From an uncultured Acidobacteriota bacterium (GTDB lineage Bacteria > Acidobacteriota > Blastocatellia > RBC074): a stretch of 64,000 nucleotides of DNA. A program made the translations under genes and the position numbers. The DNA lies in the NCBI GenBank assembly GCA_963796275.1, contig CAWCKY010000003.1, positions 1,280,001 to 1,344,000 on the forward strand, given 5' to 3'. How positions within the stretch are numbered: position 1 is the first letter of the stretch; every line of letters begins with the position of its first letter. Shown one piece after another: positions 1 to 64,000 of the stretch. The notes below the pieces were generated by a model, which did not search any database, was not told the origin of the DNA, and worked only from the letters and a program-made list of their open reading frames with translations.

Positions 1-16
1 CTTTTGGGAGGCACCT

Positions 17-1030
17 TTGGGTTACAAAATTCTGCTTGCGGATGACAGCGTTACAGTACAAAAGATCATCACGCTGACTTTTTCAGATGAAGGCGCAGAG
101 GTTTCGACAGTTAATAATGGTGAGGAAGCCATTACACGTTTGCGTTATATTCGACCTGACCTGGTGATGGCAGACGTATCGATCCCGGGGAAGGATGGCT
201 ACGATATTTGCGAATTCGTCAAAACGCACCCTGACTTGAAGGGCACGCCGGTTATCCTGCTCGTTCCGGCATTTGAGCCGTACGACGAGGAGAGAGCCCG
301 CCGGGCGGGGGCCGATTACCATCTCACGAAACCCTTTCAATCCATCCGGACGCTGATCTCGACCGTCAAAAACCTGATCGAATCGAGTGGGCGAAGGATT
401 ACTCGGACCGATACGGGAGAATTTCAACCCCCGAAAAATAGAAATAACCGCCTCTCCGAACGCGGCATGTTCGAAGCCGGTGACCTCCGCGGCCCCACAG
501 ATGCTCATAATGAGCGACAATCGTTGAATATCGAAGGCGACTGGCTCAGCGACAGTTCAGATGGCGATGTTCTGCACGTGTCGAACGGGGAAGATAGCCG
601 ATCGGCTGCGGCAGGCTCACGCCGAGCAGCAGTAGAAAGAACAGCTCCATCGCGCGGCGCATTCGACGAAGACCTGGATCACGTCCTCGAGCTTGACGAC
701 GTTCTGACCGAACTCTGGAGCGATACTGCGGCTCCGGGCATCGAGTCCGGACGCCGCGCAACTGCTACTGAAGCAGGTGGCATTACGACGCTGGTTGCCG
801 CCGCCGATACCGGAGTTCAGGGAGTGTCGCTGGCGCTAGGCCAAAGTTCGATCGACGAGATCGCCGATCGCGTTGTGGCGAAGGTAATGGAGAGGTTGTC
901 GGTTCTCTTGAACGAACAATTGTCCAGCCGTATTGCAGGCGAAGTCATCGAGATCATCAAACGACAGCAGGCGGCAGGGAAAGCTGCCTATCATGAAGCT
1001 GATTCGCTACTTGAATTGGACGAAGTTTGA
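17..1030 (+). CDS. Response regulator, RomR-like (receiver + disordered acidic linker + C-terminal helix)
   Basis: ILLADDS, PDLVMAD and ADYHLTKPF receiver motifs; GGAGG before the TTG start; directly upstream of valS. Confidence 0.8.
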
Positions 1031-1163
1031 GTCCGAAGAGAATAGCGAGAAAAAAAACAGTACCGCGAACAGTAGCGAGCGAGTCTTGATCGATGATAGA
1101 TTGAAGGTTCGCTCGCTTACTGCCCGCGGTACTGATTTTTTTCTCTCCCCGTCGTTGAATATT

Positions 1164-3932
1164 ATGGAAATTGCGAAGAGATACGAACCTAAAGAGGTCG
1201 AAGGGCGATGGTACCCATTTTGGGAACGCGAACGCTTCTTCGCGCCTGAGCCAGTCTCCAGGACGTCCGATGCTCCCATCTTCTCGATGGTTATCCCGCC
1301 GCCGAATGTGACTGGTTCTCTGCACATGGGCCATGCGCTCAATCACACGCTGCAAGACGTATTGGCGCGGTGGCGGCGGATGAGCGGCGACCGCGTGTTG
1401 TGGCTGCCCGGCTGCGACCACGCTGGAATCGCTACGCAGATGGTAGTAGAGAAGCAACTCGACAAGGAAGGAATAAAACGCCAGGACTTGGGACGCGAGA
1501 AATTTGTCGAGCGCGTCTGGCAGTGGAAAGAGCACTCGGGCGGCACGATTCAAAGGCAGATGCGCCTCCTCGGCGATTCGGTGGACTGGGCGCGCGAACG
1601 CTACACCATGGATGAAGGTCTCTCTAACGCCGTCAAAGAGGTCTTCGTGAGATTTCATGACGAGGGATTGATCTATCGCGGCGAGTATATGGTCAATTGG
1701 TCGCCAGGGTTGCAGACGGCGGTCTCCGATCTCGAAGTGGAGATGAAACCCATCAATGGCAAGCTCTACCATATCGCCTATCCGGTCGACCGAAATGTGA
1801 CAGAACGCGTGGAAGGCTTGGTTGATGCCTATGCGGCGGCGGATAAAGCCAGATCGGGTCTGCTCAGCACAGATGCCGGCGATTTCGTTATCGTCGTGAC
1901 GACTCGCCCCGAAACGATGCTGGGCGACACGGCGGTCGCGCTCAATCCCGCCGATGCGCAGGCGGGCAGCCGGTATGCTGGAATCGCGGGCCGGAATGCC
2001 GTGCTTCCCCTGGTCGGGCGGGTGTTGCCCTTCATCGAAGATGAAGTTGTTGAGAAGGATTTCGGCACCGGTTTGGTCAAAGTCACGCCGGCGCACGATC
2101 CCACCGATTTCGCTATGGGTAAGCGGCATGGACTCCCGTTCATTCAGGTCATCGGTAAAGATGCGAAGATGACCGATGCGGTGCCCGAAAAATTTCGCGG
2201 GATGGACCGCTACCAGGCTCGCAAAGCGGTGGCCGCCGATCTCGAGGAATTGGGTTTATTGCTCAAGGTCGAGGATTACACGCATAATGTCGGCCATTGC
2301 CAGCGCAGCCAGGTGGCGATCGAGCCATTGATTTCAACACAGTGGTTTCTGCGGATGAAATCGCTGGCGGAGCCGGCGATTGCCGCGGTGCGCGACGGGC
2401 GCACGAAGTTTGTGCCGGAGAACATGGCCAAGATCTATTTCAACTGGCTGGAGAACATCCAGGATTGGTGCATCTCGCGCCAGCTGTGGTGGGGTCATCG
2501 CATACCGGCGTGGTATACGCCGGCGGGCGAAATCGTCGTCGCGCGCGACGAGGAGGAAGCCCGGGGACGTCTCGAGTCGCGCGGCATCGATCCGAAGGTC
2601 GAGTTACGCGCAGAAGAAGACGTGCTCGACACCTGGTTTTCGTCGCAGCTCTGGCCGTTCTCAACCCTGGGCTGGCCCGAGGAGACCGAAGACCTCAAGA
2701 CCTTCTATCCGACTTCTGTTCTGATCACCGGCTTCGACATCATCTTCTTCTGGGTCGCGCGAATGATGATGATGGGTCTGAACTTTATGGGCGATGTCCC
2801 ATTTCGTACGGTATACATCAACGCCCTGGTGCTCGACCCTGAAGGGAAGAAGATGTCGAAGACCACCGGCAATGTGGTCGATCCGCTCGATGTCTTCGAT
2901 AAATATGGTACGGATGCCGCGCGCTTTATGCTGACCGCGGCTTCCACCGCAGGGCTCGCGCTTACGCTGCAGGAATCCAAGCTGGAATCGGCGCGGAACT
3001 TCGCCAACAAGATCTGGAACGCCTCGCGGTTCGTCCTTCTCAATTGCGACGACGTGCTGAGCGAGAAAGTGCCGATCGATTGGGAGACGCAGCTCGCTCC
3101 GCCTGAATTGGCCGACCTCTGGATTTTGAGCCGCCTCAACCGAACCGCGCTGGAGGTCAACAATGCATTGGCAGAATACCGCTTTCACGAGGCGGCGGCG
3201 GAACTCTATCACTACTTCTGGGATGATTTTTGCGATTGGTATATCGAATTGTCGAAGCCATTTGTGACGGCAAAGGGAGAGTCGCCGCAGAATGTGGCGG
3301 TCAAGCGCAGGATAATCTACGTGCTCGAGCGCAGTTTGAGGCTTTTACATCCGATCATGCCCTTCATTACCGAAGAGATCTGGCAGAGGCTCCCGCACAA
3401 GGGCGACACGATCACACTGGCTGAATTCGTATCGCATAATCCGGCGAACATCGATGAGCGCGCCGAACGCGAGATGAATCTCGTGATCGAGATCGTGACC
3501 AGACTACGGAGCATCCGTGCTGAGTTCAACATTCCGCCATCCACGCGGCTGCACGCGCAGATTATGCCGGCGAACGAGAGCGCGCGGAAAGTGATCGACC
3601 GGATGGGAGATCACATTAAGCGTCTGGCGTGGATCGAACAACTAGATCTCGTCGAGACGTTACCAGCGCGGCGCGGCTATGCGCGGGATGTCACGAGCGG
3701 CGCAGCGCTTGCAGTGCCGCTTGAAGGCTTGATAGATTTTGAGAATGAGCGGGCCCGTCTCGAGAGAGAATTGGCCAAGCTGGTCGCGGAACGGGAAGGC
3801 CTGGAGAAACGGCTGGCGAATCAAGATTTCATCAATCGCGCTGCTCCCGATGTTGTCGAGCGCACCCGCGATCGCGCGGTCGAACTCGAGAGCAGAATCG
3901 CAAAGATTCGATCAATGATCGAAACAATTTGA
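1164..3932 (+). CDS. valS: Valyl-tRNA synthetase
   Basis: [31 protein letters not shown]-terminal coiled coil; start moved to ATG 1164 (MEIAKRY). Confidence 0.97.
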
Positions 3933-4069
3933 TCGGAAAGCGGCAGGAATTTTCGCCAAACACAAACCGCAAAGAAATCAAAATTATTCCATTTGTACTG
4001 CATGTTTCTTTATAAGTTTGTTGTGGTGACCTTTCCTCTACAGTTCGCAGTCCGAAGTCCGCAATACGT

Positions 4070-4936
4070 ATGATCAATCCACTCGACCTCGAACTGGTCT
4101 ATGAAATAGTGAACGCGGCATTGGATGAAGACCTGGGGCGTGGTGACATCACGTCACGCGCGGTAGTACGCCGGGGAGTGAAAGCGCGGGGCAGCTTTAT
4201 CGCCAAGCAGGATTTTATTCTAGCGGGCCTCGAGGTCGCCGACGCAGTATTCACTACATTCGACCCTTATCTACAAATCGAATCGTCAGTCGGCGATGGC
4301 GAGGAAATAAAAGCGGGCAAAGTCTTTGCCCGAACATCGGGCGATGCCCAGATCTTACTGGCTGCCGAACGCGTCGCGCTCAATTTTCTGCAGCGTCTCT
4401 CGGGTATTGCAACTATGACGCGGGCTTATGTCGATGCGATTGCAGGGACGGGAGCGCGGATTGTTGATACGCGCAAAACAACTCCCGGTCTCCGTGTTCT
4501 CGAAAAATATGCGGTGACCGTGGGTTGCGGTCACAATCACCGGCTCGGCCTGGATGATGGCGTACTGATCAAGGATAATCATCTGGCGATGGCGGGAAGC
4601 ATTACAGAAGCCCTCCGGCGCGCGCGTGAAACGGCCGGTCATCTACACAAGATCGAGGTCGAAGTTGCAACGCTCGATCAGGTTCGAGAAGCGTTGGAAG
4701 TAAATGCGGATATATTACTGTTGGACAACATGCCTCCGGAGATGGTGAGGGATGCCGTCGAAATCGTCCGAAAAAACGAATCGAACGAGCGGCGCACTTT
4801 GACCGAAGCATCGGGTGGCATAAGTCTCGTAAACGTGCGCGCGTATGCGGAAGCTGGTGTCGATATGATATCCATCGGAGCGCTGACACACTCAGCGCCG
4901 GCGGTAGATATAAGTTTCAAAATAAAACCCGCATAA
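4070..4936 (+). CDS. nadC: Nicotinate-nucleotide pyrophosphorylase (QPRTase)
   Basis: DTRKTTPGLR, HRLGLDD, LIKDNH, EASGGI. Confidence 0.96.
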   Translation: MINPLDLELVYEIVNAALDEDLGRGDITSRAVVRRGVKARGSFIAKQDFILAGLEVADAVFTTFDPYLQIESSVGDGEEIKAGKVFARTSGDAQILLAAERVALNFLQRLSGIATMTRAYVDAIAGTGARIVDTRKTTPGLRVLEKYAVTVGCGHNHRLGLDDGVLIKDNHLAMAGSITEALRRARETAGHLHKIEVEVATLDQVREALEVNADILLLDNMPPEMVRDAVEIVRKNESNERRTLTEASGGISLVNVRAYAEAGVDMISIGALTHSAPAVDISFKIKPA

Positions 4937-5009
4937 GTATTGCGAATTGACCCTAGATCGGCGCAACGACAAGGTTGCGTTATCCGAATCAGAATTCTGG
5001 TTTTAGAAA

Positions 5010-5816
5010 ATGGCGACAGGTGAAAAACGAGAGCCTTACGTTTCGCAAACTTGCAATCAACCAGCGATCCGCGAGCTTTATCCCTTCATTATTCATCATT
5101 TCACATCGATCGACTCAACCAACGATCAACTAAAAAAGATGGTTAGCGCGCCCGAGTTCACCTGCGTCATCGCCGATCAACAGACGGCGGGGAGGGGAAG
5201 ACACGGTCGTACCTGGCATTCGGCGCCTGGAGATGGCCTCTATCTTTCAGTTCTGTTATGCCCGCAAGGAGCTTCAAGAATCCCTTCACTTAGCCTGATG
5301 GCGGGTATCGCTGTGGCCGAGGTTTTGATCGCTCGGGATATTACGGGCGTCGATATCAAATGGCCCAACGATGTTTTGGTGAACGATCGAAAAGTTTGCG
5401 GGGTATTGGTTGAAGGGACCTGCGCGGGGTCGAATCAACACCGCATTGTCATCGGGATTGGCGTCAATCTCAATCACCGATCGTTTCCGCAAAAACTCAG
5501 TCGAACGGCAACCTCGTTGCTGATAGAAACGGGTAGCCCGGTCGATATTGATGAATTTTGCGGTCGGTTACTCCAGCGCATCGCTGATTGGTATGAACGA
5601 TGGAAGCTGGGTGATGGAATCATCAACCGCTTTCAGGAACTTTCAAGCTACGCAAAGGGTCGAATGGTCATTGTGACGCTCGGCGATGAGCAGATCGTCG
5701 GCCAGACCGCGGGATTGTCGGAAACAGGCGCACTGAGAGTAGCGACAGGCGACGGCAGGGAAAAACTGATCATGGCTGGTGAAGTTATGAAGGTGAGAAC
5801 GATGGAACAATTGTAA
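5010..5816 (+). CDS. birA: Biotin-[acetyl-CoA carboxylase] ligase, no HTH
   Basis: STND, QTAGRGRHGRTW, IKWPND, KVCGVLVE. Confidence 0.93.
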   Translation: MATGEKREPYVSQTCNQPAIRELYPFIIHHFTSIDSTNDQLKKMVSAPEFTCVIADQQTAGRGRHGRTWHSAPGDGLYLSVLLCPQGASRIPSLSLMAGIAVAEVLIARDITGVDIKWPNDVLVNDRKVCGVLVEGTCAGSNQHRIVIGIGVNLNHRSFPQKLSRTATSLLIETGSPVDIDEFCGRLLQRIADWYERWKLGDGIINRFQELSSYAKGRMVIVTLGDEQIVGQTAGLSETGALRVATGDGREKLIMAGEVMKVRTMEQL

Positions 5817-5911
5817 ATACTTCGCGTGCCGGAAGCTTCAGAACGATATAAAAATTCTTACACCGCCTCTCCAACTTTTTTCTTTACCACCTCACATTCA
5901 GACGTTTGAAG

Positions 5912-5940
5912 TTGAACAGCTTATGCGGCGCGGGTAAGAT
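5912..5940 (+). promoter_or_regulatory. Putative sigma70 promoter
   Basis: TTGAAC-17 nt-TAAGAT upstream of the 5978 ORF. Confidence 0.4.
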
Positions 5941-5977
5941 GTTATTTCACTGACATCTCCCGATTCAAAATGCGCAT

Positions 5978-6715
5978 ATGCTTGGTGCGATGAATTACTT
6001 CAATTACTTTACAGAAATCGAAGAAGAGTTCGTTAAACGACGTGGGAGTCATCTTCTCGTCTCTCCTCTCGATTGGTCGTTGATCGAGACGTGGAAACAG
6101 CGGGGCGTGCCTTTACATATCGTGCTGCGCGGAATCAATGCTTCGTTCAATGCCTATGATCAGCGTGCGTCCCGCGGCCGTAAAGTCAACTCGCTTCTCT
6201 ATTGCCAGCAGGAAGTCGAAGCGATGTTCCTCGATTACCGCGAGTCGCGCGTCGGCGCCAACGGTGATGGGAGAGTTGAAAACGGCACAGATTCGAAAGG
6301 ACGCCGGGAAGATCATTTCAATCCGCCGGCGATCATCGATTATTTGACCGAACATCACAAAGCGCTCGCGCAGCTTCACGCCAGACATTCGTCTGATGCG
6401 ATTTTGAACGAGACTTTTACGCGAGCCGCTGTTCGTCTCGGCCAGATAATCGATGACTTGCAGGCATCAAAAAATATTTCTCCTGAATCGCTCGAGGTAG
6501 ATCTGACAATGATCGAAGAGGCGATCCTCGATGGATTGAGAAGCAGCGCGGGTGTAGAAAAACTCGCGCAGATACAAAAAGAGGGCAATCAGCAACTCAA
6601 ATCCTATCGTCAGACTATGGAGCCGGCGGTATACCAGCAGACTATCGATAACCTCATCGCACGCCGCCTGCGCGAGCAATATCACGTCCCCCGGTTGAGT
6701 TTGTTCTACATCTGA
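5978..6715 (+). CDS. Hypothetical protein, N-terminus resembles the DnaD (DDBH2) domain
   Basis: 245-aa ORF, 7 nt before the next gene; SPLDWSLIETW...IVLRGI...NSLLYC pattern; start may be 5990. Confidence 0.7.
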   Translation: MLGAMNYFNYFTEIEEEFVKRRGSHLLVSPLDWSLIETWKQRGVPLHIVLRGINASFNAYDQRASRGRKVNSLLYCQQEVEAMFLDYRESRVGANGDGRVENGTDSKGRREDHFNPPAIIDYLTEHHKALAQLHARHSSDAILNETFTRAAVRLGQIIDDLQASKNISPESLEVDLTMIEEAILDGLRSSAGVEKLAQIQKEGNQQLKSYRQTMEPAVYQQTIDNLIARRLREQYHVPRLSLFYI

Positions 6716-6722
6716 GAAGAAT

Positions 6723-7958
6723 ATGGCGACAGACGCGGACGTATTTGCCTATGAGCTCGCGCCCGGCGAAGTTCACGAAGTGACCATTGAAAAGCTCGTG
6801 TATGGAGGTGATGGACTGGCGCGCATCGGGACCCAGGCTGTTTTTGTGCCCTTTGCTGCTGCCGGTGACAAGTTGCGGGTCCGCGTCACAGACGTCGAAC
6901 GGAATTACGCGCGCGCCGTCATCGAAGAGATCGTCAGCCCATCGGAAACCCGCCGTACGCCTCCCTGCGTTTACTACGGCAACTGCGGCGGTTGCCAGCT
7001 TCAGCATTTAAATTATCAGGCGCAACTTGAAGCGAAGGTTTCTTTCGTGCGCGAATCGCTGCGGCGCATCGGCAACATCGAATGGGCTGGCGAGATCGGC
7101 GTTCGCGCGGCGTCGGAGTTCGGCTATCGTTCGCGTGCGGAGATCAAAGTCTCCCGAAGCGAAGCGGACGAGCCGCTCATCGGCTATTTTCGCTCAGGCA
7201 CTCAGGCCGTCTGCGAAATAACAGATTGTTTGATCCTGTCGCCGGCCGCTAATCGCGAATTGCAGCGGTTGCATTCCGAACCCTCGCTCATACCGAATGA
7301 TGCGACGCGGGTCTACCTGACGGTCGGCGATGACGAAGTGATCGTCACTCCGGCCACCGGCGAAAATGGGCGGAGCGATGAGATCGATGCGCTCGGGACG
7401 GCTTACCAGAGGATTGCCGGCACGAATTATGGTTTCGGTGTCAGATCATTTTTTCAAGGTAATCGGCTTTTGGTGGAAGATCTAATTCACGCGGCGATCG
7501 GCGATGCGCACGGGGCATTTGCGGTCGATCTATATGCCGGAGTCGGTCTCTTCAGCCTGCAACTGGCCCGGAATTTCGAACAGGTATGCGCGGTCGAAGG
7601 CAATCGAGCTGCGGCTAATCATGGTATGGAGAATGTGCGAGCGAATGGCCTGAATAATGTGCGATACGAACCGATATCGGTCGAGGCGTGGTTGAAATAC
7701 AAATCATCGGAAGTGCCGAGGCCCGATCTGGTCTTGCTCGATCCGCCGCGCTCCGGCGCCGGCCCGCAGATAATCGAGCGGGTTGTGGCGCTTGCACCTC
7801 CCTCGGTGACCTATGTTTCCTGCGATCCGGCGACTCTGGCGCGCGACCTGCGAATGATGCTCGATTTCAACTATCGTATCGATTCGATCACGGTTGTCGA
7901 TATGTTTCCTCAGACTTTTCACGTTGAAACAGTTGTTCATCTTAGTATTTCAGTATAA
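6723..7958 (+). CDS. RNA uracil-5-methyltransferase (RlmD/TrmA family)
   Basis: TRAM domain, CVYYGNCGGC, VDLYAGVGLF, DPPRSG, YVSCDPATLARD, DMFPQTFHVE. Confidence 0.92.
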   Translation: MATDADVFAYELAPGEVHEVTIEKLVYGGDGLARIGTQAVFVPFAAAGDKLRVRVTDVERNYARAVIEEIVSPSETRRTPPCVYYGNCGGCQLQHLNYQAQLEAKVSFVRESLRRIGNIEWAGEIGVRAASEFGYRSRAEIKVSRSEADEPLIGYFRSGTQAVCEITDCLILSPAANRELQRLHSEPSLIPNDATRVYLTVGDDEVIVTPATGENGRSDEIDALGTAYQRIAGTNYGFGVRSFFQGNRLLVEDLIHAAIGDAHGAFAVDLYAGVGLFSLQLARNFEQVCAVEGNRAAANHGMENVRANGLNNVRYEPISVEAWLKYKSSEVPRPDLVLLDPPRSGAGPQIIERVVALAPPSVTYVSCDPATLARDLRMMLDFNYRIDSITVVDMFPQTFHVETVVHLSISV

Positions 7959-8259
7959 GCCGGAGCGTATCCTCGCCTCGCAATTCGGCTTCCCAGGAAT
8001 CATTGCAAAAAGCACGCGAGAGGTTGGGCTGCGACAACCTTCCGACGGAGGGGTAAAGCAGTAGCCCGGGTTGGAGCCTGCCGCTGCGATCCCAAACACC
8101 TGGCAAGATTCTATATCCACTCCAAATAAGGTAACGGTTCACGTGGGTGCACGAAATATGGCAGGCAGCGCTTGGACAAAGGCGTCCAACCAAACTATGC
8201 TTTGCGACGATGTGGCGCGCCTCAATATCACAACGCAAGACTGGGAACGCACTCCAGCG

Positions 8260-8477
8260 GGATTCTGCTGGCGAATTCAGAAAATGAAATTATCGGCTCT
8301 TAGCTCCGGAGAAGCGTTATGTTTATAGATCATGGCAAGTAAATATCTCCAGGTCCGGAGCGACATATGATGCCGTTTATATGCCGCTCCTCCGGAGCTG
8401 GGGCACTATTACGAAAAAATCTATAAACGTATCGCGCCTCTGGCGCTCCCGGATAAACGAATTCGCCAGCAGAATCC
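8260..8477. mobile_element. MITE-like insertion, 218 bp
   Basis: Perfect 19-bp TIR GGATTCTGCTGGCGAATTC (8260-8278 / 8459-8477); AGCG duplicated on both sides; extra 12-bp duplication at 8482-8493. Confidence 0.75.
8302..8447. repeat. REP/REPIN-like long imperfect hairpin
   Basis: AGCTCCGGAGAAGCGTTATGTTTATAGA (8302-8329) pairs with 8420-8447 (22/28); second inner arm pair around 8347-8403. Confidence 0.65.
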
Positions 8478-8717
8478 AGCGCAGAATCCAGCGGGAGTGC
8501 GCATAGTTTTGCTGTCGCTTCAGCAACAAGGGTGGTTACTGCTGATTCGCTGCACCGCGTATGAAAGCAGGTTACCCAGATAGATGACTTGAAAACCGAG
8601 ATGGCCGAGTTACGCGAGCGGCTGAGACAGAGTTCACACGTTGCCGGTGTTGGCGGAAGTGACAGTCTTTGGCAAGCAATCCCTACACGCCTAGAAACAA
8701 CGGGAGGGTTGAAGCTC

Positions 8718-11342
8718 ATGAACAAACCTGCTCGATTTATTTTGGGAATCGCCTTCTTTGCCCTGCTGCTGGTCTATAGTGCGGCCAGCTTCTACGTCTG
8801 GCTTTACCTGCCCGGAAGCGATGCGGGGTTTTACTGGTCGGGCGAGGTTGGCGAGTTTCAGGTCAGACAGATCGACCCACAAGGCCATGCCCAAGAGTTG
8901 CGCCCGGGCGACAAAATTATCGCCATCAACGGCGTGAATGCTGCGGAGCACGCGGGCATACTGTATGACTCGTATCGCCTGGCGCCCGGTTCGCCTTATT
9001 CGATGACCGTCGAGCGCAACAGCCGGGAAATGACTTTCGCCTGGCAAACCATTCCACGTCGGCGCGGCTCTTTTCCGTGGGATAAGCTGGTTTCGCTTTT
9101 ATCTTGGCTCTCCGGGCTGATCGTGTTGTCGATCAAAGCGGAGGATCGACGGGCGTGGCTATTGGCTTTGATGCTAGGCTGCTTTTCGACGTTAGTGAAC
9201 TACGGCGGTTGGCAGGGAGAGATAGCGACCAAGTGGCTTGCGCTGGCGGTCGCTTTAGCGCAAATCGGCGGGCTTTTCTCAGCCCCGCTGCTGTTTCATT
9301 TATTTCTCTACTTTCCTCAACCTTCACCCTTGTTGCGGTGCTGGCCGAAGTTGACGCGGTGGCTCTACGCGCCGCTCTGCCTATTTGTACTGCCGACTCA
9401 TGGCGTCCTACGGTTGCCTCTTGAATGGTCTACCTCAATCGTCAGTTGGCCGCCGGCCCGTTGGTTGTGGGAGCACGGGTTGCTGCTGGCCGCTGATCTT
9501 TCGCTGCTGGGCTATCTTTTAGCGGCGCTCGTTTGCTTGTGGCTGAGTTATCGTACGGCGGATACGGCGGGGCGGCGGCGTTTGCGGGTCGTGATGTGGG
9601 GCAGCCTGATCGGCTTCGGCAGTCTAATTCCAGTGCTCGTGATGGAGGTTACAAAAACGCAGGAGAAGTGGAATACCATCTGGAACTGGTTGTGGTTTTC
9701 GATGCTCTTTACGCTGCCGCTCGTCCCTCTCAGCTTCGCTTATGCCATCGTCCGCCATCGCGTCATTCCGATCAGCCTGATGATTCGCCGTGGTGTGCGT
9801 TATCTGCTGGTCTCGCGTGGTTCGATTTTGCTGGCGCTGCTGTTCGTCGGCCTCATCGTGGCGGCGCTGTTGGCGCTGCTGTTCAAGTATCTGCGCCCAT
9901 CGGCCTTGACCATCGGCCTGGTTTCGGCTGCCGAAGGCATCGCCGCGTGGCAGTTGGCGCGCTGGTTGCACCGGCGCTATCTCGCGCCGGTGATTGACCG
10001 TCATTTCTTCCGGCAGGCTTACGATGCGCAGCACATCGTAGCCGAGTTGTCAGAATCGCTGCGTACGACGACCGAGATTCCGCGCCTGCTCGGATCGGTG
10101 GCGAACAAGCTGCAAGCGGCGCTGCAAACCGAAAACGTGGTGATCTTTTTGCGCGATGGACAGACCGGCGACTACCGCAGCGCTTATGCTTGCGAATACA
10201 ACCGGGCGGAGGGCCACGCGGTCAATTGTCCGCGCGCAAACCTCCTGCCGCGCGATGCCGCGACGCTGGCGCAGCTTGCGCAAACGGGAGACGCACTCGA
10301 ACTCGACGGCGGCAACCCGGCGTTCGATTTGGCGGTGACCAACGGCCATTCGCGGCTGACAAACGAAGAACGGAAAACGCTGCTCGAACTGAAATCCACG
10401 CTGCTGTTGCCGTTCAAAACCAAAGACGCCATGCCGGGCATCGTCGCGCTCGGCTCGCGGCTGGGCGATCTGCCGTTTTCCGGCGAAGATAAACGCTTGT
10501 TGCAATCGGTCGGCGCCTCGGCGTCGCTCGCGCTCGAAAACGCGCAACTGGTCGAACGCATGATCGCCGAAGCGCGCCGCCACCAGGAGATCGAGGCCGA
10601 AAACGAACAGCGCGCGCGGGAGTTGGAAGAAGCGCGCCAGTTGCAGCTTTCGATGCTGCCGAAGAGCGTGCCGCAATTGCCGCACATCGAGATCGCGGCG
10701 TTGATGAAGACCGCGACCGAGGTCGGCGGCGATTACTATGATTTTCACGTCGGCGAGGACGGCACGTTGACGATCGCCATCGGCGACGCGACCGGGCACG
10801 GCTTGAAAGCGGGCACGGTGGTAGCGGCGACGAAGGGACTGTTCAAGCATCTGGCCGGGCAAGCCGATCTGGTGGCCATGCTCGCGCAAACCTCGCGCGC
10901 GTTGAAGCAGATGAATCTGCGCTCGTTGTTTATGGCGCTGACGCTGGTCAAATTGAATGGCGATCACTTGCAATGCAGCGTAGCGGGGATGCCGCCGATT
11001 CTGATTTATCGCGCGGCGACAAAGACCATCGAAGAGATTCCCTTGCGCGGCGCGCCGCTGGGCGGTTTGTCGAGTTACGACTATCGCCAGGTCGAACTGA
11101 CGCTGGCGGTAAACGACGTGGCGCTGCTACTGAGCGATGGTTTGCCGGAGCGGTTCAATGCGGCGGGTGAAATGTTCGGCTACGAACGGATGCAGGAATT
11201 GTTGCTTGCGCACGCCTCCGCAGCGCCGCAAATCATTCTGGAACGGATGCTGCAGGCAAGCGATGAATGGGCGGCAGGCAAACTGGCCGACGACGACATG
11301 ACCTTCGTCGCGCTGCGGCGCACGGCCACCGGCAGTTCGTGA
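8718..11342 (+). CDS. Membrane signalling phosphatase: PDZ + multi-TM + GAF + SpoIIE/PP2C
   Basis: LRPGDKIIAING (PDZ), many TM helices, GAF (ALALENAQL), EVGGDYYD, IGDATGHG, SDGLPE, DDMT; GGGAGG before ATG 8718. Confidence 0.92.
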   Translation: MNKPARFILGIAFFALLLVYSAASFYVWLYLPGSDAGFYWSGEVGEFQVRQIDPQGHAQELRPGDKIIAINGVNAAEHAGILYDSYRLAPGSPYSMTVERNSREMTFAWQTIPRRRGSFPWDKLVSLLSWLSGLIVLSIKAEDRRAWLLALMLGCFSTLVNYGGWQGEIATKWLALAVALAQIGGLFSAPLLFHLFLYFPQPSPLLRCWPKLTRWLYAPLCLFVLPTHGVLRLPLEWSTSIVSWPPARWLWEHGLLLAADLSLLGYLLAALVCLWLSYRTADTAGRRRLRVVMWGSLIGFGSLIPVLVMEVTKTQEKWNTIWNWLWFSMLFTLPLVPLSFAYAIVRHRVIPISLMIRRGVRYLLVSRGSILLALLFVGLIVAALLALLFKYLRPSALTIGLVSAAEGIAAWQLARWLHRRYLAPVIDRHFFRQAYDAQHIVAELSESLRTTTEIPRLLGSVANKLQAALQTENVVIFLRDGQTGDYRSAYACEYNRAEGHAVNCPRANLLPRDAATLAQLAQTGDALELDGGNPAFDLAVTNGHSRLTNEERKTLLELKSTLLLPFKTKDAMPGIVALGSRLGDLPFSGEDKRLLQSVGASASLALENAQLVERMIAEARRHQEIEAENEQRARELEEARQLQLSMLPKSVPQLPHIEIAALMKTATEVGGDYYDFHVGEDGTLTIAIGDATGHGLKAGTVVAATKGLFKHLAGQADLVAMLAQTSRALKQMNLRSLFMALTLVKLNGDHLQCSVAGMPPILIYRAATKTIEEIPLRGAPLGGLSSYDYRQVELTLAVNDVALLLSDGLPERFNAAGEMFGYERMQELLLAHASAAPQIILERMLQASDEWAAGKLADDDMTFVALRRTATGSS

Positions 11343-11764
11343 GCGCACCGTGCATCTGGATGCGGCTGCCAGAAGGCGAGTTGGACGCCCGGTGACGCCT
11401 GTTGACCCGCTCAGTTTGTTCGGCTCCGATATGAGCGCGTTCGAGTCTTTGGCATTTCCTGATTTTTCCGATCACTGCAGTTGGCGATAATGATAGAGCT
11501 CTGACGATTGTTGTTCAGCTCGCTGTTGCGCGTATTGCGCTATCAACTCCCTGATGCAATGAAATGAATTGCATATCTGAACGGTTACCAAATAAGGCGC
11601 TGCCATACCATTCCTCTATCGGGGCAATGAGCAAAAAGATACGAAAATGACAGGATTGAGATGCCAGATATTGTTTGATGAGTTATTATCTTCGATAGTC
11701 GTGCCACCCCTATATCTTTAGAGGCCATCTAATAAAGGCCATCTAGAAGAATTGGGGGATCAAA

Positions 11765-12217
11765 ATGCCATCAACTCACGTGAGCCTTCACATTCACGTT
11801 ATTTTCTGTACAAAAAATTGTCATCCTTATCTTGAAGCCGAATGGCGCAGCCGGCTTCACGCTTATCTCGCCGGCGCCATCAGAAATGTTGAAGCAGTGC
11901 CGGTAGCCATTGGCGGGACTGCGGATCACGTCCATCTCTTGTTGGGCCTGAAAGCTACGCATCGGATTGCCGACGTGTTGCGAGAGATCAAGCGAGGATC
12001 GTCTAACTGGTTGAATGATGCTCTGGATATTTGCGGATTCTCCTGGCAGAACGGATATGGAGCATTTTCGGTGAGCCCCTCGGCGCTCGATTTAGTCGCG
12101 AGATACATCGCACAACAAGAGCTCCATCATAGACGGCGGTCTTTTCAGGAAGAGTATCTAGAGTTTCTTAACAAGAGCGGTGTTGTATTTGACGAGCGTT
12201 ATATTTGGGATGAATAA
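11765..12217 (+). mobile_element. tnpA: Y1 HUH transposase (IS200/IS605 TnpA or RAYT-like)
   Basis: HIHVIFCTK, DHVHLL (HUH), WQNGYGAFSVS, YIAQQELHH; no tnpB adjacent. Confidence 0.9.
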
Positions 12218-12306
12218 GTGAGGTCTCTCTTCACCCCTGGCTACCTCTCGCACTTCTCTAAAGGCCATAATTCAATGACATCGCCACTTCGGCCCATTGT
12301 GTAAAT

Positions 12307-15012
12307 ATGTCATCTCGGCGTTTGAGCTTCACGCGGCTGAGCCTCATTCAACAGCCGCTGCTCTTCGTGGTTATCTCGTTTGTTGGCGGCCTGCTGTTCG
12401 CCGCAGGAGATCGAATCTCCATTCGTCACTGGCTGATTTTTTGCGCGACCGCCTGGGTTGCCGCTTCGATAATGCTCCGGCTGAATGTGAACGGTCTGGT
12501 TGCTATTGCATTTTCGATCTGCGGTTGTTTCGCTGCCGGAGGCGCATTGTGGGCGATAAACGAGGAAGCAATCGGCGAGAACAGCGTCCGGAAGCTTTTC
12601 GAACGCGGCCAATTGAGAATCGATGAGCCGGTCGAAATCAGCGGAGTATTGAACGCCGCTCCGGAACTCGCGCCTGATCGAATCTATCTGAGCATAGCGG
12701 TTGAACAGGTAGCGTCGCTCGGACGCGAACTGCATTCGAGCGGGGCCGTCTCTATTATAATTCCATTTAGAGATCAGGAGTCGCGGCTCGAATATGATTC
12801 ATTAGCGCTAAATTACGGGGCGCGCGTGCGATTACTGGTTCACTTGAGCAACCGGAGCGGTTACCGGAATCCCGGCGCACCGGATTTCGACCAATTGCTC
12901 GAATATCGCGGCTATGATGCGACCGGATGGGTCAAGAGCCCGCTGCTCATCGAGCGGTTGGGGCGAGGAGAGCCCAACCCGCTGCTCGCGAGGCTTTATC
13001 TGGTGCGGGCGAGGGCGCTGTCAGTCATCCTCAGGCATTTCAAACAGCCCGCATCCGGAATTCTCGCCGCCGCGCTCTTCGGTAACCGTTACTTTCTCGC
13101 GCGCGATACGGCGGAGATATTTCGTGCGGGCGGAACCTTTCATCTGCTCGTGATATCCGGCCTCCACGTGGCGATGATAGCCATCGTCGCATTGTGGCTG
13201 GCGAAGTATCTGAGCAATTCGCGTTTAATCCAATATGCGGCGGTTATCACGCTGATGTGGGCTTATGCGTTGATGGTGGGAGCGCAGCCAGCGGTGACTC
13301 GGTCGGCTGTGATGCTTACCATCGTTTTCATCGGGCGGTCGATCTTTCGCAAATCTCCGGGCGCCAACGCCCTGGCCGCGTCAGCCATCGCCCTGCTTTG
13401 CTGGCAGCCGCGGGACCTGTTCAACCCGGGCTTCCAACTTTCGTTTCTGACTGTGTTGATGATCGTCGTTTTCACCGGCCCACTATATTCGCGCTTTAAA
13501 CAGATTGGCGAATGGCGGCCCATGGCTTTGACGCCTTATCCGCCACGCGTTCCAGTTTTCATTCGGAAGATTGCCGAAATATTGTTCTGGAATGAAGCGG
13601 GATTCCGCGAAGAGATGAAGGCGGAACGCATTCGTTACCGGTTGGACAAGGCCCGGATCGCTTGTCGGTTGAACGAGATGCGATTGCAGAGGCCATTAGC
13701 GTGGATCACAGTAACTATCTTTACGACAACCGGCGTACAGATCGGCCTTTTGCCGCTGATGGTCGCGCAATTCCATCGCGTATCGATCGTCGCGCCGGTG
13801 ACGAACGTCATCGAAGGGGCGCTTATCTTCGCCTTGATGATTGCCGGGACCATCTATCTGTTGATTCATGCGATCGTAGGAGGGACGGCTCAAAAACTTG
13901 CGGGAGCGGTGGACGCGCTCGGAGCGCTGTCTGTCGAATCATGCGAGCCTTTGCTGGCATTAAGCTGGGCGAATCTGCGCGTGCCTGATTTGCACCCGAC
14001 GGCGTTGGTCTTTGCCCTTTTCTTTACCGCCGTTCTTATATTGATCATTGTCATCAACGGATGGAATCCATTCCTGCGGGGCGACGAGCCGGATACTCGC
14101 AGACGAATGATCGCAAGGCGGGTGCTCGCCATCCCCTCATCGTTTACGATCGGTATTCTAAGTTGCCTCTTGATTTTTCACCCATTCGCACATCGCTACG
14201 AGCGCGGTCGATTGAGCGTGACTTTCCTGGATGTTGGGCAGGGCGATGCGATGTTGATCGCTTTTCCCAAAGGCTCGCTGATGATGCTGGATGCCGGCGG
14301 CCAACCGAATATAGTGGCAGGTAAAGTCAATGGCGATGCCGAGGATTTATTCGTAGAAGACCGTATTGGAATGGCGGAGGCTGCCGTGATGCCCTATCTG
14401 TGGCATCGCGGAATAAAGAAGTTGGACTGGATAGTGGCAAGTCATGGCGACGCGGACCACGTCGAGGGATTCGCCGAGATAATTCGCAGCTTCGATATAG
14501 GAATCGCTCTCGGCGAGGCGAAACAATTTGAACAGGCAGGCTTTCCCGTGCGAATTGCCCGAGGGGGCAATTGGTTCGAGATCGATGGTGTGCGGATGGA
14601 AGTTCTGTCACCTCTCGATGAAACGCGCGAGCCCGGTATGTCCGGCAACAATAGATCGCTCGTTATAAAAGCCACTTACGGTAATCGCAGTTTTTTACTG
14701 ACAGGTGACATCGAGAGAGAGGCCGAAGGCATGCTTGTGGCTTCCGGTCTAGATCTCGCCGCCGATGTTTTGAAAGTCGCCCATCACGGTTCGCGAACAT
14801 CCACGACTCGAGAATTTCTGAAAAAGGTCTGCCCCAGTCATGCCGTTATATCGGTATCAAATCCGAGTCCTTACGGCCATCCGCATGCGGATGTGGTGGA
14901 GCGATTGCGCGAGACCGGCGCGTACGTCTGGCAAACTTCTGCTTGCGGCGCCATCACGATATCGACCGACGGCCAGGACCTGCAAACTGGAACATTCGTC
15001 AAATGCGAATGA
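12307..15012 (+). CDS. comEC: Competence protein ComEC/Rec2
   Basis: NPGAPDF, HLLVISGLHV, GFQLSF, FLDVGQGD, HGDADHVEG, LKVAHHGS, YGHPH. Confidence 0.95.
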   Translation: MSSRRLSFTRLSLIQQPLLFVVISFVGGLLFAAGDRISIRHWLIFCATAWVAASIMLRLNVNGLVAIAFSICGCFAAGGALWAINEEAIGENSVRKLFERGQLRIDEPVEISGVLNAAPELAPDRIYLSIAVEQVASLGRELHSSGAVSIIIPFRDQESRLEYDSLALNYGARVRLLVHLSNRSGYRNPGAPDFDQLLEYRGYDATGWVKSPLLIERLGRGEPNPLLARLYLVRARALSVILRHFKQPASGILAAALFGNRYFLARDTAEIFRAGGTFHLLVISGLHVAMIAIVALWLAKYLSNSRLIQYAAVITLMWAYALMVGAQPAVTRSAVMLTIVFIGRSIFRKSPGANALAASAIALLCWQPRDLFNPGFQLSFLTVLMIVVFTGPLYSRFKQIGEWRPMALTPYPPRVPVFIRKIAEILFWNEAGFREEMKAERIRYRLDKARIACRLNEMRLQRPLAWITVTIFTTTGVQIGLLPLMVAQFHRVSIVAPVTNVIEGALIFALMIAGTIYLLIHAIVGGTAQKLAGAVDALGALSVESCEPLLALSWANLRVPDLHPTALVFALFFTAVLILIIVINGWNPFLRGDEPDTRRRMIARRVLAIPSSFTIGILSCLLIFHPFAHRYERGRLSVTFLDVGQGDAMLIAFPKGSLMMLDAGGQPNIVAGKVNGDAEDLFVEDRIGMAEAAVMPYLWHRGIKKLDWIVASHGDADHVEGFAEIIRSFDIGIALGEAKQFEQAGFPVRIARGGNWFEIDGVRMEVLSPLDETREPGMSGNNRSLVIKATYGNRSFLLTGDIEREAEGMLVASGLDLAADVLKVAHHGSRTSTTREFLKKVCPSHAVISVSNPSPYGHPHADVVERLRETGAYVWQTSACGAITISTDGQDLQTGTFVKCE

Positions 15013-15331
15013 GGTGTGCTATCTGCCGATATCGTTTGACGCTCATCCCGCGCACGATAATTATCTCTTGCGGGCGTTTGAAGCGGCCGTGTTTATGGCG
15101 ATATTCGACCATCCGTCCGGCGAGACCGGGCCCAATGCCGGGAAGCCGCATGAATTCTTCTATCGAAGCGGTATTGATGTTTATCCGCTCTGCTTCCTGT
15201 CGTGGCGCAGCAGCGGTTTGCTGGAATGGATACTGAAGGGAGAGTGCTAAACAAACGAAGATAAACGAAATATATGAAAAGGAGCGTATTTTTCGTATGT
15301 TTCGTTTTCTTTCTGGTTCAACGCATTCCAT
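14999..15331 (-). CDS. comEA: ComEA-family helix-hairpin-helix DNA-binding protein
   Basis: ININTAS.EE..RLPGIGPGLA.R.VEYR..HGRFK; start uncertain. Confidence 0.85.
   Translation of the reverse strand: MECVEPERKRNIRKIRSFSYISFIFVCLALSLQYPFQQTAAAPRQEAERININTASIEEFMRLPGIGPGLAGRMVEYRHKHGRFKRPQEIIIVRGMSVKRYRQIAHLIRI
15251..15318. repeat. Inverted repeat of ~9-nt units (AAACGAA.. / TTCGT..)
   Basis: aacaaacgaagataaacgaaatatatgaaaa ... ttttcgtatgtttcgttttctttctggtt. Confidence 0.55.
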
Positions 15332-16655
15332 GGAATTTCAAGCGAAACTCGCAATTAGTGATCGAGGGGCCTTCAGGAGCGCGCCGGGCGAAATTATTCG
15401 TTTCGGCGCAGATCATGGGAATTCCCCCGTGAGATGGAGGAATGCCGTAATGCTGATTGGTAAGTATCGCTTTGATTCGAGGGTTCGGCGGGCTGGACAC
15501 GCCGTAACGCAGCGAGATGATCGGCAATTCTGGCATCTGAGCCGGATTAATCATCTCAATGCAGTCGTCATAGATGTTTATCCGCGCCTGGCGGTCGCGC
15601 GTGCTCCAGTCGCGGTGTACGAGCGAGTTGGTCAAGGCTTCAATGATGGCATCGCGATGATAATTCGCTCGACCAGTGAGGAACGGGTCGCCGGATATCT
15701 TCTCAACTTCGCCCGGGTTGGCGGCGTTTACGATCGCCTTACGTGATGGGCGCTGGTCCCACAAATCGACGTAGCGTTTGATGAAATTGAGCGCGCCGTC
15801 GAACAGACATAAGAGATTTCCCCGCAGGTGCAATTCTTCGACGACTGGGGCGCCATTATCTGTGCCGCTGAAGCGCGAGAGCATTAGATCGGCGCGCGGA
15901 ATCAGCCTGGTCACGCTGTCATTTACTCCGAAGAGCAACAGACCGCCGATGGTCGGCATAATCTCATCGCCCATCTTCACTGCCAAGCCCATATCGCACA
16001 TAACCACGTCTGTCGGGAATCCTTTTGTCGATTCCCCCCAGTAACCCGGATTGACGCTGCGCACATAGCTCCAGACGAGCGATTCATCAATGTCGTTTTC
16101 GGCCTCCGCTTTGAAGACGGGAACCTGTTCGAAGCGGGTCAAAAAATTTTCGTGGAAGAGCTTCGATATCTCTTCCCGCGTCGCCTCTCGCTTCGTCGAT
16201 CCCTCGCGGATGTAAAAACGATCGTCGGTCGTCCTGTGTGGGCGGTTCTCAATGTCCACTTCCAAGATGACTATGCGGCGCCCGCTGTCGAATGCGACTT
16301 TATTGATGTAGGGAAATACGGGCGGCTGTATATGGTGCGAGCAGATATCGCGTATCTGCTCCTCGATGCTTTCGGGGTCTTCGACTCCCTCAACGCGCAA
16401 CTGGTCGTTGACACCGAAAACCATTGCGCCGCCGGCTGTATTGGCTAGCGCGATAATTTCAGCGGTAAGTTTTTCAACGTTGCTGAATCGGACTTTGAGC
16501 TCGAGATAGGTATCTTCACCGCCGCGCACCAGCCGCAGCAATTCCCCCCGGGATGTCACCGGCGCGGGGACGTCGAACTGATAGGCGTAGTATGAACGCT
16601 CCGAGCCTGGCGTTTGTCGAGGGCGCTGGTAATTATTGAAGCGTTTGCGAGCCAT
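15318..16655 (-). CDS. Schlafen/AlbA_2 domain + HATPase_c_4 protein
   Basis: GEDTYLELK, ALANTAGG..VFGVND, YIREGS, EALTNSLVHRDW, IEMINP, PNPRI; start taken as MARKRF. Confidence 0.85.
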   Translation of the reverse strand: MARKRFNNYQRPRQTPGSERSYYAYQFDVPAPVTSRGELLRLVRGGEDTYLELKVRFSNVEKLTAEIIALANTAGGAMVFGVNDQLRVEGVEDPESIEEQIRDICSHHIQPPVFPYINKVAFDSGRRIVILEVDIENRPHRTTDDRFYIREGSTKREATREEISKLFHENFLTRFEQVPVFKAEAENDIDESLVWSYVRSVNPGYWGESTKGFPTDVVMCDMGLAVKMGDEIMPTIGGLLLFGVNDSVTRLIPRADLMLSRFSGTDNGAPVVEELHLRGNLLCLFDGALNFIKRYVDLWDQRPSRKAIVNAANPGEVEKISGDPFLTGRANYHRDAIIEALTNSLVHRDWSTRDRQARINIYDDCIEMINPAQMPELPIISLRYGVSSPPNPRIKAILTNQHYGIPPSHGGIPMICAETNNFARRAPEGPSITNCEFRLKFHGMR

Positions 16656-16814
16656 TGCGGTGGCTGCCCCGCATAAGGAGCGAGGCGATTTGCGGGCGTC
16701 GCCGCAGCCTTGGAGAGAGAGCGGGATCGAAAAATCGATTCTTAGCTCACTCTGTTTCCAGACTCGCGATGATGTGAAAATCATCGCAGGCAAACAAGGT
16801 AAAGACTTTTCTGC

Positions 16815-17009
16815 TTACGCCGGTTTGGTGTGGTCTTTCTTCTCTTCCGGCTCTTCAGAGACTCCCTGTTTGAAACTGCGAATACTCTCGCCGAGTCCCT
16901 TCGCGAGCGAAGGCAGGCGGCTGCCACCGAATAAGATCAGGAGAATGACCAGAACTATTATTAGCTCAGTTGCACCTAAGCCATAAAAAAACATTGGAAC
17001 GTTGTTCAT
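16815..17009 (-). CDS. tatA: Twin-arginine translocase TatA/E
   Basis: GLGATELIIVLVILLILFGGSRLPSLAKGLGESIRSFK; AAAGGAG RBS. Confidence 0.95.
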   Translation of the reverse strand: MNNVPMFFYGLGATELIIVLVILLILFGGSRLPSLAKGLGESIRSFKQGVSEEPEEKKDHTKPA

Positions 17010-17046
17010 ATTGTCTCCTTTTCGATAACTTCAGCGAGATGTCTAC

Positions 17047-17076
17047 ATTCTAGCTTTACGTATGCACAGGTGTCAA
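17047..17076 (-). promoter_or_regulatory. sigma70 promoter of tatA
   Basis: TTGACA-18 nt-TAGAAT on the minus strand. Confidence 0.6.
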
Positions 17077-17322
17077 TTAGCGTTATCTTGAATGTTGTCA
17101 CCGCGGATGTTATATTGCCCTTTAGTTTTACGGACCGTAATAAACAATGAGCATTGGTAGAATCGTGTCCTACCTGTGCTTCGTGGATTCATGCTAGTCT
17201 TCTTTGAAGACTAAAAACGTTGAAGATAGCCTGGGTACGTATCCCTCACATCGGGCTTGATCGTCACATCGCCCGATGTAAACGATGCGTACCCAGCTGC
17301 TGTTCTGAGGAGGATGAAAAAC

Positions 17323-17727
17323 ATGGCAGATAACAACGGAAGCGGCGGAGACAAATTGATATATTTTCTGATCGGCGCCGGTATCGGCGCGGTCACCGCC
17401 CTGCTCTTTGCCCCCAAAGCAGGGAGCGAGCTTCGTTCAGAGCTTGCGGATGCGACCAAGAAAGGGCTCGATTATGCCCGCGATACCGGTCGCGACCTGG
17501 GTGAGCGGGCAACCGAATATTATCATACCGGAGTCGAGAAGGCCTCTGATGCGACCACACGCAGCAAAGAAGCCGTAAGTGACATCACCGACCGCGGTAA
17601 GGATATGGTCACTCGCCAGAAGGCGCAATTCGCTGCCGCTATCGAAGCCGGCAAGCAGGGATACCGCGAGGCGAAGCAAGCCGACCAGGCCAGAGGTAAG
17701 GCCAGCGCGTCGGTTGAAGAAAGTTAA
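17323..17727 (+). CDS. YtxH-domain protein
   Basis: FLIGAGIGAVTALLFAPKAGSELR; GAGGAGG RBS. Confidence 0.88.
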   Translation: MADNNGSGGDKLIYFLIGAGIGAVTALLFAPKAGSELRSELADATKKGLDYARDTGRDLGERATEYYHTGVEKASDATTRSKEAVSDITDRGKDMVTRQKAQFAAAIEAGKQGYREAKQADQARGKASASVEES

Positions 17728-17798
17728 AGTCTTAAACTTTAATATAACGTAAAACAAACGGGATAGAGAAAAACTATCAACGGTATTGGGGGAGGGCT

Positions 17799-18353
17799 GT
17801 GGATAATACTCTGAGTTGGATCATCGCTGTCGGCATTGCAGTTCTGCTCGTGGTTCAGGCCGCAGTCTTCGTTGGTCTTTATTTCCTCGCTCGGCGGCTG
17901 GTCGACATCGCCGAGCGTGCCAAGAAACTGCAGGACCAGGTCGAGTACACTCTCAACAATACCGAACCTGTGTTGAAAATGGCACACAATCTGATGTCTG
18001 AACTCAAAGAGGCGGCAGATTACTTCAATCAGGGAGTTCAGCATATCAGTGCGATCGCTGAGATGGCAAAGGACGAAGCTGCCGAAGTCAGAAACCTTCT
18101 CGGTGACACAGCCGCGATTGCGCGCAGGGAAGTTGAACGTGGGCGCGTCCACGCCGATCGAATTCAACGGACGCTTGCCGGCGCAACCGATCAATTCGAA
18201 CGGACGACCGCCCTCGTTCAAAACAGCGTATTGCAACCTGCCCGCGAATTCTCATACCTCATGTGTGGCTTGCGCCGCACGATAGAGGTGCTCACGGCAG
18301 GGAAGCGTCTCCCCGTCAATCGCGTCTATCAGGACGAGGAGATGTTTATTTGA
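17799..18353 (+). CDS. Membrane-anchored helical protein (DUF948/YoxC-like)
   Basis: N-terminal TM plus amphipathic helices, next to the YtxH gene; GGAGG RBS, GTG start. Confidence 0.7.
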   Translation: MDNTLSWIIAVGIAVLLVVQAAVFVGLYFLARRLVDIAERAKKLQDQVEYTLNNTEPVLKMAHNLMSELKEAADYFNQGVQHISAIAEMAKDEAAEVRNLLGDTAAIARREVERGRVHADRIQRTLAGATDQFERTTALVQNSVLQPAREFSYLMCGLRRTIEVLTAGKRLPVNRVYQDEEMFI

Positions 18354-18397
18354 CGCTCCACGTGGAGCGCGCTAGACGATACCTTTACGTAAGTCAC

Positions 18398-18442
18398 AGC
18401 ACTCGGCTCCGGCAATTGCAGCCGCAGCCCGAGTGCTTTTTT
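18398..18442 (+). terminator. Intrinsic terminator-like hairpin
   Basis: AGCACTCGG...CCGAGTGCT followed by a T run. Confidence 0.6.
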
Positions 18443-18502
18443 ATTGCCATTCTTTAAGGTATCATCTGGTTTTATTTCTGCGGCCCCAGAAAACCACTTA
18501 TA

Positions 18503-18610
18503 TGGTATTCGGTTATCGGTAGTCGGTAGTCGGTTGCCAGGTCTTACCTAACGATCGAGAGATCAAAGAATGAAACCGCCGAATACCGACGACCGAATAC
18601 CGAAAACCGA
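18503..18610. repeat. Inverted heptamer arrays (TCGGTnn)n / (nnACCGA)n before ileS
   Basis: ggtattcggttatcggtagtcggtagtcggtt ... ccgaataccgacgaccgaataccgaaaaccga. Confidence 0.75.
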
Positions 18611-18617
18611 AGAAATT

Positions 18618-21419
18618 ATGGCAACAGAAACAACCCTTGATTTGAAAACGACTGTTAACCTCCCCGACACTTCATTTCCGCAAAGAGGCAACCTGCCGCA
18701 GAACGAACCCACGCGATTAAAGAAGTGGGAAGGGATGAACCTTTACCAGCTTATTCATAATGCGCGCGCGGGCAAACCACTTTATGTTCTGCACGATGGT
18801 CCGCCTTATGCCAATGGCCGCATTCATCTCGGTACCGCTCTCAACAAAGTGCTTAAAGACTTTTGCATCAAATCCCGATCTATGATGGGTTATTGGGCGC
18901 CATACGTCCCGGGTTGGGACTGCCACGGTTTGCCCATAGAGATAAAGGTCGAGGAAGAGCTCGGAGCGAAAAAGCACCAGATGCCGCTGATCGACATCCG
19001 CCGCGCCGCCCGCAAGCATGCGGAGAAGTTCATCGACCTGCAGCGCGAAGATTTCAAGCGTCTGGGGATACTGGGCGAATGGGAAACCCCGTACAAGACG
19101 ATGAATCCCCAATATCAGGCCGACATCGTTCGCGTATTCGGTAAATTCGTCGAGAAGGGTTCGGTGTATAAGGGGCTGCGGCCCGTGCATTGGTGCATCA
19201 GTTGCCAGACGGCGCTGGCGGAGGCCGAAGTCGAATACAACGATCACACGAGCCATTCGGTCTACGTGAAATTCCCCTTTCCTGATGCGCCAGCGCTTGA
19301 TCCGGCTCTCGATGGGAAGCAAGTCAGTATTGTGATCTGGACGACGACGCCGTGGACGCTGCCTGCAAACCTGGGCATCAGCTTCAACCCGCAGTTCGAA
19401 TACAGCGCCGTCGAGACGGGCGGCGATGTGTTGATCGTCGCATCCGGTTTGCTCGAACAGTTCGCCGCGACGGTCGGTTTGAACGATTACAAAGTGATCG
19501 GCCAATACAGCGGTGAGAAGTTCGATCGTATGAAAGCGCGCCACCCGTTCATCGATAGCGCGAGTCTTCTGATGCTCGGCGATCACGTCACGCTCGATGC
19601 CGGGACGGGCGCGGTACACACAGCGCCAGGCCATGGTTACGATGACTACGTGATCGGCAAACAGTACGGGCTCGATATCTACAACCCGGTGGACAATCGC
19701 GGGTTTTTTATGAAGGATGTCGAGCATTTCGCCGGAATGCGCGTCATCCCGTTGACGAAGAAGGACGCGCAGAACGACGGCAACGAAGCCGTCGTCGCTC
19801 ATTTGCAGAAGGTCGGCGCGCTGCTCAAAGAAGAGATCTTCCAGCATCAGTACCCGCATTGCTGGCGTTGCCACAATCCCGTGATCTTCCGCGCCACACC
19901 ACAGTGGTTCATCTCGATGGCGGCGACCAGGTTGAATGAACGCGCCATAGCGGCTTGCGATCAGGTGCAGTGGGTGCCGGCCTGGGGCAACGAGCGGATG
20001 AAGAATATGTTCAGGGATCGCCCCGACTGGTGTATCTCGCGCCAACGTGCCTGGGGTGTGCCGATCACGGTCTTTTATTGCGATGATTGCAGCGAGAGTC
20101 TGTGCGATCCGAAAGTCATCAATTATGTCGCGGATATTTTCGAAAAGGAGTCTGCGGATGCCTGGTATCTGCGCGATGCGAAAGACCTCGTCCCGCCGGG
20201 CACTAAGTGCGGCAATTGCGGATCCGATAAACTGAGGAAAGAGTCGGATATCCTCGATGTCTGGCTCGATTCCGGCACGAGTTCGATTGCAGTGCTCAAA
20301 GAATATGATTTGCCGTATCCGGCAGATGTCTATCTGGAAGGCGGCGATCAGTTCCGCGGCTGGTTCAATTCCTCGCTGGTCGTCGGCCTCGAGGTCCGCG
20401 ATCAGGCGCCCTATCGGACGGTGATCACGTACGGCTGGGTCATCGATGTGAGCGGCGACAAGATGTCGAAGTCGAAGGGCAATGTCGTTGAGCCCAGGAA
20501 GGTCGTCGAACAGATGGGCGCGGAGATTCTGCGGTTATGGTGTTCGGCGCTCGATTACTTCGAAGACATGCGGGTTTCCGAGGAGATCCTCAAACGCATC
20601 GCCGATGCCTACCGCAAGATTCGCAACACGGCGCGTTATTGCCTGAAGAACCTGGAAGGTTTCGATCCGAAGAGCGATCGCGTAAGTTACGAACAGATGC
20701 ACGAGATCGACCGTTGGGTGCTCGCGCAGGTGGACGAAGTGACGAGAAAAGCGCTGGCCGCCTACGAGCGCTACGATTTCACGAGCGTCTATCAGACGAT
20801 CTATTCGTTCGCCACTCTCGAGCTCTCGTCACTTTATTTCGATATCGTGAAGGATCGGTTATACACATACGCGCCGAAATCCCTGGCGCGTCGCTCAGCG
20901 CAGACGGCGTTATACGAGATCGTTCATCGGCTGGCGCGGTTGGCCGCACCGGTGCTTGCGTTTACCTCCGATGAGATCTGGGAAAATATTCCCGGCGCAT
21001 CCCAAGAAGCTGCATCGGTGCATCTGACTCTCTTCCCGGCTAGTGAACCCGGGTGGAGCAACGAAACCTTGGTGGCGCGGTACGAAAAGCTGTTCGGGAT
21101 CCGCAGCGCAGTAATGAAGGCGCTGGAGGAGGCGCGCATTGCGAAGCTGATCGGTTCAGGTCTCGACGCGAAAGTGAGCATAACGGCCGGGGCTGAAACC
21201 AAAGAATTCCTGGAATCGTTCGGTGTGGACTTGCATTTCGATTTTATCGTCTCACAGGTCGAATTGAGCGAGGGCGCTGATCTGAACGTGGCGGTTGAGA
21301 AGGCGGAGGGAGAGAAATGCGAGCGCTGCTGGCATTACACAACCGATGTCGGAGCAGATACTCGCTTCCCGGGCGTTTGCGGTCGTTGTGTCGTAAATCT
21401 CGAGGAAATGTTAGGATAG
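18618..21419 (+). CDS. ileS: Isoleucyl-tRNA synthetase (type 1)
   Basis: LHDGPPYANG.IHLGT, WTTTPWTLPAN, DWCISRQR.WG, KMSKS, C-terminal CERCW..CGRC. Confidence 0.97.
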   Translation: MATETTLDLKTTVNLPDTSFPQRGNLPQNEPTRLKKWEGMNLYQLIHNARAGKPLYVLHDGPPYANGRIHLGTALNKVLKDFCIKSRSMMGYWAPYVPGWDCHGLPIEIKVEEELGAKKHQMPLIDIRRAARKHAEKFIDLQREDFKRLGILGEWETPYKTMNPQYQADIVRVFGKFVEKGSVYKGLRPVHWCISCQTALAEAEVEYNDHTSHSVYVKFPFPDAPALDPALDGKQVSIVIWTTTPWTLPANLGISFNPQFEYSAVETGGDVLIVASGLLEQFAATVGLNDYKVIGQYSGEKFDRMKARHPFIDSASLLMLGDHVTLDAGTGAVHTAPGHGYDDYVIGKQYGLDIYNPVDNRGFFMKDVEHFAGMRVIPLTKKDAQNDGNEAVVAHLQKVGALLKEEIFQHQYPHCWRCHNPVIFRATPQWFISMAATRLNERAIAACDQVQWVPAWGNERMKNMFRDRPDWCISRQRAWGVPITVFYCDDCSESLCDPKVINYVADIFEKESADAWYLRDAKDLVPPGTKCGNCGSDKLRKESDILDVWLDSGTSSIAVLKEYDLPYPADVYLEGGDQFRGWFNSSLVVGLEVRDQAPYRTVITYGWVIDVSGDKMSKSKGNVVEPRKVVEQMGAEILRLWCSALDYFEDMRVSEEILKRIADAYRKIRNTARYCLKNLEGFDPKSDRVSYEQMHEIDRWVLAQVDEVTRKALAAYERYDFTSVYQTIYSFATLELSSLYFDIVKDRLYTYAPKSLARRSAQTALYEIVHRLARLAAPVLAFTSDEIWENIPGASQEAASVHLTLFPASEPGWSNETLVARYEKLFGIRSAVMKALEEARIAKLIGSGLDAKVSITAGAETKEFLESFGVDLHFDFIVSQVELSEGADLNVAVEKAEGEKCERCWHYTTDVGADTRFPGVCGRCVVNLEEMLG

Positions 21420-21469
21420 CAGGGTTTTGACGGCCACGCCTAGTCTGATATCGAACAAGAGGAGTGGTT

Positions 21470-21721
21470 ATGGCAGAAGAGAGCAATTCTATAGATAATC
21501 GGTCGACGAGTCCTCTCCCGTTTGAGGAATTCGTCAGGCAGCAGTTTGAACTTGTATTTGTACGGTTAGACGGTCTCGAAACCAATATGACTGAACGCTT
21601 TCTTCAACTCAGCCGTCAAATAAAGCATCTTGATCAGAAAGTGGATATTTTCATTCAGGAGCAGATTTATATGAAGGACGAGTGGAGAGAGTTACGTGAA
21701 ATTGTTAAACCGAAAAATTGA
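21470..21721 (+). CDS. Small coiled-coil hypothetical protein
   Basis: AGAGGAG RBS; heptad pattern. Confidence 0.6.
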   Translation: MAEESNSIDNRSTSPLPFEEFVRQQFELVFVRLDGLETNMTERFLQLSRQIKHLDQKVDIFIQEQIYMKDEWRELREIVKPKN

Positions 21722-21734
21722 CATTTGAAAATCG

Positions 21735-21843
21735 ACCGCGAAGAGGCGACGCGAATGTGGGCATGTTTTTTAACTTGCCCATATCTCCGTGGCAGGTAAA
21801 AAACGGGTCTACCTTCGCTCGCCTTCTTCGTTTCTTCGTGGTT
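21735..21843. repeat. Imperfect inverted repeat of ~9-nt units (CGCGAAG / CTTCG)
   Basis: accgcgaagaggcgacgcgaa ... ttcgctcgccttcttcgtttcttcgtggt. Confidence 0.5.
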
Positions 21844-21854
21844 TCTATTGAGAA

Positions 21855-22400
21855 ATGCGATCCAAATTCGGCTATCTAATAATCACCGTCATAGTCCTCA
21901 TCGTCGATCAGTTGACGAAGTATTGGGCGATAACATCGCTCAAACCGGTTGCCCTGATAGAAGTCATCCCGGGGTTTTTCCGGTTCACTTACGCGACAAA
22001 TCGCGGGGTGGCTTTCAGCATGTTCGCCGAGAGCGAATTGAATGTCCGTTTGATCTTCGCCACAGTATCTTCGATCGCCGCGCTTTTCGTAGTCGTCTAT
22101 CTAGCACGCACACCGGCGAGAATGGTACGGATGAATGCGGCGCTATCGCTCCTGCTCGCCGGGATCATCGGCAATCTGATCGATCGCGTGCGTTTAGGAG
22201 AGGTGATAGACTTTTTGGATTTCCACCTGGGCGAAAAGTATACCTGGCCAACGTTCAACATTGCTGATGCGGCGATCTGTGTAGGCGCCGCACTTCTTGC
22301 CCTCGAGATGTTTCACGAGGAGAAGGCGGCAAGGTTGAGGCCATCGACTGAAAAGAGCACGATCGGTTCTTCGGAATCAAGTGAACTACCGAGATCATAA
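21855..22400 (+). CDS. lspA: Lipoprotein signal peptidase II
   Basis: DQLTK, NRGVAFS, GNLIDR, VIDFL, FNIAD. Confidence 0.96.
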   Translation: MRSKFGYLIITVIVLIVDQLTKYWAITSLKPVALIEVIPGFFRFTYATNRGVAFSMFAESELNVRLIFATVSSIAALFVVVYLARTPARMVRMNAALSLLLAGIIGNLIDRVRLGEVIDFLDFHLGEKYTWPTFNIADAAICVGAALLALEMFHEEKAARLRPSTEKSTIGSSESSELPRS

Positions 22401-23278
22401 TGTTTCCAGAGCTATTCAAAATTCCTTATCTCAATTTCACCTTCAATACTTATGGCTTTCTGCTGGCCCTTGCTTTTATCTCCGGCCTATACGTAATGGG
22501 GAGACTCGCCTCACGCGACGGCCTAGAGAAACAGAAAGTTTACGACCTCGGTCTCTGGGTGCTGGCTGCCTCGCTGGTCGGGTCTAAATTGTTGATGGTC
22601 ATCACCGAGTGGGACAGTTTTTATCGCGACAATCCGCGGCAGATATTCACGCTCGATTTCTTTCGTTCCGGAGGAGTTTTTTACGGAGGATTCATCGGCG
22701 CGGTAATCGCCTCGCTGATTGTCATGAGGTTGTACAAACTGCCGTGGTGGCGGACCGCAGACGCGTTCGCGCCCGGAGTCGCTCTCGGGCAGATGATAGG
22801 CCGACTCGGTTGTTTCAGTGCAGGTTGTTGTTGGGGCAAGCCGACCACGGCTTTCTGCGGCGTGCACTTTACCGATAGAGGGCACGAGATTACAGGGGTG
22901 CCGACGATGGTTGGTCATCTAACCGATCCTATACAAAAAAATGTTTGGGCGGAAAATCTCGGTGGATTGGGCGCATCTTTGCATTTGCATCCGACGCAGC
23001 TCTACGAGGCCGGCGCGACGCTCGTGATCTTTCTCGTACTTCTTGCCGTCTTTCGCCATCGCCGATTTTACGGTCAGGTGATTCTGACTTACGCGCTGCT
23101 TTATGCCGTTGCGCGTTTCATCATTGAATACTGGCGGGACGATCCGCGCGGCGAAGTCTTCGATCTTTTTTCGACCTCGCAGTTCATCGCCATCCTTCTT
23201 TTCATTGGCGCCCTGATAGTGATGATTTTTAGATTGCGTGTTGCGGATCGCGGATTACAAGTTGAAGAGGTCGCTTGA
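22400..23278 (+). CDS. lgt: Prolipoprotein diacylglyceryl transferase
   Basis: GGVFYGG, GRLGCF..GCCWG, HPTQLYE, RFIIEYWR. Confidence 0.95.
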   Translation: MFPELFKIPYLNFTFNTYGFLLALAFISGLYVMGRLASRDGLEKQKVYDLGLWVLAASLVGSKLLMVITEWDSFYRDNPRQIFTLDFFRSGGVFYGGFIGAVIASLIVMRLYKLPWWRTADAFAPGVALGQMIGRLGCFSAGCCWGKPTTAFCGVHFTDRGHEITGVPTMVGHLTDPIQKNVWAENLGGLGASLHLHPTQLYEAGATLVIFLVLLAVFRHRRFYGQVILTYALLYAVARFIIEYWRDDPRGEVFDLFSTSQFIAILLFIGALIVMIFRLRVADRGLQVEEVA

Positions 23279-23469
23279 TAGTTTTCAGTTTGTTGGCAGC
23301 CAGAGAAAACTGAAAACTGAAAACTGAAAACTGTCTTTTCATTGGCGCCCTGATAGTGATGATTTTTAGATTGCGTATTGCGGATCGCGGATTACAAGTT
23401 GAAGAGGTCGCTTGATAGTTTTCAGTTCGTTGGCAGCCAGAGAAAACTGAAAACTGAAAACTGAAAACT
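23197..23469 (+). repeat. 137-bp tandem duplication of the lgt 3' end plus (GAAAACT)4 array
   Basis: Copy 1 at 23197-23333, copy 2 at 23334-23469; two substitutions. Confidence 0.95.
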
Positions 23470-23476
23470 TTTTCAC

Positions 23477-25234
23477 ATGCGTTTGGCTTATTTTACTCCG
23501 CTTCCCCCGAGCAAATCAGGCATTGCCGATTATAATGTCGAGCTCCTGCCTTACCTCGCGCGCGGCGCTGAGCTAACTGTCTTCGTCCAGCGCGAAGATG
23601 AGCTCAATGAGAATCAGAGCCGCGAGGGGTATGCTGTCCGGAACGCAACCAGCTTTGATGAACTTCACCGGGATAACCCATTCGATCTTTGCGTCTATCA
23701 CCAGGGCAATAACCCCTATCACGAATTTATCTACGAGCGGGCGTTGATTACACCGGGCTTGTTAGTGCTGCACGAACATTGTCTGCATCACCTGATTGTC
23801 GGAAAGACGCTCGCGCGCGGGGATGCCGAGGGATATTGGAACGAGCTTTTCTATGCCTACGGGAATCGCGGCGCTCGCCTTGCCGAAATGCGCATCGGCG
23901 GCACTGTCAGCAGCGATTACCAACAATTTTTGTTCCCGCTCAATCGCCGTTTGGTCGCCAGCAGTCTCGGGCTGATCGTGCACAACGCATACTCGTTCGC
24001 GCAACTCGAGGGGCTGCGGGAAGGGTGTCCGGTCGAGATCATTCCGCATCACCTGTCGCCCAAAAATTATGAACTCGATGAGATGGACAAAGTCGAATGC
24101 CGCCGGTCGCTCGGCGTGCCCGAGGATGCTTGGGTCGTAGCGTCTCTTGGCTTTGTCACGGAATCGAAGCGCATCCCGGTCGTGTTGGCAGCCTTCAAAA
24201 AACTGCTTTCGGTCATGCCGAAATCGATCTATATGATAATCGGTGAAGACCATCCGACCGGCGGAGTCGCACCGCTGATCGAAGAGATGGGTTTAGGCGA
24301 TAAAGTGCGGATCACGGGTTACACGACAGAGACTGATTTCTTCCGCTATCTGAAGACAGTTGACGTGGTCGTTAACTTGCGTTTTCCAACGGCCGGTGAA
24401 ACCTCGGGCACGTTGATCCGTTCTCTGGGAGCGGGCAAGCCCGTCATCGTGACTGATTTCGGTCAGTTCGGTGAAATGCCAGACGATTGTTGTTTGAAAG
24501 TCAGGCTGGGACCCGATGAGGAACGAGAATTGTATTTGCAATTGCGAGCGCTGGCATATCGTCCGACGCTCCGTGAAAGTTTGAGCAGAAGTGCTTCGGA
24601 GTGGATTCGCCGCGAGTGCGAGATCAGCCGTTCCGCGGCGCGATATCTCGCGCTCGGCGAGCGCATTATTGAGCGAGAGAAAAGGTGGCGCGAGCGGCCA
24701 TCCCGTGCTTTGATCAGGCCTCGGTTCGATTTTATTGACGCGCCGGCAATCAAAATTGACCGAGAGGCGGCTGAGGCCAACGGATACGCCCACCACATCA
24801 TCGATCTGATCGCCCTGATCCCCGCCGGCGGGAAAGACGAGCGGCTGCTTATTCTGAACGGCACCGACCAAATGGGGAACCTCGTCGAGAGATACGGCGA
24901 GTATGGCGAGATTTCGGCAACCCGAAGCTCGGAAGGAGAGGGGCTCACGTATTCCAATTCGCATTTCGATGTCGCGCTCTTTGGTGGACTGATCGAGCAT
25001 TCCCGGGAAGACACGATGCATATGCTAATGGAAATGAACCGTGTGCTGAAATGGGGCGGATTGCTAATTCTGAAGACATCTCCTATGGTCAGGGATGTGC
25101 CTCTTGTTCTTGGATCGGCAGGGTTCAAAATTATCAAGCAGGAAACGGGCCATAGCATGAATGACGTTGAGAATCTGTTAGTCGGCCGCAAGCAGAGCCT
25201 GCAGTTCGATAGATACCCGGATGTTGCGACATGA
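23477..25234 (+). CDS. Glycosyltransferase (GT4-like) fused to a degenerate methyltransferase-like domain
   Basis: TPLPPSKSGIADY, YHQGNNPYH, NLRFPTAGETSG; C-terminal FDVALFGGLIEH...MNRVLKWGGLLIL. Confidence 0.85.
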   Translation: MRLAYFTPLPPSKSGIADYNVELLPYLARGAELTVFVQREDELNENQSREGYAVRNATSFDELHRDNPFDLCVYHQGNNPYHEFIYERALITPGLLVLHEHCLHHLIVGKTLARGDAEGYWNELFYAYGNRGARLAEMRIGGTVSSDYQQFLFPLNRRLVASSLGLIVHNAYSFAQLEGLREGCPVEIIPHHLSPKNYELDEMDKVECRRSLGVPEDAWVVASLGFVTESKRIPVVLAAFKKLLSVMPKSIYMIIGEDHPTGGVAPLIEEMGLGDKVRITGYTTETDFFRYLKTVDVVVNLRFPTAGETSGTLIRSLGAGKPVIVTDFGQFGEMPDDCCLKVRLGPDEERELYLQLRALAYRPTLRESLSRSASEWIRRECEISRSAARYLALGERIIEREKRWRERPSRALIRPRFDFIDAPAIKIDREAAEANGYAHHIIDLIALIPAGGKDERLLILNGTDQMGNLVERYGEYGEISATRSSEGEGLTYSNSHFDVALFGGLIEHSREDTMHMLMEMNRVLKWGGLLILKTSPMVRDVPLVLGSAGFKIIKQETGHSMNDVENLLVGRKQSLQFDRYPDVAT

Positions 25235-25310
25235 CTAGATAGAGTCGGGAGTCCGGAGTTTTATAGAAAGTAGGGAATGATAAGTTCGGCATCGGATTCC
25301 AGACCTTATT

Positions 25311-26558
25311 ATGATTTCAGTTCGAGAAGTTTCCAAACTATATCGCATATACGATAAGCCGACGGGGCGGCTGAAAGAGATCGTTTTGCGCGGGCGACGC
25401 AAATATCACCGCGATTTCTGGGCTTTACAGAATATAAATCTGGAAGTTGCTTCCGGCGAGGCCGTCGGGATTATCGGCCGAAACGGGGGAGGGAAGACGA
25501 CGCTGCTTCAAATAATTGCCGGCGTCCTGCAACCGACACAGGGTGAAGTGCGTGTCGAGGGGCGCGTCACCGCACTGCTCGAGCTGGGGAGCGGATTCAA
25601 TCCCGAATACACGGGGCGCGAGAACATAATACTCAGCGGACAGATACTCGGCATCAGCGAAGACGATATGAGGCAGAGGCTAGACGTCATCACCCAGTTC
25701 GCCGAGCTGGAAGCGTTCGTCGATCAACCGGTCAAAACCTATTCGACCGGAATGATGATGAGACTCGCCTTCGCCTCCGCCATCCATGTCGACCCGGATG
25801 TGCTGATCGTCGATGAGGCGTTATCGGTTGGCGACGTCTATTTTCAACGGAAATCGATCGACCGGATGGAATACTTTCGGAAAGCGGGTAAGACCGTCCT
25901 CTTCGTTTCGCACGAGCCACAGCTCATCCAGCGTTTTTGCAACCGCGCATTATGGCTCGAGCGCGGGCAGGCGGCCATGTTCGGGGATGCACGAGAGGTG
26001 GTCACGGCGTATCAGGCTTTCTGCGCCAAGCTGGAGGATGAGAGGCTCCGCAAGGCCGCGCAAAATGGCGGCATCGCTTCGCACGAGCATGATGAGATCT
26101 TACGCGAATTACGTTTGACGGGCTCTCGATGGGGTAATGGGAAAATCAGTTATACCCGAGTCGAGATGATCAATTCTCACGGTGAGGCGACCTGGGTCTT
26201 CAATTCCGGGGAAGCCGTCATTGTCAAACTGTACTACGAGTCTGATCAGGATTATGAACGACCCATATTCGCGATCGATATCCATCGATTTGACGGCATC
26301 TTCGTCGGCAGCGTCAACAACCACGATACTCATCCTTCCCAGATTCCGATCACACGCGGGCCTGGGACGTTAACCCTGAACATCCAAAAATTGGAGCTGC
26401 CTTACAATTCTTACTTCCTATCGCTAAAGGCATATACAGAGAGCGACGAGCCGCATTGGAGAGACCCGGCGGACATTCACAACCAGATGTATCAGTTCGA
26501 TGTGGTAACCAAACAGCAAATTCATGGCCTGATGAAATTTGAAGCTGAGTGGGAATGA
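25311..26558 (+). CDS. wzt: Polysaccharide ABC exporter ATPase with C-terminal Wzt_C domain
   Basis: GRNGGGKTT, ELGSGFNPEYTGREN, YSTGM..RLAF, IVDEALSVGD. Confidence 0.92.
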   Translation: MISVREVSKLYRIYDKPTGRLKEIVLRGRRKYHRDFWALQNINLEVASGEAVGIIGRNGGGKTTLLQIIAGVLQPTQGEVRVEGRVTALLELGSGFNPEYTGRENIILSGQILGISEDDMRQRLDVITQFAELEAFVDQPVKTYSTGMMMRLAFASAIHVDPDVLIVDEALSVGDVYFQRKSIDRMEYFRKAGKTVLFVSHEPQLIQRFCNRALWLERGQAAMFGDAREVVTAYQAFCAKLEDERLRKAAQNGGIASHEHDEILRELRLTGSRWGNGKISYTRVEMINSHGEATWVFNSGEAVIVKLYYESDQDYERPIFAIDIHRFDGIFVGSVNNHDTHPSQIPITRGPGTLTLNIQKLELPYNSYFLSLKAYTESDEPHWRDPADIHNQMYQFDVVTKQQIHGLMKFEAEWE

Positions 26559-27163
26559 TGTATATAGCCAAGATCATCAAATCGAATTCGCACGTCGATT
26601 ATGCTGCGCGAGTTCTCGATTCGCTCGAAACGCACGACCCGCCGACGACTGCCGATTACCATTTCGGCCAGTTCGTCAAAATACCGGCCAAAGGGAAAAA
26701 CGGCGAATATCGCGGTGAAGCGGTCGGTGTGATATACAATTCGCAGTTGATCAATCCTGAATACGGCAACTATGGCCCCCGCCTTTCCACTCCCCCGGAG
26801 CTCAACGCAGTCTTCAGCCCGGACTACCTGAACGAGCAGGGTGTGCTGATAGGTATATTGCTGGTAGGTTGGCGCGATATCAATGGCTGCCATCAAGGGG
26901 TGCCGCGTGAAGTATTGTCTATCAATTCGGATGTGGAGGTTATGACGGGTCAGGAGGTGAGCGCGTTTCATCACGATGAAAGCGGCTCATTGCAAGTTCA
27001 TTACTATACACACATCACAACACACGCGGGATCGTTCGCCTTTCAGTTATTGGCGGCGATCGTCGATCAACTGGAACGGCTTACGTCGGAAAGCGAGCGG
27101 GCGAGGCTAGGCGTCTTGCGGAAGGCGCTCACATGGCAGCAAACGATCGGGAAGTTGAGATAG
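26555..27163 (+). CDS. Hypothetical protein, HAS-barrel-like
   Basis: IAKIIKSNSHVDY...FGQFVKI...VGVIYN; ATGA overlap with wzt. Confidence 0.7.
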   Translation: MMYIAKIIKSNSHVDYAARVLDSLETHDPPTTADYHFGQFVKIPAKGKNGEYRGEAVGVIYNSQLINPEYGNYGPRLSTPPELNAVFSPDYLNEQGVLIGILLVGWRDINGCHQGVPREVLSINSDVEVMTGQEVSAFHHDESGSLQVHYYTHITTHAGSFAFQLLAAIVDQLERLTSESERARLGVLRKALTWQQTIGKLR

Positions 27164-27167
27164 GAGC

Positions 27168-27236
27168 CAGTTTTTAGTTTTCAGTCTTCAGTTTTTGAGT
27201 TCTCACTCGTCAACTGAAAACTGAAACTGAAAACTG
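27168..27236. repeat. Inverted heptamer arrays (AGTTTTC)n / (GAAAACT)n between convergent genes
   Basis: cagtttttagttttcagtcttcagttttt ... aactgaaaactgaaactgaaaactg. Confidence 0.8.
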
Positions 27237-27240
27237 ATCT

Positions 27241-27867
27241 TCATTGATTTTGCTTCAGCGCATTGGCCAGAGGCGCCCATTGGCCGTTCTGTTTGAACTC
27301 GAATCTCGGCAGTTGGAATTGAAATTGTTTGTTGAACTCGGGATGGTTCTTGAGGAAGTAATCGCGCGTGCGGTTGTCGGCAGTGGCGATTTTCCAATTG
27401 TTATTCTCCTTGAAGAGGTACTGTTGAACGGAGACTCGGCCTTCCGTTACCTCTTCGCCGTTTACCTTTAATGGTTTTTTGAGTCGACCGTAGATAGTCG
27501 TATCGATTACGGCGAAATCGCCTTTTTGCTGCGAACGGCTCACATCCATTCGGTCGATTATTATGAACGACTCCAGGCGCTTGATGCTGAGAGCGAGCTG
27601 TGCCGGCGTGATCTGCTGCTGAAGCTGGCTCGGGAGAAATTCGTAGAGAGATGAATATTTCTGGTTCTTGAGCAGTGAGAAGAACGTCTGCACGGCTGCG
27701 CGCGCATCCTTGGGCTGATTCTTGCTTTGTGAGCGGACCGAAGCGGCTGTGAGAATCAGGCAGGCTAAAATCAGGAGTGCGAACGGGCGCCCACGCTTCT
27801 TCGCCGCCGACCGGTCGTTGACGGTTGTTTCGTTCGCATCGATTGTGTTTTTATTTTTCGCTGTCAT
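27241..27867 (-). CDS. Exported hypothetical protein (possibly NTF2-like)
   Basis: Basic region + FALLILACLILTAAS signal; overlaps the topA end. Confidence 0.7.
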   Translation of the reverse strand: MTAKNKNTIDANETTVNDRSAAKKRGRPFALLILACLILTAASVRSQSKNQPKDARAAVQTFFSLLKNQKYSSLYEFLPSQLQQQITPAQLALSIKRLESFIIIDRMDVSRSQQKGDFAVIDTTIYGRLKKPLKVNGEEVTEGRVSVQQYLFKENNNWKIATADNRTRDYFLKNHPEFNKQFQFQLPRFEFKQNGQWAPLANALKQNQ

Positions 27868-30406
27868 TCTTTTTTGTTTTCGATACCCGTTTACCAGCTG
27901 GTTTACCGGCTGGAGATTTCCTGGCTGTAACCATCGCGCCGTTGACGGTCTTGTGGTCACACTCCTCCTCAGAGCAGTAGCGTGTAGTCTCTTCCTTCTT
28001 CGCATTGAATTTTTCGAGCAGAAACGGTTTGTTGCATTGCGGGCAGACCTCGGCAATCGGTTTATCCCAGAAAACCGCATCACAATTGGGATATTCCGAA
28101 CAGCCGTAAAAAGTTTTGCCGCGCTTCGATTTTTTTACGATGATCTCGCCCTTACAACCGGCACGCGGACAGGCGACGCCAGTAGATTCGCGTTTAATAA
28201 ATTTGCATTCGGGATAACGCGAACAGGCGGTAAATTCACCGAAAGGGCCATGCCTGATCGCTAATTGCGATTCGCAAACCGGACATAACTCGTCGAGCAT
28301 GACGGGAGCAGCTGCAACGCCCGTCTTGGTGATCTTGCGCGTATTTTTGCATTCGGGATAACCCGTACAGGCCAGGAACTGGCCGAATCTGCCGCGCTTG
28401 AGCGCCATCGTGCGGCTGCACTTGTCGCAGGTCTCTTCGGCGTACGGGTTTTCGGTCGCGTCGGGCTCGACCTCACCCGTGCCGTTCACTGCCGCCGGGC
28501 GTGCCAGATCGCGCGTATTCTTGCATTCGGGATAGTTGGTGCAGGCCAGGAACTGGCCGAATTTCCCGAACTTGATCGCCATCTTCGACCCGCACTTCTC
28601 GCATATCTCTTCAGTGATGATCTCCTGGCGTTTGACGTCGCGCATATGCTCTTGGGCGGCTTTGAGATCGACTGTGAACTTGTCGTAAAAACCCCTGAGC
28701 GCCGCAGTCCACTTCATATTTCCTTCTTCGATTTCGTCCAGCTCTTCCTCCATGCGCGCAGTGTATTCGACGTTGAAAAGTTCGGCGAAGCTTTCGACGA
28801 GCAGGTCGTTGACGATGAAACCGAGCTCGGTCGGATGGAACCTGTTCTCGATCTTTGCGACGTACTCGCGGTCCTGGATCACGCTCATTATCGATGCATA
28901 GGTCGACGGGCGGCCGATGCCTTTCTCTTCCAGAGCCTTGACCAGCGTCGGTTCGGTGTAGCGGGGCGGCGGATCGGTGAAATGCTGGTTGGGTTTCAGC
29001 GAATTGAGCCTCAGCTCTTCGCCCTTTTCGACCTTCGGCAGTTTGGCGGCTCGCTCGTCATCTTCTTCGTCCTTTTCATCCTTGCCTTCTTCGTAGACTG
29101 CCAGGAAGCCGTCGAATTTGATGACCGATCCGGTCGCGCGGAAGAGATATTTAGCGGCGGCGGAAACATCGATGGTCGTTTGATCGAAGATCGCCGGCAT
29201 CATCTGCGAGGCGACGAATCGCTGCCAGATCAGGCGATAGAGCGCGAGTTCGTCTTTGTCCAGATAGGGCGCAACCGTATCGGGTGTGCGTTCGACCGAG
29301 GTCGGACGGATCGCTTCGTGCGCATCCTGCGCATCCTTTTTCGAGCGATAGTGAACGGCCTTGGCCGGCAGGTATTTTTCACCGTATTGCTTGACGATGA
29401 AATCGCGCACTTCCTCCAGCGCGACCGCGGAGACGCGCGTCGAATCGGTTCGCATATAAGTGATCAGACCGACAGCGCCTTCGCTGCCGATCTCCTTCCC
29501 TTCATAGAGCCTCTGCGCGACCTGCATCGTTTTCTTGGCAGTGAATCGTAGTTTGCGCGAGGCCTCCATCTGTAATTTCGAAGTGATGAACGGCGGAACC
29601 GGATTACGCTTCTTCTCCTTGGTTGCGACCTCGGAGACGATATAGTGAGCGCCTTCGAGCTCGTCCAATATGCTCTTGGCCGCCGATTCGTCTTTGATGT
29701 GGAACTCGTTCTTCTTGACCCCCTGGTCGAAGCCCGATGTCTTGACTGTTTGATCGGCGACCTTATACAACCGCGCGTCGAAGGGGGGCGGCAACAGTGC
29801 TGAGAGGTTGGCGATGATCGACCAGTATTCGGTTTTAACGAAGGCCTGAATCTCGCGCTCGCGCTCGACGACCAGACGAACCGCGACCGTTTGCACGCGG
29901 CCCGCCGAGAGTCCGCGACGTACTTTATCCCAGAGCAGCGGGCTGACCTGATAGCCTACGAGACGATCGAGCACGCGGCGCGCCTGTTGCGCATCGACGA
30001 GATTGTCATTGATAGCACCGGGATTCTTAAAGGCCTCATTTATAGCGCTCTTTGTAATCTCGTTGAAGAGCACGCGGTAGATCGTCTTCTTCGCCTGCCC
30101 GCGCCCGCTCTTGACGACCTCCGCGATATGTTTGCCGATCGCTTCGCCTTCGCGATCCGGGTCGGTTGCGACGTAAACCGTCTCGGCCTCCTTCGCCGCG
30201 TCCTTGATCTCCTTGACGACCTTTTCTTTACCGGGCATGACCTCATAGGTCGGCTCGAAATCGTTATCGACATCGACGCCCAGACCTTTTTTCGGCAAAT
30301 CTTTGATGTGACCGACCGATGCCAGGACTGTGAATCCCTTGCCCAGATATTTATTGATGGTTTTCGCCTTAGACGGCGATTCCACTATAACCAGTGATTT
30401 CGACAT
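27851..30406 (-). CDS. topA: DNA topoisomerase I with C-terminal Zn ribbons
   Basis: LVIVESPSKAKTI, ATDPDREGEAI, SAGRVQ, LITYMRTDS, AQDAHEAIRPT, GIGRPSTY. Confidence 0.98.
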   Translation of the reverse strand: MSKSLVIVESPSKAKTINKYLGKGFTVLASVGHIKDLPKKGLGVDVDNDFEPTYEVMPGKEKVVKEIKDAAKEAETVYVATDPDREGEAIGKHIAEVVKSGRGQAKKTIYRVLFNEITKSAINEAFKNPGAINDNLVDAQQARRVLDRLVGYQVSPLLWDKVRRGLSAGRVQTVAVRLVVEREREIQAFVKTEYWSIIANLSALLPPPFDARLYKVADQTVKTSGFDQGVKKNEFHIKDESAAKSILDELEGAHYIVSEVATKEKKRNPVPPFITSKLQMEASRKLRFTAKKTMQVAQRLYEGKEIGSEGAVGLITYMRTDSTRVSAVALEEVRDFIVKQYGEKYLPAKAVHYRSKKDAQDAHEAIRPTSVERTPDTVAPYLDKDELALYRLIWQRFVASQMMPAIFDQTTIDVSAAAKYLFRATGSVIKFDGFLAVYEEGKDEKDEEDDERAAKLPKVEKGEELRLNSLKPNQHFTDPPPRYTEPTLVKALEEKGIGRPSTYASIMSVIQDREYVAKIENRFHPTELGFIVNDLLVESFAELFNVEYTARMEEELDEIEEGNMKWTAALRGFYDKFTVDLKAAQEHMRDVKRQEIITEEICEKCGSKMAIKFGKFGQFLACTNYPECKNTRDLARPAAVNGTGEVEPDATENPYAEETCDKCSRTMALKRGRFGQFLACTGYPECKNTRKITKTGVAAAPVMLDELCPVCESQLAIRHGPFGEFTACSRYPECKFIKRESTGVACPRAGCKGEIIVKKSKRGKTFYGCSEYPNCDAVFWDKPIAEVCPQCNKPFLLEKFNAKKEETTRYCSEEECDHKTVNGAMVTARKSPAGKPAGKRVSKTKKNDSEK

Positions 30407-30523
30407 ATATTATTCAACTCATTCTCCTGCAGAGTAATGATCCAACATAAATCACATTGCCTCTGATTGCAAAATGCAGATCAAATAACACAAACGCGGC
30501 TCCCAGTTCAAGCCGCGTCATGG

Positions 30524-30639
30524 TCGGTTGCCGGTTGTCGGTCGTCGGTGGTCGGTTAGGGGTTGCAGATAGTCGATTATAAACCCTTACAAAATTGCGT
30601 CTATTAACCGACGACCGACGACCGATAACCGGCAACCGA
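30524..30639. repeat. 35-bp inverted repeat of five heptamers (TCGGTnn)
   Basis: 30524-30558 vs 30605-30639, two mismatches, 46-nt loop. Confidence 0.9.
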
Positions 30640-30644
30640 AATTA

Positions 30645-31373
30645 TTATTCTTCTGCAGCATCAAGGGCTTCTTCAAGGGTGAAAACGCCCTCGTAGAGCG
30701 CTTTGCCGATGATCACGCTATCGACTCCGTATCGCTCGAGTTCTTTCAACGCATAAATCTCATCGAGCGAGGCGACGCCGCCGGATGCCGTGACCTTCAA
30801 TCCACACGCTTCGGCGATCTCCTGTGTGGCTTCGATGTTGAGGCCGCTCAGCATGCCGTCGCGTGCGATATCGGTGTATACGATGCGTTCGACGCCCATT
30901 TCGGCGATCTTTTGGGCGAAGTCGATGGCGTTCACGTTCGATAATTTCTCCCACCCGCGGAGCGCCACCTTGCCTTCGCGCGCATCGACGCCTACCACTA
31001 CCGTCGAGCCGAACTCATCTAAGATGTGCGTAAGGAGCACCGGGTTTTCTATCGCCGTCGTGCCTATGACAATGCGGGTTGCGCCGAGCTCGTCGAGACG
31101 CCGGACGTCATCGAGTGTGCGCACACCTCCTCCGAACTGCACCGGGATATTCACCTCATAGAGGATACGTTCCAGTGCCTTGAGGTTATCGGTGTCGTCC
31201 TTGTTGAGCGCCGCGTCAAGGTTGACGATATGAAGCATTTCCGCGCCTTCGTCGTACCATCGCTTAGCGATAACAACAGGATTCTCGGAATAAACGGTCT
31301 CGGCGGAAGCTTGGCCTTGTGTGAGTCTCACGCAGCGGCCGCCGCGCAGATCAATCGCTGGGATGATGATCAT
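30645..31373 (-). CDS. hisA: ProFAR isomerase
   Basis: IPAIDLRGGRCVRLTQG, QFGGGVR, YTDIARDGML, ASGGV. Confidence 0.96.
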   Translation of the reverse strand: MIIIPAIDLRGGRCVRLTQGQASAETVYSENPVVIAKRWYDEGAEMLHIVNLDAALNKDDTDNLKALERILYEVNIPVQFGGGVRTLDDVRRLDELGATRIVIGTTAIENPVLLTHILDEFGSTVVVGVDAREGKVALRGWEKLSNVNAIDFAQKIAEMGVERIVYTDIARDGMLSGLNIEATQEIAEACGLKVTASGGVASLDEIYALKELERYGVDSVIIGKALYEGVFTLEEALDAAEE

Positions 31374-31565
31374 AAGGAGGAATTGAATGGATTATGGGAG
31401 CTGGCCAGGCTGCCTGTATAAAATTCTCTGGCGTACTCTCTGAACATTGTTTCACCTGCGTCTGAATATCTCAGAGCGAGACTGCCTGAGTCGAACTATT
31501 GTGCTAATTTTGGGGGTTGACTGTTATATTTACTAAACACCCGCTTACTTCTGACAACCTAAATA

Positions 31566-33068
31566 CTACTCATTTTCCGGTTTCAGGCAAGGATTTTTCA
31601 GTGCTTTCGCCAATCGGCGGACCCCCTCCTGAATTTTGCGTTCGCTCAGATTCGCATACCCGAAAACAAACTCATCCGATCTGGCATCGGCGAGGTAATA
31701 TGATCTCGCGCTGAGAATCCCCACGCCAGCCTCCTGTGCTCTCCGCAATACCTCATTATCATTGAATCCGGTCTTTATGCGGGCCATCAGATGTATTCCG
31801 GCATTCTCGCCGAGGATCGCCACACAGTCTCCGAAGTGTTGTTTGAGCGAACGCGTCAGAGTTTGACGCCGACGGTCATAAAGCGTGCGCATCCGTCGCA
31901 GATGCCGTTCGAGGTGCCCTTCATTAATGAAGTCAGCCAAAACGCGCTGTTCGAGCGTCGGCGTCTGGCGGTCGGTTAACCAGCGCGCGCGCACGAAGAT
32001 GCGCACCAGAGGCTGCGGCACGACCAGATACCCCACCCGCAGTGAGGGGAAGAGAACTTTTGAAAAAGTCCCGGCATAGATGACATTTTCATTTTCATCC
32101 AGTCCCTGCAGGGCGGGGATCGGACGGCTGCTATAGCGAAATTCGCTGTCGTAGTCGTCCTCGACGATCATAGCTCCCATTTCCGCGGCCCAGGCGATCA
32201 ATTCCAGCCTCCTCGGCAGACAAAGGACAGCGCCCGTGGGAAATTGGTGCGAAGGGGTGACGTAAATCAATTTGGTCTGGCCGGAGGCCCGGGCCGGTAA
32301 TTTCTCGATGATAATTCCGAATTGATCGACCGGCACCGGTTCCAATCGCGCCCCCTGCGCCAGGAACCGGCGGCGCGCACCGAGGTAGCCGGGATTTTCG
32401 AGTGCCACCCTGTCACACCGATCGATCAGAACCTTCGTCACCAGGTCGATCGCTTGTTGCGAACCGTTGACGATGATCACCTGGTCGGCTGTGCAGCGCG
32501 TCCCACGCGATCGCCCCAGATAGCCCGCGATCGCTGCGCGTAATCCAGGGTCGCCCTGAGCGGTTGCCGCATAGTCGAGGAGCTTCGCCCGGTCGGACCG
32601 GCAGTGGCGCAGCAGCAGGCGACGCCAGACGTCCATCGGAAATTCATCGAGAGCTGGAATGCCGTACCTGAAATGAAAAGGCATTACCGGCTCCGGCGGC
32701 TCGAAGGGGGCAGCGTCGGCCAGACTCTCGCCGTACTGCGAAAGCTTCGGTGAGGGAGTTCTGCCTTTTTGCGCGCCTAATTTGTGGGTCCCGGACGGAG
32801 CCACCTGCAATAAATCGTCGGGCAGTTGGTCGCTCACCTTTGTGCCCGAACCGACCGCGCTTTGCAGATATCCTTCGCTGATGAGCTGGTCATAGCTCTG
32901 TGTCACCGTCGAGCGAGAAACCCCGAGAGAGACAGCGAGCATACGCGTCGAGGGCACAGATGCCCCCGCGGTCAGGCGTCCCGTCAAGATAGATTTGCGG
33001 ATCTCTTCATAAAGTTGTCGGTGCAGTGGAACGCTTGAGCGATTATCGAGCGTGATCATGATATCCAT
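31566..33068 (-). CDS. MocR/GabR-family regulator (GntR wHTH + PLP aminotransferase-like domain)
   Basis: PSTRMLAVSLGVSRSTV, YVTPSHQFPTG, EDDYDSEFRY, GTFSKVLFPSLRVGY. Confidence 0.95.
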   Translation of the reverse strand: MDIMITLDNRSSVPLHRQLYEEIRKSILTGRLTAGASVPSTRMLAVSLGVSRSTVTQSYDQLISEGYLQSAVGSGTKVSDQLPDDLLQVAPSGTHKLGAQKGRTPSPKLSQYGESLADAAPFEPPEPVMPFHFRYGIPALDEFPMDVWRRLLLRHCRSDRAKLLDYAATAQGDPGLRAAIAGYLGRSRGTRCTADQVIIVNGSQQAIDLVTKVLIDRCDRVALENPGYLGARRRFLAQGARLEPVPVDQFGIIIEKLPARASGQTKLIYVTPSHQFPTGAVLCLPRRLELIAWAAEMGAMIVEDDYDSEFRYSSRPIPALQGLDENENVIYAGTFSKVLFPSLRVGYLVVPQPLVRIFVRARWLTDRQTPTLEQRVLADFINEGHLERHLRRMRTLYDRRRQTLTRSLKQHFGDCVAILGENAGIHLMARIKTGFNDNEVLRRAQEAGVGILSARSYYLADARSDEFVFGYANLSERKIQEGVRRLAKALKNPCLKPENE

Positions 33069-33150
33069 ACGAGACCCCTAGATTTTCCATCGCCATATGT
33101 CACCCAATCCTGCCCCTGACAGCCAAATGACAAATTGAAACGTTTTGTGG

Positions 33151-33198
33151 AGTGGACTGCTCAATCTTTGTAAAAGTGGCTCTTGCGGCAAGCCACTT
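33151..33198. promoter_or_regulatory. Putative MocR operator
   Basis: AGTGGACT at 33151 plus inverted pair AAGTGGCT-N9-AGCCACTT (33174-33198) in the divergent intergenic region. Confidence 0.6.
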
Positions 33199-33269
33199 AA
33201 GAGGCTAATCTACCTGTCCTTTAGATTGCAAGCGAGGACAAACAGCGAAGAGAAACAGGAAGATGGGCT

Positions 33270-33956
33270 ATGGAGAAATTTACGCCGACGTCGCGGACGA
33301 CACTGAAGAGGTTGCCTAAGCGTGGGGAATACGATCGAGAGATCGTCTACCGAATTTTAGACGAGGGGTTTGTATGCCATATCGCCTTCGTCGTCGACGG
33401 TCAACCGTACGCGATTCCGACCGGCTATGGTCGCTCCGGCGACACTCTTTATATTCACGGGTCGGCCGCGAGCCGGATGTTGCGTTCGCTCGCCGGCGGA
33501 GTTCCGGTTTGCGTAACAGTGGCGCTGATCGACGGGCTCGTGCTTGCGCGCTCGGCATTTAGTCATTCGATAAATTATCGCTCGGTCGTGATCTTCGGAA
33601 CGGCGATCAAGGTCGAAGACGCGGAAGAGAAGGCGAAGGCTCTTAAAACCTTCACGGAGCACGTCATTCCGGGCCGTTGGAGCGAGGTCCGCCAGCCGAA
33701 TGAACAGGAGTTGAGAGCCACGACTGTTCTGGCATTGCCGCTCGTCGAAGTATCGGCCAAGGTTCGCACCGGTCCGCCGAAGGACGACGAGGAGGATCTC
33801 GCCTATCCGGTGTGGGCAGGCGTATTGCCTCTGCGAATGGCCGCGCTTGCCCCGATCGACGATCCTTATCTATCATCGGAGATTGAACCGCCGGACTACG
33901 TTCTGAATTATGCGAGGGGAACCGTCAATGCTGGAAGTTTTGATGAAGAAGTTTGA
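33270..33956 (+). CDS. Pyridoxamine 5'-phosphate oxidase-like flavin-binding protein (NimA-like)
   Basis: RLPKRGEYD, LYIHGSAASRM, DGLVLARSAF.HSINYRSV. Confidence 0.92.
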   Translation: MEKFTPTSRTTLKRLPKRGEYDREIVYRILDEGFVCHIAFVVDGQPYAIPTGYGRSGDTLYIHGSAASRMLRSLAGGVPVCVTVALIDGLVLARSAFSHSINYRSVVIFGTAIKVEDAEEKAKALKTFTEHVIPGRWSEVRQPNEQELRATTVLALPLVEVSAKVRTGPPKDDEEDLAYPVWAGVLPLRMAALAPIDDPYLSSEIEPPDYVLNYARGTVNAGSFDEEV

Positions 33957-34296
33957 AAACCCTGACGAAACGCGCATGTTTGAGAACGGAAGATTCGAGA
34001 TCGTTAACATCGGCGGAATGACGATCGGCAGAGCGAGTTATGAACCCGGCTGGAGATGGTCGGAGCACGTTGGCCCGGATGCGGGAGCTCCCTTATGCGA
34101 AGTTGAGCATGTTGGGATGGTTTTATCAGGCAGTGCGATCGCCGCAATGAATGACGGCACGCAATATGAGCTCACGCCGGGGAGCCTGTTCTACATACCA
34201 CCCGTACCGCACGACAGCTGGGTAATCGGTGATGAGCCATACGTCTCGCTTCACTTTCTGGGAGCAGAACATTATACGAAGGGGGAAAAGAGATGA
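33928..34296 (+). CDS. Cupin-domain protein
   Basis: YEPGWRWSEHV, CEVEHVG, PHDSWV. Confidence 0.85.
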   Translation: MLEVLMKKFENPDETRMFENGRFEIVNIGGMTIGRASYEPGWRWSEHVGPDAGAPLCEVEHVGMVLSGSAIAAMNDGTQYELTPGSLFYIPPVPHDSWVIGDEPYVSLHFLGAEHYTKGEKR

Positions 34297-34763
34297 AGGA
34301 AGCCGAAAGAAGAGCATTGATTGCGAAGTATGCGGGCGGCTACGACGAAGTCGTCGAAGCGCTTAAGGGATTTCCGGAGGACCAGCTGACGGCGCGTCCG
34401 GTGACGGGCAAGTGGAGCGCGTGCGAGATCGTGCAGCATCTGGCCGACAGCGAGATGACATCCGCAATCAGGTTGCGGCGGCTCCTGGTTGAAGATAGTC
34501 CTGTTCTTGAGGGCTATGATCAGGAACTGTTCGCGAGGCGCCTTAATTACAACAGTCGTGAGATGGAGCCTGCGCTTCTCGCGTTCCGCGCGGCGCGTTT
34601 GACGACGGTTCAGTTGCTCGAAGGGATGACCGATGATGACTGGCGGCGCGAAGGGAGGCATACGGAGAGCGGCAGGTATACGACCGAGGATTGGTTGAAG
34701 AGTTATGCCGCGCACGCGCACACCCATGCCGATCAGATTCGAAACCTGAGTAAGCATTTGTAA
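34293..34763 (+). CDS. DinB/YfiT-family protein
   Basis: GKWSACEIVQHLADSE...HAHTHADQI. Confidence 0.88.
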   Translation: MKEAERRALIAKYAGGYDEVVEALKGFPEDQLTARPVTGKWSACEIVQHLADSEMTSAIRLRRLLVEDSPVLEGYDQELFARRLNYNSREMEPALLAFRAARLTTVQLLEGMTDDDWRREGRHTESGRYTTEDWLKSYAAHAHTHADQIRNLSKHL

Positions 34764-34808
34764 TTTCAGCTCAATCTAGTTCTTTATTATTTGGGAAGGA
34801 CTCATCAG

Positions 34809-35327
34809 ATGACCAGACCGAATTCGACAGAATACGCACCGTACTATGAAAAATACATTTCGCTCGTTCCCGGTGAGAACATCGTCACGACCCTGACGAG
34901 TCAAATCGAGGACACCCTGACGCTGATACGCGGCCTCAGTGAGTCACAGGGCGATTTGCGGTACGCTCCGGGCAAGTGGAGTATCAAGGAAGTGATCGGC
35001 CATCTCATCGATGCTGAGCGAATATTCAATTATCGCGCATTGCGGGTGGCGCGCAGCGATCGGACGCCCTTGCCGGGTTTTGATGAAAATAATTATGTAG
35101 AAAACGGCAACTTCGGCGATCGCCGGATGGCGGAGCTCGCCGATGAATTCCAAACCGTGCGAAAGTCTGGCGTCTACATCTTCGGGCATCTCGACGCAGA
35201 TGCCTGGATCCGGCACGGTGTGGCGAATGATAGCGAGATCAGCGTGCGTGCCATTGCCCATATCGTCGCCGGGCATGAACGGCATCATCTCGGAATCATC
35301 CGCACGCGATACCTCGGGATAAGTTGA
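34809..35327 (+). CDS. DinB-family protein
   Basis: YAPGKWSIKEVIGHLIDAERIF...GHERHH. Confidence 0.9.
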   Translation: MTRPNSTEYAPYYEKYISLVPGENIVTTLTSQIEDTLTLIRGLSESQGDLRYAPGKWSIKEVIGHLIDAERIFNYRALRVARSDRTPLPGFDENNYVENGNFGDRRMAELADEFQTVRKSGVYIFGHLDADAWIRHGVANDSEISVRAIAHIVAGHERHHLGIIRTRYLGIS

Positions 35328-35334
35328 GGGATAC

Positions 35335-35730
35335 GTGATGTCAACTGAGATTTTTGTGAATTACGGAGAGGTAGTGAGCGTCGAAGCGCTTCGGGGGTAT
35401 AGCGAGAAAGCACACCTGCGAGTCGCGGACGCTCTCAGCCATCTCACTGACCCGGAAGGATTGAGGTCTGCCGTACTTTTCGAGCACGGCAGTTTACAGG
35501 TGAAGATCTATGCTCCGAGAGGACACGATCCGCAGAGGCCGCATACGCGAGATGAAATTTATGTGATAGCGCAAGGCACCGGCATATATTTCGATGGATC
35601 GGCTCGACGGAGGTTTCGTCCTGGCGAGCTGATATTCGAGCCGGCCGGTAGCGAGCACCGGTTCGATGAATTCACGGAAGATTTCGCCGTTTGGGTGCTC
35701 TTTTATGGTCCCGAGGGCGGAGAGGAATGA
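35335..35730 (+). CDS. Cupin-domain protein
   Basis: DPQRPHTRDEIY...PAGSEHRF. Confidence 0.85.
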   Translation: MMSTEIFVNYGEVVSVEALRGYSEKAHLRVADALSHLTDPEGLRSAVLFEHGSLQVKIYAPRGHDPQRPHTRDEIYVIAQGTGIYFDGSARRRFRPGELIFEPAGSEHRFDEFTEDFAVWVLFYGPEGGEE

Positions 35731-35803
35731 GAGGGCACGAAACGAAAGATCAGGCTCTTTGTTTATCAGCTTAGCTCGCCTTTTTCATTTTTCATATGTC
35801 TGG

Positions 35804-36409
35804 TTACATGCTCTCGGCAAAATTCCTGAGCAACTTCAATCCGGCCGACTGGCTCTTTTCCGGGTGAAACTGCACCCCGAGAATACTCCCGCGCCCGCAG
35901 ATTGAAGCGAAGCGGCTGTCGTATTCCGTCTCTCCGATTACGCACGATCGATCGCTCGTTTCGACGTAATATGAATGAACAAAATAGAAGAAGGGCTGAT
36001 CCGGCAGGCCGGAGAAGGCCGGATGGTTTTGTTTAAAGTCTACCTGATTCCAACCGACATGCGGGATGCGTACGCCATCGGGAAATCTTACGACGCGGCC
36101 CGGCAGCAATCCCAGTCCTCGATGGACTCCGAATTCGTGCCCTTCATCGAACATCATCTGAAGGCCCACACAGAGTCCGATGATCGGTTTACCCGCCATG
36201 GCAGCCTCGATCACCAATCGATCGAAACCGAGTTTGCGCAGGCTGTCCATCGCATAACCGAATGCGCCGACTCCGAGCAATACGAGCTTATCGGCTTCGC
36301 GCAATACTCGTTCATCGCGCGTTACGATCGCCGGAATGCCTTGAGATGTAAAAGCTTTTTCGACGCTCCTGAGGTTTCCGACTCCATAATCAATGATTGC
36401 GATTTTCAG
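35804..36409 (-). CDS. hisH: Imidazole glycerol phosphate synthase glutaminase subunit
   Basis: [36 protein letters not shown]; start inferred at a CTG overlapping the hisB stop. Confidence 0.93.
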
Positions 36410-36993
36410 ATAACTCCTTTCGTCGACATCACGCCTTCGATCCGTTCGTCGACGCGTATCGCTTGCGAGAGTGCGCGGGCAACCGATTTGAAGATGGCTT
36501 CGATGATGTGATGTTGATTGCGCCCATAAAAGAGTTCAACGTGCAGATTGCATTTGCAATGTTCGGCGAACGAATGCCAGAAGTGTTCTGCCAGTTCGAC
36601 CGAGAAGGTCCCGACCTTGTCCCGCGTGTTTTGTACGTGGTAGACCAGATAGGAGCGTCCCGATAGATCAACCACCGCGCGCGCCAGCGTTTCGTCCATG
36701 GGCACATAGGCTACGCCGTAACGCACGATGCCTGCTTTGTCGCCCAGGGCTTGAGCGAAGGCTTTGCCAAGGCTGATAGCGGTGTCTTCAACCGAATGGT
36801 GATCATCGATTTTGATGTCGCCCCTGCAGGTAATTTCAAGATCGAACAAGCCGTGGCGCGCGAAGAGTTCAAGCATATGATCGAGAAACGGCACATCCGT
36901 GTCTATGCGGTTTACGCCAGTGCCATCAAGATCCAGCACCATCTGCACATCGGTTTCTTTCGTTTTTCGTTTGATTTCCGCTTTTCGACTCAT
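36406..36993 (-). CDS. hisB: Imidazoleglycerol-phosphate dehydratase
   Basis: [36 protein letters not shown]. Confidence 0.97.
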
Positions 36994-38060
36994 CGCTCAC
37001 AAATCTGCTTCAGCGCTGCAATCAGCGCATCGTTTTCATTCGGGGTGCCGACGGTGATCCGTACGTACTCAGAAAGCATCGGCGCTTTGCTCACATCACG
37101 GATCAGAATACCCCGGGTAAGAAGTTCTTCAAAGAGCTCTTTCGGAGGGATCCCAGTCCTCACGGCAAAGAAATTGGCGGCGGAGGGAACGGGCGTCAGC
37201 CCTTTGATCTGCTTCAATTCGGAAAAAAGCCGCTCGCTCTCGCGGCGCATCGCCTCGACCTGAGGCATCAGTAGTTCGAGATTTTCAAGCGCTACCTCAG
37301 CGGCAATCCTCGAAAAGAAATTAAGACTGTATGGCATCCTAGTTTTGTTGAATTCGCGAATGAGTTCCGGCCTCGCCAGACAATAGCCGACCCTGAGCCC
37401 GCCCATCGCCATTGCTTTTGAAAAAGTCCGCAGGATGACCAGATTTTTGTACTGTTGCAACAGAGGTATGAAATCCTCTCCGCCTATCTCCTGATATGCC
37501 TGGTCGACTATCACCAGACCCGCTGTATTTCGCAGCAGAGAGGCCAGGTCGCGCGATTGGATGACGCAACCGGTCGGATTGTTGGGCGAGCAGATGATGC
37601 ACAAATCGGCCTTGCTCGTGACGATCTTGCTGGCCAGGCGCGGGATATTGAAGGTCAGATCTTCGTTAAGCGGAACAGGCAGAATCTCGCCGCCGGCTAC
37701 CTCGATGACCTGGCGATAGACTGAAAATGTAGGCTCGGGTAGGAGCACGCGCACCCCTTTTTCAACGGTCGCGTTGATTATCGATTGAATCATTTCATTC
37801 GAGCCATTACCAGCCATCACGCCGTCCGGAATCCATCCGGTATAATCAGCGAGTTTATTAAGCAGGGGAGTCGGTACGAACTCTGGATACCGCGCCCAAT
37901 CGTGTTCCATAGCCCGGCGCAAAACTTCCTGTTTAATTGCGACTGGCATCCCGAATGGGTTTTCGTTCTGATTGACCTTGATCGGCGCCTCCACCGGTGC
38001 GAGCGTGTAAGCGGTAATGGCGCGAACATTTGGTCTTATTTTGTCGAGTGGAGAAAACAT
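36990..38060 (-). CDS. hisC: Histidinol-phosphate aminotransferase
   Basis: [34 protein letters not shown]. Confidence 0.95.
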
Positions 38061-38061
38061 T

Positions 38062-38537
38062 TTAGTTGATAGTTGATAGTGAGAATTCAGTTGTATGAGT
38101 AATAAATAAGTCAGAGCACTCCTGACTAAATTCTTTCTTTGGATGATTTTATTATCTCGGTCAATAGCCTCGAAACTTCTTCGCATTCGGTATGAAGAGA
38201 AACAAAGGTCGATTCATCGAGATAGTTTGTATCCCAAAGTAGTTCGAGCCAGTACGCAGTCTCGGTACTTTCTTTTAAAGCAATACACATTTTATGGATA
38301 AAATCTGCCTTCGACTCCGCTTGCATAGCCTCTCTTATGTTGGCTCCTACCGAAGTCCCTGATTTGAGTATTTGTTTGCTGAGGACATACTCCTTTCTCT
38401 GTTCGGAAGTCGCTTGTAAAGTTCTACGATCTTAATAGCGAGTAAATAAGATTTAGATTTAATTGGACTTTTTTCATTGTGCCTCCTCCTCGGTTTGAGG
38501 GGTGGCCGACAATCGGTAACTATCAACTATCAACTAA
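38062..38537. mobile_element. Intervening element with perfect 19-bp inverted termini of (TAGTTGA)n
   Basis: TTAGTTGATAGTTGATAGT (38062-38080) and ACTATCAACTATCAACTAA (38519-38537); AT-rich interior; mobility itself is inferred. Confidence 0.7.
38126..38477 (-). pseudogene. Four-helix-bundle (23S rRNA IVS / bAvd-like) protein with two frameshifts
   Basis: Across three frames: MK/KSPIKSKSYLLAIKIVELYK/TSEQRKEYVLSKQILKSGTSVGANIREAMQAESKADFIHKMCIALKESTETAYWLELL; GAGGAGG RBS. Confidence 0.88.
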
Positions 38538-39824
38538 CCTGATTGTTGTCGAGCGCGCGTGCGCATCGAATCCTTCGGCGCGGGCGAGCCGATCGATGGA
38601 CTGTGCCGTGCGGTTCAACTCAGCCTGCGTGTAACGAATGATGCTCGTCCGTTTCAGAAAATCATAAACGCCGAGGGCCGATGAGAACCGCGCCGTGCCG
38701 CCGGTCGGCAGGACGTGGTTGGTTCCGGCGAAATAATCTCCCACGGATTCCGGGGAATATGGGCCGATAAAGATCGCGCCGGCGTTGCGTAATTTGGCGG
38801 CAATCGCCTCGCTGTCGGCCGTCATGACTTCTATATGTTCAGGCGCCAGGCTGTCGGCGAGCACACACGCGTCGGCCAACGACTCGACGACGATCAACGC
38901 GCCGAACTCTGCCAGCGATCGTTCGATGATCTCGCGACGCGATAGGGATTTAGTCTGCTTAATGATTTCACGATGGACTTCGACTGCTAATTTTATGCTG
39001 GTAGTGATCAATATGGCAGCGGCATCTTCCGAATGTTCGGCTTGCGAAAGGAGATCCGCCGCAACGAAATCAGCCCTCGCCGTGTCATCGGCGATGATGA
39101 CTATCTCGCTCGGACCCGCGATGGAGTCGATATCTACGGCGCCGAATACGAGTTTTTTGGCGGCAGCGACATATTGATTTCCCGGCCCGACGATCTTGTC
39201 CACCCGCGGGATCGTCTCTGTGCCGCAGGCGAGTGCGGCGATCGCCTGCGCGCCGCCGATTGTGTAGACTTCGTAGATCTCGAGCTCTTTGAGCATAGCG
39301 GCGATGACGGGGTTTTTACTGAATTGTGCCGGCGGGGTGACCACGATGATGCGTTCGACTCCTGCAACCTGCGCCGGGACGGCGTTCATCATCACAGTCG
39401 AAGGGTATGCGGCGCTTCCGCCGGGTACATATAATCCGACCGTCTCCAGCGGTCGAATGCGCTGGCCGAGGCGCACGCCGTTAGCCCCCTCGATCTCCCA
39501 ATCACGCAGTAGTTGCCGCTCGTGGAAGTAACGGATGTTCGAAATGGCCTCGCGCATCGCTTCGATGAGTCCTTGTTCGACCTGGGCGGATAGTTCTTCG
39601 ATCAACTCTTGATCGACGCGCAACGACTTGGCTGTCACCGCAACTCCGTCAAAACGGGCGGTATACTCGATTAAGGCTTGGTCGCCGCGCGTGGCGACAT
39701 CGCGAACGATGGCTTCTGCCTGAGCCAGAGTTTCGTGGTTCAAGCCTGACCCGCGGCTCAGGATGCGTTGTATTTTTTCGTGATCACCGGGGCGAGAACC
39801 GAGCAGTTTGATGATTTCGATCAT
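38523..39824 (-). CDS. hisD: Histidinol dehydrogenase
   Basis: GLYVPGG, GPGNQYV, AGPSE, SQAEH, APEH, GDY.AGTNHVLPT. Confidence 0.97.
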   Translation of the reverse strand: MIEIIKLLGSRPGDHEKIQRILSRGSGLNHETLAQAEAIVRDVATRGDQALIEYTARFDGVAVTAKSLRVDQELIEELSAQVEQGLIEAMREAISNIRYFHERQLLRDWEIEGANGVRLGQRIRPLETVGLYVPGGSAAYPSTVMMNAVPAQVAGVERIIVVTPPAQFSKNPVIAAMLKELEIYEVYTIGGAQAIAALACGTETIPRVDKIVGPGNQYVAAAKKLVFGAVDIDSIAGPSEIVIIADDTARADFVAADLLSQAEHSEDAAAILITTSIKLAVEVHREIIKQTKSLSRREIIERSLAEFGALIVVESLADACVLADSLAPEHIEVMTADSEAIAAKLRNAGAIFIGPYSPESVGDYFAGTNHVLPTGGTARFSSALGVYDFLKRTSIIRYTQAELNRTAQSIDRLARAEGFDAHARSTTIRLVDS

Positions 39825-40486
39825 GAACTTCTCTCTTTTACCTGCAATACCTCTGTCATCTCGGCGATCAAAGCGCCTACCTCTACGCGCTTAAGATGAA
39901 AGCTCGCGCGATTGACGATTAGACGCGCGGTCGATTCTGTAATGACATCGATCACTTCCAGTCCGTTTTCTTTGAGCGTTCTGCCTGTCTCGACGAGGTC
40001 GACGATTCGCTCGGATAGTCCGAGCAGAGGCGCCAGCTCGACCGAGCCAGAGAGCGTTATGACGTCAATCGGCACACCGCGTGCGTGAAAATATTCGGTT
40101 GCGATGCGCGGATATTTGGTCGCCACGCGCACGGTTGCGAGCAGATTGTAGTCCTGACCCAGGACTTCCCGCTTACCAGCGACGGCAATCTTGCACCGGC
40201 CGATCCGCAGGTCGAGCGGCTCGTGGACACCGGCCCGCGATTCGAGCAGTACGTCACGCCCGCATACGCCCACATCGGCCACGCCGTATTCGACGTAGGT
40301 CGGTACATCCGACGGTTTGACGAAGACGAAGTCGAAACGCCCATCGGTCGAATTGAGCAACAGTTTGCGCGAGTTCAACTCGCTTTCGGCAACGATGATC
40401 CCAGCACGCGCGAAGAGCGCGAGCGCGTCGTCCTGCAGGCGGCCCTTCGAGAGCGCTATAGTTAACCTGTCGTGATTAAGGCTCAA
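39821..40486 (-). CDS. hisG: ATP phosphoribosyltransferase, short form
   Basis: IALSKGR, DVPTYVEYG, VATKYP, GSVELAP, DLVETGRTL. Confidence 0.96.
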   Translation of the reverse strand: MSLNHDRLTIALSKGRLQDDALALFARAGIIVAESELNSRKLLLNSTDGRFDFVFVKPSDVPTYVEYGVADVGVCGRDVLLESRAGVHEPLDLRIGRCKIAVAGKREVLGQDYNLLATVRVATKYPRIATEYFHARGVPIDVITLSGSVELAPLLGLSERIVDLVETGRTLKENGLEVIDVITESTARLIVNRASFHLKRVEVGALIAEMTEVLQVKERSS

Positions 40487-41591
40487 CGATCTTGACCCTC
40501 TCGCCCTGTAAACGCAAATTACGGGCTATATTGAATGCACGCACGAGATTTTCGCCTGATTCGACGTGTTGCGTCGGTTCCGCGCCGCTCCCATTCGATT
40601 GCGGAAAACGATGCGAGACGGCGCCCGCCAATCCGTCTAAAGCGAACGAGAATCCGACTGCCGGCTCGGGCGCGCCGAAATTACCGATTAAATTGTCATA
40701 GCGGCCGCCGCTGCCTACCTCCACGCTCCATCCCGGCACGTATACTTTGAATGTCAATCCGGTGTAATACTCCAGGCCTCCGGCATCACCCAGGTCGACA
40801 TCGAAATTATCTTTCAGACCGAGTTCGGCCATGGTGGTAAAAATATCAGCGATCTGTTCGACTGCCGCGCGCGATCTTTCATCGATCAGTACCTCGCGCG
40901 CGCGGGCGATGGCGCTATCTTTGCCGGCGATCTGGGTCATTCGGCAGAAATCCAACCGTCGTGATTCTTCTATGTGCGGCGCAACATTTTTCAAAAATTC
41001 CGCCAGAGCCAGGCTGTTCCGGCGATCGATCAGCTCCCGCAGTTGCGCGCGGCCGGCCTCCTCGAGCTTGAGATGCTCGGCAACTCCATTGAAAAAATCG
41101 ACGTGCGAAAGCGCTATGCGGAAATCATCGAGCCCGAGCGCGTTCAATACTTCGGCCGCGATGAGCAATATTTCGATATCGGCCACGATTACCGGCTGTC
41201 CAATGTGCTCAACGCCGAGCTGGTGGAACTCGCGCGCTGATCGTTCGGTCGGTTCGTCGTAGCGGAAGACCTCGCCGGAATAGCAGATCCGCAGCGGGCG
41301 CTTCTTGTCTTTGAATCGCGTAGCCACCGTGCGGGCAACTAGCGAGGTCAACTCCGGACGCAACGCGAGCAGCGCGCCGTCCCGATCGACTAAGCGATAG
41401 GTGCGAGCGGCTTTCTCTTCACCCATCCCGCGCGCGAAGAGGTCGTGGTAATCGAAGATCGGGAGAATGATCTCGTCGTATGACCAGCCCGCGAAAACTT
41501 CCATCGCGCGCCGTTCGATATAACGGCGCAGTCTGACCTCGTCGTCAAAAAAGTACTGCACGCCGGACGGGATTTTGGTGAGTGATGACAT
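40476..41591 (-). CDS. hisZ: ATP phosphoribosyltransferase regulatory subunit
   Basis: HisRS-like LALRPELT, REFHQLGVE, YYTGL.F, GGRYD; next to short hisG. Confidence 0.93.
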   Translation of the reverse strand: MSSLTKIPSGVQYFFDDEVRLRRYIERRAMEVFAGWSYDEIILPIFDYHDLFARGMGEEKAARTYRLVDRDGALLALRPELTSLVARTVATRFKDKKRPLRICYSGEVFRYDEPTERSAREFHQLGVEHIGQPVIVADIEILLIAAEVLNALGLDDFRIALSHVDFFNGVAEHLKLEEAGRAQLRELIDRRNSLALAEFLKNVAPHIEESRRLDFCRMTQIAGKDSAIARAREVLIDERSRAAVEQIADIFTTMAELGLKDNFDVDLGDAGGLEYYTGLTFKVYVPGWSVEVGSGGRYDNLIGNFGAPEPAVGFSFALDGLAGAVSHRFPQSNGSGAEPTQHVESGENLVRAFNIARNLRLQGERVKIVEP

Positions 41592-41668
41592 AATTTAATT
41601 CAAGCGGATATCATATCTCGCTTTCGGCCAGGTGCCAAAACGCAAAATTCCCGCAACCATCATATCTT

Positions 41669-42613
41669 TTATCTATATTGCCGCCCGCGGCTGTCCGTTT
41701 TTACCTCGATCGCGCGCGACGGAACACCGCACGCCGCGAGCCTCGCTTTCATCTCTTCACCGATCATCCCGCAATTTTCGGTGGCGAACGCGATGAGCGT
41801 CGATCCGGCGCCGCTGATCGCTACACCCAGCAGACCAGGGTATTTGACGGCTTCGTCATTTAGTTGCAGAACCTCGCTCAATCCTCGTGTGACCGGCGCG
41901 CGGTAAGGCTGATGCAGGCGATCGCGCAGCGCTTCATTGAATAGATCGTAGCGGCCTTCCGCAAGAACGGCCTGCAGCAATGCGCCGCGCTGCAGATTGT
42001 AGATCGCGTCGTGACGCGTCACCATCTGCGGTAGGACCGCCCGCATCTTTGCCGTCTCCATTTCGAACTCGGGGATGCAAAGGACGATCTTGATCGCATC
42101 AGGCCACGGTCGCTTGACTGCGATCAGCGAGCGGCGTTCCGAACCAGAATAGTCGATAAATTCTTTGACCACGGCTACGACCAATCCCCCGAGCATGCTC
42201 GGCGCAAGGTTGTCGCCGTGTCCTTCGAAATGGAGCGCATATTCGAAGAAGTCTTCTTGCTCCAACCGGTCGCCGGTCAGCGCTTCGTAGACCGAAATGC
42301 CGGCGATGATTGCCGCACTGCTGCTGCCCAATCCGCGTGAGAGCGGGATCTGGCTATCAACCCGCAAACGCGCGCCGGGCAGAGTGTTTTCCTTACTTTT
42401 TATAGCAGCAACGTAGCGTGCCGAGCGAAAAATCAGATTCGATTCATCTCGGGAAACCTTTTCCGCGCCTTCTCCGCTGGGATTGATAACGAATCCGTGA
42501 GTTTGCGGCTCGACCTCGACGCGCAGATAGAGCGAGAGCGCGAGGCCGCAGGTATCGAAACTGGCCCCTAGATTTGAAGTGGAGGCGGGAACTATGATTT
42601 CTGACTTAGCCAT
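41669..42613 (-). CDS. thrB: Homoserine kinase
   Basis: [39 protein letters not shown]. Confidence 0.93.
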
Positions 42614-42723
42614 TTATGATTGCTGATTGCGGATAGCTTCCCCAAAAAACACGGAAAATACGGAATCACAAAATGCGCTTCGTTTTTTAACCGTCATTCT
42701 TATCACTTTTTGTGGCAAGTCTC

Positions 42724-43752
42724 TCAAGCACCGATGAATCGTGCATATAAAGACCGGGCAAAATTCGGGTCGTCCGTCCCTTTGATGATGCACCGGGCAT
42801 CGGAGAAGAGTGTCATCTCGTATTCTCCCGAGGTGAACTTCAGCAAATAGCGATTGTAACTCACTTCGCCCGCAGCGCGCAGACGTTCGGCGAGCTCTGC
42901 GAAATCGACCTTTACACTCGCAGGCGGCGTGACCTGCACCGCATTGCGACCGCAAAGCGTTGTGGTGAGTTGTCGTGAGCGGGCCGTGAGGAAATCATAA
43001 TGGCCGTCCATGCAGGTGCGGCAAATATCCGGTCCGCGGAAATTTTCAATGTTTAGCCTGGTAAACCTGTTCTCCCATAAATCGAATTGGAGAAGCGACC
43101 CGTGGAGCTTTTCGATGTGGCCTGCGAGGAGCTTCAGGGCTTCGGAGACCTGATATGAGGCGACGGCGGCAATCACGGGCAGAATAACTCCGGCTGTGTC
43201 GCAGGTTGGAGAAGAGCCCGGCGCGGGTAATTCGGGGAAGAGGCAGCGCAGGCATGGGGTTTCGTGCGGGCGAATTGTCATTTGCAGGCCATAAGCCCCG
43301 ACTGCTGCGCCGTAGACCCACGGCTTTTTCAGTTTCACCGCCGCATCGTTAATGAGGAAGCGGGTTTCGAAATTATCGGATCCGTCGAGGACAATATCGG
43401 TATCGACGATCAGATCTTCGACGTTCGAGTAATCCACATCTTTGACTATCGCTTCGGCCTTGATTTCGGAATTGATGCGATTGATACGCGCTTCGGCGGC
43501 GACCGCTTTGGGCAATCTTTCGATAACATCCCTCTCTTCAAACATGATCTGGCGTTGGAGGTTGGACTCTTCAATGAAGTCACGGTCAATTAACCGCAGG
43601 CGGCCGACCCCGGCGCGGGCCAGCATCTCGGCCTGCATCGCCCCGAGCGCGCCACATCCAATAATTGTCGCGTGAGAGTCTGCGAGTCGTTTCTGACCTT
43701 CTCTGCCAATGCCTGAGAAGAGTGTCTGGCGGGAATATCGTTCGAGATTCAT
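42724..43752 (-). CDS. ThiF/MoeB-family adenylyltransferase
   Basis: [40 protein letters not shown]. Confidence 0.92.
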
Positions 43753-43776
43753 CTTCCGCTAACGGGTCTGGAAGAA

Positions 43777-43862
43777 AGAGCGAGGGATCGGGAGAGTGAG
43801 ACAGGAGAACTGGAGGAATTCTGTTTAATTCCTCGCTCTCTCCCCACTCTCCCGCATCTTCC
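43777..43862. repeat. Inverted arrays of ~8-nt purine-rich / pyrimidine-rich units
   Basis: agagcgagggatcgggagagtgagacaggag ... ctcgctctctccccactctcccgcatcttcc. Confidence 0.55.
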
Positions 43863-44523
43863 TTACTGGGTTGTTTTGATCAAGACCTCGGTTCCAACCG
43901 GCAGTTTAACCTGTTTGCTGCCCGTAATGACCTTTGAGCCTGCTCCTGCGCCACCGCCGACGACTGCGCCGATTGCGGCTCCCTTGCCGCCGCCGGCAAT
44001 GCCGCCGATAATCGCGCCAAGTGCCGCGCCGCCACCCGTACGAACAGCCGTATCCTTACCCTGGCTGCCGCTCTTGACGTTCCCTTCTTCATCGACCTCC
44101 TTGGCCGATTTTTCGTCGTAGATTGTAACGACTTGTGCGGCTAACGGGATCGTCCGGCCACTGGTGAGCTGTATCTTGTCGAATGTCAGTGAAAGCTGTG
44201 TCTGACCTTTTACCTTGCCCGATTGATTGATCTGCGCTATATGACCCTCAACCGTTGAGTCCATATATTTATCCGGTGATAACACGATGGCCGTGAATGT
44301 GTCACCGTTTTTCGCTTTTTTCGTGTCGATCTCATTCTCCAGACGAATCTTCATCTCCGTTCCGACCGGTACACGAGGAGCACGCTGCGCGGATGAGCTG
44401 GACTTTTTCGTGCTCGATTTTTTACTCGTCGTCTGCGCATATGAGGATGCACCGGATAAGGCGATCATCAACGCGATGCCGAGCGTGAGTAAGCCGGTAT
44501 CTGGTAATTGCTTGAATTTTCAT
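43863..44523 (-). CDS. Exported VirB10/TrbI-like beta protein with glycine zipper; frameshift just after the start
   Basis: GAAGGAG RBS, ATG 44523; removing one A gives [29 protein letters not shown]; [30 protein letters not shown]. Confidence 0.75.
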
Positions 44524-45110
44524 GAACTTCACTCCTTCAGATTAACAACCCGCATTTTATTCTGCGGGATTTATGGGAGGAATTAGATCACCAGCTTAAC
44601 AAACAAATGGGAGCGTTGAAAGCAGGCGCCCGGTACATTGTTTCATCGAATTGTTGGCGATGCAGCGATAAGTGAGTTTACTAAGATAGACGCTGTTCAT
44701 ATAATCTCCATCATTTTGCATCGCATTAAAACTGTATGGAGATGGAGGCGCTGGGGAATAACTATTATGCTGGTAGATATGTTAGTACACCTGGCTGATT
44801 TCGTACTGGATGCTTTATTTGGCTGGCGTCTCATTTCTGGCAGCAGGTCAAAGCATCGTACTGAAATAACCGAAAAGAAGAAATCTGCGATGAGATAGGT
44901 GAACCCTCGGGATGATGGCCTATAAGAAAATCGGGCGCGACACTCTCAAGCTGGCCGGGTGGAAAACAGAGCTCCGAGACTCGCTTCAGGATCAGAGCAT
45001 CGGGAAACTGAAAGAAGTAATTTTCGGCGGGAAAGTCTCCAATTAAGCGTGATTTTTAGGCGTTCACCTGCTACTCACGCACCACCAAGTGAAAGTGATA
45101 TTTGATCTAA

Positions 45111-46206
45111 ATGACTGTTAGCACATTGTTTAAGCCAGAGAATCTTCTCAATTTGTTATTGATCTTCGTTCCGACTGCCGTTGTGCTCGAATTGACTCAT
45201 GCCAATCCGATAGCAATTTTCATCACCTCAGCGCTCGCGATAATCCCGCTGGCCGGATGGATGGGACGAGCCACCGAACATCTGGCTGAAAAGCTGGGTC
45301 AGGGAATTGGCGGCTTGCTCAACGCCACTTTTGGCAATGCCGCTGAGTTGATCATCGCTATGATGGCTCTGAGGAGAGGGTTATTCGATGTAGTCAAAGC
45401 CTCGATTACCGGCTCGATCATCGGAAATGTCCTGCTCGTTCTCGGTCTGGCCATTGTCCTGGGCGGGGTGAAATATCCGAAGCAGGTTTTCAACCGAACG
45501 GCGGCGACGCTCGGGTCGACGCTGCTGGTGTTGTCGGCTATCGGACTTCTCATGCCCGCCGTATTCCATCTTCTGGTGAAAGATAAACCCGGAGTTCACG
45601 AACAGGACCTCAGCCTGGAGATCGCCGTCGTACTGTTCATCACCTATATCCTGAGCCTAATCTTCACCCTCCGCACCCATCATCATCTATACTCCGGAGG
45701 CGTCGAATCCGTCGAGGGGCATACGGCTAGCACGACGGGAGGCTGGAGCAAGCCGCGATCGGTTATCGTCCTGTTGATAGCGACGGGCCTGGTGGCATTG
45801 ATGAGCGAATTTCTGGTGGGAGCGGTCGAAACGACTTCGGAGGCTTTAGGTCTGACCGAAGTCTTCGTCGGTGTTATTCTGGTCGCTATCATCGGTAATG
45901 CGGCCGAACATTCAACCGCTGTACTGGTGGCGATGAAGGATAAGATGGAATCTGGCGCTCAACATCGCCATCGGGTCGAGCATGCAGATAGCGCTTTTCG
46001 TTGCTCCCGTCCTGGTATTCATCAGTTACCTTTTTGGTAAGCCGATGGACCTGCTCTTTACGACCCTCGAAGTCGTGACCGTCGCCGTTTCAGTTGTGAT
46101 CGTCTCTCTTATCGCGCAGGATGGAGAAACTAACTGGATGGAGGGCGTTTTGCTATTGGCTGTCTATACGATTCTTGGGTTTACTTTTTATATGCTTCCG
46201 GTTTGA
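45111..46206 (+). CDS. Ca2+/H+ antiporter (CAX/ChaA family), frameshift at ~45950
   Basis: [19 protein letters not shown], then [10 protein letters not shown]...TNWMEG in another frame. Confidence 0.9.
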
Positions 46207-46224
46207 TAAGTCGACGGGGGCAGC

Positions 46225-46320
46225 GCGGATTGCTCACGGATACCATGGATCAGCCGGATTTTATCGAGTCTTCATCCGTGCCGATCCGCCGCATCCGCGA
46301 GTATCTGCGGTATATCTGCA
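46225..46320. repeat. Inverted arrays of ~9-nt units (CGGAT / ATCCG)
   Basis: gcggattgctcacggataccatggatcagccggat ... atccgtgccgatccgccgcatccgcgagtatctgc. Confidence 0.65.
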
Positions 46321-46350
46321 CTGATCTTCTGTTTCGGTAAGTTTGCCCGT

Positions 46351-47526
46351 ATGAATAAAATTTCTCTCGGATTGGAATTATTGCTCGCCGAGCGCACGAA
46401 ATTGTTGAAAGGCTCACGTGTAGGTTTAATTTGCAATCCATCATCTGTTGATCATCGTTTCTCTCACGCTGCCGATCTTTTCCATTCACACCCTGACATT
46501 AATTTAACTGCACTTTTCGGCCCCCAGCACGGCATCCGCGGCGAAACCCAGGACAATATGATCGAGTGGGAGGGCTTCCGTGATCCGCGTACCGGTGTTA
46601 TGGCGTTTTCACTGTATGGCGTGGTTCGTGAGCCGACCGAAGAGATGCTGCGCGATGTCGATGTTTTGGTCTTCGATTTACAGGATGTCGGTACGCGCGT
46701 TTACACGTTCATCTATACGATGTCGCTGGCCATGCGTGCGGCCGCCAGAAGCGGCAAGCGAGTCGTAGTTCTCGACCGGCCCAATCCGATAGGCGGAGAA
46801 GCGATCGAGGGAAATCTCCTGGAACCGGGCTGCGAATCATTCGTCGGGCTGCATCCGTACTTGCCAATGCGGCACGGGATGACCGTAGCCGAACTCGCCC
46901 GAATGTTCAACGTTGAATTTGGGATCGGTTGTGACCTGGAAGTCGTGCCTATGAGCGGTTATCGGCGCGAGTTCTGGTTCAGCGATACCGACGCGCCCTG
47001 GGTGATTCCGTCGCCGAACATACCTACGGTCGAGACGGCGAAAGTCTACCCTGGAACGGTCATGGTTGAAGGGACGAGGATGAGCGAAGGGCGGGGAACT
47101 ACGCGGCCATTCGAGATCAACGGCGCGCCATATGTTTCCGCGCAAGATATGGCTGATGAATTAAATCGCATGAGTCTTCCCGGCGTCTATTTCCGGCCGC
47201 ACAGCTTCATTCCGACTTTTCAGAAACACGCGGGCGTGTTGTGTGGAGGAGTTCAGGTCCACGTGCTTGACCGCAACGCATTCAGACCGGTCATTACCGG
47301 CGTAACGTTGATCAAAACGGTTCGCGATCTTTACCCACAAGAGTTTCAATGGCAGGAGCCACCCTACGAATACGTCCTTGACCGGCTTCCATTCGATGTC
47401 ATTACAGGGACAACGCAGCTTCGCCGGCAGATAGAAGGCGGATCATCGATCGAGGATATTGCAAAGTTCTGGGAGGAGGGGGAGAATGACTTTAGCGCGA
47501 GGCGAACGACATATCTGCTTTATTGA
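46351..47526 (+). CDS. DUF1343 / NamZ-like exo-beta-N-acetylmuramidase
   Basis: [39 protein letters not shown]. Confidence 0.92.
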
Positions 47527-47541
47527 TTGTCGATAGATGGC

Positions 47542-48129
47542 ATGAAATCCTTATCCGAATACCTGATTGAGGCTGAGGCGAATCACGGTCATATGTGCCC
47601 GGGGCAGGTCCTCGGTGTACGGATGGCGATGCTCGGCTGCAGGCTGGTGGGAATCGATGAGCCCAAAACCGGTAAGCGGCTAATCGTTTTTGTGGAGATC
47701 GACCGCTGCGCAGCCGATGCGCTCAACACGGTAACCGGATGCCGTTTGGGCAGGCGCACGCTCAAGTACCGCGATTTCGGCAAGCTGGCGGCAACCTTCC
47801 TCGACACTGCGACCGAGGACGCCGTGCGGGTGGTTGCTCTCGAATCGTCACGAGAGCTGGCGAGGGAATGCTTCGGCCATCTGCCAACTAAGAAGGCGCA
47901 GCAGCTCGAAGCATACAAGACATTACCCGATGAGGAATTGTTCAGCTGGCAGCGTGTGCGTGTGCCTCTCGCAGAGGCAGATCGCCCCGGCCATCCGTTG
48001 ACGAGGGTGGCGTGCGAGATTTGCGGGGAAGGAATCAACGATCAGCGGGAAGTTTTGCGTGACGGAAAGATTTTATGCCGAGCGTGTGCGGGTGAAAAAT
48101 ACTATGAGGTAGTGGATGCCGGAATTTAG
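47542..48129 (+). CDS. FmdE-family protein with C-terminal C4 zinc finger
   Basis: [31 protein letters not shown]...CRAC. Confidence 0.9.
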
Positions 48130-48201
48130 TCGCAGAGAAACAGAGGGGAAATTAAGTGGGGGATTGCACCGCATAAAATTTTTACGCTAAGATTTCATGC
48201 G

Positions 48202-49158
48202 ATGATCAGTCACGCACATCACAATCATCATAACCACGGTAGTTCCCACGATCACGCCCACCATGTGCCCTTTCACCAGGTGCACGACCGTGGCTCATCA
48301 CAGAAATTGCTGCTCATCGTTCTCGCGATCACCTTTATTTACATGATTGCGGAAGCGATCGGGGGATATTTTGCCAACAGCCTGGCATTACTCTCCGATG
48401 CAGGGCATATGTTTACCGACGTAGCGGCCCTGGCGCTTTCCTTGCTTGCGGTGCGGTTTGCTTCACGACCCGCGACGCCGAGAAAGACCTATGGTTTTTA
48501 CCGCCTCGAGATACTCGCGGCGCTGGTGAATGGCGCATCTCTCATTGTGTTGTCGCTGCTCATCTGTTTCGAGGCATACCAGAGGCTGCGCCATTCCGAA
48601 GAAGTGAAGGGATGGACATTAATCCTGATCTCGAGCGGCGGGCTGATCGTCAATCTCATATCCGCGTACCTGCTCTCGAGAGGTCAGAGAGAGACGCTCA
48701 ACGTGCGGGGGGCATTCCTCCATGTTTTGGGCGACCTTCTGGGTTCGGTCGCTGCGATCGCAGCCGGCGTGCTCATCATCTGGCGCGGATGGAAATGGGC
48801 CGATCCCGTTTTCAGCGTCGTCATCAGCATCCTGATCATCTACAGCTCGTGGCGTCTGGTCGCCGACGCGGTCAATATACTGCTCGAAGGAACGCCCTCG
48901 CATATAAATATCGCTGCCGTCGAAGAGGCGATGCGCACGGTATCCGGCGTACGCGAAGTCCATGATTTGCACATCTGGACTATCACTTCGGGCCGTCACG
49001 CGGTGACGGTTCATGTAGTAGTAAACGATGCCGGCGAAAGTTATCGCATCCTGCGCGAGCTTCGCGAACTGCTGGCGCATCGTTTTGCGCTCTCTCATTC
49101 GACGATCCAGATCGAAGACCCTACCTTCGCGACCATGGTTAATTTCACAAGGAAATAA
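48202..49158 (+). CDS. Cation diffusion facilitator (CzcD/ZitB-like)
   Basis: His-rich N-terminus, [26 protein letters not shown]. Confidence 0.95.
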
Positions 49159-49264
49159 CCATAACATTTATCATTTATCATTGTTCATTTATCATTTGTC
49201 ATTGAAAAACTCGGGCCCGGTTTTTCAATGACAAATGACAAATGAACAATGATAAATGTTATGG
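49159..49264. repeat. Near-perfect 45-bp inverted repeat of heptamers (TCATTTn / nAAATGA) between convergent genes
   Basis: 49159-49210 vs 49220-49264; left arm has one extra heptamer; right arm includes the neighbour's stop codon. Confidence 0.9.
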
Positions 49265-50464
49265 GTGCATGTAATCAGTCCACAGAAACAGATAAGTTCC
49301 ATAAGCGTTGATCGTTATCGAAGCGATGAGCAGGATAACTTCCAACGGCGTTATCCGCTTCGGACTATTTTCGAGCAGTATCAAAAAAATCCACGGGAAT
49401 AGTTCAATCGCATACCTGTAAGAGAACTGCCATCCGCCCGTATTCCCGTGACACCATAAAACGAGAGTGAGCAATCCGATCGCACACCACGAGAGCCATT
49501 TCAGAGTGGCATCGCACGAACCTCGTCTGAAGAGATAGATCAGATAAGGGCTGCTAAGGAATATCGAGCCGCCAAAACCTGTCGGAACCAGGTAAGGAAA
49601 TATTTCCACCCGTCGCCATGTCTCAAAGAGCATGGCTTGTATATTTCCAGGTATCGCATGGATCGAGAAGATGCCGTGTTGATACCAGGGCTCTTCCAGA
49701 ACACCGGGAATACGCGCATAGCCGAAATCGAAGACCGATCCGAAGCGCGCATAGTTGTATGCGAGAGTTGCGATACCCAGGGCTACTGGAATCGCGATGA
49801 AACCGGCAATGGCATACCACCGCGCCCGGGCTTCCCTCTGTGTCCGGTAGATCGAATAGATGAAGATAGGCGCGAGCAGAATGATCTCCGTCCGGTTGCC
49901 GAATGCCATGGCGAAGAATAGTCCGGCGAGCGCCGGCACGGGTTTGATGAGGATGAAATAAAGCGACGCCAGTTGGCCGACCACGGCCGCGCCGAGCGCT
50001 ATCTGCCATGCTCCGGCAAAAGCCAGATTGGCCCACATCCAACTGCCAAAGATAGGAAATAATGTCAGAAGCAGACGCCGTTCGGGACTATCGTTATTTT
50101 TTGCCGATATGGAAAAGAGGAGCAATGCTGCAGCTGAGGCGAGCAGAGCGGCTATAAAAATGCCAGGAAAATCGCTGACCAGTCCCAGCTCCGCGAGGAT
50201 GGCAAAGGGCATCATCGTCAGCACGCTTCCCAGCGGAAAGACCGAATAGTACCGGTCATTTTGAGGGACCATTTCGTTGAGATGTGGTGGAGGAGGTTCG
50301 CTCAGACCCAGATCGCCGTGAAGCAGTGCGGAAGCGATTCGAAACGTGTAGTCGTAATACGAGATCGAATTCGGATTGGAGGCGAAATAGATGAGGAAGG
50401 AGAGCGCAGGTAAGAGTAGATAACCACTCGCATAATATATCCGAGGTGTTATGTTTATTCTCAT
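49259..50464 (-). CDS. Polytopic membrane protein, GT-C-like
   Basis: About 10 TM segments; [15 protein letters not shown]...FGY, WQFSYRY...FP. Confidence 0.7.
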
Positions 50465-50550
50465 ACTCAGAGACAAGGCATAAGCAAAGGATAAACGTGC
50501 AAAAGGAACAAAGGAACAGAATATCTCGGGCATCTGCTGCTTTTGGTTTT

Positions 50551-51534
50551 TTATCTCGCCAGATCGATTTGTGGATCGATCGATTTGGCGGGAGATTCCT
50601 TGCTAGAGGATTCTTCAGGAGAAGGTTGCGCAGGGGTAGTGGGTTCGACCGGAATGATCTCGACGACCGCCAGCCCCTCTTTCAATCGATCGAGCTCCTT
50701 CTCGAGATTATTGAGAGCAGCTCTGGCGGCGGCCTGGTGCGCGCCCTTGATCGTCGTGCCTTCGCCGGTGGCGAGACAGTAACCGTTGACTCGCAGTTCG
50801 ACCTGAAAGACGCGCTTATGATCGGGTCCGAGGCTTTCGACGATGGCATATTGAGGGGTGGGCAGCCCATAGGATTGGAGTCGTTCCTGAAGGGCGGTCT
50901 TATAGTCTGTGCCCGTCAGGTTCTGTGGATCGATCTCGATGAATGTCGAGGCGAACTCGCGGCGGATGAAATGCTTAGCCGCTTCGATCCCGCCATCGAG
51001 ATATATCGCCGCAATCAGGGCTTCGTAAGCATCGACCTGGAGCGCCATCTTGCTGCGGCCGCCGGTCTTCTCCTCGCCGCGGTTGAGCAACAGGTAGCTG
51101 CCAAGCCTCAAGCGGGCTGCGTGTTTTTGGAGATTTACCGCGCTGACTGCATATGCGCGCATCTTTGAGAGCGTGCCCTCAGTGTGCGTGGGGTGAAGCT
51201 CGAGCAGCCAGGAGCTGATCAGAAACTCGAGCACGGCGTCGCCGAGGAATTCCAACGCCTCGTTGTGCAACGGTCGCGGGTCCGGCTGTTCATTCGCGAA
51301 TGACCGATGCGTCAGAGCGCGACGCAGAAAGGCGCGATCGCGAAATCTATACTCTATCGCGCTCTCCAGTTGAGCCAACATACCTTCGAAGGCGCCAAGG
51401 AAAGAGATACCCCCTTCGACCAGCGTCGCGGTCTCATGTTCCTTCGGCTCTTCGGATAACTGCTCAGTTAACGTATCAACCTTATTTTCGATTGAATTGT
51501 CGCCCACAACTCTGAGTGCAGTGAAAGCCAGCAC
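50551..51534 (-). CDS. rnc: Ribonuclease III
   Basis: [31 protein letters not shown], ds[11 protein letters not shown]; start uncertain. Confidence 0.95.
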
Positions 51535-51629
51535 TCGAGATGAGAGCTGGCTTTCGCTGCGGCACCGCCTATTTTTTCATCTGTTCTAATCAGATGACGA
51601 GGATCGATTTTAGCCGTATTGGAGGATAT

Positions 51630-52889
51630 TTATCGTTTACGGCCACTTTTCTTGGGCGTAGTCTTGCCCTTAGTCGTTTTGCCGCTCGTAGCCTTTGTCC
51701 CATTGGTGGTTCCGGTTGTCGGAACGGCCGTCGCACCAGTGGTCAATTTGGTCGTGCCGCCGGTTGCAGACGGCGCTGGAGCGCCCGTACCGTCATCAGC
51801 CTTTACCGGGACCGGCGGCCCCGGAACTGTCGGGTCGGCTTCAAAACTCTTGAGATATGGAGGAGCCTTCGTCGGGTCGTCGACGCGGAATTTCCAGAAA
51901 TTGTTAAAATCCTCCGTCGCATCGGTCTTCATCGCTGACAATTCCGGCTTGTTCGCTACCGCAATCATACGCGCCAGTTCCGGGATCATTTTTGTGTCGA
52001 GGAGATCATTTACCTGCTTGAGTAATTCCTTGCCTGAATCGCCGGTCTTCTGTTCGTCGGTCAGCGCATCATACTGCTTGCGCAATTCGGTGTATCTCTT
52101 GGTATAGATAGACCGGCGCATGCTGTAATTGTTCGGGTCCTTCCATCCGATATCCTTGTACTCCTGACTCCTTACTTTAATCGATTTGTCAATATAGGCT
52201 AACGCCTGATCTTGCGCATCGGTTTGGTCAGGTTTAGACAGAATCAGCATGTAACCGAGAACCTGATTCATATTGGCCAGTACCTGGTCACGCAGACTAA
52301 ATAGATTGTATTCGGTATATTGCTTTTTGTCCTTCTCAGCCGGCGCGAGCGTATCAAATGCAGTGAGCGCTCTATCGGCATATACCTTCACCCTGTCGTA
52401 GTTCTTGTATACTTCCGCAGCGACTGCCTGACTGGCGTACAATGCCTGAGATGCTATCACATAGAGCCGGTTTGCGTTTTTGGGATCGGTTTCAACCTCG
52501 AGAAAATCATCCCCGGCTGTCAGGATAGCCTCGAGATTAGTCGCATCCGGTTTTGATTCGGTATATTTTTTTAATGCGACGTTAAACTTCTCTATGGCCT
52601 TTGCATATATGTATTCATCGATCTTTTTCTTCGCAAATTCGATGTATTTTTTTTCCGAGTGATTGGGATATTTTTCGGTCAGCTCTTTCGAAAGCTGATA
52701 GCATTTCTCGGTATCTATCGGTTTCTTCGTGATACAGGCGTCATACCAGCCTTGAATGAACTCGATCTCTTTCGGGTCTTGTGCTGGTGCGTTTTGTGCA
52801 GGGGTAGATTGTGCTCGGGCAATTTGAGGTGAAAGCACAATCACACCGGTAAGCATCGCTAGCGCGGTTATATGAATAAAATTCTTCAT
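51630..52889 (-). CDS. Secreted helical (TPR-like) hypothetical protein with Thr/Lys-rich tail
   Basis: Signal peptide ending ARAQ; GGAGG RBS. Confidence 0.8.
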   Translation of the reverse strand: MKNFIHITALAMLTGVIVLSPQIARAQSTPAQNAPAQDPKEIEFIQGWYDACITKKPIDTEKCYQLSKELTEKYPNHSEKKYIEFAKKKIDEYIYAKAIEKFNVALKKYTESKPDATNLEAILTAGDDFLEVETDPKNANRLYVIASQALYASQAVAAEVYKNYDRVKVYADRALTAFDTLAPAEKDKKQYTEYNLFSLRDQVLANMNQVLGYMLILSKPDQTDAQDQALAYIDKSIKVRSQEYKDIGWKDPNNYSMRRSIYTKRYTELRKQYDALTDEQKTGDSGKELLKQVNDLLDTKMIPELARMIAVANKPELSAMKTDATEDFNNFWKFRVDDPTKAPPYLKSFEADPTVPGPPVPVKADDGTGAPAPSATGGTTKLTTGATAVPTTGTTNGTKATSGKTTKGKTTPKKSGRKR

Positions 52890-53015
52890 GATTAATCGAT
52901 CCTCCACAGTCTTCTTTAAGGATTCTTCCCGGGTTGTCGGGGCAAGCTACGTTGGGGTGCGTGGCTCGTCATATCTGATTTTGCTCTTAAAAATCTCGCT
53001 TCGGGTGCGCCTCTA

Positions 53016-53044
53016 TTGGACGCCGGAAGTCTTCCGTTAGTTCA
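53016..53044 (-). promoter_or_regulatory. ECF-sigma-type promoter
   Basis: TGAACT-16 nt-CGTCCAA on the minus strand. Confidence 0.55.
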
Positions 53045-53351
53045 CGCCTCCGGAATTTTTTTATAACTTCCTCCCCCTCGCCTTTGATCCTCTGCGTTTC
53101 GGGCTGCTTTTCCGCTCCCAAAACAAAGGTTGATTTACGAGTTAATAGTCGTGGCGGAGCTTATATTGACGCGGCGCTAACGGTTCCAGTCAGAACTTGT
53201 CAGATGCCTAGGTATTGTGCATGATTCGGATGCTTTGTCAAACGAGCAATTACCGGTTAACAAACGTAAATCGATAAACCACGACATAGCACAAGATCAA
53301 TTATTGCAGTAGTTGATTCAATGTCGCAAATCCACTTTTCAGAGTTGTATT

Positions 53352-54494
53352 ATGGCCTCTTTGTTAAATCATCTCAATACTCGTCAGGAAGCGATTCTGA
53401 ATTTGATCCGGGAACTGGTTGAGCGCGAGACCACTTCCCGTGCGGAGTCGAGCCTCAATGAGATCGCCCGTTTTGTTGGAAGGCAGTTGCAAATGGTGGG
53501 CGGTGAGATCGTTTTAACCGAACAGCGCGGATACGGCACACATCTGCGTGCGTATTTCGACTACCAGCACGACCCGGAAACCAGTCGCCTGCTCGTAATC
53601 GGCCATCTCGATACCGTCTGGCCCATCGGCACAATTGACAAAATGCCCTTCAAGGTCACTCAGGAAGGGCGCGCACATGGACCGGGAATCTTCGATATGA
53701 AATCGGGGATCGCGATTGTCATTGAAGCTTTGCGAACGATCGATACAATGAGACTGAAGACGCAGAGGCCGATCACAGTGCTCCTGACCTGCGACGAAGA
53801 GATAGGCAGTCGCACATCGCGTTCTCTGGTAGAAGATGAAGCGAAAAGGGCGGCGGCGGCACTGGTGCTCGAACCTCCGATCACGGGGGGCATCGTCAAG
53901 ACGGGACGGAAAGGGATAGGTAGCTTTACCATCCGAGCGATCGGGCGGGCGGCACATTCCGGGCTGGATCCAGACAAAGGCGTCAATGCAATCGTTGAAC
54001 TCGCCTATCAGACCCAGCGAGTGATGGCGCTCAATGATTACGTGCAGGGAATAACCGTCAACGTCGGGATGTTCAATGGCGGAACGGCCTTGAACGTTGT
54101 GCCCGCCGAGGCCACTGCTAAAGTCGATGTCCGGTTCTGGACGGCGAAGGATGGCGAAAGGATAATCAATGCCATCCGCGGACTCACCCCGGTACATGCC
54201 GGGTCGAAGCTTGAAATCTCGGGCGGAGTCAATCGGCCGCCGATGCCGCGCGATGAGAAGAACATTATGCTTTTCGAACATGCGCGGAGTCTGGCGGCGG
54301 AGATCGGGTTCCAATTGCGCGACCAGGTCGTCGGCGGCGGTTCGGATGGCAACTTTACGGCGGCCATGGGGGTGCCGACGCTCGACGGCCTGGGCGTCGA
54401 TGGCGCGGGAGCGCACGCGGAAAACGAGCACATTATCGTTAGCGATATACCGCGGCGGGCTGCGCTGTTGACCCGGCTAATGCAAACCGTGTGA
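53352..54494 (+). CDS. M20 metallopeptidase (glutamate carboxypeptidase-like)
   Basis: [37 protein letters not shown]. Confidence 0.93.
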
Positions 54495-54594
54495 TTGCGC
54501 ATGAAGATTCACTGAAGCAGTCACGCAAAGATATAATATGTTTTCATTCATCGTGTTTTTGTGGTGAATCCTCAGCCGCAATCCGCAATTGTAT

Positions 54595-55881
54595 ATGGAA
54601 CGAATTTACCGTGATCCGGTTCACAACATAATCGCTCTCTCGGAGTCGCGAGCGGATGATGCGCTGCTCATTGAGCTGATCGATACGGCGGAATTTCAGC
54701 GCCTGCGCCATATAAAACAGCTCGGGCTTGCGCTCTATACCTACCAGGGTGCTGAGCATTCGCGATTCACCCATTCGCTCGGCGTCATGCACATCATGAC
54801 GCGGGTGTTGGATCACCTCCAGAGGCGGTACACCATCAGCGATGAGGCCCGGCTGGTAGCGCGTGCAGCGGCCATGCTCCATGACATCGGGCACGGCCCC
54901 TTCTCTCACGTCATCGAAAAAGTTCTCAAGCAGAATCACGAGCGATGGTCTATGCGGATCATCGCCGATCCGTCCACCAACGTGCACCAGCGCCTGGCGT
55001 CCTACGATCCGGGCTTGCCGGAGAAGGTTGTCGCAGCAATCGATCATCGCTATCGCCCCGCTTATGTGGGGCAGCTCGTTTCATCACAGCTCGACGTCGA
55101 TCGCTTCGACTACCTGCTGCGCGATAGCCTGATGACCGGCGCGAAATACGGTATTTACGATCTGGAATGGATCATCCACGCGCTTGAGATCGATCAACGG
55201 AACGACCGGGTCTACGTCGGTGCCAACGGTCTTTATGCCGTTGAAGAATACCTGCAGTCGCGATATTACATGTTTCGCCAGGTCTACTTTCATCGCCTGC
55301 TGCGTTCCGCCGAGGCTGTGTTGCTGAGCATACTGCGGCGCGCTATCGAGATAATGAAAGCAGGATCCCTCAATTTCGTCGTATCCGGATCGGTGATGGA
55401 GCGCGTATTGGCCGGAGAAGAATTGACGCTCGCCGAATATCTGCTCTTCGATGACCATGATGTGATGTTTCACATCAAGCGATGGACGTGTGAGCCGGAC
55501 GGGATACTGAGCGATCTCTCACGGCGTTTTATGGAACGCAGGCTGTTCAAGGTGATAGATCTGGATCTCGATGGCGATGAACGATTGCGATACATCGAGC
55601 GAGCGCGCAGGAATGTCCAGAAGTTGGGGTTTGACCCGCGTTACTACTTAATAGATGATCATGCAGCCGATATTCCCTACTATAGTTATTATCGTCCCGA
55701 AGGTAAGGCGCGCATTTATATCGAGCGTCAGGGAGAGATATGCGACATCGCCGAGGTCTCGAGCGTCGTGCGCGGGATGCGGGGATATGAACTCCGGCGC
55801 CTCTGCTTCCCTCAGGAGGCGACCGCAGCAATTGTGGGGTCGGGTAGAAATCAGAAGGCTAAAGGTAAAATCAAAGGGTAA
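54595..55881 (+). CDS. HD-domain phosphohydrolase (SAMHD1/YdhJ-like)
   Basis: [47 protein letters not shown]. Confidence 0.93.
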
Positions 55882-56014
55882 AATGTGAAATATAGGAATT
55901 ATTACTTATAACTTTTGATTTCATCTACTGGGGCCAGTGCGGTATAATTTCCGCTGCCCCTAACCGTAGGCCGCCGATACAGGGCGTTTAAGAATAATAA
56001 ACTCGTAAATAGTC

Positions 56015-57415
56015 ATGTCGCGTATTTCGCTACACGCCAGATTGTCTCTCTGCTTCCTGCTTTGGCTGTTGCTTTGTTTCTTCCCGACCGGGGCGCGCAC
56101 CCAGGAGACGCAAGCGACATCGACCGCCTCGATTCCCTATCCCACGCTGCCCCGTGAAGAACGGATAAAGCTGTTTGAGCAGGTGTGGCGGTCTATCAAC
56201 GAAAATTACTACGATCGTAATTTTAACGGGATCGATTGGAAGCTGCAGCGCGAGATATTTCGCCTGCAAGCCGAATCAGCGGTGAGCAATGAAGACCTCT
56301 ATCGGACCCTGCGACAGATGATAGGCAAATTGGGCGATGCGCATACGCGCATCTACGCACCCGAAGATGGATTTGATCGTTATCGCCCTTCCGGCACGAC
56401 GGTCGGGGTGATCGTGCGCAGGATCGAAGATAAACCGATCGTCACATGGGTCGAACCCAGCTCGGAGGCGTTTAGACAAGGGGTTCGACAGGGATTCACC
56501 GTTTTCTCGGTTAATGGTCAACCCGTCGAGAAAGTACTGGATAAGGTTCGGGCGGATGTGGGAGATAGCTCGACCAAGGTCGCCCTTGAGCTGCTGAGTT
56601 ATGATCGGATTTTTGCCGGGCCACGCGGCACGCCGGTGATAGTGGCATTCCTCGACGAAGGGGGGAGAAGGAGAGTGGTGACGTTGATGCGGCGTTTCGT
56701 CGAGTTCCAACGGCGGGTGACCGTGCGCCAAATGCCTAATCGTCTCGGGTACATCGAATTGACTGGCTTCGGCCCGGAGATCGAGCGTGAATTCGAATAC
56801 GCGATGCAATATATGATGGAGACCGGGACGCGCGGGATAATTCTGGACTTGCGCAACAACGGCGGCGGTTTCGTGAGCACGGTTGCGCAGGTAGCCAGCT
56901 ATTTCTTTGACGAAGAAGTCGATCTGGGTGAATTTATTACGAGGCAGGGACGTTCGACTCGCCGCAAGACGCAGCGACAGCGAACCTTTTACCGTGAACC
57001 CTTGATTGTGCTCGTCAGCGCGCGTTCGGCGAGCGGTTCAGAGATCTTTGCGGCGGCGATGCAGGAGAGGAAGCGCGCCACTATCCTGAGCACAAACTCG
57101 ACCACCTGCGGCTGTCTGCTCGGCGTCAGCCGGACCATAAAACTGCTCGATGGCGGCAAGTTGAACATCAGCGATACCGATTTTCGCACCTCGATGGGCC
57201 GTCGCATTGAAGGCACCGGTGTGACACCGGATTATATAATCGAGATGCGTACTGCCGATCTGCTTGCCGGCCGCGACCGTGCGTTGGAAGCGGGAGTGGA
57301 TCAGCTCAGCCGTATGATAGCTTTCGGGCGCGACAAATGGGAGATTGGGTTCCCCTTGAAGGTGCCGAATCTCGGGGTGCGCGCGTCCACCCGTAGTTCA
57401 GCTGTATCTCGATGA
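56015..57415 (+). CDS. S41-family C-terminal processing peptidase
   Basis: Signal peptide, [36 protein letters not shown]. Confidence 0.92.
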
Positions 57416-57465
57416 ACTTTAGCCCCCAATTGTCAATCCACACAATATGTCGGGAGTTTGGTTCT

Positions 57466-58410
57466 ATGAGCCGTATATTGCAGTTCGCGATCTGCATCGT
57501 ACTTCTATTAACAACCATCAGCGTCGCACAGGCGCAATGGGTCCTGGCTTTTGAAGACAAAACGAGGCGGGACCTGAATGGGGTCTTTTTTCTCGATCAG
57601 CGTTTCGGTTGGATCATCGGCGATGGGGGGATCATTCATGCAACACAGACCAGCGGTCAGGGATGGGTTGTTCAAAACCCCAAGGTCAAGGCCAACATTA
57701 AGGAGGTCTATTTCCGAAATCGTGAAGAAGGATGGGTGATCGCCAGCGGAGGCCACATCCTGCGAACGCTGGATGGAGGAGAGACGTGGTCGGTCGCCTA
57801 TAAGTTGGCGGTGGACTCGAAGGAGGGCAAGCAGGGATTAAACAGCATCGCTTTTCCCAATAAGAATAAGGGTTGGGTGGTAGGGACGTCCGGCCGAATC
57901 CTCATCACCGAGGACGGCGGAGCGAGTTGGCGTGAACAGGAGAGCGGTACTAGCGAGGAATTGGTCCACGTTCGCTTCGTCAATGATAAACGCGGTTGGG
58001 TTGTCGGTGGAAACGGAACTATACTATTCACCGACGATAGCGGAAGGACCTGGGAAAAACAGAAGAGCCCGTATATAGGCCCGCTCTATCACATCGATGT
58101 GCGCGGTAAAGACACCGCCTGGATAGTAGGGGATAATGGAACGATACTTTTCACGGGAAATACCGGAACGATCTGGGATAAGATCAAGCTCAACACGAAA
58201 GAGACGCTTGTCAATATCGCCTTCGCCAATGACAAGAATGGCTGGGTTACCGGCTGGAATGGCACGATTCTCCGTACCGGAGATGGCGGCAGAAATTGGA
58301 TCGAACAGGAGAGCGGAACTACTGTGAATCTGTACGGCCTGTCGGTTTCGAAGAAGCAGGTCTGGGCAGTGGGTGGGGATGGTTTGGTCTTAAAATACAA
58401 AAACGAATAA
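57466..58410 (+). CDS. YCF48-related beta-propeller protein
   Basis: Repeated GWVVG..G.IL.T.DGG..W; signal peptide. Confidence 0.9.
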
Positions 58411-58486
58411 AGAAAGAAGTAAAAGGGTAATAAGAAGAAGGGGCAAAGAATTTGTTTCTTCTTGTAATTGCCCTTTTTGTTTGCTC

Positions 58487-59749
58487 TCATTCATACCTCA
58501 ATCCTTCGACGGGCGTCAGGCGTGATGCAGTTCTCGACGGATAAAGAGTTGCCAGTAGACAGATCACGATTGCAAGTACAGCTACCGCGATGCAGTCGAT
58601 CGCGCGCATTTTGAGCGTCACGTGTGAAACCGCGTAGATCTCGGCCGGAATGGAGATCAGCCGATACGCGTTCGCGATCCAGCATACCGTGAGGCCGAGC
58701 GCCAGCCCCGATCCCGCGCCGATCACGCCGATGATGGCTCCCTGGAAGATGAAAATTCTGCGAATCGCCCGCGGGGTAGCGCCCTGAGCGCGAAGGATCG
58801 CGATGTCTTTGTTCTTTTCGATGACCGTCATCGTCAGCGTTGTGATGATGTTGAGCGCTGCGATGGCTATCAGCAGGGCGAAGAAGATGATAATCATGCG
58901 ATGTTGCAATTGCAGCGCTGCGAAGAGCCCGCTATTCAATTCCAGCCAGTTGGTCGTGATGAATCCTTCCCCCGCCACCAGGCGCACTTTCTCTCCGATC
59001 TCCCTGACGGCATAAATATCCTCGACTTTCATCTCGATGATCTTGGCCGTCTGGCCGATTCCGCTCAAACTCTGGGCTGCTTTCAGGTCGATATAGGCCC
59101 AGTTTCTGTCGTATGAATATAAACCCGAAGAGAAAATTCCCACCACACGAAATTTAGTGTAGCGCGGCCTGGGCTGTAACCCTGCCGGTGTCAGCCGCGA
59201 TTGTGCGGAGATGGCTGTTACGAAACTATTCAACCCGATCCCCAGAGTTCTAGCCAACTCATCTCCGACGATCATCCCCTCGATCGGCTCGTCCGCATCA
59301 TTCTTGATCGCATCGCCGGACCTGAGCAAAGAAGGATCGCCCTCGACAATTGTCGAAATGACTTCGTTGGCACCAAGCGCATTGCTCATATCGACGCTTT
59401 TTAAGATCGCCTGCTCCTGAATATTCCCGAAGCTCAGGAGAACCGGGGTGTAGCTGGTGGCGATTGGCTCCCGGACTCCATCTACCTGGCTGATGCGTTT
59501 TATCAGATCGTCATAGTCCGCAATCCCGCCGTTGTCTTCCCTTAGCAAGTTGAGATGCGCGGTGCCTTTAAGTATCTTATCCTGCACGTCGGAACGAAAA
59601 CCGGTAATCAACGCCTGGGCCACGATGAGAGCCGCAACGCCCAGCGTGATGCCGGCCACGGCTATGGCGGTGATCACCGAAACCGCAGTCTGGCGCCGCC
59701 GGGCCGTTAAGTAGCGGAATGCAATGAAAGATTCGTAGGACAATTTCAT
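58487..59749 (-). CDS. LolC/E-family ABC permease
   Basis: [16 protein letters not shown]...[26 protein letters not shown]. Confidence 0.9.
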
Positions 59750-61311
59750 TTGGTTTCGGGCCGCATATGCGGGAAGAGGATAACGTCGCGGATCGATCGC
59801 TGATTGGTCAGTATCATCACCAGTCGATCGATGCCGATGCCTTCTCCGCCGGTCGGCGGCATGCCGTAGGAGAGCGCCCTGATGTAATCTTCATCCATCA
59901 CCATCGCCTCGTCATCGCCGCGCTCGCGCTGCGACATTTGTTCTTCGAAACGGCGGCGCTGTTCGGCGGGATCGTTCAACTCCGAAAAAGCGTTTGCGAT
60001 CTCCATCTTAGCGATGAACAGCTCAAAGCGCTCGACAAAACGGGGATCGCCCGCCTTCTGCTTCGATAACGGCGAGAGCTCGGTCGGGAATTCCATGATG
60101 AAGGTCGGGTTGATGAGCTCCGGCTCGGCGACTCGTTCGAATATTTCGCCCAGCAGCTGCCCGTCGTTCAATTTGGGATTGTAGTTCAATCCGATCGAAG
60201 CTGCCGCCTCTTCGAGCTTTTTGCGATCCATCAAATCTTCAGGCGTGGGGCGGGTCGATTCCGCCGGCCAGTATTTGATGACCGCCTCGCGCATCGTCAA
60301 GCGCTGCCATTTATCGAAATCGATCGAAAGATCGGAGTATGTCACCTGGCGCGATCCGGCTATTCGGTCGACGAGCGTCATGATCAGCTCTTCGGTCAAA
60401 TCCATCATGTCGTTGAAGTCCGAATAGGCTTCGTACCATTCGAGCATGGTGAACTCGGGGTTGTGTTTGTAAGAGAGCCCTTCGTTGCGAAAGTTGCGGT
60501 TGATCTCATAGACCTTCTCGAATCCGCCGACGATCAGCCTCTTCAGATAGAGCTCCGGCGCGATACGGGCGAAGAGATCGATATCCAGAGCGTTGTGATG
60601 AGTGACGAAGGGGCGGGCCGCCGCGCCCGTGGCCAGCGGCGAGAGCATCGGCGTTTCGACCTCGATATATCCGCGCTCGTCGAAGAAGTGGCGGACCGCG
60701 CGGATGATCCGCGCCCGCTTCTCGAAGACTTCGCGCGTCGTCAGCTCGCCCGGCAGGCGTTCGTGCGCAGCGCTGCTCGCGATCAGATCGACATAACGCT
60801 GGCGATAGCGCAGCTCTTTATCTTGTACGCCGTGATACTTGTCCGGCATCGGCAACATCGCTTTGGCCAGGAATTCCAGGCGTATCGCGTGTAGCGATAG
60901 CTCGCCCGTCTTCGTAATGAAGAGAAACCCGGTAACGCCGATCCAGTCGCCGTGGTCCAGCTTCCGAGAAAGTTCCCAGCCGGCCTCGCCGATATCGTTC
61001 TTGCGCATGTAAATCTGAAGTTGGTTCAACCCGTCGGAGAGGTGCGCGAACGCCGCCTTGCCCATCAATCGCGGAGTCAGCATGCGGCCGGCGATGCGCA
61101 CTTCGCCGCCTTCGGCCGCTTTCAATTGGGCGTTTGCGCGCTCGAGTTCGGCATCGTCCTTTTTGCCGGCGTAGCTCATATATCGTTCCGCTAGCTGCGA
61201 GATCGTATGAGTGCGGTCGAAGCGGTTGGGATAGGCGGCGTGACCCATGGCCGCTATTTCGGATAGGTGGAGCTTGCGTTGTTTAATCTGGTCGTTGTCT
61301 TGATCGAGCAA
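59746..61311 (-). CDS. lysS: Lysyl-tRNA synthetase (class II)
   Basis: [47 protein letters not shown]; GAGGAG RBS, TTG start. Confidence 0.97.
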
Positions 61312-61325
61312 TTACAACTCCTCGG

Positions 61326-61416
61326 AAAATAGTTTTTAGTTTTTAGTTGAGCATCTCGATCGGCAACTAAAACGACTAAAACTGAAAACTGAAAACTGAA
61401 AACTGAAAACTATTTT
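61326..61416. repeat. Inverted heptamer arrays (AGTTTTT)n / (AAAACTG)n in the lysS leader
   Basis: aaaatagtttttagtttttagttg ... caactaaaac...aaaactgaaaactgaaaactgaaaactgaaaactatttt. Confidence 0.85.
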
Positions 61417-61545
61417 GGCACAAATGGGCGGTTTGCACGTTTGAGATTTGAGAAACCGTCCCAGTAGTGTAATGATCCCGCCCCTAATCAGACGGTGCGC
61501 CCATAGAAACGCGAATTATAACAGATTTCAAAAAAGGAGCTGAAC

Positions 61546-61878
61546 ATGAGAACCCGTATGAGATTCCTGATTATTACAGGAGCCGCGCTTTTAATCATGA
61601 TCGCGGCCGTGCTCGCGAAAAACGTGGATTCGAAGGAATCAGCGGATGCCGGCGCCTGGGAGTACCTGGTCGTCGCCGGCGGTACCGTTAACCTCGAATC
61701 GGTGAGCGGTAGAGAGTTCAAGGAGATGCAGAAACAATCGGATGGATCGTTCAGAGAAGCCACTGTGTTGCAGAGAAATTTAGACAAACTCGGTGCGAAG
61801 GGCTGGCAATTGGTCACGGTATACGGCTCACCCAATTCTCAGATCTATTATTTCAAACGGCCGAAAGAGGTGAGATGA
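61546..61878 (+). CDS. DUF4177-like exported small protein
   Basis: WEYLVV...LDKLGAKGWQLV...YYFKRP; AAAGGAG RBS. Confidence 0.8.
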   Translation: MRTRMRFLIITGAALLIMIAAVLAKNVDSKESADAGAWEYLVVAGGTVNLESVSGREFKEMQKQSDGSFREATVLQRNLDKLGAKGWQLVTVYGSPNSQIYYFKRPKEVR

Positions 61879-61902
61879 CCGTCCGGAAAGGCGAAATTTT
61901 GG

Positions 61903-61929
61903 TGAAACATCTCTATTACCCGTCGCGTA
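61903..61929 (+). promoter_or_regulatory. ECF (SigW-like) promoter
   Basis: TGAAAC-17 nt-CGTA. Confidence 0.5.
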
Positions 61930-61980
61930 TAGCCGATAGCAAGCGATATTAGAGCGTCGTCAAGGAGGCAAGACAAAATT

Positions 61981-62181
61981 ATGGGTCAAGCGATCGGAAC
62001 AATTATCGTAGTGGTTATCGCGCTCGTGGTTATTGCAGCCGTCGGAAGTTTGGTTATCTCTGTGCTTGGAATGTTTCTTGCTTTTATTCCTTTGCTGATC
62101 AAGCTGGCGATCTGGGGTGGATTGATATATCTGGGTTGGCTGGTGTTTCGCAAAATCGCTCAAGATAAGACTGCTGATTGA
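61981..62181 (+). CDS. Small two-TM membrane protein
   Basis: AAGGAGG RBS; hydrophobic 66 aa. Confidence 0.75.
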   Translation: MGQAIGTIIVVVIALVVIAAVGSLVISVLGMFLAFIPLLIKLAIWGGLIYLGWLVFRKIAQDKTAD

Positions 62182-62375
62182 TTGGTCGTTCAATCAATCT
62201 CGGCAAAGTTAAAGCCGCATCATCTGCTCACAGCCCTGTCTCCGAAATGCAGCATCTGAACTTTTTTGCCGCATAAAGGTTAGTGGGCCGATGATGCGGC
62301 CTCTTTTTGCACATCTAGCCTGGTGGATATAAGAATAAGCTAGATTGAGTTCACGCGAGCGCTCCCAAATATCTG

Positions 62376-63035
62376 CTAATTTCCTACCAAACCAATCAAT
62401 TCACTGAATCGTTCGATCAAATAATCAGCCCCGGCTTCGGTCAATTCCGTCCGCCCGCGAAAGCCTGGAATATAACCGCATGTTTCCATCCCGGCAGCTT
62501 TTCCGGCCGCCACATCTACGCGGGTGTCGCCGATCATCAGCGACATCCGCGGCGCCGCCGCACAACGGCGAACCGCTTCCAGCAACATCGACGGCGAGGG
62601 TTTGCGCTCCGGCAGGCTGTCTCCGCCGAGGATTATATCGAAATGTTTGTGTAAACCTATGCCATCCAGAAGAGCGATCGTGAATTCGTACGGTTTGTTG
62701 GTCACGACCGCTTTCGGGATGTGCGCCAGGGTCGTCAGAGTCTCCTCGACTTCGGGATAGATCGTTGTTCGATCCAATAGATGTTCGCGGTAGTGGCGAC
62801 CGAAGGCTTCCAGCGCACGATCGATCTCCGATGTTTGCGGCGCCGTTTCCCCGGTCGAGCGCAGCGCTCTCTCGACCAGCAGTCTTGCGCCCTCTCCGAC
62901 GAAATTTATTACCCTCTCGTCAGGCAGCCCCTCGCGACCGAATTCGACAAGCATGAGGTTGATCGATTTGATCAGGTCGGCTCGTGAATCCACGAGCGTG
63001 CCATCAAGATCGAAGAGCAGACATTGATATTTCAC
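62376..63035 (-). CDS. HAD hydrolase, phosphoglycolate phosphatase-like
   Basis: [24 protein letters not shown]. Confidence 0.92.
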
Positions 63036-63070
63036 TTTTGCATTCCTTCTAAAAAGAATAGTATTGCCAG

Positions 63071-64000
63071 ATGGATATCAAGCATTTCAATGATGATCAG
63101 ACGCCCAAATATACAAACCGGCTGATCCACGAGACAAGCCCTTATCTGCTTCAGCACGCGCACAATCCGGTGGATTGGTTCCCCTGGGGTGAGAGAGGCG
63201 CTGGACCGAGCGCGAGCGGAGGATAAACCAATCCACCTCAGTATCGGATATTCGGCCTGTCACTGGTGTCATGTGCTCGCCCACGAGAGCTTCGAGAACG
63301 AGTCCACCGCGGAACTGCTGAACGAAAACTTCATCAATATCAAAGTCGATCGTGAAGAACGCCCTGATCTGGATGCGATCTATATGAACGCCGTACAGAT
63401 GATAACCGGGAGCGGCGGGTGGCCGCTGACGATATTCATGACGCCGGATGGCAGGCCTTTCTATGGAGGTACATATTTCCCGCCGGTCGATCGCTATGGG
63501 ATGCCCGGATTTCCCCGTCTTCTCGTCACGATCGCCGATGCCTACCAGACGCGCCGGAACGAGGTCGAACAGAATGCCGGAGAATTAGTGAACGAATTGA
63601 AGCGGCTGGATCAGATAAATCATCAGGAGGGCGAACTCGGAATCGAAATCCTCGACCAGGCAGCCAACCAATTACTGCGGTCGCTCGATCCTGTTTACGG
63701 CGGGTTCGGCAGCAAGCCCAAATTTCCGCCATCCATGACGCTCACGTTTCTTTTGCGACAATTTCATCGAACGGGAAATGAATCGGCTCGGAGGGGCGTT
63801 GAATTGACGCTCGAGAAGATGGCGAAAGGTGGGATGTATGATCAGCTCGGCGGAGGATTCCACCGTTATTCGGTCGATGAAAAATGGCTGGTACCCCATT
63901 TCGAGAAGATGCTCTACGACAATGCGCTTCTCAGCCGCGTTTACCTCGACGCATACCTCGTCACCGGCAACGAATTTTATCGCCGGATCACGACGGAGAC
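63071..64000 (+). CDS. Thioredoxin-domain protein (YyaL/SPATA20 family), partial, frameshift at ~63194
   Basis: [25 protein letters not shown], then [39 protein letters not shown]; missed by the ORF track; runs off the window. Confidence 0.92.

Follow-up and report, generated by a model that had tools for sequence, protein, structure and literature searches.

A probable transposase-deleted IS66-type cassette carrying a sensor phosphatase gene in an acidobacterial genome

Mobile insertion cassettes (MICs) are known as derivatives of IS231 in the Bacillus cereus group, whereas the element described here probably derives from a passenger-carrying "transporter" insertion sequence of the IS66 family (tIS66), and a limited search found no IS66-derived MIC described in the literature. 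The MIC concept, in the available part of its published description, covers IS-ended, transposase-less elements that carry passenger genes, and the present element resembles them in its IS-type inverted repeats, the absence of a functional transposase gene, its one coding passenger (where at least one is expected) and its target-site duplication (PMC3129680). The tIS66 are IS66-family insertion sequences with passengers, such as ISPa75-fosZ of Pseudomonas, and the accessible text of that report counts passengers in 7 of the 25 Pseudomonas IS66 entries in ISfinder (PMC12888890). As in the lineage analysed here, a tIS66 in that text has its passenger after the DDE transposase gene and before the right terminal inverted repeat (IRR), the termini start with GTAA (the IS66 repeats are given as GTAAGCGTCC... 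and GTAACCGTCC...), and the elements occur with target duplications at multiple insertion sites and as remnant copies (PMC12888890). ISPa75, as far as the accessible text describes it, is a classic three-gene IS66 (tnpA, tnpB and the DDE gene) with a resistance gene as cargo and Pseudomonas as host; in contrast, the lineage described here has a single transposase ORF, compact relatives of 1.6 kb, a cargo of a 2.6-kb sensor phosphatase gene plus a small membrane ORF, and a soil acidobacterial host. We give a probability of roughly 0.9 to the reading that the element descends from a single-ORF IS66 transporter IS and is now a mobile insertion cassette, decayed and with its transposase gene deleted. 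As a mobile cassette it is clear-cut but ordinary, belonging to a known kind (MIC/tIS66), and existing knowledge of IS66 transposition and of passenger-carrying insertion sequences is left unchanged. The original prediction is supported in its core: the ends are of IS66 type, the element lacks its own transposase, and its cargo is a PDZ-TM-GAF-SpoIIE gene.

The features of the element and its flanks are listed below by position in the window, which is the whole stretch of 64,000 nucleotides that was analysed.

6723..7958, + strand: TRAM + U5 RNA methyltransferase gene, left flank, outside the element (Pfam)
8123..8130, no strand: left target-site duplication CAAATAAG, the same 8-mer as at 11589-11596
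8131..8153, + strand: left terminal inverted repeat (IRL) GTAACGGTTCACGTGGGTGCACG, compared with the IRL of sister copies
8218..8260, + strand: tnpC N-terminal remnant, part 1 (RLNITTQDWERTPA...), cut by a MITE (tblastn, aa 9-22)
8261..8476, no strand: 216-bp MITE within the remnant, ends GATTCTGCTGGCGAATTC / GAATTCGCCAGCAGAATC (from own-genome copies)
8489..8637, + strand: tnpC N-terminal remnant, part 2, frameshifted, ending ...AELRERLRQSS (tblastn)
8638..8695, + strand: end (about 18 last codons) of a 101-aa membrane/coiled-coil ORF (alignment, tblastn)
8718..11342, + strand: passenger gene, intact, predicted 874-aa TM1-PDZ-multi-TM-GAF-SpoIIE (PP2C) phosphatase (Pfam)
11343..11577, + strand: 3' tail of the cargo segment, non-coding and shorter through deletions in some sister copies
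11578..11588, - strand: IRR TGAACGGTTAC, identical in 6 sister contigs
11589..11596, no strand: right target-site duplication CAAATAAG, the same 8-mer as at 8123-8130
12307..15012, + strand: ComEC gene, right flank, outside the element (Pfam)

The element spans 8131-11588 (3458 bp), and the 8-bp direct repeat that had been predicted immediately outside its ends is present as claimed; counting the end bases as shared extends it to 10 bp, CCAAATAAGG. The inverted ends also lie at the predicted spacing of 3458 bp, but they are not perfect: the reverse complement of the right 11-mer, GTAACCGTTCA, matches the left 11-mer (GTAACGGTTCA, 8131-8141) at 10 of 11 positions, and the two ends have no similarity beyond the 11-mers. 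Four sister copies have the IRL GTAACCGTTCAGCTGGGTGCACG, from which the window IRL differs at positions 6, 12 and 13. Bona fide IS66 elements have as termini the 12 nt with which this sister IRL begins. The match of the IRR to the IRL and to the termini of compact relatives covers about 12-13 nt, compared with at least 16 nt for the compact relatives' own ends, so that the IRR could be a surrogate recruited in place of the original end. The exact window IRL occurs once in the bacterium's own genome, where neither extended end has a second copy and where the non-coding parts of the element, the MITE excepted, have no nucleotide similarity elsewhere. A 31-mer of the IRL, allowing up to 3 mismatches, matched one of 87 family genomes, namely the own genome (G000); the exact 23-nt IRL had 0 matches in viral contigs, and the whole element had no match in a plasmid collection (megablast). 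The predicted repeats were missing from the top families of a general repeat search because they are too short.

Both window ends start with GTAAC, and the IS66-type reading drawn from the GTAA start and the 8-bp duplication agrees with what is seen on compact relatives. The terminus GTAACCGTTCAG is common to the window lineage, to an IS66 element of the own genome at C6:13462-16043 (DUF6444, zf-IS66 and DDE_Tnp_IS66 matches) and to an intact element of genome G092 (L072; 1587 bp, one 513-aa ORF, 8-bp duplication TTTCATAT), and a compact intact relative in G003 (L077) has the one-base variant GTAAGCGTTCAG and the 8-bp duplication CGATGAAT; autonomous IS66 relatives of the kind sought for these ends thus exist. 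An IS66-type DDE transposase belongs to the lineage but not to the window copy, and the duplication measures 8 bp in the window, L072 and L077 and 9 bp at the sister copy L040. The tnpA and tnpB genes that precede the DDE gene in classic IS66 are missing. Since the tnpC remnant begins 87 nt from the IRL, the same distance as in the C6 element, and L072 has a single ORF, the lineage fits a single-ORF subgroup and not classic IS66. By description, these compact relatives (L072 with its 1587 bp and one 513-aa ORF, and L077, both with GTAA termini and 8-bp duplications but neither with tnpA or tnpB) may resemble the ISBst12-type single-ORF subgroup of the family. The own genome contains 7 IS66 DDE matches, all partial or frameshifted, and no intact IS66 transposase was found in it.

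Within the element, about 77 N-terminal codons of tnpC are kept in a short remnant at 8218-8636. With the N-terminus of the C6 TnpC as the tblastn query, three collinear segments span aa 9-77; those of part 2 cover aa 23-51 (38% identity, E 3e-5) and aa 49-77 (41%), the E value being that of the best segment in a search space of only 3.8 kb. Pfam searches of the three remnant fragments returned no transposase domain and only weak coiled-coil matches (E >=0.036), and no ORF within 8131-11588 carries a transposase domain (Pfam). The identity of the remnant rests on a chain through sister copies: window 8131-8260 is 89-92% identical in DNA to L040, L045 and L052, part 2 is about 80% identical to L040 and L052, and the N-terminus of L052 matches DUF6444 (E 1.9e-16), which links the remnant to IS66 TnpC. 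The predicted decayed transposase N-terminus is thereby upheld, and the bracketed element with the interior described for it is confirmed as an observation. The MITE that cuts the remnant is followed directly by a 12-bp tandem duplication (8477-8488); it has 9 long copies in the own genome including that of the window, the other 8 being 75-95% identical to it and 4 of these 8 having 5-bp duplications. It is missing from the sister copies, and sequencing run X1 contains the joint 8252->8487. The 101-aa ORF precedes the phosphatase gene in fuller copies, and that of L041 is 83% identical to the window over 18 aa (tblastn). In most of those fuller copies, homology to the window restarts at 8638.

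The passenger gene is intact, as had been predicted from its PDZ-TM-GAF-SpoIIE architecture: the 874-aa frame is open and has Pfam matches to SpoIIE (E 1.3e-33, profile positions 2-191 of 192), GAF and PDZ_2, about six hydrophobic segments separating PDZ from GAF. The GDATGHG, DG and DDMT motifs are present, which we take to be the metal-binding Asp motifs of SpoIIE, and in the PDB the protein matches Rv1364c (3ke6) and also a serine phosphatase (6k4e), each at about E 1e-10. By domain and motifs, the product is predicted to be a PP2C/SpoIIE-type serine phosphatase. Ahead of the gene, GGGAGGG at 8703-8709 is a likely ribosome-binding site, from which the gene is probably expressed as a sensor phosphatase of the host. 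A caution for annotation comes from the 917-aa ORF called here, in which the transposase remnant and the tail of the small ORF are artefactually fused to the real 874-aa gene. All five cargo copies compared have open frames of 873-877 aa with dN/dS of 0.44-0.55; a value near 0.5 is high for a strongly constrained gene. Chromosomal homologues (L002-L005) are 61-79% identical in amino acids by segment, L003 and L004 about 67% over their full length, and an own-genome paralogue lies at C7:834301 (64.5% identity). No IS66 end motif was found beside L002-L005, and no homologue of the small ORF was found beside the chromosomal phosphatase homologues.

Copies of the element occur with at least seven distinct flanks, those of the window, L040, L041/L044/L029, L043, L046, L045 and L052 (metagenome contigs). 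Cross-lineage transfer is indicated because the copy in a distant MAG (L029 in G041), which ends at the IRR (11588-11589), is 95.5% identical to the window over 1239 nt, compared with only 64-67% identity between the chromosomal DNA of G041 and that of the own genome. L040 is a complete copy with the 9-bp duplication CTCCAGGCT instead of the canonical 8 bp, and the search for empty sites in relatives succeeded for it: the site is uninterrupted in G079 and G077, where the flank alignments overlap by 9 bp. A search of G000 for the empty site of the L029/L041 insertion failed: of that flank, no more than 93 bp recur, at C4:80675-80767, beside another repeat. In the 3' tail, L040 and L043 lack 11426-11538 and L046 lacks nearly all of it, and joints in this tail also occur in the sequencing runs. 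A check for different cargo on other copies had been proposed; the cargo is the same in every copy of this element, and a different one (a BNR-repeat protein) occurs only on a related IS66 of the same genome.

Each cargo-bearing copy examined has lost tnpC in part or whole, and a search covering 31 metagenome loci, 11 genome loci and 87 family genomes revealed none with an intact tnpC plus cargo. In L040 and L052, aa 5-168 of tnpC are fused to its last 60 aa, whereas L041 and L051 show the order tnpC 3' part, small ORF, phosphatase gene and IRR, with a DDE_Tnp_IS66 match (Pfam, 3.1e-9) at L041 3063-3569. The ancestor, assembled from different decayed copies, would have had the order IRL, tnpC (about 510 aa), 101-aa membrane ORF, phosphatase gene, tail of about 250 bp and IRR. 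An IS66 DDE transposase recognizing GTAACCGTTCAG termini probably put this unit into the interval that separates the methyltransferase gene from the ComEC region, creating the 8-bp duplication CAAATAAG. Through an internal deletion (joint 8637|8638), this copy would have lost most of the small ORF as well as all of tnpC beyond about codon 78, the stop codon included; the 216-bp MITE would have entered the remnant after the deletion.

The original prediction also held that the cassette was mobilized in trans, which is supported for a sister deletion form and may or may not apply to the window copy. L040 and L052 share the same two internal deletions and are 97.7% identical over 1577 nt without gaps, their flanks being unrelated; one deletion form thus lies at two sites and therefore very probably moved with transposase supplied in trans, which would be MIC-like movement of a transposase-less form. 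For the window copy, there is about an even chance that it instead arrived as an autonomous element with tnpC and cargo, made the duplication itself and lost tnpC later, an account that contests only its mobilization in trans and not the identity of the element. The 8637|8638 joint, found in no other aligned copy, agrees with such decay in place, as do the private damage (a 1-nt deletion near 8688 besides the MITE and its adjoining 12-bp duplication), the partial or frameshifted state of every own-genome DDE match and the single occurrence of the exact IRL; against it, the movement of L040/L052 after their deletion indicates that trans mobilization happens in the lineage, and the window's deletion may have preceded its insertion. 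The window copy combines this unique joint and the MITE with a mutated left end, and since no intact IS66 transposase was found in the genome, the cassette is probably a fossil that is immobile there now.

A further claim, that cargo replaced the transposase body within an IS66 by internal substitution, fails against the sister copies and is very improbable. It would suit the window, where the cargo starts about 80 bp past the remnant and the tnpC 3' part is gone. However, immediately upstream of this cargo, L040/L052 and L041/L051/L047 still have the C-terminal part of tnpC, with 72-78% aa identity to that of the C6 element, the related IS66 of the same genome has its passenger downstream of tnpC, and at least five different deletion joints among the copies fit repeated deletion from an ancestor with tnpC followed by cargo. 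Published tIS66 passengers likewise sit downstream of the DDE gene in the accessible text (PMC12888890). Given the retained tnpC 3' ends, the phosphatase gene is therefore read as a tIS66 passenger downstream of the transposase gene, with tnpC apparently deleted later in several independent ways.

On this transporter-IS reading, a large signalling gene and not a resistance gene has been carried by an IS66-type element between distantly related soil bacteria, and transposase-less derivatives go on moving. This is one way in which PP2C sensor phosphatases could have expanded in large acidobacterial genomes and become patchily distributed there. It is doubtful that this IS66 lineage is a dedicated shuttle of a sensor-phosphatase module (small membrane ORF plus PDZ-TM-GAF-PP2C) among soil Acidobacteriota genera with selection acting on the cargo; if it were, tnpC would be lost repeatedly with ends and phosphatase kept intact and transposase coming from compact relatives. 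A bolder version would have the phosphatase favour its own spread through feedback on the element itself or on stress signalling in the host.

At the locus itself, comparison of gene order with kin shows the element as an insertion between the methyltransferase and ComEC genes, an IS200-like Y1 transposase gene (11765-12217) lying between the element and ComEC. The two flanking genes are adjacent on one contig in 15 of 24 same-family genomes; their aligned blocks lie 109-1121 bp apart in those 15 kin, versus about 4.6 kb here. None of the conclusions depends on genome G004, which is unpublished. The PP2C gene might have been found here in relatives without the ends, but they lack it at this locus. 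No base-level empty site for the window insertion was found among the kin, which at 67-80% identity are too diverged for base-level alignment of intergenic DNA. In the same-genus genome G001, both contigs terminate in one shared 25-nt repeat and show no element sequence.

How far the repeats could arise by chance was gauged by a scan for an 8-bp direct repeat with an inverted repeat of at least 10/11 at a spacing of 0.5-6 kb: the element's site was the sole match in the real window, and 200 first-order Markov shuffles of the window gave 23 matches (0.115 per window). A search of the 9.46-Mb genome for both ends, as had been proposed, found the two 11-mers 6 and 8 times, about the chance level. 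Taken alone, the repeat configuration is poor evidence for an element, and the feature is more than chance because of the comparative evidence from kin, sister copies and relatives. That a native phosphatase gene merely lies between chance short direct and inverted repeats, as these frequencies would allow, can be practically dismissed, given that kin lack the gene here, that homology with copies elsewhere stops 1-3 nt from 11588 in four contigs (at 11589 with L029, L041 and L044 and at 11591 with L043), that the left end recurs in four contigs with other flanks, and that a sister copy has an exact empty site. Among the sequencing runs, at most 0.24 of the sampled words occurred in any one. 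In the four runs that were examined further, a low-depth contig of run X4 (depth 2.6), possibly from an element-free relative and given no weight here, joins 7953 to 11634, and run X1 has loose ends at 11588.

Features of the element and its surroundings (coordinates in the window)
6723-7958: TRAM/U5 RNA methyltransferase gene, flank (Pfam)
8123-8130 and 11589-11596: direct repeat CAAATAAG, identical at both positions
8131-8141: left end GTAACGGTTCA, bounding a 3458-bp element with the right end
8218-8259: transposase (TnpC) aa 9-22 (tblastn)
8261-8476: MITE of 216 bp, followed by a 12-bp duplication at 8477-8488
8494-8580: TnpC aa 23-51 (tblastn, 38% identity, E 3e-5)
8550-8636: TnpC aa 49-77, past a frameshift (tblastn)
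8718-11342: phosphatase (cargo) gene, 874 aa (Pfam SpoIIE 1.3e-33, GAF, PDZ_2)
11578-11588: right end TGAACGGTTAC, bounding the element with the left end
11765-12217: IS200-like Y1 transposase gene between the element and ComEC (Pfam Y1_Tnp 3.3e-21)
12307-15012: ComEC gene, flank (Pfam)

The original prediction of an IS66-ended, non-autonomous transposon was essentially right. The 8-bp direct repeat and the ends 3458 bp apart were both seen, but the inverted repeat is not exact, matching at 10 of 11 positions, and similarity ceases beyond 11 nt. In a scan for 8-bp direct repeats adjoining inverted repeats of at least 10/11 at a spacing of 0.5-6 kb, the real window gave this site only and 200 shuffled windows gave 23 matches (0.115 per window), and the repeat configuration taken alone is therefore weak evidence for a transposon. 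Across the 9.46-Mb genome the 11-mers of the two ends have 6 and 8 occurrences, about as many as chance would give, and the extended ends (17-19 nt) have one each.

The DNA of the flanking region was searched against 40 relatives, 24 of them from the same family. The methyltransferase and ComEC genes matched on a single contig in 15 of the 24, with 109-1121 bp between the aligned blocks, which leaves no space for the element; the interval in the window is about 4.6 kb. Apart from G022 (see below), the other same-family genomes had the two genes on separate contigs or one of them unmatched. In the same-genus genome G001, the methyltransferase contig and the ComEC contig share a terminal 25-nt CCCCGGCCA-type repeat, and the element sequence is absent from both. 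The adjacency of the two genes is therefore ancestral, and the element inserted here. About 3 kb of extra DNA separates the two genes in another relative (G022:C311:15735-19486), and the same intergenic site may thus draw other insertions. The Y1 transposase gene, possibly of REP-associated type, is also missing between the two genes in relatives, and the DNA upstream of it is unique in its own genome.

In the element's own genome (G000, 94.7% complete), DDE_Tnp_IS66 was matched seven times, always partially, across four loci, and no intact IS66 transposase was found. One of these matches belongs to a second IS66 element, G000:C6:13462-16043 (2582 bp, in locus L014), which has GTAACCGTTCAGGTG at either end and a frameshifted transposase gene (tnpC), whose N-terminus scores DUF6444 and zf-IS66. 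Its cargo is different: downstream of tnpC, before the right end, lies a BNR/Sortilin-like passenger ORF of 323 aa. The C6 copy shows no target duplication, and a partial copy, 99.1% identical, lies at G000:C7:868812-870359. When 87 family genomes were searched with the N-terminus of the sister copy L052, intact compact relatives were found in two: L072 in G092 (1587 bp, one 513-aa ORF, ends GTAACCGTTCAGTTGG, duplication TTTCATAT) and L077 in G003 (ends GTAAGCGTTCAGTTGGGTA, duplication CGATGAAT). The ends of the element in the window are genuine IS66 ends, and these relatives place its lineage in an IS66 type with one ORF, GTAA termini and 8-bp duplications.

A tblastn search with the N-terminal part of the C6 TnpC recovered the decayed transposase N-terminus of the original prediction as three segments collinear with IS66 TnpC, the first starting 87 nt from the left end, in agreement with the C6 element (92 nt); a Pfam search of the window's remnant fragments alone gave no match. 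Sister copies from metagenomes retain other parts. In L040 and L052, tnpC aa 5-168 are joined to its final 60 aa, and the cargo comes next; L041 and L051 have the middle and C-terminal parts of tnpC (DDE_Tnp_IS66, 3.1e-9), then a 101-aa ORF, the phosphatase gene and the right end; L047, L054 and L056 keep only the C-terminus of tnpC; and L045, L050 and L053 show further, different deletion joints. Since these tnpC parts stand upstream of the same cargo, the view that the cargo replaced the transposase body does not hold: in the ancestor the cargo was downstream of tnpC, which was subsequently deleted at least five independent times. The 101-aa ORF (L041 3673-3978; also L043 and L051), which contains a single membrane segment and a coiled coil, is upstream of the phosphatase gene in every fuller copy; no Pfam family matches it, and chromosomal phosphatase genes have no homologue of it next to them. 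L041 lacks the element's left part, and its truncated tnpC abuts a gene (103-2979) for a 958-aa Ser/Thr kinase that has PD40 beta-propeller repeats.

The element belongs to an already known kind, as passenger-carrying insertion sequences and transposase-less mobile insertion cassettes (MICs) are established concepts (PMC3129680). It resembles the MICs described there in carrying a passenger gene between IS-type ends without a functional transposase. IS66 elements whose passengers follow the DDE gene have also been published, and the cargo here occupies the same position (PMC12888890). A narrow literature search found neither a MIC derived from IS66 nor a phosphatase as passenger.

The window copy has its own damage. 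The MITE that splits the tnpC remnant has 18-nt inverted ends, GATTCTGCTGGCGAATTC, and belongs to a family with 37 matches at E 1e-5 or better in the genome and nine long copies, the window's included; the other eight are 75-95% identical, and four of those eight have 5-bp target duplications. A deletion joint at 8637|8638, found among the copies seen in the window copy only, joins tnpC codon ~77 to the last ~18 codons of the small 101-aa ORF. An additional A after 8688, present in all four sequencing runs compared, is lacking in the window, and this private 1-nt deletion puts the phosphatase gene and the fused remnant into one frame, creating an artefactual 917-aa ORF (8589-11342) composed of transposase remnant, small-ORF tail and the real 874-aa gene; annotation pipelines may give the phosphatase gene a wrong start.

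A copy in a Pyrinomonadaceae MAG (L029 in G041) matches window 10359-11589 along 1239 nt at 95.5% identity, and the similarity ends exactly at the element's right end, with another flank beyond. Chromosomal DNA of G041 is 64-67% identical to the window (67-80% for G001), and this disparity points to a recent transfer of the element between distant hosts. A metagenome scan gave 31 loci, 22 of which (L040-L056, L058-L062) match the element DNA at 80-97%. L040, L045, L052 and L053 have the same left end, GTAACCGTTCAGCTGGGTGCACG, whereas the window's has other bases at positions 6, 12 and 13; the right end is the same in L040, L041, L043, L044, L046 and L029. The flanks are unrelated except for one site common to L029, L041 and L044, giving at least seven sites (window, L040, L041/L044/L029, L043, L046, L045 and L052). 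A 93-bp stretch beside the element in G041 (L029 1245-1336) is 89% identical to G000:C4:80675-80767, where its neighbour is another dispersed repeat, present in many copies (C4:80313-80672), and it may be a hotspot or a piece of another mobile element.

An empty site, looked for in relatives, was found for the complete copy L040 (815-4403), whose duplication, CTCCAGGCT, is 9 bp long. In G079:C229 and G077:C555 the L040 flanks adjoin each other with a single CTCCAGGCT or CTCCAAGCT, and the overlap of the flank alignments is exactly 9 bp, which makes this a clean empty site. A gapless 1577-nt alignment of L040 and L052 shows 97.7% identity, so that both have the same two deletions, and their flanks are unrelated; this argues that the form moved after transposase loss, without a transposase of its own. 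The predicted mobilisation in trans is thus favoured for this form; for the window copy, arrival in the already deleted state and decay in place, with tnpC lost after insertion, are about equally likely. The mutated left end, the MITE and the lack of an intact IS66 transposase in the genome suggest that the window copy is now immobile.

The cargo is an intact PDZ-TM-GAF-SpoIIE gene, as predicted, with an open frame and the order TM1, PDZ, about five hydrophobic segments, GAF and PP2C. It has the PP2C motifs GDATGHG, DG and DDMT, and the solved structures closest to it are those of Rv1364c and a serine phosphatase. RsbU/SpoIIE-type phosphatases dephosphorylate a partner-switching protein, and by analogy the cargo probably does so upon an envelope signal. 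In all five copies compared (window, L040, L041, L043 and L045), the frame is open (873-877 aa), and the pairwise dN/dS of 0.44-0.55 at dS 0.05-0.11 indicates moderate constraint. Among homologues that lack IS ends, the closest (L002-L005) show 61-79% identity in individual segments and about 67% over the full length in L003 and L004, and a paralogue in the same genome (C7:834301) is 64.5% identical.
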